From Waddliaceae bacterium (GTDB lineage Bacteria > Chlamydiota > Chlamydiia > Chlamydiales > SLFE01): DNA of 64,000 bases. The DNA is taken from NCBI GenBank assembly GCA_963783885.1, contig CAWAPJ010000012.1, forward strand, positions 31,781-95,780. The letters run 5' to 3'. This document shows, one piece after another, positions 1 to 64,000 of this stretch (position 1 is its first letter; the number at the start of each line of letters is the position of its first letter). The notes beneath the pieces were generated by a model, which saw nothing but the letters and a program-made list of their open reading frames with translations, searched no databases and had not been told where the DNA came from. A program made the translations under genes and the position numbers.

Positions 1-1122
1 TAAGCAGGAAAGGCTTCCTCGCCGGGGATCTCTTCGAGACGGCCGGAAATTTCTCTGAGAGCTTGAGCCCATCGCGATGTCGAGTCGGCAAGCAGCAGGA
101 CGTCCAGCCCCATTTGGCGATAATATTCAGCCATTGTCATCCCCATGTAAATCGACGATTCGCGCGCGGCAACAGGCATTGAGGAGGTATTGCAGATGAT
201 CGACGTTCTTTTCATCAGCGAGTCACCGGTGTGAGGGTCTTCGAGGTGCGGGAACTCTCTCAAGAGCTTCGACGACCTCGCCGGCCCGTTCGCCGCAAGC
301 GACCACGATGACGATATCGACCGCGGAATATTTCGATAAGTGGTGCTGCAAAACGGTTTTGCCTGCGCCGAAGGGGCCGGGAGTGCAAAACGTTCCCCCC
401 TTCATGATGGGAAACTGGGTATCAATGATGCGCAAACCAGTCTCGAGCATTCGGGAAGGAGAAATTTTTTCTCCTTGAAACAGACCGGTTTTTACCGGCC
501 ATTTTTGAACCATTGTAAATTCGTGGGAATGCCCTTCTTCATCTTCTGCTTTCGCGACAACAGTGTCGATTGTATACGAGCCGGGCTCGATGACCCAGGT
601 AATTTTGTATTTTCCATACAGGGTAAACGGAACCATAATATGATGATGAAAGCGATTTTCGAGTGTCGTTCCCAGTGTATCTCCCCGCCGCATCTGGTCC
701 CCCACTTTAGCAACAGGCTCGAAATCCCACCGCCGCCCCCTGTCAAGCGGAGACAGGTATAGGCCCCGGGGAAGGAACAACCCTGCCTCCTTAGCTACTT
801 CTTCCAGGGGATTTTGCAATCCGTCAAAAACTTCGGACAAAAGTCCCGGACCGAGTTCAGCTTCGAGCAAAAGTCCGGTAAATTCGACTTTTGTCCCCAG
901 TCTGACATCGCTCGTATCTTCGTAAACCTGGATTTTGGCTTCATTTCCGACAATTTCGATCACTTCCGATTTGAGGCGGAGGCCGTCGACATCGACCATA
1001 GCCACTTCACCCTGACGGATATCGCCGTCATACCTCACTTGAAGGAGGTTTCCGAATGCCCGGATGACCGAACCTGTAGCGTGGGACCCGGGGATTTTTT
1101 CGCTGGCAACAGTTGCGCTCAT
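1..1122 (-). CDS. atpA: V/A-type ATP synthase subunit A; runs off the window edge; one-base frameshift near 255-268
   Basis: Walker [10 protein letters not shown] and CGERAGE. After the shift the other frame continues [34 protein letters not shown]...[29 protein letters not shown] to base 1. Confidence 0.95.
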
Positions 1123-1913
1123 GATGCTTCCCTTACTATACTATCTAGAATTTTTAAACCTTTTTGCTTATCGAGCTCGAGCCATTTTTCCGCAATGATG
1201 AGCTGGATCATATAACCGTTGATGCGGTCAATCGAGAACATATCGACACCGAGCATTCCCTCAATTGTCTCAAATTGCAATTCCGCAAGAACGCGATAAA
1301 GCTGAGTGGGATTTTCGGCGTTAGCTTCATACAAGACCTTAAAATGTTCATAGCGCGAAGGAGGTTCATAGGTTTTGGAATCTTTTTGCGCGATAATGTG
1401 GGAAACCATCTCGTCGTTTGGGTCTTCAAACTGAAATTCCTTCATAATATCGCGATTTAAGCGTTTGGTCCTCAAAGCGGCAAAAACGAGCCTTAAGTCT
1501 CTTTCAAAAGTGAGATAGTGTTTGACAAATCCGCTTGAGCCCGCGATTTCATTAGAAAAATAATCGGCCATTAATTGCGGATAATTCTTCAATCTATCTT
1601 CCCTTTCATCATAGCGTTCGGCGAAGTCGTAAACATAATCGGGTATGCCTATTCCCGAAACGACAGCTTCCTCCAACTCGCCCTGATTCAAATTGCCATA
1701 CTGATCGAGTTCCTGGTTCATCCAAAGAAATCGCAAGTTTTGAATGTCGTAAAACCGTCTCAGGGTTTCATTCGACTTTTTGTCGAACGGATGCAAATTG
1801 GCGCGCAATAAAAAATTAAACTCATAAAATGATAGTTCTAGAGGATCGCCCAGACGTATGGAAGGCAAAGAAGAGGCCAAAAAGTAATAATCAGCTAAAA
1901 CGTTCGTATTCAT
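1119..1913 (-). CDS. DUF2764 family V-ATPase-associated protein
   Basis: YYFLASSLP N-terminus; lies between subunits E and A as in Chlamydia. Confidence 0.85.
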   Translation of the reverse strand: MNTNVLADYYFLASSLPSIRLGDPLELSFYEFNFLLRANLHPFDKKSNETLRRFYDIQNLRFLWMNQELDQYGNLNQGELEEAVVSGIGIPDYVYDFAERYDEREDRLKNYPQLMADYFSNEIAGSSGFVKHYLTFERDLRLVFAALRTKRLNRDIMKEFQFEDPNDEMVSHIIAQKDSKTYEPPSRYEHFKVLYEANAENPTQLYRVLAELQFETIEGMLGVDMFSIDRINGYMIQLIIAEKWLELDKQKGLKILDSIVREAS

Positions 1914-1922
1914 ACGGCTCTT

Positions 1923-2552
1923 TTAAGCTTGGAAAATCAATTCTCTAAAATCTTTCCGAACATAGTTGGCAAGAAGCTCCTTCAACACTTGATCGGAAAT
2001 ATCAAGCGTCAATTTCTTGTCGGCCAACTTGACCTTGGCGCCGGCGGCAAAAGAACCCAACTCTACGCTGTTTGCGGCGAGTTTTTTGAGTATCCTTTCG
2101 CCAAGAAAACGGTTGACTTCATCCACCGAGACGCTTTGCGGAATGATTGCGGACAGCTCGGCCGACATGCCTTCGGCTTCAAGCCCCTTCACAATCGCCT
2201 GGATAACTTTTCCTACTATCTCGGGAGACGAGCCTGACTGCCGAATCACAGAATCCAGCTCGGAATCAAAGAGTTTGTTTTGTATGCGCTGCTTGAGCGC
2301 CTCAAAACACTGGGCAGCAGCCTGCTGGAGGGCAGATTGAAAAACAGCCCGTTCCTTTTCCAATTTTTCATGTGTCTGCTGAACCAGTTCTTTAGCCTGA
2401 TCTTCGCCTTTTTCAATAATCTGCTGGGCCTCCCTTCGAGCCTTTTCGACGATTTCCGCAGCTTCTTGCTTTGCCGGCTCCAAAGTTTCGACTTTGAGCA
2501 TGTCGCAGATTTGTTGAATCTTGTCCTCGCCTGTTTCTAATTGCTTAGTCAT
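1923..2552 (-). CDS. atpE: V-type ATP synthase subunit E
   Basis: Coiled-coil KIQQICDMLKVETLEPAKQEA; first gene of the V-ATPase operon. Confidence 0.9.
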   Translation of the reverse strand: MTKQLETGEDKIQQICDMLKVETLEPAKQEAAEIVEKARREAQQIIEKGEDQAKELVQQTHEKLEKERAVFQSALQQAAAQCFEALKQRIQNKLFDSELDSVIRQSGSSPEIVGKVIQAIVKGLEAEGMSAELSAIIPQSVSVDEVNRFLGERILKKLAANSVELGSFAAGAKVKLADKKLTLDISDQVLKELLANYVRKDFRELIFQA

Positions 2553-2643
2553 AAGCCCACGCTTTATTGCTTAAGTTCTATAACAAATGTAGTAGGATAA
2601 GGATAATAAATCAATAGCTTTTCCAAAATCACCCCCCTGTGAT

Positions 2644-3462
2644 ATGTTCAATAGCGAAATGCGTAAATACTTTTTCCTACAAAAATTGATTGCTTATTCG
2701 TTGATTGTCCCCTCCTTCTCACTGGCCGAAGAGCAGGTAAGAGATTTCAGCAGCTATTACACTTCGGGAGTTGATGAGCCGGGTTCTCTTTTAATGACTC
2801 CTCCTAAGGGATGGCAGGCTGCCGACCCCTCTTCACTGCCGCAAAAAGTTAAGTTTATGATCGTCGGCAAAGGAAAAGGCCCCTATCCCCCTTCCATTAA
2901 TTTAGGCTCGGAACCCTTTAAAGGGACATTAAAAGACTACTTGAGCATGGTAAAGCAGGTCAACGAGTCTTTGGGCGCTGAATGGAAAGATTTGGGAAAG
3001 ATTAAGACAAAAGCCGGGCAAGCAAGCTTATCCCAGGTCGATATGAATACCGAATGGGGGGCTGTCCGCCTGATGCATGTCATTTTGATTAAAAATCGAA
3101 CGGTTTTTGTCATTACCGCAGGAGCCCTCAAAAATGAATATCACCTATATTACAAAGACTTTTTCGAGGCTATGAAGTCGATTCGCTTTAATCCAGATGT
3201 TTTTGAGCTGGTTGACGATTCAAAGAAGCAGCAAAAACTTAAGAAGGCGTATGATCGGCTGATCTGCAGTCATGAAGAGCTGAAAACAAAACAAGAAAAA
3301 GTTTTCAATGGTCTGACCGTTTTTGAAAGCCAAGATTTTCAGCACGATTTCTGGCAGCCCTTTTTAGAAATGATCAACACTGAATATCAAGATCTGGGTG
3401 AAAAATGGCGGGAAAACACGGTACAAAAATTTAAAAACGACTTAACAGCCGATTATGAATAA
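2644..3462 (+). CDS. Conserved chlamydial exported hypothetical (CT311-like position, possible PsbP/DcrB-like fold)
   Basis: 272-aa ORF with a signal-like N-terminus, divergent from atpE. Confidence 0.65.
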   Translation: MFNSEMRKYFFLQKLIAYSLIVPSFSLAEEQVRDFSSYYTSGVDEPGSLLMTPPKGWQAADPSSLPQKVKFMIVGKGKGPYPPSINLGSEPFKGTLKDYLSMVKQVNESLGAEWKDLGKIKTKAGQASLSQVDMNTEWGAVRLMHVILIKNRTVFVITAGALKNEYHLYYKDFFEAMKSIRFNPDVFELVDDSKKQQKLKKAYDRLICSHEELKTKQEKVFNGLTVFESQDFQHDFWQPFLEMINTEYQDLGEKWRENTVQKFKNDLTADYE

Positions 3463-3527
3463 AAACTTTGCACTAAATGCTGGATCGAGTTATTAATTTT
3501 ATAGTTCAAATTGTATGGAGGAGGCTC

Positions 3528-3767
3528 ATGACTTTGCTAAAGACTAAATTCATCGCTTTACTGACTGCTGTTGCAATGCTATTTTCAACTACGGGAACAC
3601 TTGGCGCTGCTGATTACACCTATTGCGGCGGAAGAGGGTATTGCGATTACCGAACTGCCCCTAACCTTGCCCCGGGAATCGCTCTTGGCATCATCGCTCT
3701 TGCGGCTATTATTGCCGTTGCTGTTCAAAACTCCAGCAGTCAGCATGGCCACTGCCATAGCAGCTAA
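3528..3767 (+). CDS. Small exported/membrane protein
   Basis: GGAGG RBS before ATG 3528; signal peptide plus one hydrophobic helix. Confidence 0.65.
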   Translation: MTLLKTKFIALLTAVAMLFSTTGTLGAADYTYCGGRGYCDYRTAPNLAPGIALGIIALAAIIAVAVQNSSSQHGHCHSS

Positions 3768-3778
3768 AAGCCGGCATT

Positions 3779-4234
3779 ATGGCTAATTATCTCGGCAAAA
3801 TGACACCCTTTGTTATTTTGCTGATTTTTTTTCAGAGCTGCGCTTTCGGCGCACATTCTCCGTGGCGTCTTGAAGTCACAGAAACTTGGTGCGCCGACTA
3901 CCGTTCGGCCAGAGTTTTTATTCCACAAAAAACGATGGGCATCGAATGCGTTAAGGGTCCTTCAGGAATGAGGATGTACCTGAATCTCATGATTTGCCCC
4001 GTTGCGGACGAGGGAAAAGCTTCCTTTACATACATGATTAATTCCGCCAAATATCAAGGAGAGGCGTATGTCATGGAAGGAGGGCAAAGACTTCTTATCT
4101 GCGAACAAGATAGGGTCATTTTGACAGAAGCCCTGTTGAATGGAGATAAAGTTCGGGTAATGATCGGCATGTACGACGATCTTTTTGAGGCGGCGAACTT
4201 TCCCCCTTTGTTCGATTTGCTGCAATCGCTTTAA
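3779..4234 (+). CDS. Hypothetical exported protein
   Basis: 151-aa ORF with signal-like N-terminus, 11 nt after the previous gene. Confidence 0.6.
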   Translation: MANYLGKMTPFVILLIFFQSCAFGAHSPWRLEVTETWCADYRSARVFIPQKTMGIECVKGPSGMRMYLNLMICPVADEGKASFTYMINSAKYQGEAYVMEGGQRLLICEQDRVILTEALLNGDKVRVMIGMYDDLFEAANFPPLFDLLQSL

Positions 4235-4826
4235 TTGCCTTCTTCGTGCAGGAAATACTCCAATAATAACCTAAATCCCCAATCTCTTCCAATGTACGGC
4301 TTACCCTGATCGGTCCGAACAAAGTCGTATACACTATGCTTGCGGCTTTCGCAGCTGCAATCCTGGCAACAGTTCCGGAAATTTGAGCGATAGGAAAAGC
4401 GGCAAATGGCGTGATAATCGGAGACAGAAGCATATTCATTCCCACTCCTACCGCAAGCATAGCAACAGAACCGGTAACACCCACCATAAACGGGCGCTGA
4501 TATTGAGGCTTGTCATCAGGCAATTTATCAAAAAACCGATTCAAAGCAATGATAGCCACCCGATGAGCAACATGAGCCAATACAGGCGGAACAAAAATTG
4601 CGGCAGGAAGCGAAAAGGGAGCTAACAAGATAAAACTTCCGCATAAAATTGTGCTGAAAATCGAGCAGGAGATGAGCGTCACCTTCCAGTTCCTCGGGGC
4701 TTGCGCAGTAAATTTAATCGCCCCAATGATTTTTAAACCGATCTTGCCGGCCGCAGCCGAAGTTTTCCGAGAGGCCGGGTAAGGATTCACAAGCTGTGAT
4801 TGATAATTTGCTCTTGCTATTTTCAT
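4116..4826 (-). CDS. Hypothetical membrane protein with bilobed hydrophobic segments (Inc-like)
   Basis: Two long Pro/Gly-broken hydrophobic stretches; AT-rich upstream region. Confidence 0.55.
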   Translation of the reverse strand: MKIARANYQSQLVNPYPASRKTSAAAGKIGLKIIGAIKFTAQAPRNWKVTLISCSIFSTILCGSFILLAPFSLPAAIFVPPVLAHVAHRVAIIALNRFFDKLPDDKPQYQRPFMVGVTGSVAMLAVGVGMNMLLSPIITPFAAFPIAQISGTVARIAAAKAASIVYTTLFGPIRVSRTLEEIGDLGYYWSISCTKKAIKAIAANRTKGESSPPQKDRRTCRSLPELYLHSTGLLSK

Positions 4827-4939
4827 AATTCCTATAAAGCTAGCAAATCAAGATTAATAATTTGTTAAGATCAACCATAAAAATTTTTAAAATCCTAAAA
4901 CATCTTTAACTTTTTCCATGAGAATGGTATGTTCTAAAT

Positions 4940-5389
4940 ATGCAAAAGGGGCATGTACTTCATTTTGACTGTCAAAAATGCAAGAAAAATCTTGATTTTT
5001 CTATTTTTGAGCTCAAACAAACAAATTGCGAAATTTCATGCCCGGAATGCGGACAGGCCTATTCTTTTAAGGATGAAAATCTGATAAGGCAATTGCAAAA
5101 ATTTGAAAAGCTATGCCGGCAAATTATGGATTCGGAAGAAATATTAGGAGATGTCAATGTCGGTATAGACATCGACGGGCTTCAGGTCAAAGTGCCTTAT
5201 AAAATATTGCTGGCCAGGCTGGGATCGACTCTCGACCTTAAAATCGGAAACACCCCCCTCTCTATTGATTTTCGGATGGATCCTTTGGAAGACTTTCCTA
5301 AGATTGCGGCAAATATAGATCACCGCAACGATTTGGAAAACAACCAAAAGTCTGTGAAAATCCCTCTAAAGTTTAAAGTCGAAAGTTAG
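4940..5389 (+). CDS. Conserved chlamydial CxxC zinc-ribbon protein (CT312-like)
   Basis: CQKC...CPECG motifs; adjacent to tal as in Chlamydia. Confidence 0.75.
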   Translation: MQKGHVLHFDCQKCKKNLDFSIFELKQTNCEISCPECGQAYSFKDENLIRQLQKFEKLCRQIMDSEEILGDVNVGIDIDGLQVKVPYKILLARLGSTLDLKIGNTPLSIDFRMDPLEDFPKIAANIDHRNDLENNQKSVKIPLKFKVES

Positions 5390-5418
5390 CGTTCCGCCAA
5401 GTTTAACCGCTGATTGCG

Positions 5419-5686
5419 ACCCTAATCTGCTGTGAGACGCTCTAGAAAGTGATTAGATTTTTTAGATTCTGAGGAAGTCATCTCTTTTGACAGGACTGAC
5501 GAAACAGCGTACATGTATCTTTTCTCAAAAAAGATGGAGGAAAGATATGATTGATGCAGTCACAATGAAGTTTGGAAAGTTTTCGGGCTAAAAGACGATC
5601 GTCAATGTAAGATGTCATCACCGCCGGAAATAGCTTTTACCATCATCTCAGCTAGCAATTAACAAAAAACTTTTCTAGATTAGGGC
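5419..5686 (+). mobile_element. Internally deleted IS982-family relic
   Basis: Ends ACCCTAATCT / AGATTAGGGC; internal peptide GLKDDRQCKMSS..EIAFTIISA resembles GIKDDPQSQMSNAEVITFAILSA of the IS982 transposases in this window. Confidence 0.6.
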
Positions 5687-5703
5687 ATAATCAGGGGTTT
5701 AAA

Positions 5704-6831
5704 TTAGACCCCGACTTTTTGGATTTTTTTCTCCAGAGCATTGATCAAGTCGTCAAAAGGATCGATAAATTTCTGAACTCCTTCGTCGACCAATCTGTCA
5801 GTCACTTGAGTCAAGTCGATATCGAGCTCAGAAAGCTTCGAAAGTATTTTGTTCGATTCATCGACATTCTCAATTATGGTATTGCATTTCACCTTTCCAT
5901 GATCGGCAAAGGCGTCAATCGTCACATCCGGCAGAGTATTGACAGTATGTTTTCCGATAAGCGGCTCGACATACATCACATCGCTGTAGCTTGGATTTTT
6001 CGTGCTGGTGCTGGCCCAAAGAGGCCGCTGGACGCGTGCGCCCTTTTCTGCCAGAACTTCCCATCGAGGGCCTTTGAATATTTCCAGAAAGCTCTGATAA
6101 GCCAACTTGGCATTGGCAATCGCCGTTTTTCCCAAAAGCTCTTTGGCAAGCTTGTCGTTTTCGTCGCCGGCACCCGTAAACCTATGCTGGAGGAGGAGGT
6201 CGGTCAAAACATCAATTCTGCTTAAGAAAAAACTGGCGACGGAAGCGATTTTATCAATCGGCTTGCCGTCTTGAAGCCGGCGCGTTAAAGCGCGAATATA
6301 GGCTTTTGCTACCTCTTCATACCGCTCAACGGAAAAAAGCAGTGTGATATTGATATTGATTCCTTCGTAAAGCATCTGCTCAATCGCGGGAAGACCGGCC
6401 TTTGTCCCGGGTATTTTGATCAGCACATTAGGCCGCCCGACCCGCTTGTAAAGTTCTCGGGCGCTCTCCATAGTCAACTCAGTATTGTGAGCAAAGTGGG
6501 GAGACACTTCCAGGCTGACAAAGCCGTCCAAACCATCTGAGTCGTCATAGACAGGACGAAGCTGGTCGCACGCGTCCTGGATATCTTTTACAACGAGCGC
6601 CCAATAAATTTGATCCACCGACTTTCCTTCTTCAGCAAATTTTTTGATATCGTCATCATAGATTTTACTTTTGGCAATCGCTTCGTGAAAAATAGCCGGA
6701 TTTGACGTTATTCCCCTGAGCCCCTGTTCTTTCACCCTTTTTATCAATTCACCGGAATGAATTTTATCTCTTGAAAGATTGTCAAGCCAATAGCTTTGCC
6801 CGCATTTAATGAGCTCCAATAACGCTTTCAT
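5704..6831 (-). CDS. tal: Transaldolase (long, actinobacterial-type)
   Basis: WLDNLSR, GITSNPAIF, VLIKIP, WASTSTKNP; GGAG RBS before ATG 6831. Confidence 0.95.
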   Translation of the reverse strand: MKALLELIKCGQSYWLDNLSRDKIHSGELIKRVKEQGLRGITSNPAIFHEAIAKSKIYDDDIKKFAEEGKSVDQIYWALVVKDIQDACDQLRPVYDDSDGLDGFVSLEVSPHFAHNTELTMESARELYKRVGRPNVLIKIPGTKAGLPAIEQMLYEGININITLLFSVERYEEVAKAYIRALTRRLQDGKPIDKIASVASFFLSRIDVLTDLLLQHRFTGAGDENDKLAKELLGKTAIANAKLAYQSFLEIFKGPRWEVLAEKGARVQRPLWASTSTKNPSYSDVMYVEPLIGKHTVNTLPDVTIDAFADHGKVKCNTIIENVDESNKILSKLSELDIDLTQVTDRLVDEGVQKFIDPFDDLINALEKKIQKVGV

Positions 6832-6965
6832 GATCTCCTCCTGCCTTTTAACAATATTATGACAGACCTGCCCCTTAATTTTAAACCCGAAGATTTCCGA
6901 TTGCAAAATAATTCCTATTTGTCTTAAAACAAATAATTTGCAATTCCAACTAAAGGAGGCTTTAT

Positions 6966-7322
6966 ATGCAAATAAGTTCTTCATACGGACCATATTATGG
7001 TCCACACTTACCCAGGGCAACAAAAAAAGATATCGAGTCAAGTACAGAGGAAATGATATCTGAAGATGAGTATGTAACTTCGGAGAGCGAAACATCTGAA
7101 TCTGAGTTAGCTGCGACAGAGGAATCTAATGCCGAACTGTCTGAGGAGGAACTTTCGGATACAGAGGAATCTGATGCCGAAGTGCCCCAGATAAAAGAAA
7201 CTGTGCTCAAAAAGAGAGTGAAGCCTGCAAAACCATCAAATATGCCGTGTAAAATTGCAGTGATGGCAGTTGCCACTCTAGCTGTGCTAAGCATGTTTAT
7301 CGCAACCCAAATGGAAAATTGA
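6966..7322 (+). CDS. Acidic low-complexity protein with C-terminal TM helix
   Basis: AAGGAGG RBS; E/S-rich core; terminal hydrophobic helix; followed by a hairpin. Confidence 0.7.
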   Translation: MQISSSYGPYYGPHLPRATKKDIESSTEEMISEDEYVTSESETSESELAATEESNAELSEEELSDTEESDAEVPQIKETVLKKRVKPAKPSNMPCKIAVMAVATLAVLSMFIATQMEN

Positions 7323-7336
7323 TTCTTTGGCAATTT

Positions 7337-7364
7337 AGGCATTTTACCGTTCGGTAAAATGCCT
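7337..7364 (+). terminator. Hairpin / likely intrinsic terminator
   Basis: AGGCATTTTACCG-TT-CGGTAAAATGCCT perfect inverted repeat just after the stop at 7322. Confidence 0.65.
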
Positions 7365-7469
7365 CGTTTCTAAAACACTGGGAAAAAATACTGAAAAATG
7401 CCAAATTAGTGCCAAGAGAATCATAAATAAGGAAGGTCTTTTGGCAACTTTCAAGAGAAGGCGTGGGTA

Positions 7470-8513
7470 ATGCAAGCTCACTCGAAACTGCTGAATTTTA
7501 CCTTAGCTTCAATACTCTTAGGACTCATTTTAGTCTTTCTCTATCAGGGACAATCGCTGCTGATCCCCTTTGTAATCGCGATCGCTATCTGGTATCTCAT
7601 ACTTATGTTTGTCAACGCTCTAAAAGCCATCCCCTATTTGGGCAGATACATTCCCAGGTGGATTTCCTATATTGTCGCCGCGAGCGTAGCGCTGTCCATC
7701 CTCTGGTTTATTTTCAACCTGATTTCAAATAATGTGGCAGAACTGATCACTTTGATTCCAAGCTACCAGCAAAGATTTATTGAAGTCAGAGACGAATTCT
7801 TTCAGTTCATTGGAATCCATAAGCAGCCGGATTTTTCGCAATTTTTTGAAAAGTACAATGCGGTGAATATTATGTCCTCGATTGCCGGAATTATGGCCGA
7901 TCTTGGAAGAAATGTCGGCATCATCTTGATTTACGTCCTTTTCCTTTTGTTGGAATATCACTCGTTCAATTTAAAATTAACCACGCTGATAAAAGACCCT
8001 GAAAAATTGGATTCCCTACAGAATATGATCGAAAAGATTTCCGTGCAAATTCATTCCTATCTTAAAATTAAAACGTTTGTCGGCCTGCTGACTGCGATCT
8101 GCAGTTATTTGATCATGCTGATTATCGGCGTCAACTTTCCCGATTTTTGGGCTCTTTTGATATTTTTGTTCAATTTCATTCCCAATATCGGATCCATCGT
8201 TGCCACGATTTTTCCCTGTTTGTTGACGCTTGTGCAATTTCATAGCTATTACCCGTTTTTCATTGTTCTTGCAGCGCTAAGCACAATTCAATTTCTTTTC
8301 GGCAATGTTTTAGAGCCTCGCCTTTTGGGGAGATCGTTCGGACTCAGCCCCCTGGCAATCATTGTTTCTTTGTCTATCTGGGGGTATCTGTGGGGCATCG
8401 TCGGCATGTTCCTTTGCGTTCCGATTATGGTGATCACCACTATCATATTTGCAAACTTCAAGGCGACCTTGCCTATATCAATTCTTTTGTCTGAGAAAGG
8501 AGAAATCAAATAG
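7470..8513 (+). CDS. AI-2E family transporter
   Basis: Multi-TM protein; FIPNIGS, GNVLEPRLLG, LSPL..W..LWGIVGMFL.VP motifs. Confidence 0.9.
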   Translation: MQAHSKLLNFTLASILLGLILVFLYQGQSLLIPFVIAIAIWYLILMFVNALKAIPYLGRYIPRWISYIVAASVALSILWFIFNLISNNVAELITLIPSYQQRFIEVRDEFFQFIGIHKQPDFSQFFEKYNAVNIMSSIAGIMADLGRNVGIILIYVLFLLLEYHSFNLKLTTLIKDPEKLDSLQNMIEKISVQIHSYLKIKTFVGLLTAICSYLIMLIIGVNFPDFWALLIFLFNFIPNIGSIVATIFPCLLTLVQFHSYYPFFIVLAALSTIQFLFGNVLEPRLLGRSFGLSPLAIIVSLSIWGYLWGIVGMFLCVPIMVITTIIFANFKATLPISILLSEKGEIK

Positions 8514-8516
8514 ACC

Positions 8517-9464
8517 ATGATCCATGTCCTTGTCATCATTTTACTGTATTTAAATTTCATTCAGAACAAAGACATCAATGAAGACTATTTTCACAAAGCC
8601 AAAGGGAGAGGCTATGAGGGTCTCAGCCACCGAGAAGAAGGTTTGTGGCAAGGCCCCTTTTTCTTTATCCAAATGGCCGACTGCCAACTCGGAATGTATG
8701 AAAACAATGTCTCGTGGGATAAAGAAGTAGAAAATATTGAGCGGGCTGCCGAACATATTAATCGGCTTAGACCGAAATTTGTGATTGTTTGCGGCGATTT
8801 GACCCATGCTAAACCCTTCAAGCAGCCCTACCCCCACCAGGTCAGGGATTATAAAAAAGCCATGTCCAAAATATCGCAGGATATCCCTCTGGTGTGCGTC
8901 TGCGGAAATCATGATGTTGGCAATAAGCCGAAAGCAAAAACAATTCAAGCCTATGAAAACAATTTTGGAAGCCACTATTTCTCTTTTTGGGCGGGAGGGA
9001 CCCAATGCTTTGTTCTCAACTCGTCGCTCTACAGCAACCCCTCCAAAGCTTCCGAAGTTTTTGCAGAGCAAAAAAATTGGATCAAAAATGAAATGAGGAA
9101 AACCTCGGGGCTCAAACCGGTGCATCGGTTTGTCTTTACCCATCACCCCTGGTTTTTAAAAGATGCTGAGACTGTTTCTTCCAAGTATTTTGAGATCCCT
9201 CCCGAAAGACGGATGGAAGCTGTCAATCTCTTCCTTGAGCAGGGAGTGACAGCCTGTTTTGCCGGACATTATCACCGCAACAACATTGCCAGCTATAAAG
9301 GGATGGAAATGATCACTACAAATGCCCTGGGAAAACCCTTGGGCAAGGATCCTTCAGGCCTTCGGGTTGTCAGGGTTTATCCTGAAGGAATCAAGCATCA
9401 ATTTTACGGACTCAAAGATATACCCGAGTCCATTCAACTCAATGAGGAGAAAGCCGCCTTATGA
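8517..9464 (+). CDS. Calcineurin-like metallophosphoesterase, CPPED1-like
   Basis: DxQ, GDLTH, GNHD, HHP, GHYH metal motifs. Confidence 0.9.
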   Translation: MIHVLVIILLYLNFIQNKDINEDYFHKAKGRGYEGLSHREEGLWQGPFFFIQMADCQLGMYENNVSWDKEVENIERAAEHINRLRPKFVIVCGDLTHAKPFKQPYPHQVRDYKKAMSKISQDIPLVCVCGNHDVGNKPKAKTIQAYENNFGSHYFSFWAGGTQCFVLNSSLYSNPSKASEVFAEQKNWIKNEMRKTSGLKPVHRFVFTHHPWFLKDAETVSSKYFEIPPERRMEAVNLFLEQGVTACFAGHYHRNNIASYKGMEMITTNALGKPLGKDPSGLRVVRVYPEGIKHQFYGLKDIPESIQLNEEKAAL

Positions 9465-9754
9465 AAAAACTATTATATTGTTTAAGTCTCTTTGTTTTGT
9501 CTGCGGGACCGGTCGAAGGGCTGCTCGCCCCCTTCGAACAAAGCGCCGTTGAAATTAAAAAAATTGTTGATTCCGATGAACTCAGAAATCTTTTGGGACC
9601 ATCCCAACCGATTCAAGGGATCGAAAGAAACGATCAGGGATATATGATCACCTCTTCGGACTACACGCTTCAAGTCGACCTCAATTACCAATATTCCGGA
9701 AGAATAGGGCCTGCCGAATTTCAACTTAAATTCGAAAAACCTGTGAAAAAATGA
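9461..9754 (+). CDS. Small secreted hypothetical protein
   Basis: Signal peptide; ATGA-type overlaps with both neighbours. Confidence 0.75.
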   Translation: MKKLLYCLSLFVLSAGPVEGLLAPFEQSAVEIKKIVDSDELRNLLGPSQPIQGIERNDQGYMITSSDYTLQVDLNYQYSGRIGPAEFQLKFEKPVKK

Positions 9755-11070
9755 AACCAGATCAAAACACCTATTCAATGTTTGCCGGATTCTTTATTCC
9801 GATGGCATTGATTTATGTTTTGATTTCAATGTCTATACACCTGATACAAGACATCCGCGATGTCTATGTCATCCATTTAAGCGGGAGTGAAACACTGGCA
9901 GGAGCAAGACTGGCAACCGATATTATCGGCGCGTCCATCTTTATTTTGCTGCTGATCATCGGACGGCGCTACCCTCTCAGAAAGATCTGCTTTGCCGTCT
10001 TTTTACTTTTTCCGATTTTCATCGGCATCTGGACTCTTTTCCTCATGCCCTTTCAGGAATCTCAGCAGGCGTTGAAAGAGTGGCAGGCAGCGATCTATTA
10101 TATCGGAACTTCTCTTTGGATCGGAGGTTCTTTTTTCTTCTTTTGGGCGTTTGCGAACAATCATTTTTCTTTTAAACAGGCAGGACTTTTCTATCCTTAC
10201 TTTTTTATCATATCACTTCTAATGAATTATCCCCTCAACTCCTATCTCCACCCTTTTATGATGGAGCAATTCAAAAACTACAACCCGAATTATCTGATTA
10301 TCAATCTCAATTTAACCCTGCTTGCCATAGGCATCATCATTTTCGCCATTTATGCCTCCATTGATTACCTGCTCCCCCGTATAAGGCATTCTCTGGAATT
10401 GCGAAATGAAAAAGTAGACCGTCTCTTTGGCCTAAGCTATCGCTTAGTGATCGGACTGTTTATGTTTGCTATCGCTTTTCTGACAACATTGACAACTTAC
10501 TGGCTTCAGGTAACATCGCGACTTGAATACCCCTACGCCGCTGGCAGAGAGCCCTTGATATCGGCTCTTGGGGTTACAGTCCACGCCACTAACCTGATCT
10601 CTATCGTTTTTCTGATCCCCCTCTCTTTCTACCTTTACCACAGCTTGGGAAAGGCATGGCGTACCATAGCTTATGCCGCAGCAGGAGTCATGACGCTGTG
10701 TTCGATCATTTGGTACTCGCTGGCTTTTAGCCGCATTGTTTTTCCGGATATTCTAGACGCCGCAAGCGCTCATCATGTTATTTTCGCTTTCATCACCCCG
10801 TTTGTCTTTGTATTGAAAGAAATGTCGTTTATCGTCGTGCCTAAGGCTATCAGATTCATCACAAAAACCTGGGTGGATCTGTTTTTCTGGGCTGTCGGTT
10901 TTTTCGGGGCAAGAGTGATTATTGCCGGTTTAACTCTAACATTCGGATCACTCTTCTCTGCTCTTCCTTATTTGTTTATCATCACCCTTGCCGTCCTCTT
11001 TATTCTTATCGGAGCCGCTCACATTGCAGGAAAACGAATTCAAACTTTTACAGAGCATTTATATTTATGA
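9751..11070 (+). CDS. Divergent nucleotide-transporter (NTT/TLC)-like carrier
   Basis: Multi-TM; FWAFAN...A..FYP.F and KEMSFI...K.WVD echo NTT FWGFAN..EAKRFYPLF and KEMAYIP..K...D. Confidence 0.7.
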   Translation: MKPDQNTYSMFAGFFIPMALIYVLISMSIHLIQDIRDVYVIHLSGSETLAGARLATDIIGASIFILLLIIGRRYPLRKICFAVFLLFPIFIGIWTLFLMPFQESQQALKEWQAAIYYIGTSLWIGGSFFFFWAFANNHFSFKQAGLFYPYFFIISLLMNYPLNSYLHPFMMEQFKNYNPNYLIINLNLTLLAIGIIIFAIYASIDYLLPRIRHSLELRNEKVDRLFGLSYRLVIGLFMFAIAFLTTLTTYWLQVTSRLEYPYAAGREPLISALGVTVHATNLISIVFLIPLSFYLYHSLGKAWRTIAYAAAGVMTLCSIIWYSLAFSRIVFPDILDAASAHHVIFAFITPFVFVLKEMSFIVVPKAIRFITKTWVDLFFWAVGFFGARVIIAGLTLTFGSLFSALPYLFIITLAVLFILIGAAHIAGKRIQTFTEHLYL

Positions 11071-11747
11071 TTGATATTTTCTTATTTTCTTTAATCGCTT
11101 CTGCGGCTCTTCTTGCAAGCGGTGCCATCGGCTCTTGGATACCGATAAGCAAAAAGGCAGCAAGCGCCTTTCAGCACTTTGCGGCCGGAGTGGTCTTTGC
11201 CGCTGTCGCAACCGAACTGCTCCCTTTGGTCGTCTCCTCTCCATTAAAAATCGACATCGCCGCAGGGTTTTTAATCGGCATGGCGGCAATGCTGGGAATA
11301 CGGCTGATTGATCAAAAATCCACTTCTTCTTTCGGAATGGCCGCGGGAATCGGAATCGACCTTTTCGTCGACGGCCTCCTCATCGGCCTGGCCTTTTCCA
11401 CCTCGCAAAAAAGCGGCATACTGATTTTAATCGCCTTAACAATTGAAGTCCTTTCCCTGGGACTCTCCCTCATGCCAACCTTGATTCGAAAAAATCTTTC
11501 GGCAGCATTTAGAGCGGCCTCTTTATTCGTCCTCTGTTCGCTCATCCCCGTCGGAGCGGTCATTGGCGCTTTGGTAATATCAATCATCCCTCATGAATTT
11601 TATGAAGCAGCTCTAGCCTTCGGAGTTTCGGCTCTTTTGTATCTTGTCACAGAAGAACTCCTTGTGGAAGCTCACGAAACTCGGGATACTTTATGGACCA
11701 CAGCGTCCTTTTTTGTAGGATTTTTAGCTATAATGCTCTTGCACTAA
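11067..11747 (+). CDS. ZIP-family metal transporter
   Basis: FQHFAAGVVFAAVATELLP, DLFVDG, LYLVTEELLVEAHE. Confidence 0.85.
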   Translation: MIDIFLFSLIASAALLASGAIGSWIPISKKAASAFQHFAAGVVFAAVATELLPLVVSSPLKIDIAAGFLIGMAAMLGIRLIDQKSTSSFGMAAGIGIDLFVDGLLIGLAFSTSQKSGILILIALTIEVLSLGLSLMPTLIRKNLSAAFRAASLFVLCSLIPVGAVIGALVISIIPHEFYEAALAFGVSALLYLVTEELLVEAHETRDTLWTTASFFVGFLAIMLLH

Positions 11748-11773
11748 AGGCAGTTATTCTCTAAAAATATGTT

Positions 11774-12172
11774 ATGGCTAAAAAATCAATCAGATTTGAC
11801 GGAACGACTGTTTTAGTCGTTGAAGATAATCTAATCAACCAGATTGTCACAAAAGACAGTTTGGAAAAGCTGGGGTGTTTTGTCGATACGGCTGCAAGCG
11901 GTAATGAAGCGTTAGTGCTAGCGGAAAAGCAAGACTACGACTTTATCATCATGGATATTCAAATGCCCGACATGGACGGGTACGAGACGACAAAGCACAT
12001 TCGGGAAAAGCAAAACCCCGACCATCCCCCGATCATCATCGCCCTGACAGCCAACGCTATGCCGGAAGACCGCGAAATTTGCCTAAATGCGGGAATGGAC
12101 GACTATATTGCCAAACCCATCCAGCCGGACACCCTCCGGCAAATGCTTGAAAAACATCTTGTTCAAGAGTGA
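11774..12172 (+). CDS. Single-domain response regulator
   Basis: VVEDN, MDIQMPDMDG, ALTANA, DDYIAKP. Confidence 0.95.
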   Translation: MAKKSIRFDGTTVLVVEDNLINQIVTKDSLEKLGCFVDTAASGNEALVLAEKQDYDFIIMDIQMPDMDGYETTKHIREKQNPDHPPIIIALTANAMPEDREICLNAGMDDYIAKPIQPDTLRQMLEKHLVQE

Positions 12173-13566
12173 ACGACCCTTCCAATTAAATCATACCCTG
12201 CGATATCAGTAATCTCCACAGAATACCACTTGCCAAATGCAGTTACTAAACGGCCGTCATTGATAATGACCTGCCCGTCAATTTCCGGGCACTGGCCCTG
12301 ATGGCGCCCTACCATAAGAAGATTCGATTCCGGATGGTAGCCTTCAACAATTACCTTAAGCGTGGTGCCCACTTTTTTCCTATTCAGCTTTTCCACGACT
12401 TTTTGCTGAATACCTGCCAGACGCCGCTGCCTCTTTCCTTTCATCTTCTCGCTAATTTGATCGGGAAGCGATGCAGCATGGCTCCCCTCTTCTCGAGAAT
12501 ATTGAAAAATGCCGACATTATCGAGAGGGTTTTCCTGAATAAACCGGGAAAGCTCTTCAAACTGTTCTTTTGTTTCTCCGGGAAACCCCGCAATAAGACT
12601 CGTTCTGATTGTCATCCCGGGAATTTCGCTGCGAAGTTTCCCAATAATAGTCATGATGTCTTCTTTGCTTGTCGTCCGCCTCATCGCTTTTAAAAGATCG
12701 TTATTGACATGCTGCAAAGGCATATCAAGATAGCGGCAAATACGAGAGTCTTTTTTCATAATATCGATGAGCTCATCACCGATTTCATCGGGATACAGAT
12801 AAAGAAGGCGCAGCCAGAAATCCCGAGTATCTTTGAGGAGCTCCTTCAGCAAAGCGGCAAGCCCCTCGGCTTTCCGATACCCCCTGTCTTTTCCCCAATC
12901 TCCCAAATCCTGGGCGATCAGGATGATCTCTTTGACTCCCTGATCGAGAAGAATTCCGAACTCCTTTTTAATCCTGTCTATCGGCTTGCTTTTTAACGGT
13001 CCCTTGATATCGGGGATGATGCAGTATGCGCACCGTTTGCGGCAGCCTTCGGCTATTTTCAAATAAGCGTAATGTTTGGGCGTTGAGATCTGCCTGGGAA
13101 CCTCTCCGGCCTCCAGATAGCTTTTTGCTGAAGTTATGTCCGCTCCCATCTCTTCAGATTCGACAGCTTTCAAAATGCCCTCGACATCACCGGACCCCAA
13201 AAAATAATCCACTCCAGGATGGGTTTGCCTGATATCTTCGCTATGGGTCTGGACCATGCATCCCGCTACGATGACTTTTGCTTCTGATTTTTTCCCGCTT
13301 AAAACCTCGTCGATAGTGGCAAGAGACTCATCTCTGGAGGCCTTCAAAAACCCGCAGGTGTTGACGATAATATAATCGGCCCCCTCCATATCTTCGGCAA
13401 CTTCATAACCATTCTTGAGCAATATTCCCAGCATGACCTCAGTATCCACCAGATTGCGTGGACACCCTAGGCTGATAAAATGTATGCGGTTTCCCCGCAC
13501 ACGAAATCCTCGCTTGGGTTTTTTTTCCTGGGGAAAAGAAGCGTCTTCTTGGTACATTTTCAACAT
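12163..13566 (-). CDS. rimO: Ribosomal protein S12 methylthiotransferase
   Basis: SLGCPRNLVD, NTCGF, radical-SAM CRKRCAYC, C-terminal TRAM PEIDG. Confidence 0.95.
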   Translation of the reverse strand: MLKMYQEDASFPQEKKPKRGFRVRGNRIHFISLGCPRNLVDTEVMLGILLKNGYEVAEDMEGADYIIVNTCGFLKASRDESLATIDEVLSGKKSEAKVIVAGCMVQTHSEDIRQTHPGVDYFLGSGDVEGILKAVESEEMGADITSAKSYLEAGEVPRQISTPKHYAYLKIAEGCRKRCAYCIIPDIKGPLKSKPIDRIKKEFGILLDQGVKEIILIAQDLGDWGKDRGYRKAEGLAALLKELLKDTRDFWLRLLYLYPDEIGDELIDIMKKDSRICRYLDMPLQHVNNDLLKAMRRTTSKEDIMTIIGKLRSEIPGMTIRTSLIAGFPGETKEQFEELSRFIQENPLDNVGIFQYSREEGSHAASLPDQISEKMKGKRQRRLAGIQQKVVEKLNRKKVGTTLKVIVEGYHPESNLLMVGRHQGQCPEIDGQVIINDGRLVTAFGKWYSVEITDIAGYDLIGRVVHS

Positions 13567-13807
13567 GCGGCACTCCTATTTTGGCTAATAATTGTAACAG
13601 ACCCAGAGATTTATTTCATGGGAGATTCGGTAAGAATTTTTTTTTTCACAACTATATTATTGCTGTATTGCAAAAAAATCTCTGACAATTAGAATGATAT
13701 AAGGCGCCTTTCGAGTCTTTTGGGAGACCTGCCCGGACTGAAAGCAAAAAGATTTTGAGAAATCTCAAAGTTTCACAATTTACAATGGATTCAAGAAAAT
13801 CGTCTAA

Positions 13808-15040
13808 ATGAGGCTCGAAAGTATGACAAACAACCCCAAACGAATCCTGCTCACTGGAGGCAGATCCACGATTACTCTTGATATCGCAAGGAGTTTTCAT
13901 TCCGCAGGACATACAGTTTATGTCGCCGACTCCCACAAAATGCATATATGCCGCTTCTCGAATGCCGTGAAAAAAAACTTTTGGATACGCAGTCCGAGAT
14001 TCCACACCGAAGAGTTCATCGACGACCTCAATAAAATTATTGAGGAGCATCATATTGACATGCTGATTCCGACATGCGAAGAAACGATTTACGTATCCTA
14101 TGGGCTGGACAAATTCCCCGAGTCTTGCGAAGTTTTTTGCGAACCCTTCTGCCAGTTAAATACCCTGCACAGCAAATGGCTCTTTATGCAACAGCTCAAA
14201 GAGCTTGGATTCGAAATCCCTGAAACAACTCTAATTCAAAGCAAAGAAGATCTCGAAAACCTCAGACTTCCTTACTCCTATGCCTTGAAAGCTACTTACT
14301 CGCGCGCCTGCCAGCATATCATGAAGGTCGAGTCCGGATCTCTCCCCCCGGATATTCATATCGATTCCTACAATCCTTGGATTGCTCAAAAATGGATTGA
14401 AGGAAAGAAATATTGCACATACAGCATCGCAAAAAAAGGGAAGATTTACGCCCACTCCATATACCCTGTCGGATTTACACTTGAAGGAAGTTCATGCATT
14501 ACCTTCGAAGCGGTGCGCCACCCCAAAATACTTGAATGGGTCAAGCAATTTGCGGAAAAAACCAAGTTTACCGGACATTTAGCCTTTGATTTCATTGAAA
14601 CAGATGAAGGCAAGCTCTATTCGATAGAGTGCAATCCCAGAGCCACGCATGGACTTCATTTATTTAGCGACGATGATGATATTTACCAGGCATTCTTTGG
14701 AGAGAATACGGAATTGAAACAGCCCAAAGAAGGGACTATCAAGCAAATAGCTCTAGGAATGATGGCATTTGGATGGAGATCGGTCAACCGCAATCCCTAC
14801 CTGCCGAAATTTCTGGATAAATTCTTTGCAGCGACAGATGTCGTCTATAGCAAGCACGACCTGAAACCGTTTTTCCTCATGGGTCTTCTTTTCCCCATGT
14901 ACTGGTATATGGGAAAAAAGGCTAATTTATCTATTCCAGCCGTCTTCACGCACGACATTGAGTGGAACGGCGAAAGAATACAGATGGAAGAACACCATGC
15001 AGCCTGCTGCCCTCCCAAGAAAGAATTGAATATGGTTTAG
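13808..15040 (+). CDS. ATP-grasp domain protein
   Basis: LLTGGR, LIPTCEE, LHSKW.F, IECNPRATHG. Confidence 0.85.
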   Translation: MRLESMTNNPKRILLTGGRSTITLDIARSFHSAGHTVYVADSHKMHICRFSNAVKKNFWIRSPRFHTEEFIDDLNKIIEEHHIDMLIPTCEETIYVSYGLDKFPESCEVFCEPFCQLNTLHSKWLFMQQLKELGFEIPETTLIQSKEDLENLRLPYSYALKATYSRACQHIMKVESGSLPPDIHIDSYNPWIAQKWIEGKKYCTYSIAKKGKIYAHSIYPVGFTLEGSSCITFEAVRHPKILEWVKQFAEKTKFTGHLAFDFIETDEGKLYSIECNPRATHGLHLFSDDDDIYQAFFGENTELKQPKEGTIKQIALGMMAFGWRSVNRNPYLPKFLDKFFAATDVVYSKHDLKPFFLMGLLFPMYWYMGKKANLSIPAVFTHDIEWNGERIQMEEHHAACCPPKKELNMV

Positions 15041-15046
15041 TTTGGA

Positions 15047-15416
15047 TTAGGCTGATTTATTTAGCCAATTTCCAATTTCTTGGGCAACTATTTCCAATGC
15101 TGCATCAGAGTACATAATTCCAAGATGTCCGACGCGTGAAACGGTATATTCTTTATCAGGATCATTTTGAAAATGAGCCGACTCCACCGGGACCAGGCCA
15201 TCCCTATCGCCACGGATAGTGACAACTTCCACTTGATTGAGCTTCTTTTCCCATTTTGGAAAATTTTCCTCTAATTCAGGCTTCATATTCTCGCAATACC
15301 AGTCAAAGGGATTTTTAAAATAATGAATCCTCCTTGCGACCGCGACGATTTTAGAGATAGGTAACTGACAATCTTCACATGCCAGTTTAACGGCACTGAC
15401 TCCGCCTAGGCTATGA
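15047..15416 (-). pseudogene. C-terminal remnant of an alpha/beta hydrolase interrupted by IS at the HSLGG nucleophile motif
   Basis: HSLGG, DGLVP and GHLGI triad pieces; the N-terminal half is not found after the IS. Confidence 0.75.
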
Positions 15417-15624
15417 TGTATCGCCACCATTTATTTGGACACAAATTTGGCTTAAGGGTGAGATTTTTCCAAACCTCTCAAGCCGCCTCCCATGTCGGAC
15501 TCTAGCTAAGTTCAGCGATTCGTCAAGGATTCCCTTCGGCTCGCTTCGCTCGTCCTGGACTTCATCGCTGCCCTTAGCAATTTTGCCTTCCATCGGTTGC
15601 GTCTTAAGAGTTTTGTTAAATCTC

Positions 15625-16515
15625 TTATGCTGCATATTTAAACTCCCAGTTTTGGCGAGCTTCTCTAGGGCTGCAGTAGCCTAGCTTCTCAAGTAACCAT
15701 TCATTGTTATAATCCTCTACAAATGACTGAATGGCTCGTCTGACCTCATCAAGATTTTTAAAAACTCGACCATGCACACATTGCTCCTTCATCGTTCGAT
15801 GAAATCGCTCTTCCACCCCGTTGGTTTCAGGCTCGCCTACTAAGGCATAGCTAAAGTTAAAGCCCCAGTATTTAGCCTCATTCCGATACTCATTGGCTGT
15901 GAAGACCGATCCATGATCTGGTCTTAGACTGATCCCTCTAGCGATACCTGGCATTAGCTCTCCGCAACCAGACCTTACAGCATTTCGTAACACCTCCATC
16001 GCAGCGTGTCGATCGCCACGTTTGGTGACGTGCCACCCAAGACACTCGGAATTCCAGTGGTCAGTGACACCGAAGTACCAAATCCATCCATCATCCTCGG
16101 TCCAGATCTTTACTGCATCTGTTGCCCACATATCGTTGGGAACATCTGTCACGATTCTGCCATCATGTTTTTTTGCCTTTCCTTGGAAACTGCGATGTGG
16201 AGATAGAATATTAGCCTCTCTCATAAGTTTCAAAATCCTGTTTCTCCCTACGCTGATCCCATGATTCCGCCTCAATCGAGCCCATACTTTCCGGTGTCCT
16301 TCGCCCGTAAACTTACTCTCTTCAATATCACTACGAATCCACTCAAGGAGGTCTTCATCAGCCATCCAAGGAGTGGGTCCCGGCTTTCTTGTAACGGTGT
16401 CTTTTTGCTTTCTTGCTCTTGCGTTGTAGACGGTTGAGCGAGTTATACCCCAAACCCGGCAGACTCGCTGTAATCCGTATACGCGTCCAGTTGATGAAGA
16501 GCTGGAGGTGCTCAT
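15625..16515 (-). CDS. IS OrfB DDE transposase (rve integrase core)
   Basis: WATD, DHGS.F, NG.EERFHRT.K. Confidence 0.92.
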   Translation of the reverse strand: MSTSSSSSTGRVYGLQRVCRVWGITRSTVYNARARKQKDTVTRKPGPTPWMADEDLLEWIRSDIEESKFTGEGHRKVWARLRRNHGISVGRNRILKLMREANILSPHRSFQGKAKKHDGRIVTDVPNDMWATDAVKIWTEDDGWIWYFGVTDHWNSECLGWHVTKRGDRHAAMEVLRNAVRSGCGELMPGIARGISLRPDHGSVFTANEYRNEAKYWGFNFSYALVGEPETNGVEERFHRTMKEQCVHGRVFKNLDEVRRAIQSFVEDYNNEWLLEKLGYCSPREARQNWEFKYAA

Positions 16516-16835
16516 TACTTCGACCTCCTCAATACTAAAGGGCCTTTCTTTTTTACCTGCCGTTTTAGTAGCTCATTTTCCATGGACAGCTCACCTATCT
16601 GCTCTTTAGCTCTGGCTAGCAAAGCGTCCTTTGGATCGTTTACCCTCTGCTTAAAGCCTTCCTCAAGGTGGACCAAAGCTTCCTCTCGCCACTCATTGAC
16701 GATATGGACAGCCACGCCTACGGCGCGGCTGACATCATCTATTGCCTCACCTCGGAAAAGCCGTAGTACAACCTCTGCTTTTCGTTTGGCGCTCCATCTC
16801 TTTACTGTCTTATCCGTACAATCTGTTGTTCTCAT
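16515..16835 (-). CDS. IS OrfA (HTH + coiled coil)
   Basis: RWSAKRKAEVVLRL; TAATG overlap with OrfB; A-AAA-AAG slippery site with an open -1 frame into OrfB. Confidence 0.88.
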   Translation of the reverse strand: MRTTDCTDKTVKRWSAKRKAEVVLRLFRGEAIDDVSRAVGVAVHIVNEWREEALVHLEEGFKQRVNDPKDALLARAKEQIGELSMENELLKRQVKKKGPLVLRRSK

Positions 16836-16919
16836 TGTGTTTCTCCTTGAAAACGATTGGGTATTTTACCCCAAATCAGTGTCCAAGTAAACTGGTGGCA
16901 TTATACCGCCTAGGCTATG

Positions 16920-17076
16920 ACCCTGATTGCTACCTAAACTTGTTGTTAAAATCTTTCGTTGGATTCAGATGCGTAGACTCGATTTGAAGGCAAGGGTAAT
17001 CCCTTGCCGATAATCGAGGCTTAGCAGATGAATTCAATGAAAGATTTTAACGACAAGTTTAGGTAGCAATCAGGGT
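16920..17076. mobile_element. 157-bp palindromic MITE of the IS982-family element
   Basis: Both ends are ACCCTGATTGCTACCTAAAC; the whole element folds back around GGCAAGGG-TAAT-CCCTTGCC; near-identical to 45341-45477. Confidence 0.88.
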
Positions 17077-17179
17077 CTCAGTATCATAAGCTCCATCTCC
17101 ATAGGTGTGCTTAACAGATTTCGGCATTGCTTCGAGAAGCTTTGGATATACTTCACAATCAGCAATTTTATTTTCAGTA

Positions 17180-17404
17180 AGAATGGCGATTTAGCCGGCT
17201 ATTGCTTAAAATAGCTCTGAATAATCGTAATCTTTTACATAAATATCTGGACATTTTATAGTTACAAGAAAAATATTTTGCTGATAAAATAGCAAAAGTT
17301 ATCACTTCTGCGTTGGACATTTGAGATTGAGGATCGTCTTTAATCCCCAAAATTCGAAGGATTTCTTCGCTGATGACATAAACTGTTGTTGCGTAAGTTT
17401 CCAT
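17180..17404 (-). pseudogene. IS982 transposase N-terminal fragment
   Basis: METYATTVYVISEE...SRLNR, near-identical to 45520-45740. Confidence 0.85.
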
Positions 17405-17799
17405 GCTGCCTAACCTTCCACTCACCTTCTCCATATACTTTCAAACCGGTTGAATCGATTACAATATCGGTTACATTTTTTCCAGAAAGCTTTTTCAATT
17501 CTTGTCCAAGCAATCAGGGTTCAAGGGGAGATAAAAAACCGATCGAATAATGAGCGCGGCGAGAATAGCGTCATCAGAATAGAGTTTTGGACGACCCTTT
17601 TTTCCTATTTCTTTTGGAGCAGTCCACTTTTTGATAGCATCTTCAGAAAACCAAACAGTTATGTTTCCCCTTTGAATATATTCGTTCCAGTTGCGAATGC
17701 GATATTTTGCCTTCATCTTGATCCTTCAATTTGTTACAAAAAAAATTAGAGTATTAGGTATTTGTCGGCAAGCTCGTATTCGCCCTTTTTGGAGAAAAG

Positions 17800-18195
17800 A
17801 TGACCAGTACTCACTCAACTAATGAAGCCAACCAAAAAAGAGATGACCTTCTAACAGGTAAAATCATAGGTGCTGCGATTGAAGTTCACCGAAGATTAGG
17901 TCCAGGCTTGCTTGAATCAACATACGAAACCTGTCTTTGCTACGAATTGAACCTTGCGGGTTTGAAAGTTAACCGGCAGATACCAGTACCTAATAAAAAA
18001 CTAGACTCAGGCTACCGGATCTATATGATAGTGGAAGATAAGGTTATTTTGGAGATAAAATCTGTGGCTAATCTCTTGCCTGTGCATGAAGCCCAACTTC
18101 TATCATATCTTAAGCATAATGGTGGTGGCAGGGGTTTGCTTATCAATTTCAATGTAAAACTTCTTAAAAATGGGATTAGGCGACTAATCATTTAA
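17800..18195 (+). CDS. GxxExxY protein (PD-(D/E)XK-like), probably degenerate
   Basis: EVHRRLGPGLLESTYE, LEIKSV, HEAQLLSYLK, GLLINF; short internal deletion and Y at the usual catalytic D. Confidence 0.88.
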   Translation: MTSTHSTNEANQKRDDLLTGKIIGAAIEVHRRLGPGLLESTYETCLCYELNLAGLKVNRQIPVPNKKLDSGYRIYMIVEDKVILEIKSVANLLPVHEAQLLSYLKHNGGGRGLLINFNVKLLKNGIRRLII

Positions 18196-18320
18196 TTCCT
18201 CTCTCATAATCTCTCAGTGAGCTCGGTGATCTCAGTGGTGATTTATGCAGCAACGCCCCTGCTCGCTCTACCTGCATTCATATCACATTTTTTTGGGCGA
18301 TACTATAACATAAGCAAATT

Positions 18321-19697
18321 TTACTGCAAAGCCCGCATTCCGCCGAGGACTTGGCAGACATTTTTCCTCCCTAGCTGCAGCAGGTAAGAGGCCGCGATCG
18401 ACGAGCGCATCCCTCCTCCGCAAACGACACCCACCGGCCGATCTGTGGGCACTTCATCGACTCGCTTCGACAGCTCGCCCGCGTGAATGTTGAAAGCACC
18501 CTCCAAATGCCCCTCCTCCCATTCCGAAGGAGTACGGACATCCAGGATAAACAAATTCTCGCCGGATGCAACTTTTTGAGCCGCCTCTTGAATCGTTAAC
18601 GTTTTCAGCGACCCTACGTCCCTGCCCGATTTTTTCCACGCGGCAACCCCCCCATCGACAAACCCTCTGATATTGTCCAGTCCAATTCGAGTCAACTGCC
18701 AGACAATCTCTTGCTCATCCTGATCCTCATCTTTGATAATGACAAGCGGCCGATCGTAGGGAACTGTCCATCCCGCCCACAGTGCCAGCCTTTCGGTTGT
18801 CGGAATGTTTAATGATCCTGGGATGTGCTGCTTGGCAAAATGAACATCCGGCCTGACGTCCAAAAGAAACGGTCGCTCGATTGCATCAAACTCATCCATG
18901 GACAAAGGTTTTAAGCCGGGAATAGTCCCCGCCAATAAATCCGGACCTTGTGCGTTTACCCGCTTCATGATCGAAAAATAAGAAGGCATTGGCGGCATAT
19001 CGGCAAGCAGCTGCTCGATCCATTCGGGTTCGGGCATTTTCTTCAGCGAAGGATTTGACTTCCTTTCCTCACCCACGGTTGTCGACTCCCGCCCGCTGAT
19101 TGCTTTGCCGCAAAGCGACCCCTCGCCATGGGCCGGATACACCTCGACCTTATCATCGTATTGAGGAAGAATGCCAAAGACGCTGCGGTACAGCGCATGC
19201 GACAGTTTTTCCTGCTCTTTTTCTCCGAGAAGATCGGGACGTCCTATGCTGCCGACAAAGAGAAAATCCCCGGAAAATATCATCAACGGGCTGTCCTTGT
19301 CGATCTCATCATCATAGAGTTCCCAGAGAATATGCTCGGGGGTATGGCCCGGTGAATGCCTGGCTTTTAACCTGATTTGTCCTAAAATCACCTCTCCTCC
19401 ATCATCAACTACCCTGTCGGCATAGGAAGGAGTCCACTGATCCCCTCCAAGGCCCGAGCAATGGATGCGAGGCTTGCCATCAAGGGCGGCCTTCAGCTCC
19501 TTGGCGCCGCTAATGAAGTCGGCATGAACGTGCGTTTCCAATATATCCGTGATTTCATACCCCGCGTCCTTTGAAACGGCGGTAAATTCGCCCACATCGC
19601 GTACAGGATCGATAACCGCCATTTTTTTGGTCTTGGGATCCCCAATCATGTAGGAAAAAATTGACAGGCCTGGCGTCGCTTTTTTTCTGAAAAACAT
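18321..19697 (-). CDS. MBL-fold hydrolase with two rhodanese domains (persulfide dioxygenase-sulfurtransferase type)
   Basis: ETHVHADFISG, PGHTPEH, GRPDL, PAHG.GSLCG, C-terminal CGGGMRS. Confidence 0.9.
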   Translation of the reverse strand: MFFRKKATPGLSIFSYMIGDPKTKKMAVIDPVRDVGEFTAVSKDAGYEITDILETHVHADFISGAKELKAALDGKPRIHCSGLGGDQWTPSYADRVVDDGGEVILGQIRLKARHSPGHTPEHILWELYDDEIDKDSPLMIFSGDFLFVGSIGRPDLLGEKEQEKLSHALYRSVFGILPQYDDKVEVYPAHGEGSLCGKAISGRESTTVGEERKSNPSLKKMPEPEWIEQLLADMPPMPSYFSIMKRVNAQGPDLLAGTIPGLKPLSMDEFDAIERPFLLDVRPDVHFAKQHIPGSLNIPTTERLALWAGWTVPYDRPLVIIKDEDQDEQEIVWQLTRIGLDNIRGFVDGGVAAWKKSGRDVGSLKTLTIQEAAQKVASGENLFILDVRTPSEWEEGHLEGAFNIHAGELSKRVDEVPTDRPVGVVCGGGMRSSIAASYLLQLGRKNVCQVLGGMRALQ

Positions 19698-19761
19698 GAG
19701 GCTTCCTCCATTGACTTTTTTCTAAAAATTTGATATAGTTATATTTAATCAAAGGATTTTA

Positions 19762-20439
19762 ATGCACACATTTTTTAAAGAAATAAAAGCTTCATTTTAC
19801 AGTGCTTTGGTCTTTTTAAAGGGTAAAAGCTCCAATTTCAGCTATTACGGCTTAAATCCTTCCGAGCTCACCCCAGAGCAGGCCAGACAGCCGGCAATCC
19901 TCTGTCTTCATGGCGTCAAGCACAATCAGTCGGGTTGGTTAAAATTGGCAAAAAAGCTGCGTAAAAAGGCCCGGGGTCCCATATATACGCTCAATATCCG
20001 CTATGACCTGAAAACAGAAATTGACCAGGTAAGAAGTTGCATTGACGAAATCAAAAAACATTATGCCGAACATGGACAGGAGCTCAGACTGCGCATTATC
20101 GGCCATTCTTTCGGCGGAATCATCGCAGCGTCAGCTTACCATCTGATCGAAGGTGTAACGATTGAACGGATCATTACTATCGCAAGCCGCCTCCGCTGGT
20201 TTCCCCATTTTGCCCGCAGCCAATCCCAAAAGCTGGGGGACATCATCAACAGCTTCAAAGAAAAAATTCACGATATACCTCTCTACAACATTGTCGCCGA
20301 CAAAGACTGGCTGGTTCCCAAGGAAGCCACGCTGGTCGTGCAAGATCCCGCCAAATATCACATCGTGAAAAATACAAGCCATCTCTCGGTTCTCTATGAT
20401 CAGGAAACCGAAAACAAAATTATTCAGTGGGTCGCTTAA
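19762..20439 (+). CDS. Alpha/beta hydrolase (lipase/esterase)
   Basis: LHG, GHSFGG, DWLVP, SHLS. Confidence 0.85.
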   Translation: MHTFFKEIKASFYSALVFLKGKSSNFSYYGLNPSELTPEQARQPAILCLHGVKHNQSGWLKLAKKLRKKARGPIYTLNIRYDLKTEIDQVRSCIDEIKKHYAEHGQELRLRIIGHSFGGIIAASAYHLIEGVTIERIITIASRLRWFPHFARSQSQKLGDIINSFKEKIHDIPLYNIVADKDWLVPKEATLVVQDPAKYHIVKNTSHLSVLYDQETENKIIQWVA

Positions 20440-20553
20440 GCCGTGATTACGACCTAAACTCTCTACTAAAGTCCTTGCGCATTGCTTTATACTCTTTCTT
20501 TTTTTTTCCAAGTATGCCAATCTTCTCGATTAGAGAAAAAAGGAGTTCAAGCT

Positions 20554-20922
20554 ATGAGTGCAAATGCAGCAAACTATACTTCAGGAGTCACCGGCGAATG
20601 GGGCAAAACCAACTTGATCAGCCCTTTCGTCACCTTTTATGGCATCGGATTCATCAAAATAGCCACAGGAACACTAAACCCGATAACTGCGGCTCTTATG
20701 GCTGTCATATCATCAGTTTCCGATGTGGCCGCCTCATGCATCACTAAAGGGTCGCAAAGACATGCCGATATGAATTTCCGATTAGCGGCGACAATAATCA
20801 TCCCTTTTACAGTCGCCATAGCCTTCGGATGCTCTTTCCCGGTCGCTTTGACGACGACAATCATCATGTTCGCTAACCGCATGCTTCTCCATAAATTTCT
20901 CTCCGAAAATTCCAACGAATAA
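20554..20922 (+). CDS. Small hydrophobic membrane protein
   Basis: AGGAG RBS; two hydrophobic hairpins. Confidence 0.6.
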   Translation: MSANAANYTSGVTGEWGKTNLISPFVTFYGIGFIKIATGTLNPITAALMAVISSVSDVAASCITKGSQRHADMNFRLAATIIIPFTVAIAFGCSFPVALTTTIIMFANRMLLHKFLSENSNE

Positions 20923-20978
20923 AATAATTGTAAAAAATTTGGCATTCCCTTAAGTAGGTACCTTTAAGGGAGTGCTGA

Positions 20979-22142
20979 ATGAAGACATCAACCGAAAAAT
21001 CCAAAGAGCTGGTTTCCACAGTGTTAGGGTGGGCCGGCGTCGAATTCAACGGCAAAAGGCCTTTTGATATCCAGGTCCATGACGAACGCTTATACGACAG
21101 GCTGCTTAAAGACAGGGATCTCGGGTTCGGCGAGTCGTATATGGATGGCTGGTGGGATACCCTGCGTCTGGATATCCTTGCCGAAAAAGTTATCGAAGCC
21201 CAGCTTCACAACAAAATCAAGAAGAATCCCCGCTTGCTTTTTTCGGCTCTCCGCTACTACCTCTTTAACGCTCAAACTAAACAGGGTTCAAAAAAAGTCG
21301 CTGTCGAACACTACGACCTAGGCAACAACCTCTATGAGCTGATGCTCGATAAGAACTTAAGCTACAGCTGCGGGTATTGGAAATTCGCCAAAGATCTCGA
21401 TGAAGCCCAAGAACATAAGCTGGAGATGATCTGTCAAAAGCTGCAGCTTAGGCCCGGAATGAAATTGCTAGACATTGGCTGCGGCTGGGGAGCTATGGCC
21501 AAGCATGCGGCAAAAAATTACGGGGTCGACGTCGTCGGCATCACCATTTCAAAAGAACAGCAAAAGTTGGCTCAAGAGAGATGCCGCGGCCTTCCCGTGA
21601 CCATCCGCCTTCAGGACTATCGGGAAGTCAAGGAATCATTCGACCGTATTGTCTCTATCGGCATGTTCGAACATGTCGGATACAAAAATTATAACACTTT
21701 TATGAAAATTTGTAACAAAATCCTAACGGATAAAGGGCTGTTTCTCCTTCACACCATCGGAGGCAACCAGTCGAGAATCATGGGACATCCCTGGATTCAA
21801 AAATATATCTTTCCTCATGGCATGCTTCCCTCGATTAAACAAATTGGAGAATCCATCGAAAAGCGATTTGTTATGGAGGACTGGCATAACTTAAGTACCA
21901 ATTATGACAAAACCCTCATGGCCTGGCACAAAAATTTCAATCAAAACTGGCCGATTTTAAAGGAATTCCACTCAGAAAAATTCAAGCGGATGTGGAACTT
22001 CTACCTCCTGTTTTGCGCAGGAGCATTCCGATCGCGCTACATACAACTTTGGCAAATCGTTCTTTCGAAGAATGGCACTGAAGGCGGTTACCATATTCGC
22101 GATTTAAACCCGGCTCAAAAAAAGGAGCTGATTCATGGCTGA
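20979..22142 (+). CDS. cfa: Cyclopropane-fatty-acyl-phospholipid synthase
   Basis: LGFGESYMDGWW, HYDLGN, LDIGCGWG, SIGMFEHVG, KYIFP.G.LPS. Confidence 0.95.
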   Translation: MKTSTEKSKELVSTVLGWAGVEFNGKRPFDIQVHDERLYDRLLKDRDLGFGESYMDGWWDTLRLDILAEKVIEAQLHNKIKKNPRLLFSALRYYLFNAQTKQGSKKVAVEHYDLGNNLYELMLDKNLSYSCGYWKFAKDLDEAQEHKLEMICQKLQLRPGMKLLDIGCGWGAMAKHAAKNYGVDVVGITISKEQQKLAQERCRGLPVTIRLQDYREVKESFDRIVSIGMFEHVGYKNYNTFMKICNKILTDKGLFLLHTIGGNQSRIMGHPWIQKYIFPHGMLPSIKQIGESIEKRFVMEDWHNLSTNYDKTLMAWHKNFNQNWPILKEFHSEKFKRMWNFYLLFCAGAFRSRYIQLWQIVLSKNGTEGGYHIRDLNPAQKKELIHG

Positions 22143-22581
22143 CTTAACAATTGACAGCCCCGCTTTCGTGCATGAGCAGCCCATACCCTCTAAATACAGC
22201 TGCCAGGGAAAAGATATCAATCCCCCTCTTCACATCGATGGGGTTCCCGAAGGAACGAAAACCCTTGTCCTCATCATGGACGACCCGGACGCGCCGATGG
22301 GAACCTGGGACCACTGGATTATGTGGAATATCCCTCCCAAATCCCAAATAGAAGAAGACAGCGTTCCCAAAGGAGCTGTGCAAGGGAAAAACAGCTGGAA
22401 GAGAAACGACTACGGAGGCCCTTGTCCCCCCTCGGGCACCCACCGCTATTTCTTCAAACTCTATGCACTCGACAAAACTCTGGATCTGCCCGCTTCAGCC
22501 GGCAAAAAGGATGTGGAGGCCGCAATGAACGGCCACATTCTTGCCGAAGCGGTCTTGATGGGAACCTATAAGAAGAATTAG
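22135..22581 (+). CDS. YbhB/YbcL (PEBP/RKIP-like) protein
   Basis: DPDAP, HW..WNIP, YGGPCPPSGTHRYFF. Confidence 0.93.
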   Translation: MADLTIDSPAFVHEQPIPSKYSCQGKDINPPLHIDGVPEGTKTLVLIMDDPDAPMGTWDHWIMWNIPPKSQIEEDSVPKGAVQGKNSWKRNDYGGPCPPSGTHRYFFKLYALDKTLDLPASAGKKDVEAAMNGHILAEAVLMGTYKKN

Positions 22582-22583
22582 AC

Positions 22584-23222
22584 ATGATCTTTGAAGACCG
22601 CCAAGACGCCGGCAAAAAGCTTGCCGAAAAGCTGCTTCAATACCAAAATATTCCCGATGGTATTGTGGTCGGTCTTCCGAGAGGAGGTGTTGTCGTCGCT
22701 TGCGAAGTCGCCAGGCGCCTGTCGCTTCCCTTGGATGTCGTCTGTCCCCGAAAAATCGGCGCCCCCTTCAACCCCGAATACGCCATCGGTGCAATCACAG
22801 AAACCGGCGAGGGAATATTTAATGAAGAGGCCATTTCCTATCTCAATATATCCGCCGAGCATATCAAAGAAACAGTCGAATTTGAAAAAAAACAAGCCCA
22901 AAGACGTCTTGAGCTTTTCCGAAAAGGACTTCCGCCCCGAGACTTTAAGGACAAAATCATGATTATTGTCGATGACGGCCTCGCTACCGGTTCCACAATG
23001 AAAGCCGCAATCAAGTCCGTCAAAGCCGAGGGGGCAAAAGAGATCATTTGCGCCGTGCCGGTTTCCCCTCCCGACACATACAGGGAGATTGAAGGCATGG
23101 TCGACAAAATAATCTGCCTCGATACCCCCCACTTATTCCAGGCAGTAGGGCAATTCTATGAAGACTTCCGAGCCACAGAAGACGAGGATGTCGCGGCCAT
23201 CATGCAATCTTTCAAAAAGTGA
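22584..23222 (+). CDS. Type I phosphoribosyltransferase-like protein
   Basis: FEDRQDAG, LPRGG, VDDGLATGSTM, AVGQFY.DF. Confidence 0.92.
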   Translation: MIFEDRQDAGKKLAEKLLQYQNIPDGIVVGLPRGGVVVACEVARRLSLPLDVVCPRKIGAPFNPEYAIGAITETGEGIFNEEAISYLNISAEHIKETVEFEKKQAQRRLELFRKGLPPRDFKDKIMIIVDDGLATGSTMKAAIKSVKAEGAKEIICAVPVSPPDTYREIEGMVDKIICLDTPHLFQAVGQFYEDFRATEDEDVAAIMQSFKK

Positions 23223-24168
23223 GGGAATTGTCCTTCAATTCGAGGTCTGTCTCGAATTCTTTAGAGAGCAGCTTCATTCTTTCTACCGTTTCGGCAAAAT
23301 CCTGACCGGTGGAATGGTTAACCTGGAAATTGGATATAAGAGTCGGGATCAGCTGCACATCTTCCACCCCTTCTTTATCCACAGTCACTTTAAAGAAAAA
23401 CGAGCGGTCATTGCGCAAAATCGGATCCACATAATAGTCATCAACGAAATCGCCTGTATCATACAGGATTAGTTTGCGGTCGAAATATTCTATTCCCTGA
23501 AAGATATGTGCGCTGTGGCCATGAAAGATATCGGCGCCTGCATCCATGATATCGTGGACAAAATTCACGAGATACTTTGACGGCCTTTCCTGCATGTTCG
23601 GCCCTAAATGTCCGCTCACAATCGCTATATCGACCTGTTCTTTGAGCTCTGCGATATCCTTCCCGATCTTTTCAATGTCCCCCTCCTCCACATATCGGAT
23701 TCCGGAAGAGAGGTCTTTCGCTTCCCATCCCGGTTCATTGTCAGTAATTCCGAGCAGACCTATTGTGATCTCGTTTTTCGTCATGATAACAGGGCGGCTA
23801 GCCTCGCGAAGATTTTTTCCCGCCCCTACATGCAGGATGCCGGCGTCATCAAGCGTTTGCAGCGTTTCCAGAAGTCCAGATTCTGAAAAGTCAAGGACAT
23901 GGTTGTTCGCGAGGTTGACCGCATGGACATTCGCCTCCAAAAGGGCCTGAACGTTTGCGGGATCGGACTTGAAATTAAAAACCTTGTCGACCTTTTGTCT
24001 GCTTGTCGTCAAAGCCGCTTCAAGATTAAAAATATTGATGTCTGTAGAGCGAATTTCAGGAAGCATATCTCCCCAAAGATAAAGCGGGCGGGCAGTTGAA
24101 AGATGGCGGTTCACCAACCTGCCGATCATCACATCTCCAGAGAAACCGATGACCAATTTCTCATTCAT
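23212..24168 (-). CDS. CapA family metallophosphatase
   Basis: GDVMIGR, NLE, LANNH.LD, GHSAH, GDFVDDY. Confidence 0.92.
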   Translation of the reverse strand: MNEKLVIGFSGDVMIGRLVNRHLSTARPLYLWGDMLPEIRSTDINIFNLEAALTTSRQKVDKVFNFKSDPANVQALLEANVHAVNLANNHVLDFSESGLLETLQTLDDAGILHVGAGKNLREASRPVIMTKNEITIGLLGITDNEPGWEAKDLSSGIRYVEEGDIEKIGKDIAELKEQVDIAIVSGHLGPNMQERPSKYLVNFVHDIMDAGADIFHGHSAHIFQGIEYFDRKLILYDTGDFVDDYYVDPILRNDRSFFFKVTVDKEGVEDVQLIPTLISNFQVNHSTGQDFAETVERMKLLSKEFETDLELKDNSLTF

Positions 24169-24818
24169 TAGAGGTGATCCTTAAACCATGCCAACGCTTG
24201 ATTTGCGACATCCTCAAGCGCGCCCGGCTCTTCGAAAAGATGCGTCGCGCCTTCGACAATGCTCAACCTTCTCTCGCACTGCATGAGATCCAGTGCTTCT
24301 TTATTCAAGTCGATCACCACAGTGTCGTCGCCCCCGACGATAAAAAGCGAGGGGCTTTTGACATTTGGAAGATACCTTCCGGCAAGATCGGGCCTGCCTC
24401 CGCGGGAGACGACAGCTTGGACAATCTCCCCTTTTTCGGCGGCGGCGACAAGAGCCGCGGCCGCTCCCGTACTCGAACCGAACAGCCCGATCGACAGCTT
24501 TTTCGTCTCATTGTATTCTGTCAGCCACTCCACCACTTTAGCAACCCTGCCGGCAAGCATGCCGATATCGAACCGCAAATGGCGGGTAATTAAATCGATC
24601 TGCTCTTCATCAGAGGTGAGCAGGTCGATTAAAAGGGTCGCGATTCCCCCATCGCTTAGCGTCCGGGCAACGGCCTGATTGCGCGGGCTGTGGCGGCTGC
24701 TGCCGCTTCCATGGGCAAAAAGGACAATACCGGTAGCGTTCTCGGGGATAGTGAGAAATCCTTCAAGCTCGACCTCTCCGGCAGCCGCTTTGACTAATTT
24801 GGTTCCAGCTTGAGCCAT
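24168..24818 (-). CDS. Dienelactone hydrolase family protein
   Basis: FAHGSGSSRHSPRN, GSSTG, SRGGRPDLAG, GATHLFEEPG. Confidence 0.92.
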   Translation of the reverse strand: MAQAGTKLVKAAAGEVELEGFLTIPENATGIVLFAHGSGSSRHSPRNQAVARTLSDGGIATLLIDLLTSDEEQIDLITRHLRFDIGMLAGRVAKVVEWLTEYNETKKLSIGLFGSSTGAAAALVAAAEKGEIVQAVVSRGGRPDLAGRYLPNVKSPSLFIVGGDDTVVIDLNKEALDLMQCERRLSIVEGATHLFEEPGALEDVANQALAWFKDHL

Positions 24819-24843
24819 AACCTCACGTTAATGGCCCGGTTAT

Positions 24844-25455
24844 TTAGAAGCAATTGGAATTATTGGGCAGGGAATCGATAAACTCCTTGCGATAAGGAGA
24901 CTCTCGCAATTTTCCTGAGAAATCGCATGTCCGGGTATAAGAGTCGCTGTCGCGTATGCCCCGCATGCGGACGCACAGATGCTGGGCATCGACCACAACC
25001 CCCACATCTTCGGTTTCCAAAACTTCGATCAAACTCTCTTTGATATGCCTTGTCATCCTCTCCTGTATTTGCGGACGACCGGCAATATGCTGCGCCACTC
25101 TGTTGAGCTTGGAAAGTCCGATAATCTTTTTATCCGGGATGTAGGCGATGTGGCAGTAGCCGAGAATGGGCATGAAATGATGCTCGCAAATGCTTTTGAC
25201 CGCGATATTGTACTCAATGAGCATCTCCCGGTAGTCAAATTCGTTGTCTTGAAGCGTGATCGAGGGGAAATTATCTTCGCTCATCCCGCAAAACAGCTCG
25301 TTGACAAGCATTTTGGCATAGCGCTCGGGTGTTTTTCGGAGATGCTCTTCGGAAAGGTCCATGCCGAGAGTTTCGAGAATATGGCCGAAGTGGCGGCTGA
25401 TGATCTCGATTTTCTCCTCATCGGTAAGACAGCGCAGTTCATTCATAATCGTCAT
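24844..25455 (-). CDS. folE: GTP cyclohydrolase I
   Basis: TPERYAKM, SICEHH, GLSKLNR, QERMT, HLCV.MRG; ATGA overlap with queD. Confidence 0.95.
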   Translation of the reverse strand: MTIMNELRCLTDEEKIEIISRHFGHILETLGMDLSEEHLRKTPERYAKMLVNELFCGMSEDNFPSITLQDNEFDYREMLIEYNIAVKSICEHHFMPILGYCHIAYIPDKKIIGLSKLNRVAQHIAGRPQIQERMTRHIKESLIEVLETEDVGVVVDAQHLCVRMRGIRDSDSYTRTCDFSGKLRESPYRKEFIDSLPNNSNCF

Positions 25456-25895
25456 AAAGCCGCTTCCGCCCAGCAATTGTCGGTTTCATGAATCACTACT
25501 TTTGTCACCCTGACACTCGTCCCCTCCAGCACTCGGGGTGCCACGGTTTTCAGAAGATACCCCGCCAAATTCTCTGCAGTGGGATTAAACGGGCAGATAA
25601 ACGGCTTTTTGGGGGCAGAGATCCTAGAAAGAGCCTCAATCAACTCCCCGTCCTTCTCATAGACTAAAAAAGCGTGGTCCCAATAGGTATCGATCCATCC
25701 CCCGATTTTTTCCTTCAGAACCGAAAAATCCACAACCCTTCCCAGCGCATCCAGCCCGTCCGCCTCGGCAGTAATATGAACCCAGTAGTTGTGCCCATGC
25801 GGCGAGGCGCAGTGATTCTCATGGCCCACCACTCGATGGCCAGCCGAAAAGTGCAGCTTGCGCACGCATTTAAAATCCGCAATTTTGGTTTGCAT
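25452..25895 (-). CDS. queD: 6-carboxytetrahydropterin synthase
   Basis: FSAGH, CASPHGHNY (Cx3HGH), DH, PTAEN, ET. Confidence 0.88.
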   Translation of the reverse strand: MQTKIADFKCVRKLHFSAGHRVVGHENHCASPHGHNYWVHITAEADGLDALGRVVDFSVLKEKIGGWIDTYWDHAFLVYEKDGELIEALSRISAPKKPFICPFNPTAENLAGYLLKTVAPRVLEGTSVRVTKVVIHETDNCWAEAAL

Positions 25896-25988
25896 CCATT
25901 AATTTTAAGCGTTTAAGGATACAAAGTCAATGTTCTGTTGGTAAAATTATCTTTATGCGATATTAATAGGCATTTTAAGGAGGCAGTT

Positions 25989-27167
25989 ATGAATCCGATA
26001 ACCCAAACATCAAACTGGCCGCGTTTTGCCGAGGGAATGAGAAACAACCCCGATGACAAAATCTGCATTAGATTCAAGACAGATAACACCTATTGCTCTC
26101 CAACAATCCCTCTTGACGAGGGAAATGAAGCCAAACGGGAAGGCGATGAAAATTCCTATATCGCCATGTGCGGCTGGAAAGACTTGACTACCGTCGTAGA
26201 TCCTCTTTGCAACAAAATCACTCACAGATTTATCCAGTCCATTGAGACGTCGGACGGCAGACCTCTACTTTATGCCGACCCCCTGGAAGAAGATATAGAG
26301 CTAGATGAAATGGGTCCCTCCGAACCCAAAAAACCTACCATCAGAAGGGGCGAAGTGAATGGAATCAATCTAGATTACAGAATCGAAGGAAGCGGCCCCC
26401 TCATTGTCCTGCTGCACGACCTTTTCGACACTTATGCCGGTTTCGATGAGTTGATCCAGCAACTTTCGGAAAACTATACCGTCGCCGCTCCCAACCTTCC
26501 CGGATTCGGCTTCAGTGATAAAATGACATCGACACACACCCTTGAAGCCGCCACCGACATTATGGCCGCATTTATCGAAGGGCTTGGAGAAAAGGCCGTT
26601 ATCGTCGGCCATGGCTATGGGGGAACCCTCGCGTGGGTTTTGGCCTACCGCCGCCCCGACCTTGTCAAATCTATCGCCGTCGTCAACGGCCCTCATCCGG
26701 TGGATTTTGCGAAAAAACAGATCTCAAGCACCCAGCTCTTCCGCTCATGGAACTTCTGGGCATTCCAGATCCCCTACCTGCCGCAGTCGATTCTAAAAGC
26801 CAATGACGCCTCCTTGCTCAAGGCGATGATCCGCTCATGGTCGGGGAAACCCCACACACTGAACCTTAAGGCAATGGCCCACGAGATGCAAAAACAGGGT
26901 GTTTTAGACGCCGCCTTGGCGTATTACAAAGGGGCATTGTGGGGTTTTCATCCTTGTACAACGAGTCCCTACGCCGGCAAAGTCAGCGTGCCCGTTAAAG
27001 TGATTTGGGGAGAAAACAACAGCCGCCTCGGCTCAAGCCTTGCCGAAGGAGCCAAGAACTACACATCGGAGGGAGTCGAGACTCGTACCATTCCTCAAAC
27101 GGGCCACTGGATCAACCGCGAAGCCCCCCGGGATCTCGCCAGAGAAATTGACGACATGATGGAATAA
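25989..27167 (+). CDS. Epoxide-hydrolase-like alpha/beta fold protein with N-terminal extension; nucleophile absent
   Basis: PGFG.S, GHGYGG in place of GHDWGG, VNGPHP, GHW...E.P. Confidence 0.8.
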   Translation: MNPITQTSNWPRFAEGMRNNPDDKICIRFKTDNTYCSPTIPLDEGNEAKREGDENSYIAMCGWKDLTTVVDPLCNKITHRFIQSIETSDGRPLLYADPLEEDIELDEMGPSEPKKPTIRRGEVNGINLDYRIEGSGPLIVLLHDLFDTYAGFDELIQQLSENYTVAAPNLPGFGFSDKMTSTHTLEAATDIMAAFIEGLGEKAVIVGHGYGGTLAWVLAYRRPDLVKSIAVVNGPHPVDFAKKQISSTQLFRSWNFWAFQIPYLPQSILKANDASLLKAMIRSWSGKPHTLNLKAMAHEMQKQGVLDAALAYYKGALWGFHPCTTSPYAGKVSVPVKVIWGENNSRLGSSLAEGAKNYTSEGVETRTIPQTGHWINREAPRDLAREIDDMME

Positions 27168-27190
27168 AAAAGGCCGAAAATTCCCGGCCT
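27166..27190 (-). terminator. Intrinsic terminator between convergent genes
   Basis: AGGCCG...CGGCCT stem preceded by an A-tract on the + strand. Confidence 0.6.
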
Positions 27191-27201
27191 ATTCGTAAGC
27201 A

Positions 27202-29117
27202 TTAAATTTCAATATCATCGGGAGATATTCTTCCCTGTCTGCCTTTGATTCTTTTCTTTAACTCCTCTTGCATCTTTCCACGAATATCCGTTTTGCTAGC
27301 TGACTCTGCTTGAGTGAATTCCTTTTGTTCTTTTCCTTCAAGACGATCCAATTCCCTTTGCAAACCAGGAAGTTTTTTCTGTAAACCTTTCAACTCTTTC
27401 TCATGACTTTCTTTTTGTTCATTATTTTCATCAATTTTTTGTTTGATGTCTTTTAATTTTTGCTTCACATTTTCTTGTTGCTGATAGATTTCTTCAATTG
27501 AAAATTTCCCTTCTTGTTTTAGCTGTTCATTTGCCTGTAAAATTTTCGCCTCATGATCATTTTTTGTAATTTGATATTCTTTTACCTTCTTTTCCTGTTC
27601 TTCAATTTCTTTTTTTATAGATGGTATAAGTTGATCTGTAATATATTTACTATCAACAACTTTTTCTCCATCATGAGTCCTGATTATGGCGTTTCCGCCT
27701 TCTGCATTCTGCAAGGCTTCATTCAATACTTGAATCTTTTTCTGATTAATAGAGAGATGTTCTTCAGTTTGTTTTATAAGTGCGTCAGATTTTTCAGCAT
27801 GGGCTTTCGATTCAATAGCTGAACTCAGGGTTTTATCTTCTTTGATTTTTCTTTCAATTACCTTAAGTTGATTTTCTAACTCTTTTCTTTGATTATTGAG
27901 CATTTTACCTGTATCTTTAAATTGTGTTTGTATTTCTCTAAATCCGCTAATTTGTTTATTCATTTCTGCTATTTCTTCACGCTTTTCTTCTCGTTTTTTG
28001 GCTTTCAACTCTTGGGCTTTTTTCGCTTTTTCTTCAGGGGAAAGCATTAGGGGAGGCGGAGGAGGAGCTCCTGGCGGGGGTGGAGGAGGGCCTTCTGAAA
28101 CAGGGGGGAGATCGGCATCTGTTACCTCTTCCAATTCATAACCTCCTACAGTCGGAATTTCCTGTTCTTCTGAAAATTCTCTTCTTTCCGGCTCTTTTTC
28201 CTGAATTTTTTCCTTGCCTTTGTCTTTTACCGGAGAAGGCTGCTGCCGGTGTCCGGCCATTGTCCCAGAAAAACGTGTCCGTTTTGCAAAGCCTTCCAAC
28301 AGTCATCAGCTGCGCGCATCCATTCCTCTTGAATTTCTTGATTAAAATCCTTATCTGCTTTTGAAAGTTCTTTCTGAGCCTGATAATACTGTCCTCTTGT
28401 TTCTAGCAGCTTAAATTGACTTAACCGGATATCTACTTTCACTGAATATTCGCTAATACGGTCTGTAAGCTTTTTCAATTCATCAATAACACCAGGTATG
28501 AACAATTTAGCCTGCCTTCTTTTTTCTCTAATTATTTTTTCCTGCTCCTTTTTCCCTTTTTCAAAATCTTCTTCCGTTATGAAAACATCTTGAAGCTTGA
28601 TCTCTCCATCTAAAATCTTGTTATAATATTCTCGACACCATTTTTCCCCTTCAAACTCAGAAACGATCTTTTTTTTCATATTGTTTAAAGGATGTCCCTT
28701 TTGGGTCAGCTTCTGATATCGTTCACTCTGCTTTTTGATTTTTTCAAGAAGGTTTTTGATATCTTCTTCCCCATAGAGATCTTCCACTTTAGAACCTATC
28801 TTCTCCGTCAATGTCGATGGATCGTCAAAATGTAAAAACTTTTCTAATTTATCCAGCTCGTTTTCAATTTCTTCTTTGGCCGCAAGCAAGTTTTGCAGAT
28901 CTTGTATCGCAGTTTCTTTATATAAACTCCTTTTAGCCCTCTCAATGGCCCCTCCCCAGCCTTTGGCGTGGGGAATAAATGCATGCTCAGAAAAATAGAT
29001 TTTTACGCCCTTTTTACACTTTTTGAGAGATTTGATGGTTTTTCCGAGATGCTTGACCTCTTTTTTCAGCTCTTCCATTGGAATTTTTGGACTTGCCTGT
29101 TTTTCAATTGGTTCCAT
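27202..29117 (-). CDS. Polyproline coiled-coil effector-like protein (two overlapping ORFs, probably one gene frameshifted near 28269-28273)
   Basis: ORFs 28227-29117 and 27202-28299 overlap in the -1 frame; PPPPPPGAPPPPP; long K/E/Q coiled coil; AT-rich. Confidence 0.7.
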
Positions 29118-29279
29118 AATTAAACCTTTTATTATTTATATATTAATATATATATTATATATATTTTATTAATTATTAATCAAATTTTTGTTAATATATT
29201 GTTAATTAAGTATAATTATTTTTAATCCGTAAATAAACCGCCTATAGACAGAAGAAATTAAAGGAGATATAGTCGGGCT

Positions 29280-29732
29280 ATGATTTGGATGAAGCTGTTT
29301 ATCGCGATTCTTTTGCTTTTGATCCTGTTGGCTGCCTGGGCAGTCTATACCAATTTTACCCCGCCTCTTCTCGGGGTCTCAGACGGAAAACTTGCCCCCT
29401 GCCCCTCCAGTCCAAATTGCGTCAGCTCTCAAAGTACAGTAAAATCCCATTATATTGACCCTCTGACACTTAAATCAGGAAGCCTGAAACCAATCGAACA
29501 GATCATAGCTCGCGATCCGCATGCCAAAATTGTCCGAAAAACCAAGGATTATTTAAGGGCTGAATATAAAACCCCGCTAGGATTTAGAGATGACGTAGAA
29601 TTTTACGTCAATCGAGAGAAAAATGTCATTGATGTCCGGTCCTCGTCGAGAGTGGGCTACAGCGATCTGGGAGTCAACCGCAGGCGTATTGAAAAAATCA
29701 GGGAGCAGCTAGCCAATGAAGCTTTACCATGA
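29280..29732 (+). CDS. DUF1499 protein
   Basis: LAPCPSSPNCVSS, GFRDDVEF, RSSSRVGYSDLGVNRRR. Confidence 0.92.
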   Translation: MIWMKLFIAILLLLILLAAWAVYTNFTPPLLGVSDGKLAPCPSSPNCVSSQSTVKSHYIDPLTLKSGSLKPIEQIIARDPHAKIVRKTKDYLRAEYKTPLGFRDDVEFYVNREKNVIDVRSSSRVGYSDLGVNRRRIEKIREQLANEALP

Positions 29733-30296
29733 AGTTCAAGGGGAGGGAGAGCCTCTTGTCCTTATAGCAGGGCTGACTGCCGACCATATAACCTGGCTGC
29801 GGGTAATAAATGCGCTTACAGAGAAATTTCAGGTGATCGTCTTTGACAATGCGGAAGGACAAAGCCCCATTCCCTCAAAACCGCACTCTATAAGTTGATG
29901 GAAGACGATGTTCCAAGAGTCAGAATCATGGAAGCGTTTCTTCCCTGATGCTTTTCCAATCAGTTTCTTGCCGTCGAAGAAAATGTCGACCTCATACTTG
30001 AACTCTTTAAAGCAAATCCTCATCCACAGACGAGCCAAGGCTTCAACACGCAATTTCATGCTGTATTGGAGGCGGATATTGAAAAAATATTAAAGGATAT
30101 ATGTCAAGAAACCCTGATCATTGCGGGAGAAGCTGATCTTTTGGCTAACCTCAAAGATGCTCACAGACTTGCAGACGGCATTAAAGGATCCAAACTCGTC
30201 GCGATTCCCAAATGCGGCCATATCCCGCACATCGAAAAACCCGATCTTTTTTGCAGCCTGATTCTCAATTTCTTACGGGGGATGCACGAATGGTGA
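29716..30296 (+). pseudogene. Alpha/beta hydrolase pseudogene (central deletion, stops/frameshifts)
   Basis: N-term LYHEVQGEGEPLVLIAGL and C-term GEAD..CGHIPHIEKP in separate short ORFs; nucleophile segment missing. Confidence 0.8.
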
Positions 30297-30522
30297 ATCG
30301 GGCCCGGAATAACTAGACTTTATCTTATAATAAATCCCTGGAGCCAAGAAAAAGAGGCTGATGATCGCCAGTATCAGCACGATCCAAAAAATCAGGACAA
30401 TCGTCGAAAACTTGATCTTCATATTTCTCTTGTAGCCTAATTAGCCACATAAAAGCAATGGCATGATTTATGCTTTGTCCTTCCGCATGGCTGCTCGGCC
30501 ATAACAATCTAAGGAGGTTATA

Positions 30523-31068
30523 ATGACTAAGCTATTTAAGATCATAGGCTTAGGATTCGGAGCCATGCTCATTGCCACGTTCCCACTAGTGGGGGCAATG
30601 AATTCTGAAAGCATGGACCAAGCAAATCAGACAATGGATCAAGCAAACAAAAAAGATATTGTCGATATGGCTGCGTCGCAAGATAATTTTGCGACTTTCG
30701 TCATGCTCCTCAATAAAACAGGGCTTAGCGGAGTTCTCAAAGGAGAAGGGCCGTTTACAATTTTCGTACCTACCGACAAAGCTTTTGAAGCTCTTGGGCA
30801 CCCTAAGCTGGAATCACTGCTTCTGCCGAGCAATTCAGAAGAGCTCAAGTCTATTCTCATGTTTCTTATCGTTCCCAAAAAGCTCACAAGCTCTGATATC
30901 AAAGGGGACATGACTGTCCAAACCTTAAATGGCAAAGATCTTAAAATCACTTCTGAAGACGGAAAAATCATGGTCGATGATGCTGCTGTTGTCGGTTCCG
31001 ATCTAGATGCCAGCAACGGCGTGATCCACGTAATTGATAAAGTAATCATGCCTCCAAAATCGAATTGA
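30523..31068 (+). CDS. Fasciclin (FAS1) domain secreted protein
   Basis: GPFTIFVPTDKAF, ASNGVIHVIDKV; signal peptide; AAGGAGG RBS. Confidence 0.93.
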   Translation: MTKLFKIIGLGFGAMLIATFPLVGAMNSESMDQANQTMDQANKKDIVDMAASQDNFATFVMLLNKTGLSGVLKGEGPFTIFVPTDKAFEALGHPKLESLLLPSNSEELKSILMFLIVPKKLTSSDIKGDMTVQTLNGKDLKITSEDGKIMVDDAAVVGSDLDASNGVIHVIDKVIMPPKSN

Positions 31069-31080
31069 TAGGCACTTCTT

Positions 31081-31114
31081 GCCGGGGTTTGCTTCAAGCC
31101 CCGGCTTTTTTTTT
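31081..31114 (+). terminator. Rho-independent terminator
   Basis: GCCGGGG...CCCCGGC followed by a T-run. Confidence 0.9.
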
Positions 31115-31146
31115 GACAAGATGTCGCCAGAAGGGGAAAATAACAG

Positions 31147-32604
31147 GTGATGGGATTGTTACTTAAGATCATCTTTATCGCATCAATTCCGCTGTATCTT
31201 ATGGCTGATCAGGATATTATTGACTATATTGAAAAGACGTGGACATTGCTGGAAAGATCATGCGATCAAGGTGCTCTTTGCACTCCCGATCCCAAACTGA
31301 TCAGCGATAACCATCCTGTCATTTACATCGCACAAGATGAAGATCCCGAAAGGATCCATCTGAGGGCCGAGGTTAAAATCCTTCCAGACACCGTTGAAGA
31401 CATCGAACATCACGGCCTCCTTTTTGTTCCGAAGCCTTACATCACTCCGGGAGGCCGGTTCAATGAAATGTATGGCTGGGACAGCTATTTTATTGTCCTG
31501 GGTCTAAAAGCCTCGGGGAGGTTGGATATGGCCCGGAATATGGTCGACAACCACCTGTATGAAGTGCAGCATTACGGCCACGTGCTCAACAGCAACCGCA
31601 CTTATCACCTGACCCGCTCCCAGCCGCCCGTACTTTCGCTAATGGTTTTGGAAGTCTATGGAAACGACATTGCTAAATTGACAGAAGCCTACCCTCTTCT
31701 GGTCAAATATTACAGCTTTTGGAACCAACCTCCACGGCTTGTCAAAAATTATGGGTTGTCTCGGTACTACGATCACGGGCAAGGTCCGGCTGTCGAAGTT
31801 CTTTCCTCGGAAATCGACCATCTCGGTTTCAATCATTTTGACCGCGTTGAATCCTTGGTCTTGAAAAAAGTTCTTCACGTGTCGGACAAATATTACGACC
31901 CCAAAACCAAAACCTGGAAAGAGAGCTATTATCTCGACGACAAAGCCATGAGGGAATCGGGTTTCGACGTCTCCTGCTGCTTCGGCCCTTACGGCATCGA
32001 AACCACCCGGCACATTCCGGTTTGCCTCAATACTCTGCTCTTCATGATGGAGCAAGATCTTGCCGTTATCGCCAATAAACTCGGGATCAAGCACGATTGG
32101 GACAAGCTGGCCCAAGCCAGAAAAACACGGATCAACCGCCTCCTTTGGAGCGAGGAGAGAGGCCTTTACTTCCCCTACAACTTCAAACGGAAAACCCACT
32201 ATGCCTACCCCTTTCTCGCTACTTTTTATCCCCTATGGGCCAAAATTGCCTCTCCGGAGCAAGCCGCCGCCGTTGCCGGCAATCTTGCCATCTTTGAGGG
32301 CAAAGGGGGACTCATGGCAAGCTCGACTGCAACCGGCTGCCAATGGGATGCTCCTTATGGCTGGGCTCCATTTCAATGGATCGCCATTGAAGGACTGAGA
32401 AACTACGGTTATCACAAAGAAGCCGACCGCATCGCAAAAAAATTCACCTCGTTAATCGAAAAAGAGTATCAAAGAACCGGCCATATCTATGAAAAGTACG
32501 ACGTTGACAGGTGCACCTCGGACGTTCACCTTGAATACGGCTACGAAAGCAACGAATACGGCTTTGGCTGGACTAATGCCGTCTATTTGCTTTTATTTCA
32601 TTGA
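31147..32604 (+). CDS. Trehalase (GH37) with signal-like N-terminus
   Basis: PGGRFNEMYGWDSYF, RSQPP, RESGFD, QWDAPYGWAP.QW, EKYDV, GFGWTN. Confidence 0.93.
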   Translation: MMGLLLKIIFIASIPLYLMADQDIIDYIEKTWTLLERSCDQGALCTPDPKLISDNHPVIYIAQDEDPERIHLRAEVKILPDTVEDIEHHGLLFVPKPYITPGGRFNEMYGWDSYFIVLGLKASGRLDMARNMVDNHLYEVQHYGHVLNSNRTYHLTRSQPPVLSLMVLEVYGNDIAKLTEAYPLLVKYYSFWNQPPRLVKNYGLSRYYDHGQGPAVEVLSSEIDHLGFNHFDRVESLVLKKVLHVSDKYYDPKTKTWKESYYLDDKAMRESGFDVSCCFGPYGIETTRHIPVCLNTLLFMMEQDLAVIANKLGIKHDWDKLAQARKTRINRLLWSEERGLYFPYNFKRKTHYAYPFLATFYPLWAKIASPEQAAAVAGNLAIFEGKGGLMASSTATGCQWDAPYGWAPFQWIAIEGLRNYGYHKEADRIAKKFTSLIEKEYQRTGHIYEKYDVDRCTSDVHLEYGYESNEYGFGWTNAVYLLLFH

Positions 32605-32649
32605 CATCTAACTCCAACATCGTATAGTCAAATAAAATTTTTAAAGGAG

Positions 32650-34164
32650 TTGGATATGACCGCCGCGCCGCCAAAAAGCAAAACCGCGCGCCTGTTCATC
32701 GAAGGTGAATTTCGTGAATCTAAAACAGATGAGTGGCTTGAAAACCGCAATCCCGCCAATCAGGAAATTCTGTCGCTAGTCCCTTGCGCCTCTTTGAATG
32801 AAGTCAACGACGCTGCTGCTTCCGCAAGCAGGGCCTTTCAATCTTGGCGGGACGTTCCGCCGTCTGAAAGGGCAAGAGTTTTCCTCCGCCTGCAAAAACT
32901 TATAAGAGACAACTTAGAAGACCTGGCACGCTGCATCACACAAGAGGAGGGAAAGACATTCTCGGACGCTAAAGGCGATGTCTGGCGCGGACTCGAAGTT
33001 GTGGAGTATGCATGCGGCATCCCTTCATTAATTATGGGCGAGATGGTTGAAAATGTCTCCAAAGGAATCGACACATACAGCATTCAACAGCCACTTGGAG
33101 TCTGCGCAGGGATTACCCCTTTCAACTTTCCGGCAATGATTCCCCTTTGGATGTTTCCCATTGCGATCGCCTGCGGCAACACATTCGTGCTTAAACCCAG
33201 CGAACAGGCTCCCGAGACGGCAATGATGCTGGCCGAACTTGTCCAACAAGCGGGCCTGCCCCAAGGAGTTTTGAATATTGTACACGGTGCCAAAGACGTT
33301 GTGAACGCGCTCTGCAATCACCCTGCGATTAAAGCGGTCTCCTTTGTCGGATCGGCACCAACCGGCCACCATGTTTTTGACAGGGCAACAAGCGCAGGAA
33401 AGAGATGCCAAGCCCTTCTAGGAGCTAAAAACCATACCGTCGTCATGCCCGACGCCCACAAAGAAAAGACATTGAACGCCATTGCCGGAGCCGCCTTCGG
33501 CGCCACAGGACAGCGATGCATGGCCCTCTCTGTGGCTGTCTTTGTTGGAGAAGCTTATCAATGGACCCGCGAACTTATCAAAAAGGCCAAAGAACTTCGC
33601 GTCGGTCCCGGAAACACGGATCCCGATCTGGGACCGCTGATCTCCCCTCAGGCCAAGGAGAGAGTGTGCCGGTTGATCCAATCCGCCGAGGACGAAGGGG
33701 CTTCCATACTGCTAGACGGAAGATCGCTTGTCGTTCCCGGATATGAAGCGGGAAATTTTGTCGGCCCTACAATTATCGGCAATGCGAACCCATCAATGGA
33801 AGCCTACCGGCAGGAAATTTTCGGACCCGTTCTTCTTCTTTTGAGGGCAGACACCTTAGACGATGCCATCGAGCTGATCAATCAAAACCCTTACGGCAAC
33901 GGCACATCCATTTTTACAGAATCGGGAAGCTCCGCACGCCGCTTCCAGCACTTAGTCGATGTCGGACAAGTCGGAATCAATATTCCCATACCCGTCCCGC
34001 TCCCCTTCTTCAGTTTTACCGGTTCGAGGGGCTCTATCAGGGGCGATCACCACGCTTATGGCAAACACGCTGTCAGATTTTATACGCAAACCAAAACCAT
34101 CACCACCAGATGGCTGGGATCGGGCAGCGCATCATCAACCCTTAACACAACGATTCAATTATGA
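32650..34164 (+). CDS. iolA: CoA-acylating (methyl)malonate-semialdehyde dehydrogenase
   Basis: [36 protein letters not shown]. Confidence 0.93.
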
Positions 34165-35182
34165 TTAACGCATGTTTATTTGGCGCCGGGCGCATGGGCG
34201 TCGATCACGCCAAACACATCAGCCGCAGTCCAGACGCCAACCTTTACTGCGTCGCCGATCCCAATGTTGAAGCAGCTGAAACGCTCGCTTCTCAATACGG
34301 CGCTAAAGCCTACGCGAGTGCCGGCGAAGCTCTTGGAGACCCAAGCGTCGACGCTGTTGTCATTGCGAGCAGCACAGCGACCCACGCAGACCTTATTATT
34401 GCCGCGGCGAAAGCGGGAAAACCTATCTTTTGCGAAAAACCGATCGACCTGACCCTCGAAAGAATCGACGCGTGCCTCGAAGTTGTCGAGAGATGCCGCG
34501 TCCCCCTCCTCATCGGATTCAACCGCCGTTTCGACCCTAGTTTTCAATATTTGAAGTCGCAGCTTGATGCCAACGTCTTAGGACAACTCGAACAAATTTC
34601 CATATCCAGCCGCGACCTCGCCCTCCCCTCCATCGACTACCTGAAAACATCCGGCGGCATGTTCCCGCGATATGACCATTCACGACTTCGATATGGCCAG
34701 ATGGCTTCTGCAGGACGAGCCTGTCGAAGTATACGCAGCGGGAAGCTGTCTTGTCGACTCCTCTCTTAGCCACATTCGGCGACGTCGACACCTCCATAGC
34801 CGTTCTCAAAACCTCAAAAGGGGCCCTTTGCCAGATATTCAACAGCCGCCGCTGCTCCTTCGGCTACGATCAAAGAATTGAAGTTTCGGGAGAAAAGGGA
34901 ATGCTGCACGCCAATAACCTGCACCCTACAACCATTGTGCATTCCAATGAGCTGGGCATACGGAAAGGCTGCCCCCACCCGAGCTTTCCGCAAAGATACC
35001 AAACGGCGTATCAACTTGAAATGGACCACTTCTTTACCGAGGTGGTCAAAAACGGCAAAAAACCCCGGATTACCGGAACCGACGGAAAGCAGGCGCTTGT
35101 TATCGCCAATGCCGCGACAGAGTCCTATCAGACAGGCAAGCCTGTTGTGATTCCCGCCTCAAAATCTTGGGCAAATTTTTGA
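34161..35182 (+). CDS. iolG: myo-Inositol 2-dehydrogenase, two apparent one-base insertions (about 34665 and 34760)
   Basis: [18 protein letters not shown], (R)[16 protein letters not shown] spread over three frames. Confidence 0.9.
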
Positions 35183-36603
35183 AGGCTGGGCCGCTTGCTA
35201 TAATCCTCTTGCAGTGCCTCGTATAGGGTAGTATATTGGCTATCAGAAAGTTTTACCTTTAAACCGATTTTGTCCAATTTGGTTTTAAACTCTTCTTTAT
35301 TTCGAAAACGCGGCAATATTTCGGGCGTGAAAAGTTCAGTGTCTTCTTTACAGCTTGAAGTATCTTTGCCGGTCAACAAACAAGTTGTGACAAGCGCCTG
35401 AGAAAACACAACCCTGGCTTCTGCAAATTTCTCCAGCTGGTTTAAGCACTTTTCAAGGGAAATATTTTTATTGCCGAATCTTTGTATAAGATTTCGTTGC
35501 TTAGTAATATCTTCATTACATGTTGTGCCTGGAGTATAAACTCCAATGATGTCATTTTCCAAATTACCACAACATGTAACAAGTGCATCTATTACTGCAT
35601 CCATTGTTTTATATTGATCATTCTCTAAAGTTAGCTCTTTAATTTCCTTTTTAATTCCAGCATAATTTTTCAAAAGATCTTTAAATTTACTTCTTTTGAT
35701 ATCCCCTCCTAAATCAGATACGACTAAATCAAATTTTCCGTCTTTGATGGAATATAAAGTATTTTCTGCCTTGTGATCGCCATGAAAAAATCCTTTGTTC
35801 CAGATTGTTAATAAACCAGTATTTAAACTATGGATCATATCCAGTATGAACCCTTTATATTGTTTGTCATCGATCAGTCTAATTAACTCCAATCCATCCC
35901 CATCGTAGCGACGGCCGATATAGCCCACTACATCTTTGTTTTTATCAGTCACTGCTGTATGAGGAGGAGCCTGGATTCCTTTCTTGTGTCCTTCTTCATG
36001 CAATTCGGTTAAGATTTTATATTCATTTTGTATATCTGTAAGAGCCTTATCACCAGCTAAATCACTGGCTAATTTTTCGGCAACCCTCTCATTAGTGCCA
36101 AGTGATATAGCACCTCTGATCTCTCCAAACGACCCAAACTGAAATATGTTTTTAGAAATTACATGTATGGCTACTGCCTTATCGTGCATTTTGGGATCAG
36201 TTATGGTACTAACGAGAATCTTTTTTCCTTTATAAGTCATAAGTTCATGTGTTCCTAGATCTTGTTTCATTCCCTTCCGAACAAGTTTTTTGACCTTTTC
36301 TTCCGATAAACCAGCTGACTTAAATTTGCCTTTATCGGAAATAATTTTTTTGAATTGTTCTTCTGTCTTTTTTTTCGTTTCTGAGGAACTATGCTTCGGA
36401 ATTACTTTTTTAATTATTTTGCTTAGTTGATGTACAACGCTTTTAAAAGCAGAGACCAAATATTGGAAACAAGATTTGGATATTTTGATGATACGGTGAT
36501 TGCCATTATATTTTAGTGTGTTCGAGGCGTCCACACCATTTAACGGATAAATCACTGGTTTATAAATTCTTGAATTACTTTCAGAGATAGTTGAATTGTT
36601 CAT
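35128..36603 (-). CDS. Eukaryote-type Ser/Thr kinase-like effector candidate
   Basis: FGSFG loop, VAEK, helix-C Glu, HGDHKAEN, SDLGG; AT-rich. Confidence 0.8.
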   Translation of the reverse strand: MNNSTISESNSRIYKPVIYPLNGVDASNTLKYNGNHRIIKISKSCFQYLVSAFKSVVHQLSKIIKKVIPKHSSSETKKKTEEQFKKIISDKGKFKSAGLSEEKVKKLVRKGMKQDLGTHELMTYKGKKILVSTITDPKMHDKAVAIHVISKNIFQFGSFGEIRGAISLGTNERVAEKLASDLAGDKALTDIQNEYKILTELHEEGHKKGIQAPPHTAVTDKNKDVVGYIGRRYDGDGLELIRLIDDKQYKGFILDMIHSLNTGLLTIWNKGFFHGDHKAENTLYSIKDGKFDLVVSDLGGDIKRSKFKDLLKNYAGIKKEIKELTLENDQYKTMDAVIDALVTCCGNLENDIIGVYTPGTTCNEDITKQRNLIQRFGNKNISLEKCLNQLEKFAEARVVFSQALVTTCLLTGKDTSSCKEDTELFTPEILPRFRNKEEFKTKLDKIGLKVKLSDSQYTTLYEALQEDYSKRPSLQKFAQDFEAGITTGLPV

Positions 36604-36773
36604 TTTTATGCCCTTTAATATTAAATTAAATAATGTCTTAAATTTTAATAGAAAATTATTAATGATTTATTAAGATTAAAGGTTGTTTTTTAAAAATAGA
36701 AAAAAATATGTCTAAACGTAAATTCTCTGTGTCTTAGCGTCTCGAGCGATCAAAGCGAGCGGGTGTTTAAATA

Positions 36774-37658
36774 TTAAAATAGCCGATTAACCGAAGAATA
36801 ACCGAGCTTTGCGTAGTGAAACGGCTCGGCTTTATTCGGGTCTTGTTCCGCCTCAACGACGATCCAGCCGCTATAGTCATTTTGGCAAAGGGTTTTCGTT
36901 ATAGAGCCGAAGTCCAATGTACCGTCCGATTCGTCTCCGGGGACTGTGAAAGCGCCGTCAATGATGGCGGAAAAGAAATCGGAATCGTCCTCAAATTTCT
37001 GTTGAAGGATCGAATGGCGGATATTCTTGTAATGAACATGGGTGATGCGGCCGATATGTTTTTGCAGGACGGCAAGTGGATCATTGCCGGCGAAAAACAG
37101 ATGACCACTGTCAAAAAGAAGTCCAAGGGTTTCTGTGGCCTTCATTAAACGATCGATGTCATGGGCATCCTGAATGACAGTTCCCATATGATGATGATAG
37201 GATGAAGTGAACCCCTCCCGCCTCAAATGCTCAGCTAAGGTGTCGAGCTTTTCTCCTAGCTGTTTGACTTCGTCGTCATTTAATTTAGGGCGCTTTGATA
37301 GCGGCGTTCCAGGCTGCCTATGCACGGCATAGGAACAATCCGCGAGATTTACAATGCCGCTGCCGATTTTTGACAGGGTATCGCAGTGGGATTTGAGGGA
37401 TTCGAGTTCTTGTTCCAAAGGGTTTTGCAGAAGAAACGTCGAGTGCCAGCCGGCAACACATGTCAATCCCCTGTCTTGCAATAGCTTCGGCAAACGGTCC
37501 ATCACTTTCCTAAATGGGTCTTCTAGCTCCACACCGCGATAGCCGATCAGCGCCGCTTCGGAGAGGCAGTGCTCGACTGCTATATGGCTGCCGAGAGACG
37601 GGATGTCGCTGTTCATCCAGGAAAGGGGGCTGATGCCGAGTTTGATATCAGTTTGCAT
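36774..37658 (-). CDS. iolE: myo-Inosose-2 dehydratase
   Basis: LGISPLSW.N.D, YHHHMGT, FTVPGD, VEAEQDP. Confidence 0.95.
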   Translation of the reverse strand: MQTDIKLGISPLSWMNSDIPSLGSHIAVEHCLSEAALIGYRGVELEDPFRKVMDRLPKLLQDRGLTCVAGWHSTFLLQNPLEQELESLKSHCDTLSKIGSGIVNLADCSYAVHRQPGTPLSKRPKLNDDEVKQLGEKLDTLAEHLRREGFTSSYHHHMGTVIQDAHDIDRLMKATETLGLLFDSGHLFFAGNDPLAVLQKHIGRITHVHYKNIRHSILQQKFEDDSDFFSAIIDGAFTVPGDESDGTLDFGSITKTLCQNDYSGWIVVEAEQDPNKAEPFHYAKLGYSSVNRLF

Positions 37659-39435
37659 GAAGTTTTTCCAGTTTATTTGTGTAATTTTTTCTAGCTTTCC
37701 GCACATTGGGGTCGTCGGACGTTTCGGCGATGGCCACATCCCACCAGGCGTGTCCCGGCGAGGAATTTTCCGGGTCGGTGTTGATGACAGTTACGCATGG
37801 AACCGATTTTGTTCGATTGGTTTTCAAAATCTCTTTAAGCTCGTCGACTGATTCCGCTTTTTCAGCGTGGCAGCCGTAGCTTCTTGCGTTTTGCACAAAA
37901 TCGACTTGGGCTTCGGCGAATAAATTGCCGAAGGGCTCAGATCCGCATCCTTTCTGCAAGCGGTTGATACAGCCATATCCCCGATTGTCAAGAAGGACGA
38001 CGTTAATTTTGAAGTTTTGCTGAACAGCGGTCAAGAGTTCAGTATGGAGCATGAGGTAGCTGCCGTCGCCGACCATGACATAGACTTCGCGATCGGGATG
38101 GGCCAGCTTAATTCCAAGAGCTCCCGCGATTTCGTATCCCATGCACGAGTAGCCGTATTCCAGATGGTAAGAGAGCGGATCTCGCGATCTCCAATTTTTA
38201 TGCAGCTCTCCGGGCAAACCTCCGGCGGCCGAAATCATGATATCCGTTTCGCTTAGTGATTGATTAACTGCAGCCAGTACAGCGGTATCGGTTGGGAGGG
38301 ATCCATTCAGCTGAATCGAATTCTGATAAATGGCCTCCCACTCTTTTTTTAGCGGTGATATATCAGTGGTCCATGGTTTGAGGGTAAGCGCGGCAAGTCC
38401 TTCCCGGGCATCGGCGATGAGACATTCGGCTCTCCCTTTGACCGCGTCGAAAGGGACTGTATTTAAACTGACCAGCCGGGCTTTGGAGAAAAGACTTTTG
38501 GATGCCGTCGTAAAATCCGATAGTCTCGTTCCCACGCAAAGAATCACATCGGCATTTGAGGCATAGGTATTGGCAGCGCTCGTACCGGTCACGCCTATGG
38601 CGCCGAGATTGAGCGGATGATCCCATGGAAGCGAGGTTTTTCCGGCTTGCGTCTCGGCGACAGGAATTTGATACTTTTCCACAAACTCCCGAAGAGTTTC
38701 TTCGGCGCCGCTATAGTGCACGCCTCCTCCGGCAATGATGAGAGGCTTTTGAGATTGCCGCATCAACTTCGAAGCTCTTTGAGCCGCTCTTTCATCCGGT
38801 CGTAGGCGGTCAATGTAGTGAAGCTTTTCTTCGAAAAACCACTCGGGATAATCGTAGCATTCTGTTTGCGTGTCCTGAGGAAGAGCCAATGTCACCGGGC
38901 CGCGATCGGAGGGATACAACAGAGTCCGCATCGCCTGCGGAAGCGAGTCGATAAGCTGTTCGGGACGGGTGATGCGATCAAAGTACCGAGAGACGGGCTT
39001 AAAGCAGTCATTGACTGAGTAAAGAGGGCATGTGGGATCTTCGAGCTGCTGCAACACGGGATCGGGCCTTCTGGAAGCAAAGATATCGCCGGGCAAAAAG
39101 AGAACAGGCAGCCGGTTGACATGCGCAAGAGCCGCGGCAGTCACCATATTGGTGGCGCCGGGACCAATGGAGGAAGTGACGGCCATCACCCGCCTGGCTC
39201 TGTTGGCTTTGGCAAACGCGATGGCAGCGTGTGCCATTCCCTGCTCGTTCTGGCCTCTAAAGTAGGGCATGATATCCCGATACTTCCAGAGCGCTTCACC
39301 GACTCCGGCGACATTGCCATGGCCATAAATCCCCCACACACCACCAAAAAGGGGCGCAAAACTTCCGTCAAAAAGTTCAACCTTCTGGCTAGCGAGATAC
39401 CGAATTAATGCTTGCGCGAGTGTCATCTTTGCCAT
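37648..39435 (-). CDS. iolD: ThDP-dependent THcHDO acylhydrolase
   Basis: GHGNVAG, NEQGMAHAA, YHLEYGYSCMGYEIAG, GDGSY, CINRLQ. Confidence 0.96.
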   Translation of the reverse strand: MAKMTLAQALIRYLASQKVELFDGSFAPLFGGVWGIYGHGNVAGVGEALWKYRDIMPYFRGQNEQGMAHAAIAFAKANRARRVMAVTSSIGPGATNMVTAAALAHVNRLPVLFLPGDIFASRRPDPVLQQLEDPTCPLYSVNDCFKPVSRYFDRITRPEQLIDSLPQAMRTLLYPSDRGPVTLALPQDTQTECYDYPEWFFEEKLHYIDRLRPDERAAQRASKLMRQSQKPLIIAGGGVHYSGAEETLREFVEKYQIPVAETQAGKTSLPWDHPLNLGAIGVTGTSAANTYASNADVILCVGTRLSDFTTASKSLFSKARLVSLNTVPFDAVKGRAECLIADAREGLAALTLKPWTTDISPLKKEWEAIYQNSIQLNGSLPTDTAVLAAVNQSLSETDIMISAAGGLPGELHKNWRSRDPLSYHLEYGYSCMGYEIAGALGIKLAHPDREVYVMVGDGSYLMLHTELLTAVQQNFKINVVLLDNRGYGCINRLQKGCGSEPFGNLFAEAQVDFVQNARSYGCHAEKAESVDELKEILKTNRTKSVPCVTVINTDPENSSPGHAWWDVAIAETSDDPNVRKARKNYTNKLEKLHAN

Positions 39436-41191
39436 AGATCAGCTCCAAAAAGTTTTGTTTGATTTGCTCTTGAATTTCTTTCTCGCCGATTTGGCCGGCA
39501 AAATACCGGCCGGCGAGATCCCCCCAAATGGTCCTGCCGACTGCAAACCCTTTGATCATTTCATCGGCTTGTTTGATCTTCTGATGCTTTTTGACGAGTT
39601 CTTTGAGCGGCAGATTTTGCCCCAAGAGAAGGATTCCTTTGCATCCGGGATCCGAATCGCGAATCGTTTCGGAAATGTGCTTCCAACCGACAGAATCGTC
39701 GATAGGAGGAAGTTTCCACCAATCGGGATAAATGCCCTGTTGATAACATTTCTCAACCAAATCGGCGATTCGCGGAAATGCCGGAAAGACAAATTCGATC
39801 AGAAGCTGCCGATGTGTATCGACGCAGGCATCATAGAGTTGTTTTAAGGGACCGATCACCTCGTCATCGCAATCGGTTATCGGAGAGAGAACTTTAACAC
39901 CATGTTCTTTTGGCCATGAATTAAGTATCAGGCGGGCTTCCTGATGGCCTAAAAACTTGAGCGGAACTTTTTGCGGCTCTTCAATGCACCGAAAAACGGG
40001 TAAAGCCGTGTCGCAGCTTTCATCAAGAATCACGCCGCTGTTTTTTAAGTTGAGATCTTCGAGAGAGTGAACAACCAACTGTTTGAACTCCCTGACTTTT
40101 TGCGGGTCTCTGCCATGAAAAAATGTGCGATGATCGATAGCGAGCAGATAGACTTCATTTGTCTCGGGTTTTCTTGAATAATTTCTGTGGAGGATCTCGA
40201 TTTTGGAAAGAGATTCAGACCCGCTCATGAAAACTTGCAGCTCATCCCAATAAGGCATTGCGGGAGAACACCCATGTCTGGTGACGACAAGGGCGCCATT
40301 GGCGTTGCCGAGCCGGCAGCATGTTTTCAGATCGCACTCTTTAAGCCAGCCGCGTAAAAATCCGCTCATAAAGGCATCTCCGGCCCCTAAAACATTGAAG
40401 ACTTTGACACCAAAAGGCTCTGAGATAAGCGGGGCGTCGATCTCGCCCGGATAGGCAATGCATCCCTTCTCTCCTCTCTTTTGAACAAGGAGCGCCGCCG
40501 TCTGTTCTCGAACATGCGATAGCGCTGCGCCGATGGTCGGCTCTCCGGATGCCGCCAGGATCTCTTCCTCAGTACCCACAATCAAATCAGAGAGCGGCAT
40601 AATTTCCCCAAGGCGGTCTGCCACAAGCTGCAAATGCCTGTACCGCTCCTCGCCTTCTCCGTGACCTGCCGCGCCCCAGAGAACCGGTCGGTAGTCGATA
40701 TCGAGAATGACCCGGCATCCTGCCTCTTTGGCCAAAGCTGCCGCTTTCTTAGTGACTCCGAAAATTTTTTCATTGCTGCAGTGAGTTCCTGTAATCAAGA
40801 GCGCCCGCGACTGTTGAAAACATACCGGTTCGAAATCGTTTTCATCGAGGGCCATATCCGCGCAGTTTTCCCTGTAGAATATCAAAGGAAAATTATCGGG
40901 TGGATCAATACCTAAAAGGACAAGACCTGTCAGATGGCCCGGCTTAGTATGCAGCCAAGAGACATCGACACCTTCGGAAATCAAGGTCTCTCTCACAAAA
41001 CGGCCCATCGCTTCCTCGCCCACCGCGCTGAGCATGCCTGTCTTTAAGCCGAGGCGCGAGGCGCCAATGGCGATATTGGCCGGACATCCTCCCACATATT
41101 TTGAAAACGATGAAGCATTTTCCAAAGACGCTCCGATCTGGTCGGCATAGAAATCGACCGCCGCGCGCCCCATGCACAAAAGGTCGATCAT
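39389..41191 (-). CDS. iolC: 5-dehydro-2-deoxygluconokinase with C-terminal DUF2090/aldolase-like domain
   Basis: PfkB motifs GG.PANIA, DIDYRP.LW, GAGDAF; C-terminal PDWWKL, GFAVGRTIW. Confidence 0.95.
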   Translation of the reverse strand: MIDLLCMGRAAVDFYADQIGASLENASSFSKYVGGCPANIAIGASRLGLKTGMLSAVGEEAMGRFVRETLISEGVDVSWLHTKPGHLTGLVLLGIDPPDNFPLIFYRENCADMALDENDFEPVCFQQSRALLITGTHCSNEKIFGVTKKAAALAKEAGCRVILDIDYRPVLWGAAGHGEGEERYRHLQLVADRLGEIMPLSDLIVGTEEEILAASGEPTIGAALSHVREQTAALLVQKRGEKGCIAYPGEIDAPLISEPFGVKVFNVLGAGDAFMSGFLRGWLKECDLKTCCRLGNANGALVVTRHGCSPAMPYWDELQVFMSGSESLSKIEILHRNYSRKPETNEVYLLAIDHRTFFHGRDPQKVREFKQLVVHSLEDLNLKNSGVILDESCDTALPVFRCIEEPQKVPLKFLGHQEARLILNSWPKEHGVKVLSPITDCDDEVIGPLKQLYDACVDTHRQLLIEFVFPAFPRIADLVEKCYQQGIYPDWWKLPPIDDSVGWKHISETIRDSDPGCKGILLLGQNLPLKELVKKHQKIKQADEMIKGFAVGRTIWGDLAGRYFAGQIGEKEIQEQIKQNFLELIYGKDDTRASINSVSR

Positions 41192-41991
41192 AAAGCCGGA
41201 CTCCAGTACTGAGACGCCGGATCCATTGTCCAACGGTGTTCATCGGTGAAAACCGGAACCGTGTAGCGGCTGCTGGGCAAGTGGCGGATGACCCAAATAT
41301 AATACATTCCGTAACCCGGCGCAGAACACTGCGAGTGGTCGAGCTCGTCGAGAATTTTTAGCGTGTCACCGGGCCTCACCTTATATACATCTTCACCGAG
41401 CTCGGCATGCCCATAGCCGTGGGGATTGGTAAAACGGTAGTGGTAAATTTCCGGCTGCGGGTGATGATGAGGAGGGTAGCTCGACCAGCGGCCGGGAAAG
41501 TTAACGACTTCTCCAAGGACAAGCTGTGTGTCGGGATGGCTGTTTGATCCGTCGAATATGGTCCTGACAAATCTTAAGGAAGCATTATCGACAAGCCCCT
41601 TTCCTCTATGCTCATCCTCAGTGTCATCGGAAGCAAAAACAGCAGTTGGAAAGGGCTTTTCATTGGGAGTTTGAAATCTGGCAACTTCCGCATCGGTGAC
41701 CGCCTCTAACCTAACGGGGGTATTGGCAGAAACATGAACAGCAAACGGCTGCTCGTCGAAGAGCGAATTCCTGCAATTTTCATAAACATTGCCCCCTTCA
41801 GAAATTTTGATCTTTCCGTCCAGGTGAAGACAGGCCATCTCCATTGGTGAAGTGAGATTAATCGAATCCCCGGCCTTTAACTTGACAATCGAAAACGCGA
41901 TGCCTGTATTGTCTTTCGGATCTCTTTCTGTCGTTATGCTGGTGATTCCAAAAGGAAACCCTTCCCTGAATTTTGTAATATGGCGCATCAA
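41188..41991 (-). CDS. iolB: 5-deoxy-glucuronate isomerase
   Basis: GEV...G.WSSYPPHHH, EIYHYRF, PGY.MYY.W. Confidence 0.92.
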   Translation of the reverse strand: MMRHITKFREGFPFGITSITTERDPKDNTGIAFSIVKLKAGDSINLTSPMEMACLHLDGKIKISEGGNVYENCRNSLFDEQPFAVHVSANTPVRLEAVTDAEVARFQTPNEKPFPTAVFASDDTEDEHRGKGLVDNASLRFVRTIFDGSNSHPDTQLVLGEVVNFPGRWSSYPPHHHPQPEIYHYRFTNPHGYGHAELGEDVYKVRPGDTLKILDELDHSQCSAPGYGMYYIWVIRHLPSSRYTVPVFTDEHRWTMDPASQYWSPAL

Positions 41992-42042
41992 AACTCCCTG
42001 TTGCTGCCTTTTGTAATCTATACAGGAAATTTTTTAAAGAAT

Positions 42043-43146
42043 TTATATGGATCTGTCTAACAAGCGGGAGAAATTTTTTGCGAAGGCTTTGACATCAAAT
42101 GCAGACTCGACTTCTACCCACGGTATGATCCCCGCTTTCCATGCGGGTGGAGCGAATCCTTTGAGACGGTAAATAGTTTTAATGAACATTTCCGCAATTG
42201 ACGGATCCCCTCTAACCCACGGCTTCGCCTTGCATATCCACCAAAAGATCTCTCCAAGCTTTTTATCCAAAGAAAACTGATCTTGAGCCCGCATCGCTTT
42301 ATGATAAAGTTTGTCGACATAATCCAAAATTTCATGCACGTATTTCGGACTTGCATGAATAATATAATTTTCTTTTTTTAGAGAAAAAAAAGAGAGGCTA
42401 ATGCGTTTATTTTTAATATATCCGTAAGATTGTATTTTTATTTTGGTCTTGTAGTCTTTTCTTTTAAAAAACTGTTTTCCACATTCATCAGCAGTTAATG
42501 TTTCAACCCTTTCAGCCAATTCTTTGTATCTCTTGTTTAATTTGGTCTTCATGCGGGCTTTTCTCTCTTGTATTTTATGCTTTCGCATTCTCAGACCATA
42601 TTCATCAAAATTTAGATGGCCTAATTTAATTGCCATCACATGCCTAAAATAAGCCAGCACTGCCAAAGTTTGCCGAAAAGTCCATGCTTTGTTCAAAATT
42701 CCATTTTGAGCCATTAATGTTCCGCAGCGCATATAGGAACCATAGTACTTTTGGTTTTTTTTCCCCTTTCCATAGACTTTAACGCTTTCCCAATTCCTTT
42801 CTCGAATCACGTAGCGTCTCCAATAGACTTTCGAAATTTTTTTGGGGAGACGCCTGCGGAATTTCTGAAAATTGATTAAAGTACCGAAATCCAGTATAAA
42901 GTCCCGCTTAGGACCGTCGAACGCCATCGCTGTGCGAATGACTGTGAAACTCCGTTCCGGGACATTGTAGATCTGTTCTTCCGTAACAAAGTCAATCAGT
43001 CCATATTTAGCATAAATAAGGATCTCGGTTTCTGAATAGCCAAGCTTTAATAACTTAGTAAGCAGTAGCGGGTAAAATCTTTTTCTGCTATCAGCTTCAT
43101 TGATGAATGAAGTTGATGGATTATCCCGAAGAAGAGCAGAGGTCAT
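42043..43146 (-). CDS. AvrB/XopAH-like Fido-fold protein (start uncertain)
   Basis: C-terminal WWICKAKPWVRGDPSIAEMFIKTIYRLKGFAPPAWKAGIIPWVEV resembles the AvrB-family C-terminus. Confidence 0.65.
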   Translation of the reverse strand: MTSALLRDNPSTSFINEADSRKRFYPLLLTKLLKLGYSETEILIYAKYGLIDFVTEEQIYNVPERSFTVIRTAMAFDGPKRDFILDFGTLINFQKFRRRLPKKISKVYWRRYVIRERNWESVKVYGKGKKNQKYYGSYMRCGTLMAQNGILNKAWTFRQTLAVLAYFRHVMAIKLGHLNFDEYGLRMRKHKIQERKARMKTKLNKRYKELAERVETLTADECGKQFFKRKDYKTKIKIQSYGYIKNKRISLSFFSLKKENYIIHASPKYVHEILDYVDKLYHKAMRAQDQFSLDKKLGEIFWWICKAKPWVRGDPSIAEMFIKTIYRLKGFAPPAWKAGIIPWVEVESAFDVKAFAKNFSRLLDRSI

Positions 43147-44305
43147 GATGATGGCTCTATTCTTTCTTTGCGGATTTTCAACAGTCCTGAATACAATTTT
43201 AGCTCCTTATCTGCAATCTGCCTTAAATCTGAGCTATACTTCGATCGCTGCGGTTTACATTAGTTTTTATCTAGCTTATCTGATTGTGTCTCCCATTGCC
43301 GGCAACCTCCTCAGCAAAGGGAAAATTCTTCAAGGGTTTCGTGTGTCCCTTCTCCTTTCTGCCGCAGGTTCTCTTTTTATCTCAATTGGCGGACTGGATG
43401 ATTCATACATTTTAATCCTTCTGGGAATTTTTGTCATGGCAAGCGGAATCGCCTGCTTGCAGGTCACTGCCAACCCCTATATTGTCTTCCTGGGAAGCGC
43501 GGAGACAGCGAGCATGCGGCTCACTTTTTTACAAGGATTCTTCGCCCTCGGCACCGTGGCCGCTCCTTTTGCCGGTTCTCTTTTGATATTAGCCAATTTA
43601 AATGATCTGCCCCTAGCTAAGCCGTATCTTATTTTATCGGGTTGCTGGGGAGTGGCGTGGCTGCTGTCGGAGCTGTTTCCCTTTCCAGAGGTTAAAGAAT
43701 TGAGAGATCTTAATGATGAAAAAAGCCCCCCTGTATTCAAAGACCCGATTGTCCTGATCGGAATGGTCATGGTGGCGATTGCCGTCGGCGTTGAAATTTC
43801 GGTAGGAAATTTCGTTATCCCGCTTCTGACGCATGAAAAAAGCTTTAGTCTCAGCCTTGACGCCGCCGGACAAATGGCGATGCTTTATTGGATAGGTTTT
43901 ATGCTGGGACGATTTTTTTGTCCACTGTTCTTAAAGGTCTATCCGGCAAGACGGGTTCTTTTCTGGCACGGTTTTGCCGGACTTCTGTTCGGGCTCATTG
44001 CCGGTTTCGGCAGCGGAGCCGCATCGGCCTATTCCGCGCTTGCTCTCGGCGTGTGCACTTCGATTCTCTTTCCGGTTATCTTTACACTGATCATGGAAGA
44101 GAGCCGCTCGTCGAAAATGCAGATCTCCGGCCTATTGATGATGGCCAATATCGGAGGGGCCGCAATCCCTTTTCTCCAGGGAATCGCGGCCGACCTTACC
44201 GGGATTCATCTCTCTTTTGCCGTTCCCGCGGCCTGCTTCCTAGCTGTCGCTCTCTTTTCCTTGCGAAGGCCGGTTTTTTTTCGGCGGGAAAATTGTGAGC
44301 TTTAG
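43103..44305 (+). CDS. MFS sugar permease (FucP/GluP family), candidate inositol importer
   Basis: LFF..GF...LN.IL, LQVTANPY, VGVE, SILFPVIF, GGAAIP.LQG. Confidence 0.88.
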   Translation: MNEVDGLSRRRAEVMMMALFFLCGFSTVLNTILAPYLQSALNLSYTSIAAVYISFYLAYLIVSPIAGNLLSKGKILQGFRVSLLLSAAGSLFISIGGLDDSYILILLGIFVMASGIACLQVTANPYIVFLGSAETASMRLTFLQGFFALGTVAAPFAGSLLILANLNDLPLAKPYLILSGCWGVAWLLSELFPFPEVKELRDLNDEKSPPVFKDPIVLIGMVMVAIAVGVEISVGNFVIPLLTHEKSFSLSLDAAGQMAMLYWIGFMLGRFFCPLFLKVYPARRVLFWHGFAGLLFGLIAGFGSGAASAYSALALGVCTSILFPVIFTLIMEESRSSKMQISGLLMMANIGGAAIPFLQGIAADLTGIHLSFAVPAACFLAVALFSLRRPVFFRRENCEL

Positions 44306-44950
44306 CCTGTTTGAAGAGTCTTCTCCTTCTTCCGAAGGCTTTTCAAACGATGTCGACAGGGTATATTTTTTCTTGTTGAGTTCTTCCTTAATAAAACTTT
44401 GAAGCACTCTGACAGATAATTCGTCTTTTGGCCAAAGCGACCATTGATAAGCTTCGGGATCTTTTTTTATACACTCCCCAACTTCAGCGGATAGAAGTTT
44501 CTGCTGCGCTTTAATTTCATTGTTAACCCGAAGCTTAAGGGCAGTTTTGTTCAACCTATCCCAGGCCCATCCACGCTTTTTCAGTGTCTCTTTTTGAGTC
44601 ATGTCAGGTTCGGCATTATCGTCAATACCTATAGTTGCAGTGATTTGGTTTTCAAGAATAATATTAGATTCTTTAATTTCGACTGTTAATGCCATGCTTT
44701 TAAAAGTACCTATCAAAAACTCACGAATTTCAGTATAAAAATTAGGATCGATAGGTATCGTAATCTTCCAGGTATTGGGTTTGCCTTCACCCGTTTCTGT
44801 CATATAATCTGTTAATAAGCCTTTCTTGAAGATCGCTTTATCTATCGTGTCCATGATTTTTTGATATTTCTCTGCCAGCACTTTTTTTCTCTCTTCGGCA
44901 GCCGACTCGAAAGGAGTCGGTTTCTGTGGATTGAATAATTTGTTAATCAT
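44240..44950 (-). CDS. Hypothetical K/E-rich protein
   Basis: GGAGG RBS before ATG 44950; no recognised motif. Confidence 0.6.
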   Translation of the reverse strand: MINKLFNPQKPTPFESAAEERKKVLAEKYQKIMDTIDKAIFKKGLLTDYMTETGEGKPNTWKITIPIDPNFYTEIREFLIGTFKSMALTVEIKESNIILENQITATIGIDDNAEPDMTQKETLKKRGWAWDRLNKTALKLRVNNEIKAQQKLLSAEVGECIKKDPEAYQWSLWPKDELSVRVLQSFIKEELNKKKYTLSTSFEKPSEEGEDSSNRLKLTIFPPKKNRPSQGKESDS

Positions 44951-45519
44951 AAAAACCTCCATTTTTGATCATAAGGGACTTATAATAAATCTTCTGATTA
45001 AATGCCAGCAATTTGCAAATTCAAAATAAACTAGAATCACACGCCGGATTTTTCAATCTCTTCCTTGTTGCCTAAAACCTTCACCTTCATAATGCGAACC
45101 ATATCATAGAAGGTGATTTTATACTTTGTTAGCGTCTGACTGAATGTTTTTTGGCTTCCAAAGTTACAGGATTGTTGCCAAAGCCAGTAAAGTCGGCGTC
45201 AAAACTAATACTCTGCGTAAAAAGTTCTTTAAATTAGCTGGTGCAAGGTTCGCCGTCCTGTTAATGACGTGGAGACCGAAGTAAACTTAGTGAATTTATG
45301 ATAATTAAATTAAATAAATTTTTTCACGGGAATGGCTGAGACCCTGATTGCTACCTAAACTTGTCGTTAAGGTCTTTCATTGAATTCAGATGCGTAGACT
45401 CGATTTGAAGGCAAGGGTAATCCCTTGCCGATAATCGAGGATTAGCAGATGAATTCAATGAAAGATTTTAACGGCAATAGACTCTGTGATACTTCCTTAG
45501 ACAAAAAAAGGGGTACATC

Positions 45520-46361
45520 ATGGAAACTTATGCAATAACCATTTATGTCATCAGCGAATAAGTCCTTCGAATTTTAGGGGTTAAAGACGATCCTCAATCT
45601 CAAATGTCCAATGCAGAAGTTATAACTTTTGCTAGTTTTATCAGCAAAATATTTTTCTTGTAACTATAAAATGTCCAGATATTTATGTAAAAGATTACGA
45701 TTATTCAGAGCTATTTTAAGCAATAGCCGGCTAAATCGCCGAATTCATAAAATTCCTTGGATTTGTTGGAACGCCATTTTTCCGTTTTTTAGCTCTATTT
45801 TTTAAGCAAATAAATAAAGATCAGGGTTTTGCTATAGACAGCTTTCCAGTTTCATGTTGTCAGAAAAATAGAATCGATAAACGGAAGGTTTTTCTAGAAC
45901 GAAGGTATTTAGGTTTCGCAGCTTCTAAAAAGCGTTACTTTTGCGGCATAAAAGTTCATATGATTGTGACGAGCGAAGGCAAGCCGGTTGAAGTTCTTTT
46001 CAAGCCAGGAGCAGTAAGCGATGTAAAGGTGCTCTGGGAAATGAAACTGGACATTCCACCAGATTCTAAACTTTATGCAGATGGTGCGTATAATTGCTTT
46101 GATTTAGAAGACATCTTGAAAGAAGAACAAATTACATTGCTTGCAAAACGGGGATGTAAAGCAAAGAATAGAGTCCGAACACCTATTGAAGAGAGGGAAA
46201 TCAGTAGCAAGCGACAGATTGTCGAGACGACATTTAGCTGTATAACAAATCTTTTTCCAAGAACTTTTAAGGTCTGCACTGAACAAGGCTTTTTGATAAA
46301 AGTATTCTGTGCAATTCTTGCCTATAGCGTTTCATTTTTATGCAATAGGGACCTTCGCTAG
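45520..46361 (+). pseudogene. IS982 transposase pseudogene
   Basis: In-frame TAA at 45559-45561 plus frameshifts before the intact C-terminal ORF 45960-46361. Confidence 0.88.
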
Positions 46362-46462
46362 AGCTTACACGAGCACACCATCTACTGCCTGTAGCGACTT
46401 GGCAAGGGATTACCCTTGCCGTCGACGCTACAGTTGTATCTGGCGCACTCGTGTAAGCTCTA
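46359..46462 (-). repeat. Long imperfect palindrome at the right end of IS982
   Basis: TAGAGCTTACACGAG...CTCGTGTAAGCTCTA with apex GGCAAGGG-ATTA-CCCTTGCC; CTAG at both boundaries. Confidence 0.88.
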
Positions 46463-46550
46463 GCTAAGGTTTAGGTAGCAATCAGGGTCTGAGATTTGTA
46501 CGCCATGCTTTTGGAAAACGGTCTTTTTTGATAGCATTATCTCTGGATAA

Positions 46551-47267
46551 ATGCAAATTAGTAAGGAATATATGGTTTTTTTGAAAGCTGAGACTGGTCC
46601 TCCACTTGCAGAAGACCCACCCGCTAAGTTTACCGTTAGGTACTTTGATGAAAACGGTAATCTCACTATCCGTTCTGGCGGTTCCCGTGCTTGGAGATGC
46701 AACAACCCAGGAAACCTCAGAAAAAGCCGGTATAGTATGAGCAAAAAACGGGGATCCATTGGCTTTGCAGGCCACGGCGAAGACCAGTATCCCGTTTATC
46801 CTGATAAAGCAACTGGGTTAGAGGCTCTGACAGTTATGTTAAAAGGGTCAGTTTACGGCCCTCTTACCCTTCGCAAAGCTCTTCAACGCTTTGAACCCGG
46901 TAAAACAGACTATATTGACATTATTGTCCAGCGAACCGGGTTGGATCCCGACCACACCATTCGCTCACTAAATGATCGAGAATTTACGAGATTCCATCAA
47001 GCTATCGAATATGTAGAAAACTGGACGCCTGGCTGTGAAGATTTTATTGAAAGGTGGATCATCGCTGCTGTTCATAAGAAGCGAGGCACGATTTTTGAGT
47101 ATCTAGTTAACAAACCAAAATCTGGCGGCTCTGAATGGATTGCCAAGACCGATGCCATCTTACTTGCAGATGAAGGCAGGCTTCGTGCGACAGTAGTTCA
47201 TCCAAAAAAGGGCTCTCCATACCTTCGTCCAGAATATGGAAAACACTCCTTCACCGAGGTCACATAA
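46551..47267 (+). CDS. NNPGN-motif lysozyme-like protein with DUF3892-like C-terminus
   Basis: GGSRAWRCNNPGNLR...AI..VE.W; C-terminal WI.K..AI.L...G.L....P..YLR. Confidence 0.65.
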   Translation: MQISKEYMVFLKAETGPPLAEDPPAKFTVRYFDENGNLTIRSGGSRAWRCNNPGNLRKSRYSMSKKRGSIGFAGHGEDQYPVYPDKATGLEALTVMLKGSVYGPLTLRKALQRFEPGKTDYIDIIVQRTGLDPDHTIRSLNDREFTRFHQAIEYVENWTPGCEDFIERWIIAAVHKKRGTIFEYLVNKPKSGGSEWIAKTDAILLADEGRLRATVVHPKKGSPYLRPEYGKHSFTEVT

Positions 47268-47268
47268 T

Positions 47269-47943
47269 ATGAAAAATGTCATTCTTCGCTCACTTCTACT
47301 GCCTGCTTTTTTGCTAGGCTGTCAAACTAGGGACTCAACAGAAGAACATCAACAATCCCTATCAAAGCTAAAGACTGATTTCGAAAACCAGATCCTGCAT
47401 AGGGGTGTTGAGGAAGGACCGTTTGGCTTTAGTTATCAATACAGAACGGTTTTCCTTTCCAATGAGGTCATTAGCCTATTTGGAGAACTTTCAGTTGCTG
47501 ATAGGCTCCCGCGAATTTGGAAACAATACGAGTGCAAAACTCTTTTCAAAGATCATAATAACTGGGAAGAAGTCACTTTATCCAACCTATTTTCAAGTCC
47601 TCATAAAAAGGAACTTCTACGTAAAGCTTGTGAAAATCAACTCAAAGATAATCCACTGTCCTACTTCTCGGGCAACACACCCTTATATCTGTCATTGAAG
47701 CTCGATCACAATCCTCTGTTTGTCATCGATCATCAGTATCTTATCGTTATCTTCGGTCCTTATTCGGTTGGCGGATGCTGCGACGGTCCCTTAACAGCGA
47801 AAATTCCCTTAAGTACTCTTCAGAATGAATGGAATCTCAAACATCCACTTCTTGAGTGTGTGAGTAGAGCCATCGAGTCAAGGGACTATATAACAACCTG
47901 GGAAACCGACAATGAGTTTTGCAATTCTCTTTACAACTATTGA
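47269..47943 (+). CDS. Lipoprotein with RsiV/DUF3298-like domain
   Basis: Lipobox LLGC; VTL.NLF and FGPYSVG....GP...KIP. Confidence 0.7.
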   Translation: MKNVILRSLLLPAFLLGCQTRDSTEEHQQSLSKLKTDFENQILHRGVEEGPFGFSYQYRTVFLSNEVISLFGELSVADRLPRIWKQYECKTLFKDHNNWEEVTLSNLFSSPHKKELLRKACENQLKDNPLSYFSGNTPLYLSLKLDHNPLFVIDHQYLIVIFGPYSVGGCCDGPLTAKIPLSTLQNEWNLKHPLLECVSRAIESRDYITTWETDNEFCNSLYNY

Positions 47944-48287
47944 TTTTCGAAACCGTCAGAAAGCTCGGTGACTTTTACCCATTCGTTGATATGAATATCT
48001 GGAATCTGGACACCCTCCTTGTAGAGCTTTTTTAAAGCGGGCTTGTTGATCTCCTCTTTTGTAATGACACAATTGAGCGCTCGGGCGGTTGCGATCGGGG
48101 TTTTAACAATGAGCTGCTGAATTTTTGTGACCTTATATCGAGATGTTGAAGCGTGCTTGTCTGTCATCAGGGCAAGAATTTGCGAGGTGATCTCCTTTTT
48201 TCGAGCAGAAAGCATTTCAACTTCTTTTGATATGCTGCGGTACTCTTTGCAAAGATCGTCAAGAATTTTATTATTTTCATCTCTCAT
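47937..48287 (-). CDS. Hypothetical protein, weakly phage Gp157/Gam-like
   Basis: N-terminal coiled coil; INKPALKKLYKEGVQIP. Confidence 0.5.
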   Translation of the reverse strand: MRDENNKILDDLCKEYRSISKEVEMLSARKKEITSQILALMTDKHASTSRYKVTKIQQLIVKTPIATARALNCVITKEEINKPALKKLYKEGVQIPDIHINEWVKVTELSDGFENQ

Positions 48288-48339
48288 CGAATACAACACT
48301 TCTTATACTTGTTAAAAGAGGAAATGACAAACTTACCGT

Positions 48340-49338
48340 TCAATCTCCCTCCTTTATCATCTTTTTTATCACCTCGATGACCTTTTCCGGATTATCATAG
48401 TGGATAAAATGACCGCTTTCCTCTAGTGTCATCTGACGTCCTTTAGTCGATTCTTTGGCTAGCTTTTGATGCATGTTGACGACATTAGCATGTAAAATAT
48501 CGAGCTCTTTCTTGGTGATATTTGGAATAGCGAACTTTTCCCTGCCGGATGTCAGCACAGTAACCGGAATTAAACCGAGCCCGCTGTTGAATTCCCTCAT
48601 TTGCTGCAAGCTTTCGATAAATCCTGCATCCTCCCTATAGGCAGCCCCCAAAGTTTTAGGTTCCGAATGATTCGCTTGATAGACCTTTTTGATATCCTCG
48701 GGAAGCTTTGGAAACTTTTGTTCAATGAAATTGCGGCTCAAAATCCGGTGCAAACCCGATTTTGCCAAAAAGAGATACAAGTTACTCCAGAGATTTTGAG
48801 CAGGGTTGGATACCTTAACCGGAAAAAAAGCAATCATATCTTCATGGGAAGGGTCCAGCAGCACGAGACCCTCCACTTCCGCCGGAAAGAGCGTCGCAAA
48901 GAGGCGCATATTGAGTCCTCCAAAAGCATGCCCCACCAGAATATAGGGAGGTTTTTCACCGGCTTTTCCCAGCAGCTCGTGCAGCTCCCAAACAATATCG
49001 AGACTCGTCCGGGACTGCCCCGCCTCTTCGCTCCACCCATAGCCCGGGCGGTCGTAGCTGCAAGTTCTCGTAATCTTTGAAATCTCTTCCTGAATTTCAT
49101 GCCAGTCCAAGGAATGGAATCCAAGCCCCGAGTCAAACACGACAGTGGGCGATCCTGTTCCCTGGCAATGAATATGGATTTTCCGTCCATTCACTTCGAT
49201 GAGCTCACCAGGCGGAGGTGAACGGTAATAGGCGCCGATAATGCTGTCTAAAACCCTTCCGACACCAAAGAATGCCATACTGATGATGACAATGATCGCA
49301 AAAATTTGAATAAAGAGTTTCCGGCCGGTTTTAAACAT
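48340..49338 (-). CDS. Membrane-anchored alpha/beta hydrolase with Ser-to-Ala nucleophile change
   Basis: YDRPGYGWS, GHAFGG, SGHFIH. Confidence 0.85.
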   Translation of the reverse strand: MFKTGRKLFIQIFAIIVIISMAFFGVGRVLDSIIGAYYRSPPPGELIEVNGRKIHIHCQGTGSPTVVFDSGLGFHSLDWHEIQEEISKITRTCSYDRPGYGWSEEAGQSRTSLDIVWELHELLGKAGEKPPYILVGHAFGGLNMRLFATLFPAEVEGLVLLDPSHEDMIAFFPVKVSNPAQNLWSNLYLFLAKSGLHRILSRNFIEQKFPKLPEDIKKVYQANHSEPKTLGAAYREDAGFIESLQQMREFNSGLGLIPVTVLTSGREKFAIPNITKKELDILHANVVNMHQKLAKESTKGRQMTLEESGHFIHYDNPEKVIEVIKKMIKEGD

Positions 49339-49394
49339 TACGATGATTATAACCTAAGATTTATTTTTATTCATGTCCTTGGCAAGATGAGGAA

Positions 49395-50378
49395 ATGCGG
49401 GCCATGGTTTTAAAACAGCCGAAAACTCCCCTCGTCTTAGAAGACCTGGAGATTCCCGAACCGGGAGAGGGACAGATACGTGTGAAAGTATCGGCATGCG
49501 GCATCTGCCGCACCGATCTGCATGTCGTCGACGGCGAGCTGACAGAGCCGAAACTCCCTCTTGTTCCCGGCCATCAGATTATCGGCACCGTTGATAAGCT
49601 TGGCGATGGCGTCAGCCGTGTAAAAATTGGAGATCGGATAGGAGTCCCCTGGCTGGGAAAAAGCTGCGGAAAATGCCGCTACTGCCAAGAAGGGCGGGAA
49701 AACCTCTGCGATAACGCCCTCTATACCGGCTACCTGATCGACGGCGGATTTGCCGAGTATTGCCTCGCCTATGAAGAATTTAGCTTTCCCATTTCCAAAG
49801 ACTATCCCGACTTGCAGGCCGCCCCCCTCATGTGCGCCGGCCTGATCGGATACCGCTCTTACCGCAAAACCGATGGGGCAAAAACGCTTGGCTTTTATGG
49901 ATTCGGTTCCGCGGCCCACATTATCACGCAGGCTGCTGTCTATGACAACAAGCAGGTTTACGCCTTCACCCGCCCCGGCGACACCGAGGGACAGGAATTC
50001 GCTAAAAAAGTCGGCGCCGTCTGGGCCGGAGGCTCGGATGAATTTCCTCCTGAAAAGCTGGACGCCGCCATCATTTTTGCCCCTGTAGGAGGACTTGTCC
50101 CCGCCGCCCTAAAAGCTGTTCGTAAAGGAGGCATTGTCGTCTGCGCGGGCATTTATATGAGCGATATCCCGAGCTTTCCCTACAGAGACCTTTGGGAAGA
50201 AAGGGAGATCCGCTCTGTCGCCAACCTCACCCGCAAAGACGGAGAGGAATTTCTTGCGCTGGCCCCAAAAATCCCCATAAAAACCGAAGTGACTACCTAC
50301 CCCCTTGAAAAAGCCAACGAAGCTCTGGATGATTTAAGACATGGCCGCTTCAGCGGCTCGGCGGTTATTCAACCTTAA
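49395..50378 (+). CDS. Zinc-dependent alcohol dehydrogenase family protein
   Basis: CGICRTDLH, PGHQ, CxxCxxC...C, APLMCAGLIGYR. Confidence 0.95.
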   Translation: MRAMVLKQPKTPLVLEDLEIPEPGEGQIRVKVSACGICRTDLHVVDGELTEPKLPLVPGHQIIGTVDKLGDGVSRVKIGDRIGVPWLGKSCGKCRYCQEGRENLCDNALYTGYLIDGGFAEYCLAYEEFSFPISKDYPDLQAAPLMCAGLIGYRSYRKTDGAKTLGFYGFGSAAHIITQAAVYDNKQVYAFTRPGDTEGQEFAKKVGAVWAGGSDEFPPEKLDAAIIFAPVGGLVPAALKAVRKGGIVVCAGIYMSDIPSFPYRDLWEEREIRSVANLTRKDGEEFLALAPKIPIKTEVTTYPLEKANEALDDLRHGRFSGSAVIQP

Positions 50379-50381
50379 AAT

Positions 50382-50656
50382 CTATTTGAATAACTCTGAA
50401 TGACTCCCTGTTCTTTCAAATATCAGTGAATCTTTTGTTTTTTTGTAGATCAAAAGCCAATCAGGTTCTATATGACATTCCCAGTGCCCCTTCCAATTTC
50501 CTTTTAGTCTGTGATTTTTGTATTGATCTGGAAGAGGCAATTCCTCAACGAGCATTCTGAAAATCACAGCGAACTTTCTCAGATCTTTCCCCTGCTTTTT
50601 TTTTGTTTTTCCAAATCTTTTTTGAATTTTTTAGTCGATAATATCTGCAAAGTCAT
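50382..50656 (-). CDS. yafQ: YafQ-family mRNA interferase toxin, frameshifted in an A9 run
   Basis: NH.LKGNWKG.WECHIEPDWLLIY, RTGSHSELF; N-term MTLQILSTKKFKKDL in another frame; ATGA overlap with the antitoxin. Confidence 0.88.
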
Positions 50657-50898
50657 TCATCAATTCCAAACTGCTCCAACATATCATCAATATCTTTGTA
50701 ATGTATAAGATTTTTCCCTTCATCGGCTTCTTTTAAAACTTTTTTTGTCATTTCATTCGGCTCTTTATAAAGAGTTTCGTAAATACAATTAAGAACAAGA
50801 TCTTTTACTGAAGTACCCCGGAGTGCCGCCAAAGCCTTTAGCTTTTTGTGCTCAATAACTGGAATTTCGATTGAGAGTCTAGTTTTTTCAGTATTCAT
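50653..50898 (-). CDS. RHH-type antitoxin (DinJ/RelB-like)
   Basis: RLSIEIP..EHKKLKALAA.RG.S.K; PN..T...L.E....K; directly upstream of the toxin. Confidence 0.85.
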   Translation of the reverse strand: MNTEKTRLSIEIPVIEHKKLKALAALRGTSVKDLVLNCIYETLYKEPNEMTKKVLKEADEGKNLIHYKDIDDMLEQFGIDE

Positions 50899-50933
50899 AC
50901 TTTCTCCTCTGGATATTATTATTATAGCATAAA

Positions 50934-50955
50934 TGTACATTTTATAAAATGTACA
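50934..50955. promoter_or_regulatory. TA operator palindrome
   Basis: Perfect 22-bp palindrome TGTACATTTTATAAAATGTACA just upstream of the antitoxin. Confidence 0.75.
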
Positions 50956-50979
50956 AAAACCCCTTTAAAATTGAGAAAA

Positions 50980-51456
50980 TTAGGCGCTAGAGCCGTAAAT
51001 GAAGAGGGCCCAGTTAAGCGAGGCGGCGTAAACGACCCAGGCGAAATAGGGGACAAGGAGGACGGCCGCCGATTTCCTGTATGTCCAAAACACGATAATA
51101 TTGATAAAAATCAGGCAGCAAAGAAGCGTGAGGACCATCAAAGCCAGGGAATGATTCTGCCAGGCAAAATAAATCCACCACCAAGAGGCGTTGAGGAGCA
51201 GCTGCACAAAGTAAACCATCATAGGAAAGACGAGTTCGGGACCTTCAGCACTGATCCAGACAAGCCAGCCCGAGATGGCCACAAGACAGTACACGACCAG
51301 CCATGACGGTGGAATCAACCAGGCGGGCTGTCCCCAAAAAATGTGGGAAAATTTCTTGATCCAGCCATGCGGCGAGAGGCCGGTTGCCCATCCACCGATC
51401 AGCAATATAATCAGAATCAGACAGATAAAAATTATGAGCGACATCGCTTTTTGCAT
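50980..51456 (-). CDS. TspO/MBR family protein (divergent paralog)
   Basis: P.W..P.W...Y, QLLLN..W, LLVPY.AWV.YA..LN. Confidence 0.85.
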   Translation of the reverse strand: MQKAMSLIIFICLILIILLIGGWATGLSPHGWIKKFSHIFWGQPAWLIPPSWLVVYCLVAISGWLVWISAEGPELVFPMMVYFVQLLLNASWWWIYFAWQNHSLALMVLTLLCCLIFINIIVFWTYRKSAAVLLVPYFAWVVYAASLNWALFIYGSSA

Positions 51457-51457
51457 G

Positions 51458-51943
51458 TCAATCTCCTATCAGATCGTAAAGGGCCATGACAAAATTGATC
51501 GACATCGCAAATGACACCCAGATCAAATAGGGAATCAAAAGAATGGAAGCCCAGGGACTGTATTTCCAGAAGACGGTGATATTGGCAATAATAGCGAAAA
51601 ACAATAAGACGATGGTGATAAATCCGTAAACAGTATTTTCCATGGCAAAAAACAGCCACGGCCAAAGGGCATTGAAAAAAAGCTGCACGGCATAAATGAC
51701 AAGAGGAAACGTGTCTTCGCTTCCACGCACTTTAAGCCAAACCATCCATCCGGAAATGGCGATCATGATATAAAGCACCGTCCAGACAGGGCCAAACACC
51801 CAATTGGGCGGGCCCCATTCGGGCTTCTTGAGCTGAGCATACCAGTTGTCGACAGAAATATTGGTGGCGATGGACCCTTGAAAGCCGATCGCAAAGACAA
51901 GTGCTAAAAATATGAGAAGACCTGCCCATTTATTGACTTTCAT
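51458..51943 (-). CDS. tspO: TspO/MBR family protein
   Basis: WY.QLKKP.W.PP.WVFGPVWT.LY, PYL.WVSFA..IN. Confidence 0.92.
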   Translation of the reverse strand: MKVNKWAGLLIFLALVFAIGFQGSIATNISVDNWYAQLKKPEWGPPNWVFGPVWTVLYIMIAISGWMVWLKVRGSEDTFPLVIYAVQLFFNALWPWLFFAMENTVYGFITIVLLFFAIIANITVFWKYSPWASILLIPYLIWVSFAMSINFVMALYDLIGD

Positions 51944-54900
51944 AGCCGCCGCCTCCCGGTGTGTGTATTTCCAAAATATCCCCTGCCTCAATGGCAACTT
52001 GCGCGAGTGAAGAAAGCTCTTCAATGGTTCCGGATTTTCTCTTGAGCACATTTTTTCCCATCTCTGCCGGATTTCCTCCTTTGAGGCCGAAGGGAGCCTT
52101 CGTCCTTCTCTGCGTCAGAAGGGTGCATTCTACCGGCTCTAAAAATTCGATCTCCCGGATGATGCCGTCGCCGCCCGAAGTGCGCCCTGAGCCTCCGGAA
52201 CCCCTCCGCACTTGAAACCGCCGAATCAAAACGGGATACCGCTGCTCCATCACTTCCGGGTCGGTGATGCGGGTATTGGTCATATGCGTATGGACGGCCG
52301 AAGCGCCGTTAAAATTCAGGCCGGCTCCCGCTCCCCCTCCAATCGTCTCATAATAACTGAAGGAGTCATTTCCAAAGACCACATTATTCATGGTCCCCTG
52401 GGATGCCGCCGCAACGCCCAAAGCTCCGAAGACGACGTCGACAACTCTTTGCGACACTTCGACGTTGCCTCCTGAAACGGCCACATCTTTTTCCGGATTT
52501 AAAAGGCCGCGGGGAATGGTCAGCTTAACCGGCGCCATAACGCCGGAGTTTAGCGGAATTTCTTCCTGAATGAGGCATCTAAGGCAATAGAGCACGGCGC
52601 TTCGGACAATGGAATAATTGGCGTTGAGGCATCCGGGATGCTCGGGAGAAGATCCGCTGAAATCGACCTCCATTTCCGAACCCTTTATCGCAATCGCCAC
52701 GCAAATGGGAGAGCCGTCATCGAGGCAATCGTCAAAACGATAGCAGCCGTCAGCCAGCTGTGAAATCGCCTTCCGTGTTTTTTCCTCGGCTATTTCGCAA
52801 AGATAATCCATATAAGAGCCGACGACATCCCAGGAGTGGGTTGCAATCATTTCTTTCAGGTCCCTCTCTCCGACATGATTGGCGGCAATCTGTGCGCGAA
52901 TATCGGCGATATTTTCATCGGGTGCGCGTGAGGGATAAGGGGCCTCGGTCAAGTGGCGGTAGAGAGTTTCTTCATCGAAATGTCCTTCTCTGACAAGCCG
53001 CAAGTTTTGAAAGACAACCCCTTCTTCTTTAAGCGATGAGGCAAAAGGATAAAAGGATCCCGGCGCCGCCCCGCCGATTTCGGCGTGATGGGCCCTTGAG
53101 GCGGTAAAAAAACAGAGGCCGCCTTCTATGAAAACCGGCGTCATCACTGTCAGGTCGGGCAAGTGCGATCCCCCTTTTCGGGGATCGTTTGACAGATAAA
53201 CATCCCCCGGTTTGATATCGTCAACATCTTTCATTAAAGACTTGACCGACTCGCCCATCGCCCCGAGATGAACCGGGATGTGCGGCGCGTTGACAACAAG
53301 GTTTCCCTTTCGGTCCAGGATGGCGCAGCTAAAATCCAGCCGTTCTTTCACATTCGTCGACAGCGACGATTTCTGCAGCACCGCTCCCATTTGCGTGGCG
53401 ATATGCGTAAACTGGTTGCTGAAAAGTTCCAAACGAATAGGATCTTTCCGGGTCGATCGATCAACATTGCCAAGACATTCCGCGCATGTCAGGACAAGAT
53501 CTCCCCGCTCAGTCACTTTAGCTTTCCAACCGGGATCAACAATGATCGTGGAAAACGGTTCAAAGATAATCGCCGGTCCTGTTATTTCTGCTCCAAAAGA
53601 GAGGTCTGAGCGCTCATAAAGATGAGTTTCATAATCTTTTCCCAAAAAAACGCAGATTTTTGTTTGACGGGACTTGGGTTTGCGGTCATTTTTTTCTAAA
53701 ACGGGAAGCGAAAATTTCTCTGTTTTGCCAATGACTTCAACACGGCAGGCGGCGATCTCCACATCCCGTCCGCTCAGCTCGTGCCCGTAAAGCTGAAGGT
53801 GCAGCCGCTTAAAATCAGATAAAAACTTTTCATAATTATTTCCACGGACTGTGATCACGGAGTCTTCGCCGCGATATCTTAAGTCAAGCATTCTTATGGG
53901 CTGTTCAATACGATCGAACGACACCCCTTCAGCGGCCACTTCTTTTTTGAGTTTACTTTCAAAATCTCGAAATGTCTCTTCCAGATCTTTGAGCGATTCT
54001 TTGGTGAATGGCTTCAATACACTTGTTTCGGCAAAACGCTTGACATCGGCCATACCGATCCCGAATGCGCTTAAAATCCCTGCGAATGGATGATGCAAAA
54101 CTGTCTTCATGCCAAGTGCCGCTGCAACCCGGCATGCATGCTGGGACCCGGCGCCCCCGAAGGAGACCAGGGCATAATCCGCTGGATCGTACCCTTTGGC
54201 GCTGCTAATGGTTTTAATCGCGTTGGCCATTGAGAGATTGGCCACATCGGTAAAGCCTTGAGCGATTTCTTTGAGCGTCAGAGCTTCTCCCGTCTCTTTC
54301 CTGATTTCATCGGCTATTTCTTCAAGCCCCCTTTCCGCGGCTTTTGCATCCAAGGGAAACGGGAAGTGTTTGTCATCAATTTTTCCGTTAAACAAATTAA
54401 TATCGGTAACGGTCAAAGGCCCCCCTTTGCCATAGCAGGCAGGGCCCGGATCGGCGCCGGCACTTTCGGGTCCGACGATGAGTTTTTGTCCATCGAAACG
54501 GCAGATGGAACCGCCGCCTGCCGCAACTGTTTCTATCGCATACATAGGAGAGGAGATCCTCACGCCGGCTTTTTTAAGCGAAAACTGATATTCGTAATGT
54601 CCGTCAAAGCGGCTCACATCAGTCGATGTTCCTCCCATATCAAAGCCAATGCACTTGTCAAACCCTGCCTCTTTGGCAACATGCGCAAAACCAACAACGC
54701 CTCCAGCCGGTCCGCTGAGCAGGCTGTCCTTTCCGACAAATTTATGGGCATCGGTCAAGCCTCCCGCAGATGTCATCATCTTAAATCCGCACGACGGAAT
54801 CTTTTGATGTATGGATTGAATATAGTCGTTTAAGACAGGAGAAAGGTATGCGTCGACAACAGCCGTTTCGGCTCTGTCCAAGGCTTTAATCGTCGGAGAT

Positions 54901-55667
54901 AATTTCGACGACAGTGAAACATGGGACACACCCACCTCCCCCGCAAGCCGGGCAATACCTTCTTCGCCGGCGGGATTTTTATAGGAATTGATTAGGCAAA
55001 CGGCGATCGCATCCAATCCCTTGTTTTTGATGGCTTTCAGAGATGCTAAACATTTTTCTTCATTCAAGGCAGTCCTATCTCTGACTTCAACCACTTCAGT
55101 GTAGAGTGGCCGAGTTTTAATGATGTTTAGATCGAAAAGTTTCGGACGGGCCTGATTGCCGATTTCAATCAGATCTCCGAATCCTTCTGTCACAAAAAAG
55201 GCCAGCTTCGCCCCGTTTCTTTCCAGCAAGGCATTCGTCCCCCGTGTTGTGCCGAGGCGCAAGTTCAAATTGCCCAGCTTTTCATCCGTCGAAAGACCCA
55301 AAATTTTTCGAATGCAGATGACGGGGGCCTCTTCCCCCGAGCTTAAAATATAGCGGATGTTGCCCGGCAGGGAGTCCGCCGGTCTTTCCAGAAGAAGATA
55401 ATCATCGTGGGAGCTGCTGACGGGAAGGGATTCCAGACTATTCCCTTCATCGTCCAAAAATGTCAGCCTATAACCTCGGAAAAAATTTTCGGGAAATTCT
55501 TTCAGGGCAGGATCAATTAGCCGCTCTTTTGTCGAGGATTGATCCGCCTTTCCCTGAAAAACTCCTGAACTCAGAATTTTGCATGTATGGAGCAAGCCGT
55601 CCGGCGACCGCGCGATGCAATCGGTAAACGTCCCCCCTACGTCGATCCAAAAGTCCCATGTCTTCAT
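51930..55667 (-). CDS. 5-oxoprolinase (fused hydantoinase A/B)
   Basis: IDVGGTFTD, LLSGPAGG, DMGGTSTD, ERLDFSCA, NAPHIPVHLG, GGSHLPD, TPGGGGY. Confidence 0.93.
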   Translation of the reverse strand: MKTWDFWIDVGGTFTDCIARSPDGLLHTCKILSSGVFQGKADQSSTKERLIDPALKEFPENFFRGYRLTFLDDEGNSLESLPVSSSHDDYLLLERPADSLPGNIRYILSSGEEAPVICIRKILGLSTDEKLGNLNLRLGTTRGTNALLERNGAKLAFFVTEGFGDLIEIGNQARPKLFDLNIIKTRPLYTEVVEVRDRTALNEEKCLASLKAIKNKGLDAIAVCLINSYKNPAGEEGIARLAGEVGVSHVSLSSKLSPTIKALDRAETAVVDAYLSPVLNDYIQSIHQKIPSCGFKMMTSAGGLTDAHKFVGKDSLLSGPAGGVVGFAHVAKEAGFDKCIGFDMGGTSTDVSRFDGHYEYQFSLKKAGVRISSPMYAIETVAAGGGSICRFDGQKLIVGPESAGADPGPACYGKGGPLTVTDINLFNGKIDDKHFPFPLDAKAAERGLEEIADEIRKETGEALTLKEIAQGFTDVANLSMANAIKTISSAKGYDPADYALVSFGGAGSQHACRVAAALGMKTVLHHPFAGILSAFGIGMADVKRFAETSVLKPFTKESLKDLEETFRDFESKLKKEVAAEGVSFDRIEQPIRMLDLRYRGEDSVITVRGNNYEKFLSDFKRLHLQLYGHELSGRDVEIAACRVEVIGKTEKFSLPVLEKNDRKPKSRQTKICVFLGKDYETHLYERSDLSFGAEITGPAIIFEPFSTIIVDPGWKAKVTERGDLVLTCAECLGNVDRSTRKDPIRLELFSNQFTHIATQMGAVLQKSSLSTNVKERLDFSCAILDRKGNLVVNAPHIPVHLGAMGESVKSLMKDVDDIKPGDVYLSNDPRKGGSHLPDLTVMTPVFIEGGLCFFTASRAHHAEIGGAAPGSFYPFASSLKEEGVVFQNLRLVREGHFDEETLYRHLTEAPYPSRAPDENIADIRAQIAANHVGERDLKEMIATHSWDVVGSYMDYLCEIAEEKTRKAISQLADGCYRFDDCLDDGSPICVAIAIKGSEMEVDFSGSSPEHPGCLNANYSIVRSAVLYCLRCLIQEEIPLNSGVMAPVKLTIPRGLLNPEKDVAVSGGNVEVSQRVVDVVFGALGVAAASQGTMNNVVFGNDSFSYYETIGGGAGAGLNFNGASAVHTHMTNTRITDPEVMEQRYPVLIRRFQVRRGSGGSGRTSGGDGIIREIEFLEPVECTLLTQRRTKAPFGLKGGNPAEMGKNVLKRKSGTIEELSSLAQVAIEAGDILEIHTPGGGGYESQ

Positions 55668-56617
55668 TTGATCTTAAGAACAATCTTGCCCCGGGTGTGC
55701 CCTTCGCGATTCTTCTCCAAAGCCTCTGCGGCATCTTCCAGGGAATATTCCGTGATTTTGGGCACCTTCAAATGGCCTTCATCGAAAAGCTTAGTAATTT
55801 TAGTCAGCTCCTCGCCATTGGGGCGAACAAAAACAAATCCCGCGCGTATGCCGTGCTCCTGCCCTACAGAATCTTCGATAAAAAGCTTGCAGATCGTCAC
55901 AAGCCAGCCTCCCTTTTTCACCAAAGAGAGGCTTTGGTCGAAAGCCTCTTCACCGACGCAATCAAGAACGACATCAAACCCCTTCGGTTCTTGTTTCTTT
56001 TGCACCTCGGCAATATCTTCTTTGTGGTAGTCAATCGCCACATCGGCGCCAAGATCCTTGACATACTGATGGTTTCCGCTGCTGGCGGTTGTGTATATTT
56101 TTGCTCCGGCCCAACGGGCGAGCTGAATCGCCATGCTCCCAACGCCCCCCGCTCCGGCATGGATTAAAATCGACTGCCCCTTAGTCAGCTTCGCCAGATC
56201 AAACAGAGCCTGCCATGCCGTCAGAGCTACTAGAGGAATGCCCGCGGCTTCGGCAAAGCTTAAGTGTTTGGGCATCATGGCAACATGATCGGCATTCACA
56301 GCAACGAACTCAGCGTAAGTGCCCCACTTGACAACGGGTTTTCGACAGTAGGAATACACCTCGTCGCCCGGCTTGAAATTCTTGACCCCTTCACCGACTT
56401 CGGAGACGGTTCCTGAAACATCCCATCCCATAATGGCGGGAAATTCGGTTTTCACCCGTTTCTGCAGCCATCCCTCCCGAATTTTCCAGTCTACAGGATT
56501 CAATCCCGCATAGACCCCTTCAATGAGAACTTCGCCCTTTTCCAGTTTCGGGTTCGGTATGTCAGTTATACGCATTTTATCCTTGCCGCCAAACTCGTCA
56601 AATACAACAGCTTTCAT
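55664..56617 (-). CDS. NADP-dependent (quinone) oxidoreductase, MDR family
   Basis: NPVDWKIREG, LTAWQAL, HAGAGGVGS.AIQLA, GKIVL. Confidence 0.92.
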   Translation of the reverse strand: MKAVVFDEFGGKDKMRITDIPNPKLEKGEVLIEGVYAGLNPVDWKIREGWLQKRVKTEFPAIMGWDVSGTVSEVGEGVKNFKPGDEVYSYCRKPVVKWGTYAEFVAVNADHVAMMPKHLSFAEAAGIPLVALTAWQALFDLAKLTKGQSILIHAGAGGVGSMAIQLARWAGAKIYTTASSGNHQYVKDLGADVAIDYHKEDIAEVQKKQEPKGFDVVLDCVGEEAFDQSLSLVKKGGWLVTICKLFIEDSVGQEHGIRAGFVFVRPNGEELTKITKLFDEGHLKVPKITEYSLEDAAEALEKNREGHTRGKIVLKIK

Positions 56618-56626
56618 TTTTTCCTC

Positions 56627-57407
56627 CTACTTGTGAAACCAGGGAATGATTATGCTGGTTGTTTTCTGGTATTCGCGGTAATTTTCCCCTTTTGAAGCCA
56701 GAAGCTGCTTTTCTGTCGGAGGAATTCCTGTCACTCCGAGAATAAAAAAAGCGACAAGCAAAGGCGATATAAGTCCTACATATCCATAGGGGGCTGTCAT
56801 GGCGAAAAAGGAAAAACCAATCCAGGTGATAATCTCGAAAAAAATAGTTGGGATGCCTCGAGTAGCGCCAAAGTCCCAGTCTGCACACTTCCATAGGATT
56901 GGTATTATTATCGCGGAACTGTTTGAGAGACCAATCAGCCCAGCTTTCCCCAAGGATGCCGAGAGCGACCAATACAATGGCCGCAATATCCCAGCTGCTG
57001 AAAGGGGCGGTATTGAGCATCCCGATAGCAAAGGCAAATGACAAAGCAGCTGCCCCCACACCCTGGAACATGTAATAGACAAAATAATTACGCGCTGAAT
57101 TTTCGGCCCAAATTTGATTCAGGTACTGATATCGTTTATCCCCCATTCCTGTCCGGACTCGAAAGAATAAATGAAAGACCAAGCGAGCGCTCCAGATAAC
57201 AACGACGACTACAAGAATAATCTGCCTGATACCAATCACATCTGTGTAATAAAAATAACTCAAGCACAAAATCCCCAAACCGGCTGTCCAGCCAATATCC
57301 GCAAGAGCCGGCTCATCCATAAGGCGATAAACCCCGTAAAGGATTCCCATCACAATCAGCATAAAAACCAATCCGAAACCAAGATAAGCAAAAACTTCTA
57401 AGTACAT
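56627..57407 (-). CDS. DUF1295 (steroid 5-alpha-reductase-like) membrane protein, frameshift in the A7 run 56838-56844
   Basis: D.RY, E..AD..L..F, GLWRYSRHPNYF; continues EII.W...TGIPPTE...Y.EYQ.TTS..IPW in the next frame. Confidence 0.88.
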
Positions 57408-57478
57408 AGACGCTCCCTTCCCCTCCCTCTATAGCAAGATTGCCGAATAAATACTAATTTTTTATTATTCAGTTCTCT

Positions 57479-58441
57479 ATGAATAAAAAAAAGGCTAAGC
57501 TCTTAAAAATGATCCATGGCGGACAGGTGTGCCAGATCGTCGCCTCAGCAGCAAGGCTCGGCCTGCCGGACCTTCTAAAAAACGGGCCTAAGTCTCTTGA
57601 GGAGCTTTCCCGAGACCTAAAAATTCCCAAAGACCGTTTGATTCGCCTCATTTCAGCTCTCGTCGCCCTTTTTCTCCTTGAACAAGTTGGAAGCGCCTAC
57701 CGCCTCACAGAAGAAGGCAGCTATCTTGTCAGCGACGCCGAAGACTCGCTTCACGCGATAGCCGCCTATAAAGGCTCTCCTTTTGTTTGGAGATCTTTAG
57801 AAAACCTGGAACAAGGATTAAGAACAGGCCGATCCCCTTTCGAGCTTGCCTACGGCACCGATCAATTCACCTACTTAAGTCAAAATCCCGAAGAGATGGC
57901 CCTTTTTCAAAATGCCATGGCCAGCTATGAAAAACAAAGCAGCCAAAAAATTCTCGAAACATACGATTTCTCATCGATAACATCGGTTCTTGATGTCGGA
58001 GGAGGCACAGGGGGTTTTCTCAAGACACTTATCAGCAAAAATCCGCATCTGACGGGAGCGGTCTTCGACCTTCCCTCCGTACAAGCCGATCGACAATTCC
58101 CCTTCATTGCCGGCGACTTTTTACAAGAGATCCCCACCGGCTACGACGCCTATATTCTCCGCAATATTCTGCACGATTGGCCGGATGAAAAATGTGTGAA
58201 AATTCTTGAAAACCTAAGTTTTGCCCCAAAAGTTCTGATCTTTGAAACTCTATTCGATCACTCCCATGAAAAACGGCTGGGAAAATTCTCCGACTTGTCC
58301 CTATTTACCCTAACCCCAGGAGGCAAAGAGAGGACACTCAAAGAGCTCGAAGCACTCATTCAATCGGCCGGCCTAAAACTTCAAAACGTTTACCGCTCCA
58401 CAAGCTCAAAATCCCTCATTGAATGTATCGGAATCAATTAA
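57479..58441 (+). CDS. SAM-dependent O-methyltransferase (COMT/ASMT type)
   Basis: N-terminal dimerisation HTH, LDVGGG.G, FDLP.V, GDF, ILHDW.D, GKERT. Confidence 0.92.
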   Translation: MNKKKAKLLKMIHGGQVCQIVASAARLGLPDLLKNGPKSLEELSRDLKIPKDRLIRLISALVALFLLEQVGSAYRLTEEGSYLVSDAEDSLHAIAAYKGSPFVWRSLENLEQGLRTGRSPFELAYGTDQFTYLSQNPEEMALFQNAMASYEKQSSQKILETYDFSSITSVLDVGGGTGGFLKTLISKNPHLTGAVFDLPSVQADRQFPFIAGDFLQEIPTGYDAYILRNILHDWPDEKCVKILENLSFAPKVLIFETLFDHSHEKRLGKFSDLSLFTLTPGGKERTLKELEALIQSAGLKLQNVYRSTSSKSLIECIGIN

Positions 58442-58494
58442 ATCTTGTCAGAATAGGCCGTCTCCATTAATTGTTTTATTTTGGAGGTAGCCTC

Positions 58495-59856
58495 ATGTGT
58501 TGTTCTTTGTTCAATCAATATGAATATCCTAAAAAAAGCTGGCTTGTCAATTTTGCCGACCTGATATTGTCGCCAACGCGTCATCTGTTTCACGGAAAAA
58601 AGATCAAATGCTTCGATCTCAATGAAAAATCAGCCACTTTTGAAGAATCGCGCCCCTTTAGGAGCCCATGGGTTCAGACCTTAGAAAAAGTTGCGGCTGT
58701 TGCAGGAGTTCTTCTAAGCAGTCCCCTGATCATTCCTTCATTGATTGTCAAAACAACTGATGAACGCGACAGCCTCATTGCCAAAAGATATTGCCGCCAT
58801 TCATCGGATGATATTTTTTGGAAAGCGCCGCTTCTTAGCAATGATCCGATTATAAGTTTGACAGCAAGAATTCTTCTGAAGCTCACTGGTCTTGATTCCC
58901 TCACCACTTCCATGCAAATACACGGAGACAAAATCCTCCGTAAAATCGCTCCCGGAAGCTACGAAGGCGGCCACTTTTTGGCGGTTTCGGATATGATGCT
59001 CAAAAAAGTGAAGCTTCTGGCCAATCATGTTGACTCCGAGGTTGCCAAAGCCTGCCAAAAAGCCGAAAGATCTCTTAAAAATCTTTTTGACATGTCGAAA
59101 AAAATGGCCCCGATCACTTTCTCACATATATTTTCTATCAAATATCTGCTCAACCCTGAAAAAAGGGTGCAGGATCTTGCAGAAGACGTCGCCGACGAGA
59201 TCAGACATTTAGACATTGAGGGCTCGTATATGATTCCCCTCAATTTCTTCACGACGACCCAAGGCTTCCGCCATATCACAACAACAATCAAGCGCCGCGA
59301 TACTCACGAGTTTGAGTGGCACATTTTCCGGGCCGATACCGGATGCGAAGAAAAGAATAAAACGAGGGGTAAATGCAAGGTCGCTGAAATAATCCTTACC
59401 GGTCTGACTCTCAGACAAATTACCAAGAAAAATTTTCTGAAAAAGATACTCGGCTACGGAACAGCCCGCAAGCCGGATCAAGGTGAGAGGTTTTTCAAAT
59501 TTCTTAGGAAATATGCCAGAAGACACGATAATGTCGCTATTCGAGAAGGCAGGGCCACGAAAAAACTCCCTGCCTCAGACACTTTGTCTCTTAAGACATT
59601 AAAATTTGCCTTAAAAGAGCTCATGGGATTGACTCCCTATAAAAAAGCGATGTTTCTTTTAAAACTTGATGATCTTTCCGACCTCAAGGAAAAAGTCGAA
59701 AAAGAACAAATCACCGGAACCAAACAAAAGAAACACGCGAGAAAACTCCTTCGTCACGCAGAAGAAAAACTGAAAAAAAGGTATGAAAAAATTAAAAAGA
59801 TGATTCCAAAAATTAGTCTTAGTGAAAAACAGATTGCCTTTATCAAAAAATGGTAG
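58495..59856 (+). CDS. Lys-rich effector-like hypothetical; possible Cys-less paralog of 61712-63916
   Basis: GGAGG RBS; hydrophobic hairpin near the N-terminus; local similarity to the H/NTG region of the downstream gene. Confidence 0.65.
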   Translation: MCCSLFNQYEYPKKSWLVNFADLILSPTRHLFHGKKIKCFDLNEKSATFEESRPFRSPWVQTLEKVAAVAGVLLSSPLIIPSLIVKTTDERDSLIAKRYCRHSSDDIFWKAPLLSNDPIISLTARILLKLTGLDSLTTSMQIHGDKILRKIAPGSYEGGHFLAVSDMMLKKVKLLANHVDSEVAKACQKAERSLKNLFDMSKKMAPITFSHIFSIKYLLNPEKRVQDLAEDVADEIRHLDIEGSYMIPLNFFTTTQGFRHITTTIKRRDTHEFEWHIFRADTGCEEKNKTRGKCKVAEIILTGLTLRQITKKNFLKKILGYGTARKPDQGERFFKFLRKYARRHDNVAIREGRATKKLPASDTLSLKTLKFALKELMGLTPYKKAMFLLKLDDLSDLKEKVEKEQITGTKQKKHARKLLRHAEEKLKKRYEKIKKMIPKISLSEKQIAFIKKW

Positions 59857-59879
59857 GACCTCATTCATTCTATGAGATT

Positions 59880-60090
59880 ATGACCCGGGAGAGCAGCGGC
59901 AAAAAAAACCCCTCCCCGACTCACTCGCTATCACAATATAAAACGCATTTTTCTGAATTGTATGACAAAGTCGAGAAAACTTGGAAAGAGGCGACAAAGA
60001 AGCAACTGCTAATCAAATGCGAGCAAGAATACGAGAATCTTTGCCGCATCCATGAAATATCCCTTGAAGAGCGTAAAGATCTCGTATCGG
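59880..60090 (+). pseudogene. 5' part of a hypothetical gene interrupted by IS (possible 3' part 61560-61708)
   Basis: ORF runs into the IS end; an open frame resumes after the IS. Confidence 0.5.
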
Positions 60091-61559
60091 CGTATCGCCA
60101 CCATTTATTTGGACACAAATTTGGCTTAAGGGTGAGATTTTTCCAAACCTCTCAAGCCGCCTCCCATGTCGGACTCTAGCTAAGTTCAGCGATTCGTCAA
60201 GGATTCCCTTCGGCTCGCTTCGCTCGTCCTGGACTTCATCGCTGCCCTTAGCAATTTTGCCTTCCATCGGTTGCGTCTTAAGAGTTTTGTTAAATCTCTT
60301 ATGCTGCATATTTAAACTCCCAGTTTTGGCGAGCTTCTCTAGGGCTGCAATAGCCTAGCTTCTCAAGTAACCATTCATTGTTATAATCCTCTACAAATGA
60401 CTGAATGGCTCGTCTGACCTCATCAAGATTTTTAAAAACTCGACCATGCACACATTGCTCCTTCATCGTTCGATGAAATCGCTCTTCCACCCCGTTGGTT
60501 TCAGGCTCGCCTACTAAGGCATAGCTAAAGTTAAAGCCCCAGTATTTAGCCTCATTCCGATACTCATTGGCTGTGAAGACCGATCCATGATCTGGTCTTA
60601 GACTGATCCCTCTAGCGATACCTGGCATTAGCTCTCCGCAACCAGACCTTACAGCATTTCGTAACACCTCCATCGCAGCGTGTCGATCGCCACGTTTGGT
60701 GACGTGCCACCCAAGACACTCGGAATTCCAGTGGTCAGTGACACCGAAGTACCAAATCCATCCATCATCCTCGGTCCAGATCTTTACTGCATCTGTTGCC
60801 CACATATCGTTGGGAACATCTGTCACGATTCTGCCATCATGTTTTTTTGCCTTTCCTTGGAAACTGCGATGTGGAGATAGAATATTAGCCTCTCTCATAA
60901 GTTTCAAAATCCTGTTTCTCCCTACGCTGATCCCATGATTCCGCCTCAATCGAGCCCATACTTTCCGGTGTCCTTCGCCCGTAAACTTACTCTCTTCAAT
61001 ATCACTACGAATCCACTCAAGGAGGTCTTCATCAGCCATCCAAGGAGTGGGTTCCGGCTTTCTTGTAACGGTGTCTTTTTGCTTTCTTGCTCTTGCGTTG
61101 TAGACGGTTTAGCGAGTTATACCCGAAACCCGGCAGACTCGCTGTAATCCGTATACGCGTCCAGTTGATGAAGAGCTGGAGGTGCTCATTACTTCGACCT
61201 CCTCAATACTAAAGGGCCTTTCTTTTTTACCTGCCGTTTTAGTAGCTCATTTTCCATGGACAGCTCACCTATCTGCTCTTTAGCTCTGGCTAGCAAAGCG
61301 TCCTTTGGATCGTTTACCCTCTGCTTAAAGCCTTCCTCAAGGTGGACCAAAGCTTCCTCTCGCCACTCATTGACGATATGGACAGCCACGCCTACGGCGC
61401 GGCTGACATCATCTATTGCCTCACCTCGGAAAAGCCGTAGTACAACCTCTGCTTTTCGTTTGGCGCTCCATCTCTTTACTGTCTTATCCGTACAATCTGT
61501 TGTTCTCATTGTGTTTCTCCTTGAAAACGATTGGGTATTTTACCCCAAATCAGTGTCCA
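60091..61559 (-). mobile_element. Second, inactivated copy of the IS3/IS481-like element
   Basis: Near-identical to 15417-16885; TCA-to-TAA at 61109-61111 in OrfB; outer about 20 bp of one IR missing; no direct repeat. Confidence 0.92.
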
Positions 61560-61711
61560 GCCAGCGAATTCATAAAAAAGATGCGGCTTTTTGTGAAATG
61601 GCAAAGTTAATTTACAAAGAAAATTCCATTATCCATTCAAATAATTCTCTTGTAGAAGCCGAGAGATGGAGAGAGTTCATTTCAAAAGGACAGCTTCATT
61701 TTGGGTAAATG

Positions 61712-63916
61712 TTAGCCAAAATCTGCAATAAATTGAGCAATCTCATCTTTCCCAGCCATTTGAAAGGCTGTTTTAATTCTCTTAATATAACGCTGACCGA
61801 AAGAGTTGTATTTTGCGAGTTCTTCGATAAGTAATGACAAAGCTTCCTTATTTTCTGACTGATAATTCTGAACCAGCCAATTGATTCCCCAATCAGAATG
61901 CGCTGTCGCAATGATAATATTCAGGAGCTCGCCAGCAAGCCGGGGCCAGTCTTTGTCTAAAACCGAATTTTTAACATTTTCATTCATATTGCTGATGATT
62001 TGCCTCTGATGCTCATATTTGGCCAAAGCCAAAGTCAGATAAAGCTCAGAATGGGGAGCTTCATACTGTTTCTCAAGCCAGCATCTGGCTATAGCCCCTT
62101 GAGCCTCGCGCAATACATGATAACGAACAAACTGAGATTCCCGAGGCAATGACTCAAGATGATCGGTAAGATCGGTTTGTCCCAATTCAATTAAAAGCTG
62201 CTTTAATTGCTTCCAGGCTGTTGAAACTGTTTTTTCATCTTGCGCCATATTGGCTAAAGCAATATCAGCTTTTAACTTTTTCATTTTTGTTATTGAAGCC
62301 TTCTTAATCACTTCATCCGCCTCCTCAAGCCACTTTTTTCCGACTCGGGACAGCATCCGGCTTTTCACGAATTTATAAAGAGCATAGCTTTTTTCAGGAC
62401 TTTCTAATTCAGATTCCATAATTTGATGCCTAAAAAAAGCCATAAAACATTGTGCTGTGCAAGTACCCGCAGCCTGCTTTTGCTCATAATCAAAACGATT
62501 TCCGGAAGGATCTCTTTTTAAACCTCCTTCAGCCAGTTGATGAATGATTTGATAATTCAGATCTACATTTTCGCTTATAAAAGCATCCTGAAAAAGAACT
62601 TCCCACTTTTCCGATTGAAGAAGGGACTTTTTGGGGATTTGATCAAAAATTAAAAAAGTCTGAAAACAATTTGTATCTTTCCACTGAGGATGCCAATGAG
62701 GAACTCCCTTGCCGGTATTGTATTGAATCAATTTAAAGTGATCTTCAGATATTTTCTCGATAAGAAGACACATTTGATGCCTGAAACACCCCAAAGGTAC
62801 CAGGATTTTTTCACCTATTTGCAGATTGTCGATGTCAAACAAAATTTCCTTTATAGCTACTGAACTATGATTATTATCGATTGCATGGTTCCATATCATG
62901 CATTGTCTGATTAAAGGAATCGCTTCTTCACATATTTTTTTACGCAAGTTGGATGGTATTGAAGAAGGCAATTTGACCGATTCAATAGCTCGAATCAAAT
63001 CCTTCCCAGTAAGAAGGAGCTTCAAACCTGTGTAGGCGTGTCTTGTTGGGATCATCATCTTATCCAAAAGAAAATGAAAGGCAGGTTTACTCCTCATATT
63101 CAAGGGATATTCTTTTACGATCAAACCTCTTAAAACATCGAACTCTTTAAGAGCGAAACATAGATTTTTTAACCTATTCTTATTTGTGATTTTAGAAATG
63201 ACCCATTTATCCCAAGGTGTCGTTTTTAATTTTTGAATAAGCGGCAGATAAGCTTGAATCAGATCATAGGATTTCACTGCCAGAATTTGTTTATCAATTT
63301 GCTGTTTAAAGAATGAGAGGTAAGGTAAATTGGTTTCATTCAACTTCTTTAAATATCTTCGTACCAAAGGCTCACTAATCAAAATCCTTTGAGGCAAAAA
63401 TTCTTTCTTAAACGCTTCAAACCATCTTAAGAAAAGATCGACAGATTCTTTGGCATACTGCTTTTCAAGCGATTGATTTAACGATGGTCTTTCTTTGTCG
63501 ACCAATGATATGAGATGCTCACATTCGGTATTGCAACAAAAAACAAGACCGGATTTAACCAAAGAGGAATATATCCGAGAATCTTCTTCTCCTTGAAAAT
63601 TTCTGTTATACATATGCTCGGTCAAAGTTTGCAGCGCCTGGTGATATTCAAATGTCATCTCTTTTGGCACATTAAAATAGAGTATTGCTTTGAAGAATAA
63701 CCGATCAATGGTCTGATGAAGCTTTCCCAGGTATTTTATATTCTCATTTGCCCGACTGAAAGCTTCTAACAAAGGTTTCATGTCTTTCTGACTTGGTTTA
63801 GAGGCAAGATATTTGCAAAATTCTTCCTCGATCTTATCAGCAGTATCCTCACTAAAATTCTCAAGCCGAAAACTGAAAGAATTCAAATTATACGAACTAG
63901 TATAGTTTATATTCAT
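61712..63916 (-). CDS. Large effector-like protein with a putative H-N-Q-C cysteine protease core
   Basis: RHQMCLLI...YNTGKG...QAAGTC motif order; AT-rich with AT-rich upstream region. Confidence 0.65.
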   Translation of the reverse strand: MNINYTSSYNLNSFSFRLENFSEDTADKIEEEFCKYLASKPSQKDMKPLLEAFSRANENIKYLGKLHQTIDRLFFKAILYFNVPKEMTFEYHQALQTLTEHMYNRNFQGEEDSRIYSSLVKSGLVFCCNTECEHLISLVDKERPSLNQSLEKQYAKESVDLFLRWFEAFKKEFLPQRILISEPLVRRYLKKLNETNLPYLSFFKQQIDKQILAVKSYDLIQAYLPLIQKLKTTPWDKWVISKITNKNRLKNLCFALKEFDVLRGLIVKEYPLNMRSKPAFHFLLDKMMIPTRHAYTGLKLLLTGKDLIRAIESVKLPSSIPSNLRKKICEEAIPLIRQCMIWNHAIDNNHSSVAIKEILFDIDNLQIGEKILVPLGCFRHQMCLLIEKISEDHFKLIQYNTGKGVPHWHPQWKDTNCFQTFLIFDQIPKKSLLQSEKWEVLFQDAFISENVDLNYQIIHQLAEGGLKRDPSGNRFDYEQKQAAGTCTAQCFMAFFRHQIMESELESPEKSYALYKFVKSRMLSRVGKKWLEEADEVIKKASITKMKKLKADIALANMAQDEKTVSTAWKQLKQLLIELGQTDLTDHLESLPRESQFVRYHVLREAQGAIARCWLEKQYEAPHSELYLTLALAKYEHQRQIISNMNENVKNSVLDKDWPRLAGELLNIIIATAHSDWGINWLVQNYQSENKEALSLLIEELAKYNSFGQRYIKRIKTAFQMAGKDEIAQFIADFG

Positions 63917-64000
63917 ATTTTATATATTTTTTTATTAAAGTAATAATAATAACGAATATTATATTAAAAATAAAGGTAAGCGTTCGGTGATCTACGCTCT

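Follow-up and report, generated by a model that had tools for sequence, protein, structure and literature searches.

Strand-specific hairpins form conserved parts of both ends of an IS982-family clade in environmental chlamydiae

The window, i.e., the whole 64,000-nucleotide stretch of DNA analysed here, contains a decayed copy of an IS982-family element at 45340‒46489 (Table 1). The earlier note had recognised this element but drew its bounds at 45341‒46488, one base too narrow on each side. The inverted repeat (IR), GACCCTGATTGCTACCTAAAC, starts with GAC and matches at 21/21 positions, and four matches are present in the window against none expected. An intact copy encodes a 279-aa transposase that scores 153.9 bits against NCBIfam NF033520, above the curated cut-off of 130, and is also matched by Pfam DDE_Tnp_1_3 and DDE_Tnp_1; the window copy itself is a pseudogene. 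The ends fall within the family ranges given in the main text of PMC7335449 (IRs of 11‒32 bp, AC near the tip, and duplications of 2‒10 bp). Most copies are flanked by 3-bp target duplications, which are variable, and the target is a loose palindrome, CC-NNN-GG. A protein search of the genome contigs with the transposase returned nine loci, all of which are chlamydial.

Table 1 Features of the element and of its short derivative in the window.
Feature	Position	Strand	Basis or remark
MITE of 159 bp: IR, L hairpin and IR' as one continuous palindrome	16919..17077	+	repeat match
Target-site duplication TGA, left copy	45337..45339	none	flanking sequence
Left IR, 21 bp	45340..45360	+	repeat match
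Left (L) hairpin	45361..45477	+	inward-reading strand folds best
AGAT, 5' arm of L hairpin; tandem G·A 2x2 loop with 45447‒45450	45388..45391	+	conserved across lineages
L apex stem-loop, GGCAAGGG-TAAT-CCCTTGCC	45410..45429	+	exact match
AGAT, 3' arm of L hairpin; tandem G·A loop partner of 45388‒45391	45447..45450	+	
TGTGAT, degraded -10-like hexamer (TATGAT in the intact copy)	45485..45490	+	
IS982-family transposase pseudogene	45520..46361	+	in-frame stop at codon 14, two +1 frameshifts
Right (R) hairpin	46352..46468	-	inward-reading strand folds best
AGAT, 3' arm of R hairpin, as read on -	46380..46383	-	
R apex stem-loop; identical to the L apex when read on -	46401..46420	-	
AGAT, 5' arm of R hairpin, as read on -	46438..46441	-	
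Right IR, 21 bp	46469..46489	-	
Target-site duplication TGA, right copy	46490..46492	none	

An imperfect hairpin of ~117 nt (~115 nt across the family) adjoins each IR, as the earlier note had proposed in describing structures of over 100 nt just inside both repeats. In the present element, the hairpins fill a leader of 179 nt and a tail of 127 nt, and the transposase stop codon (46359‒46361) sits within the base of the R hairpin. The 20-nt apex, said to be identical at the two ends in opposite orientations, indeed occurs exactly three times in the window (16989 on +, 45410 on +, and 46401 on -) and in none of 100 shuffles. The stems had been called unrelated, but the L and R stems can be aligned; their AGAT/AGAT loop and apex are shared, as is the general geometry.

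Each hairpin folds more stably on one strand, namely the one read inward from the adjacent terminus. In RNA folds computed on slightly wider stretches (45355‒45485 and 46350‒46470), the L hairpin reaches -72.2 kcal/mol on the + strand (z -12.2) and -55.2 kcal/mol on the - strand, while the R hairpin reaches -86.3 kcal/mol on the - strand (z -13.8) and -73.4 kcal/mol on the + strand. On the inward strand of the window copy, each stem has three G·T pairs and no A·C pair, and the helices are near-perfect if G·U is counted as a pair. Both the strand-specific wobbles and the inward folding preference claimed at the outset are thus present. The further claim that six substitutions separate the L hairpin from the copy at 16919‒17077, all exchanging Watson-Crick and G·U pairs, holds for the lower stem, where six sites differ in exactly this way on the + strand; a seventh differing site lies in an internal loop.

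The same architecture is retained in relatives with transposase identities of 55‒77% and 33‒39% (overall only 33‒77%): next to the IR comes a lower stem of 28 bp, followed by the AGAU/AGAU tandem G·A loop and then by the upper stem with its GC apex. Compensatory changes are found at 38 of 49 pairs in the L hairpin and 35 of 48 in the R hairpin. Paired cells amount to 93.5% (L) and 92.9% (R), compared with 33‒48% after sliding the partners, and the covariation scores of 0.576 (L) and 0.596 (R) are reached by none of 500 shuffles, which give 0.21 and 0.23. This covariation support is comparable to that of many curated RNA families. G·U pairs outnumber A·C pairs by 52 to 11 in 14 ends, and the inward strand is the more stable one at all 26 ends compared from 18 genomes (mean 17.8 kcal/mol; 117 versus 28 G·U pairs). 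Among five additional copies, four are inward-stable and one is a tie. Covariation and strand bias therefore both hold beyond the window. Of 151 genomes sampled from the phylum, 34 are matched by a covariance model built here, which also detects distant members.

Wherever the hairpins were found, they stand beside an IS982-type IR, and their base adjoins the IR in every lineage. They are hence not independent REP elements, although many of them sit in transposase-less, IS-derived MITEs. In every lineage, the L type precedes the 5' end of the transposase gene and the R type is at its 3' end, and no second IR is present; the nested insertion of an independent palindromic element was therefore rejected. 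These observations show that both hairpins are integral, conserved parts of the ends of an IS982 clade in environmental chlamydiae. The hairpins are under purifying selection for the fold of one strand, 5'->3' inward from the nearer terminus, as evidenced by the covariation across lineages, the inward excess of G·U over A·C at every end tested, the detection of distant members by a structure model, and the low rate of hairpin change in a derivative that lacks the transposase; the selection on a single-stranded fold suspected in the earlier note is thereby supported. A cruciform in duplex DNA does not fit as the selected form, since a transition that makes G·T on one strand makes A·C on the other and no strand bias would be predicted. 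One pattern match in another genome (G050, L082) has neither an IR nor a palindrome and is considered a chance hit.

The 159-bp element at 16919‒17077 is a MITE with identical IRs, one of 12 elements of 117‒161 bp in G000. It lacks a target duplication (TAT versus TCA), whereas most other copies have one. In the single-hairpin MITEs, one element end has been completed to an exact palindrome, and two copies have one arm replaced by the exact complement of its partner. Since arms are rewritten and palindromic single-hairpin MITEs exist, the DNA hairpin forms at some rate, which speaks against the RNA reading proposed below. Arm-complementing conversions (G000 C2:83629, G000 C16:22469, and the G079 MITE in L114), together with central deletions typical of unstable palindromes, would also be expected if the hairpins were non-functional DNA palindromes, that is, by-products of fold-back replication or nested insertion shaped by arm-to-arm conversion and mutational strand asymmetry. 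However, such conversion would remove the G·U pairs as well as the asymmetry of AGAT/AGAT, yet these features are conserved in 18 genomes, and unpaired loop positions are conserved as well. Neither a neutral palindrome nor a cruciform gives a reason for a mirrored strand bias, and transcription of the transposase gene would be expected to bias both ends in the same direction. We consider this neutral explanation highly improbable and disfavor it.

One MITE family comprises 15 copies in G057. Its two hairpins are 93.5% and 93.0% identical, whereas the spacer reaches 71.7% and the IR windows of the two ends 81‒82% (left IR, about 82%); the hairpins evolve about fourfold slower than the intervening spacer. 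Copies with 97‒99% identical hairpins have spacers of only 62‒77% identity, and hairpin similarity correlates only weakly with spacer similarity (0.31). The model matches 18 sites in G057 and 10 in G038, and no IS982 transposase was found in either assembly (E<=1e-5), in which unassembled IS copies are possible. Host use has been proposed for REP, ERIC, or Correia elements. By analogy, the slow hairpin evolution and the missing transposase match in G057 could reflect a domesticated host repeat, in which the hairpins, mainly as MITEs, are kept locus by locus as mRNA 3' ends, processing sites, or DNA-structural sites, with the IS being only their source. This reading draws on one MITE family in one genome, whereas the architecture occurs at both ends of autonomous copies over 33‒100% transposase identity with fixed 5' and 3' placement. 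Since the both-end architecture and the placement are kept, the module follows the element in its evolution, not the host, and host domestication appears quite improbable.

A TANNNT hexamer lies 145‒147 nt from the IR start in nine of nine L ends, with an ATG near position 180. Because of this position, the transposase mRNA probably starts downstream of the L hairpin. Only the 21-bp IR precedes the L hairpin, and the -10-like hexamer follows it; hence, the hairpin was rejected as a 5' UTR of the transposase, and an RNA containing the whole hairpin must start outside the element. A candidate promoter around the L apex, TTGAAG-N19-GATAAT, was also rejected, as this motif is poorly spaced and not kept in G149 or G089. 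A promoter scan of the intact copy gave three promoter-like sites against 2.8 expected, all on the - strand inside the open reading frame.

The hairpin is best read as a selected single-strand module; we lean towards RNA as its form, with single-stranded DNA (ssDNA) recognised during transposition or replication as a close rival. Tentatively, and with somewhat less than even confidence, we propose that the hairpins act as RNA made by read-in transcription and serve as insulating or processing hairpins. Whichever flank an RNA polymerase enters from, the first hairpin on its path would be transcribed in the well-paired version. The long helix may then be an orientation-specific barrier or processing site, through cleavage by a double-strand RNase or through blocking, and the upstream host transcript would thereby obtain a structured 3' end. 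The interior of the element would be isolated from outside transcription, which is sense to the transposase at the left end and antisense at the right. Such a module could limit the effect of an insertion on its neighbors and might for this reason be retained in transposase-less MITEs.

The near-perfect helices including G·U pairs favor the RNA reading, as does the size of the strand asymmetry, which is 13‒17 kcal/mol with RNA parameters and only 3.6‒4.6 of about 40 kcal/mol with DNA parameters. The kink-turn motif, in which tandem G·A pairs follow a 3-nt bulge, does not fit, as the G·A pairs here belong to a symmetric, bulge-free 2x2 loop. An RNase III processing hairpin, which is cleaved at a defined site in a helix of at least 20 bp, would be compatible in shape alone, with a 28-bp lower stem and internal loops. 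A precedent is the IS200 stem-loop, which terminates impinging transcripts, as cited in PMC3196728. On the other hand, neither hairpin is followed by a U-tract on the inward strand, as an intrinsic terminator would be, and a terminator scan gave three terminator-like sites against 1.3 expected, none of which suits the inward strand or is convincing. Insulation in particular is questioned by the MITEs, which have no transposase to insulate and yet conserve the hairpins, and by four of the 15 G057 copies that in our reading lie between divergent ORFs, where read-in is not expected.

The apex provides a further clue. Its stem, AAGGG/CCCTT, is invariant in the close clade and differs between distant clades, also where these come from a single host genus. 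Within an element, the two apexes are often alike, including the loop and a common T·T mismatch. The clade-specific apex and the match between the two ends suggest a reader encoded by the element, most simply the DNA-binding transposase. This apex, evolving in concert at both ends of the element, is consistent with an ssDNA module of the transposon end. In such a module, the inward strand, which is the non-transferred strand and the lagging-strand template for a fork entering from that side, would fold and present the apex and G·A loop to the transposase, coupling transposition to replication or helping an intermediate to replicate. The mirrored strand choice would suit forks from either end, the constant junction with the IR and the greater conservation of the hairpins than of the IR and spacer in the transposase-less family agree with it, the single-hairpin MITEs resemble hairpin-primed copying of the IR, and arm-to-arm conversions occur. 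However, besides the small asymmetry with DNA parameters, 4‒8 G·T pairs with almost no other mismatches are the usual pattern of RNA, and we know of no DDE transposase that reads folded ssDNA. Copies with a deleted R hairpin retain intact 278-aa reading frames and some relatives have no hairpin; since these persist, the hairpin is accessory, not essential. The transposase-less assemblies of G057 and G038 indicate that conservation there may not concern mobility. We regard the ssDNA module as somewhat improbable, though close behind the RNA reading. A stronger version, in which the hairpins are an obligatory single-stranded cofactor of the DDE transposase, seems unlikely; here, the folded strand beside each IR would be read through its apex and tandem G·A loop, either as ssDNA (the lagging-strand template or non-transferred strand) or as nascent read-in RNA, and transposition would be gated by the entering polymerase. 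If true, it would be the first structure- and strand-specific end recognition in the IS4/IS5-like DDE world.

The element resembles other IS982 members in its NF033520-type DDE transposase, size of about 1 kb, AC at IR positions 2‒3, and short duplication. In the 70-member table of the family review (Fayad et al. 2020, PMC7335449), typical leaders are about 90‒120 nt and tails about 10‒25 nt, too short for such hairpins at both ends, and the main text of this review makes no mention of palindromes, stems, or subterminal structures. In Rfam, no family reached its gathering threshold, the only hits being two plant miRNA-precursor models with 29.4 and 17.7 bits against 79 and 95, and neither Rfam nor the literature searched holds a counterpart. 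The feature looks functional and is, in these sources, undescribed for the IS982 family.

Hairpins just inside the ends are also known from the IS200/IS605 family, and those of IS608 are reported to be read as ssDNA (PMC3201880). That family has an HUH (Y1) transposase, no IRs, and both hairpins on the same strand, whereas the present element has a DDE transposase, IRs, and mirrored hairpins of about 115 nt on opposite strands. Integron attC sites and REP/RAYT hairpins likewise conserve structure over sequence, fold on a specific strand, and tolerate G·T pairs; they are read by tyrosine recombinases or HUH enzymes, and none is known to be associated with a DDE transposase. Correia/NEMIS and ERIC MITEs are small, multi-copy units with IS-like IRs that fold as a long RNA hairpin when co-transcribed, and Correia elements are reported to be processed by RNase III. 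The hairpin of these MITEs forms by pairing of the two IRs, whereas in the present family a separate internal hairpin with conserved non-Watson-Crick loops lies at each end and an autonomous parent is known. A structured non-coding module in a non-coding IS end is found in the bridge (seeker) RNAs of IS110/IS1111 (PMC11208160; bioRxiv 10.1101/2024.04.26.591405). Those elements have a DEDD recombinase and one RNA per element, with loops pairing with target and donor. A comparable guide was rejected on anatomy, as the loosely palindromic target and the variable duplications of the present element do not suggest guiding.

The IS982 family is widespread, and its mechanism and regulation are, to our knowledge, essentially unstudied. 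In a whole clade of it, both ends have a structured module that is strand-specific and deeply conserved. The module offers a clean test of RNA versus ssDNA structure in the workings of a DDE element. The hairpin can also serve as a marker for annotating IS982-derived MITEs, which are common in chlamydial genomes and currently invisible, and these MITEs provide a natural example of palindromic elements arising from a single IS end. The sequencing runs that contain window 45200‒46650 or part of it are 20 DNA metagenomes, with three more assigned by study only, and none is RNA. Among single-hairpin MITEs between co-directional ORFs of at least 100 aa, the well-folding strand is sense in three and antisense in ten (2:6 in G000 and 1:4 in G079 and G057 together), a split with p of about 0.09 (binomial) that is confounded with replication direction.

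The IS982 copy in the window is 96.1% identical to an intact copy of the same genome (G000; Cn denotes its contigs), from which it differs by 41 mismatches, four single-base insertions and an in-frame stop at codon 14. Since the protein of the intact copy reaches 153.9 bits with the NCBIfam IS982 model (cut-off 130), the family named in the earlier note is right. A hairpin of about 117 nt lies inside each inverted repeat (IR), hereafter L on the transposase 5′ side and R on the 3′ side. Folded as RNA in slightly wider stretches (45355-45485 and 46350-46470), each is more stable on the inward strand, which reads 5′ to 3′ into the element from its nearer end, with all z-scores below -10. Read inward, the two ends have the same 20-nt apex stem-loop, as the note had stated. 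Its view of the stems as unrelated does not hold: aligned, they share AGAT on both arms (a 2×2 tandem G·A loop), a purine-rich internal loop under the apex, the apex itself and equal lengths. The note had also counted six substitutions between the L hairpin and its short copy at 16919-17077, all exchanging Watson-Crick for G·U pairs; this is correct on the + strand for all six lower-stem differences, but seven sites differ in total.

Features of the IS982 family in the window and elsewhere in G000 (MITE, transposase-less miniature derivative; IR', opposite inverted repeat)
Feature	Location	Description
Window element	45340-46489	1150 bp; perfect 21-bp IRs; 3-bp target duplication TGA; decayed transposase gene
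L hairpin	window 45361-45477	-72.2 kcal/mol on +, -55.2 on -
R hairpin	window 46352-46468	-86.3 kcal/mol on -, -73.4 on +
Third apex copy	window 16989	
Intact copy	C4:1152-2297	1146 bp; 279-aa protein, element positions 180-1019
IR + L hairpin + IR' MITE	including window 16919-17077	4 copies
IR + R hairpin + IR' MITE		5 copies, plus 1 with central deletion
Chimeric MITE	C1:93450-93607; C5:72963-73120	2 copies; outer R arm + one apex + outer L arm
Facing IR pairs	C29:111555-111595; C35:3811-3857	41 and 47 bp in total; IRs 0 or 5 bp apart
Uninterrupted site	window 17090-17112	CTCCATCTCCATAGGTGTGCTT
IS982 copies flanked by the halves of that site	C6:40377-41471; C28:22408-23037	TCCATCTCCATA / ATAGGTGTGCTT
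Adjacent ORFs beside the MITE	window 15625-16835 (-)	296 and 106 aa
IS982 copy holding ORFs of equal lengths	C5:63387-66032	2646 bp

The strand preference is general. In a uniform test of 26 element ends from 18 genomes, distant ones included, the inward strand is more stable at every end, by 17.8 kcal/mol on average (sd 6.7), and G·U pairs number 117 in inward and 28 in outward folds (23 ends have more of them inward, three have equal numbers and none has fewer). Both the strand claim of the earlier note and the G·U bias it had proposed to check are thereby borne out. This count leaves out near-duplicates (G075, G001_L, the window copy, the second G089 copy), two G064 ends truncated by contig edges, the G212 copies and all MITEs, for which "inward" is undefined. 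Of five extra copies folded, four favour the inward strand; a decayed G212 copy is tied at -42.6 kcal/mol and, folded with its flanks, favours the outward strand (-60.0 vs -52.1). When each of eight lineages is represented once (14 ends), the inward strand carries 52 G·U against 11 A·C pairs, and G·U exceeds A·C at each end. Among the unique variants within G000, seven turn a Watson-Crick pair into G·U and four into A·C; in the lower stem the numbers are five and zero.

Transposase matches at E ≤ 1e-20 occur in 35 of 301 sampled genomes of the order (G000 counted), and the named records matching it in the collection scan are without exception chlamydial MAGs or a Parachlamydiaceae isolate. Elements with 55-77% identical transposases (G235, G147, G075, G149, G048, G274, G091 and G089) share one layout: an L-type hairpin precedes the transposase and an R-type hairpin follows it, despite quite different stem sequences. 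RNAalifold predicts 49 pairs for ten L ends and 48 for ten R ends, with compensatory change in 38 and 35, respectively, so the covariation sought in the earlier note is present. In these structures 93.5% (L) and 92.9% (R) of cells are paired, compared with 33-48% after shifting partners by 1-3 columns; cell counts overstate independent events because the rows include near-duplicates (three from G000/G001; G147 with G075). The covariation scores of 0.576 (L) and 0.596 (R), against 0.21 and 0.23 in shuffles, are reached by none of 500 shuffles.

On sliding-window folding, mirrored hairpins also appear in IS982 relatives with no more than 33-39% identity (G275, a second G001 element, G037), in which AGAT/AGAT is kept and the apex sequences differ; in eight other distant relatives no window reaches -50 kcal/mol. 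A covariance model built from 16 close-clade hairpins, IR left out, recovers distant members and others outside its training set (e.g., G275 at 75.9 bits, G229 at 63, G099 at 53), including G037 on mirrored strands (38.4 and 34.0 bits). With up to 24 candidates scored per genome, it matches at E ≤ 0.001 in at least 34 of 151 genomes sampled across the phylum, G000 counted, and, among the candidates scored, in none of 23 genomes of a genus with 1.0-1.2 Mb genomes. All 12 new loci inspected have an IS982-like IR directly upstream; seven are single-hairpin MITEs and five extend inwards as part of a longer element. A strict sequence pattern for the hairpin core matches in 8 of 401 genomes of the order, the G050 match being a chance one, and the reversed pattern used as control gives one match in total.

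In the G000 assembly (2.16 Mb, 46 contigs, 88.9% complete), the apex has 53 matches (≤2 mismatches) and the IR 85 (≤3 mismatches); IR pairing yields 17 elements above 1 kb, 12 of 117-161 bp and three more of 630, 47 and 41 bp. Apart from two that contig starts interrupt, all apexes have an IR at a distance of 48-51 nt, so that the hairpins are not free-standing repeats outside IS982 ends, a possibility the first reading had raised. Reading frames in the long copies are of 279 aa in eight, 278 aa in two and 302 aa in one.

The palindromes leave traces in DNA. The short elements are of three kinds. Both single-hairpin kinds are continuous palindromes running through the IRs, with only the 21-bp IR from the opposite IS end, which looks more like copying of the IR from one side of a folded hairpin's base to the other than like an internal deletion. 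The chimeras, in which the long hairpin cannot form, read as deletions between the two apexes, the whole interior being lost by recombination. Six long copies have lost the R hairpin partly or wholly, two of them by essentially one deletion. At C2:83629 (L end), C16:22469 (R end) and locus L114 (G079), one arm has become a perfect complement of its partner, the G·U pairs are gone and one AGAT has turned into ATCT, which supports templated repair within a strand or template switching at the DNA level. Such deletion and rewriting are DNA-level behaviour typical of palindromes. The facing IR pairs are probably MITEs minus their deleted palindromic centre.

A transposase-less family in another genome, G057 (loci L151-L166), separates hairpin from gene. 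Its non-coding elements of about 385 bp are built of two mirrored hairpins with a spacer of about 110 bp between them and an IR at either end, and at least 15 diverged copies exist. In an alignment of 15, mean pairwise identity is 93.5% and 93.0% in the hairpins, 82.3% in the exact left IR and 71.7%, plus indels, in the spacer, which has diverged 4.2 times as much as the hairpins; copy pairs with 97-99% identical hairpins have spacers just 62-77% identical. Unpaired loop columns are conserved too, and G·U to A·C cells stand at 83:17 and 62:7. The IS982 transposase has no match at E ≤ 1e-5 in the G057 or G038 assemblies (96% and 95% complete, where unassembled IS copies are possible). Purifying selection therefore acts on the hairpins even in the absence of a transposase gene that they could control; that they are non-functional palindromes is very improbable, and a repeat domesticated by the host is only slightly less so.

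Selection acts on the fold of one strand, namely the one that a polymerase coming in from the nearer flank would make, as RNA, or expose, as lagging-strand template. We lean tentatively, and short of even confidence, towards hairpins that would act as RNA, since the helices are near-perfect when G·U is counted as a pair, the strand asymmetry is large in RNA terms and shrinks to 3.6 (L) and 4.6 (R) kcal/mol with DNA energy parameters, the conserved non-Watson-Crick loops belong to types often seen in RNA, and an intact transposase frame does without the hairpins, which some relatives lack. The hairpin could then be an orientation-specific barrier to, or processing site for, read-in transcripts; IS200 offers a precedent (PMC3196728). 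A single-stranded DNA hairpin read by the transposase is a somewhat less probable rival. It would better suit hairpins that adjoin the IRs and an apex that is specific to each element and changes jointly at its L and R ends. Also in its favour, the fold-back products show that a DNA hairpin does form, and insulating a transposase gene leaves the conservation in MITEs unexplained.

Several known identities were rejected. No Rfam family is matched by the hairpins; no U-tract follows them as in an intrinsic terminator, and no bulge marks a kink-turn. An IS200/IS605-type end is incompatible with a DDE transposase, IRs and hairpins on opposite strands, and a duplex cruciform would not account for the mirrored strand bias. 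The L hairpin is not the transposase 5′ UTR, since only the IR lies upstream and a TANNNT hexamer lies at position 145-147, about 30 nt ahead of the ATG in nine of nine L ends.

Full-text literature searches on IS982, chlamydial MITEs and IS subterminal hairpins yielded no description of such hairpins. The main text of an IS982 review with 70 members in its table (PMC7335449) does not mention end structures, on which its supplements might bear; by its ORF coordinates, almost no member has room for such hairpins at both ends, and the table entry ISPasp3 (Parachlamydia, 952 bp) is possibly a relative without hairpins. A paper on a Cardinium IS982-derived MITE (PMC9769881), supplements aside, has no "hairpin", "stem" or "secondary structure", and its single "palindrom" refers to inverted repeats.

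Insertions in G000 lie mostly in CC|NNN|GG with the 3-bp NNN duplicated, as in G075, G149 and G089, a pattern that marks a palindromic target preference at the sites compared. Unlike most copies, the window MITE at 16919-17077 has no target duplication (left TAT, right TCA) and may reflect rearrangement or recombination. Close to it, the window carries an uninterrupted form of the flanks of the C6 and C28 copies, so the IS had inserted into a repeated sequence; alternatively, these two copies are duplicates of one locus. The ORF pair adjoining this MITE, matched by length alone to ORFs within the 2646-bp copy, is probably a second IS family nesting into an IS982 element.
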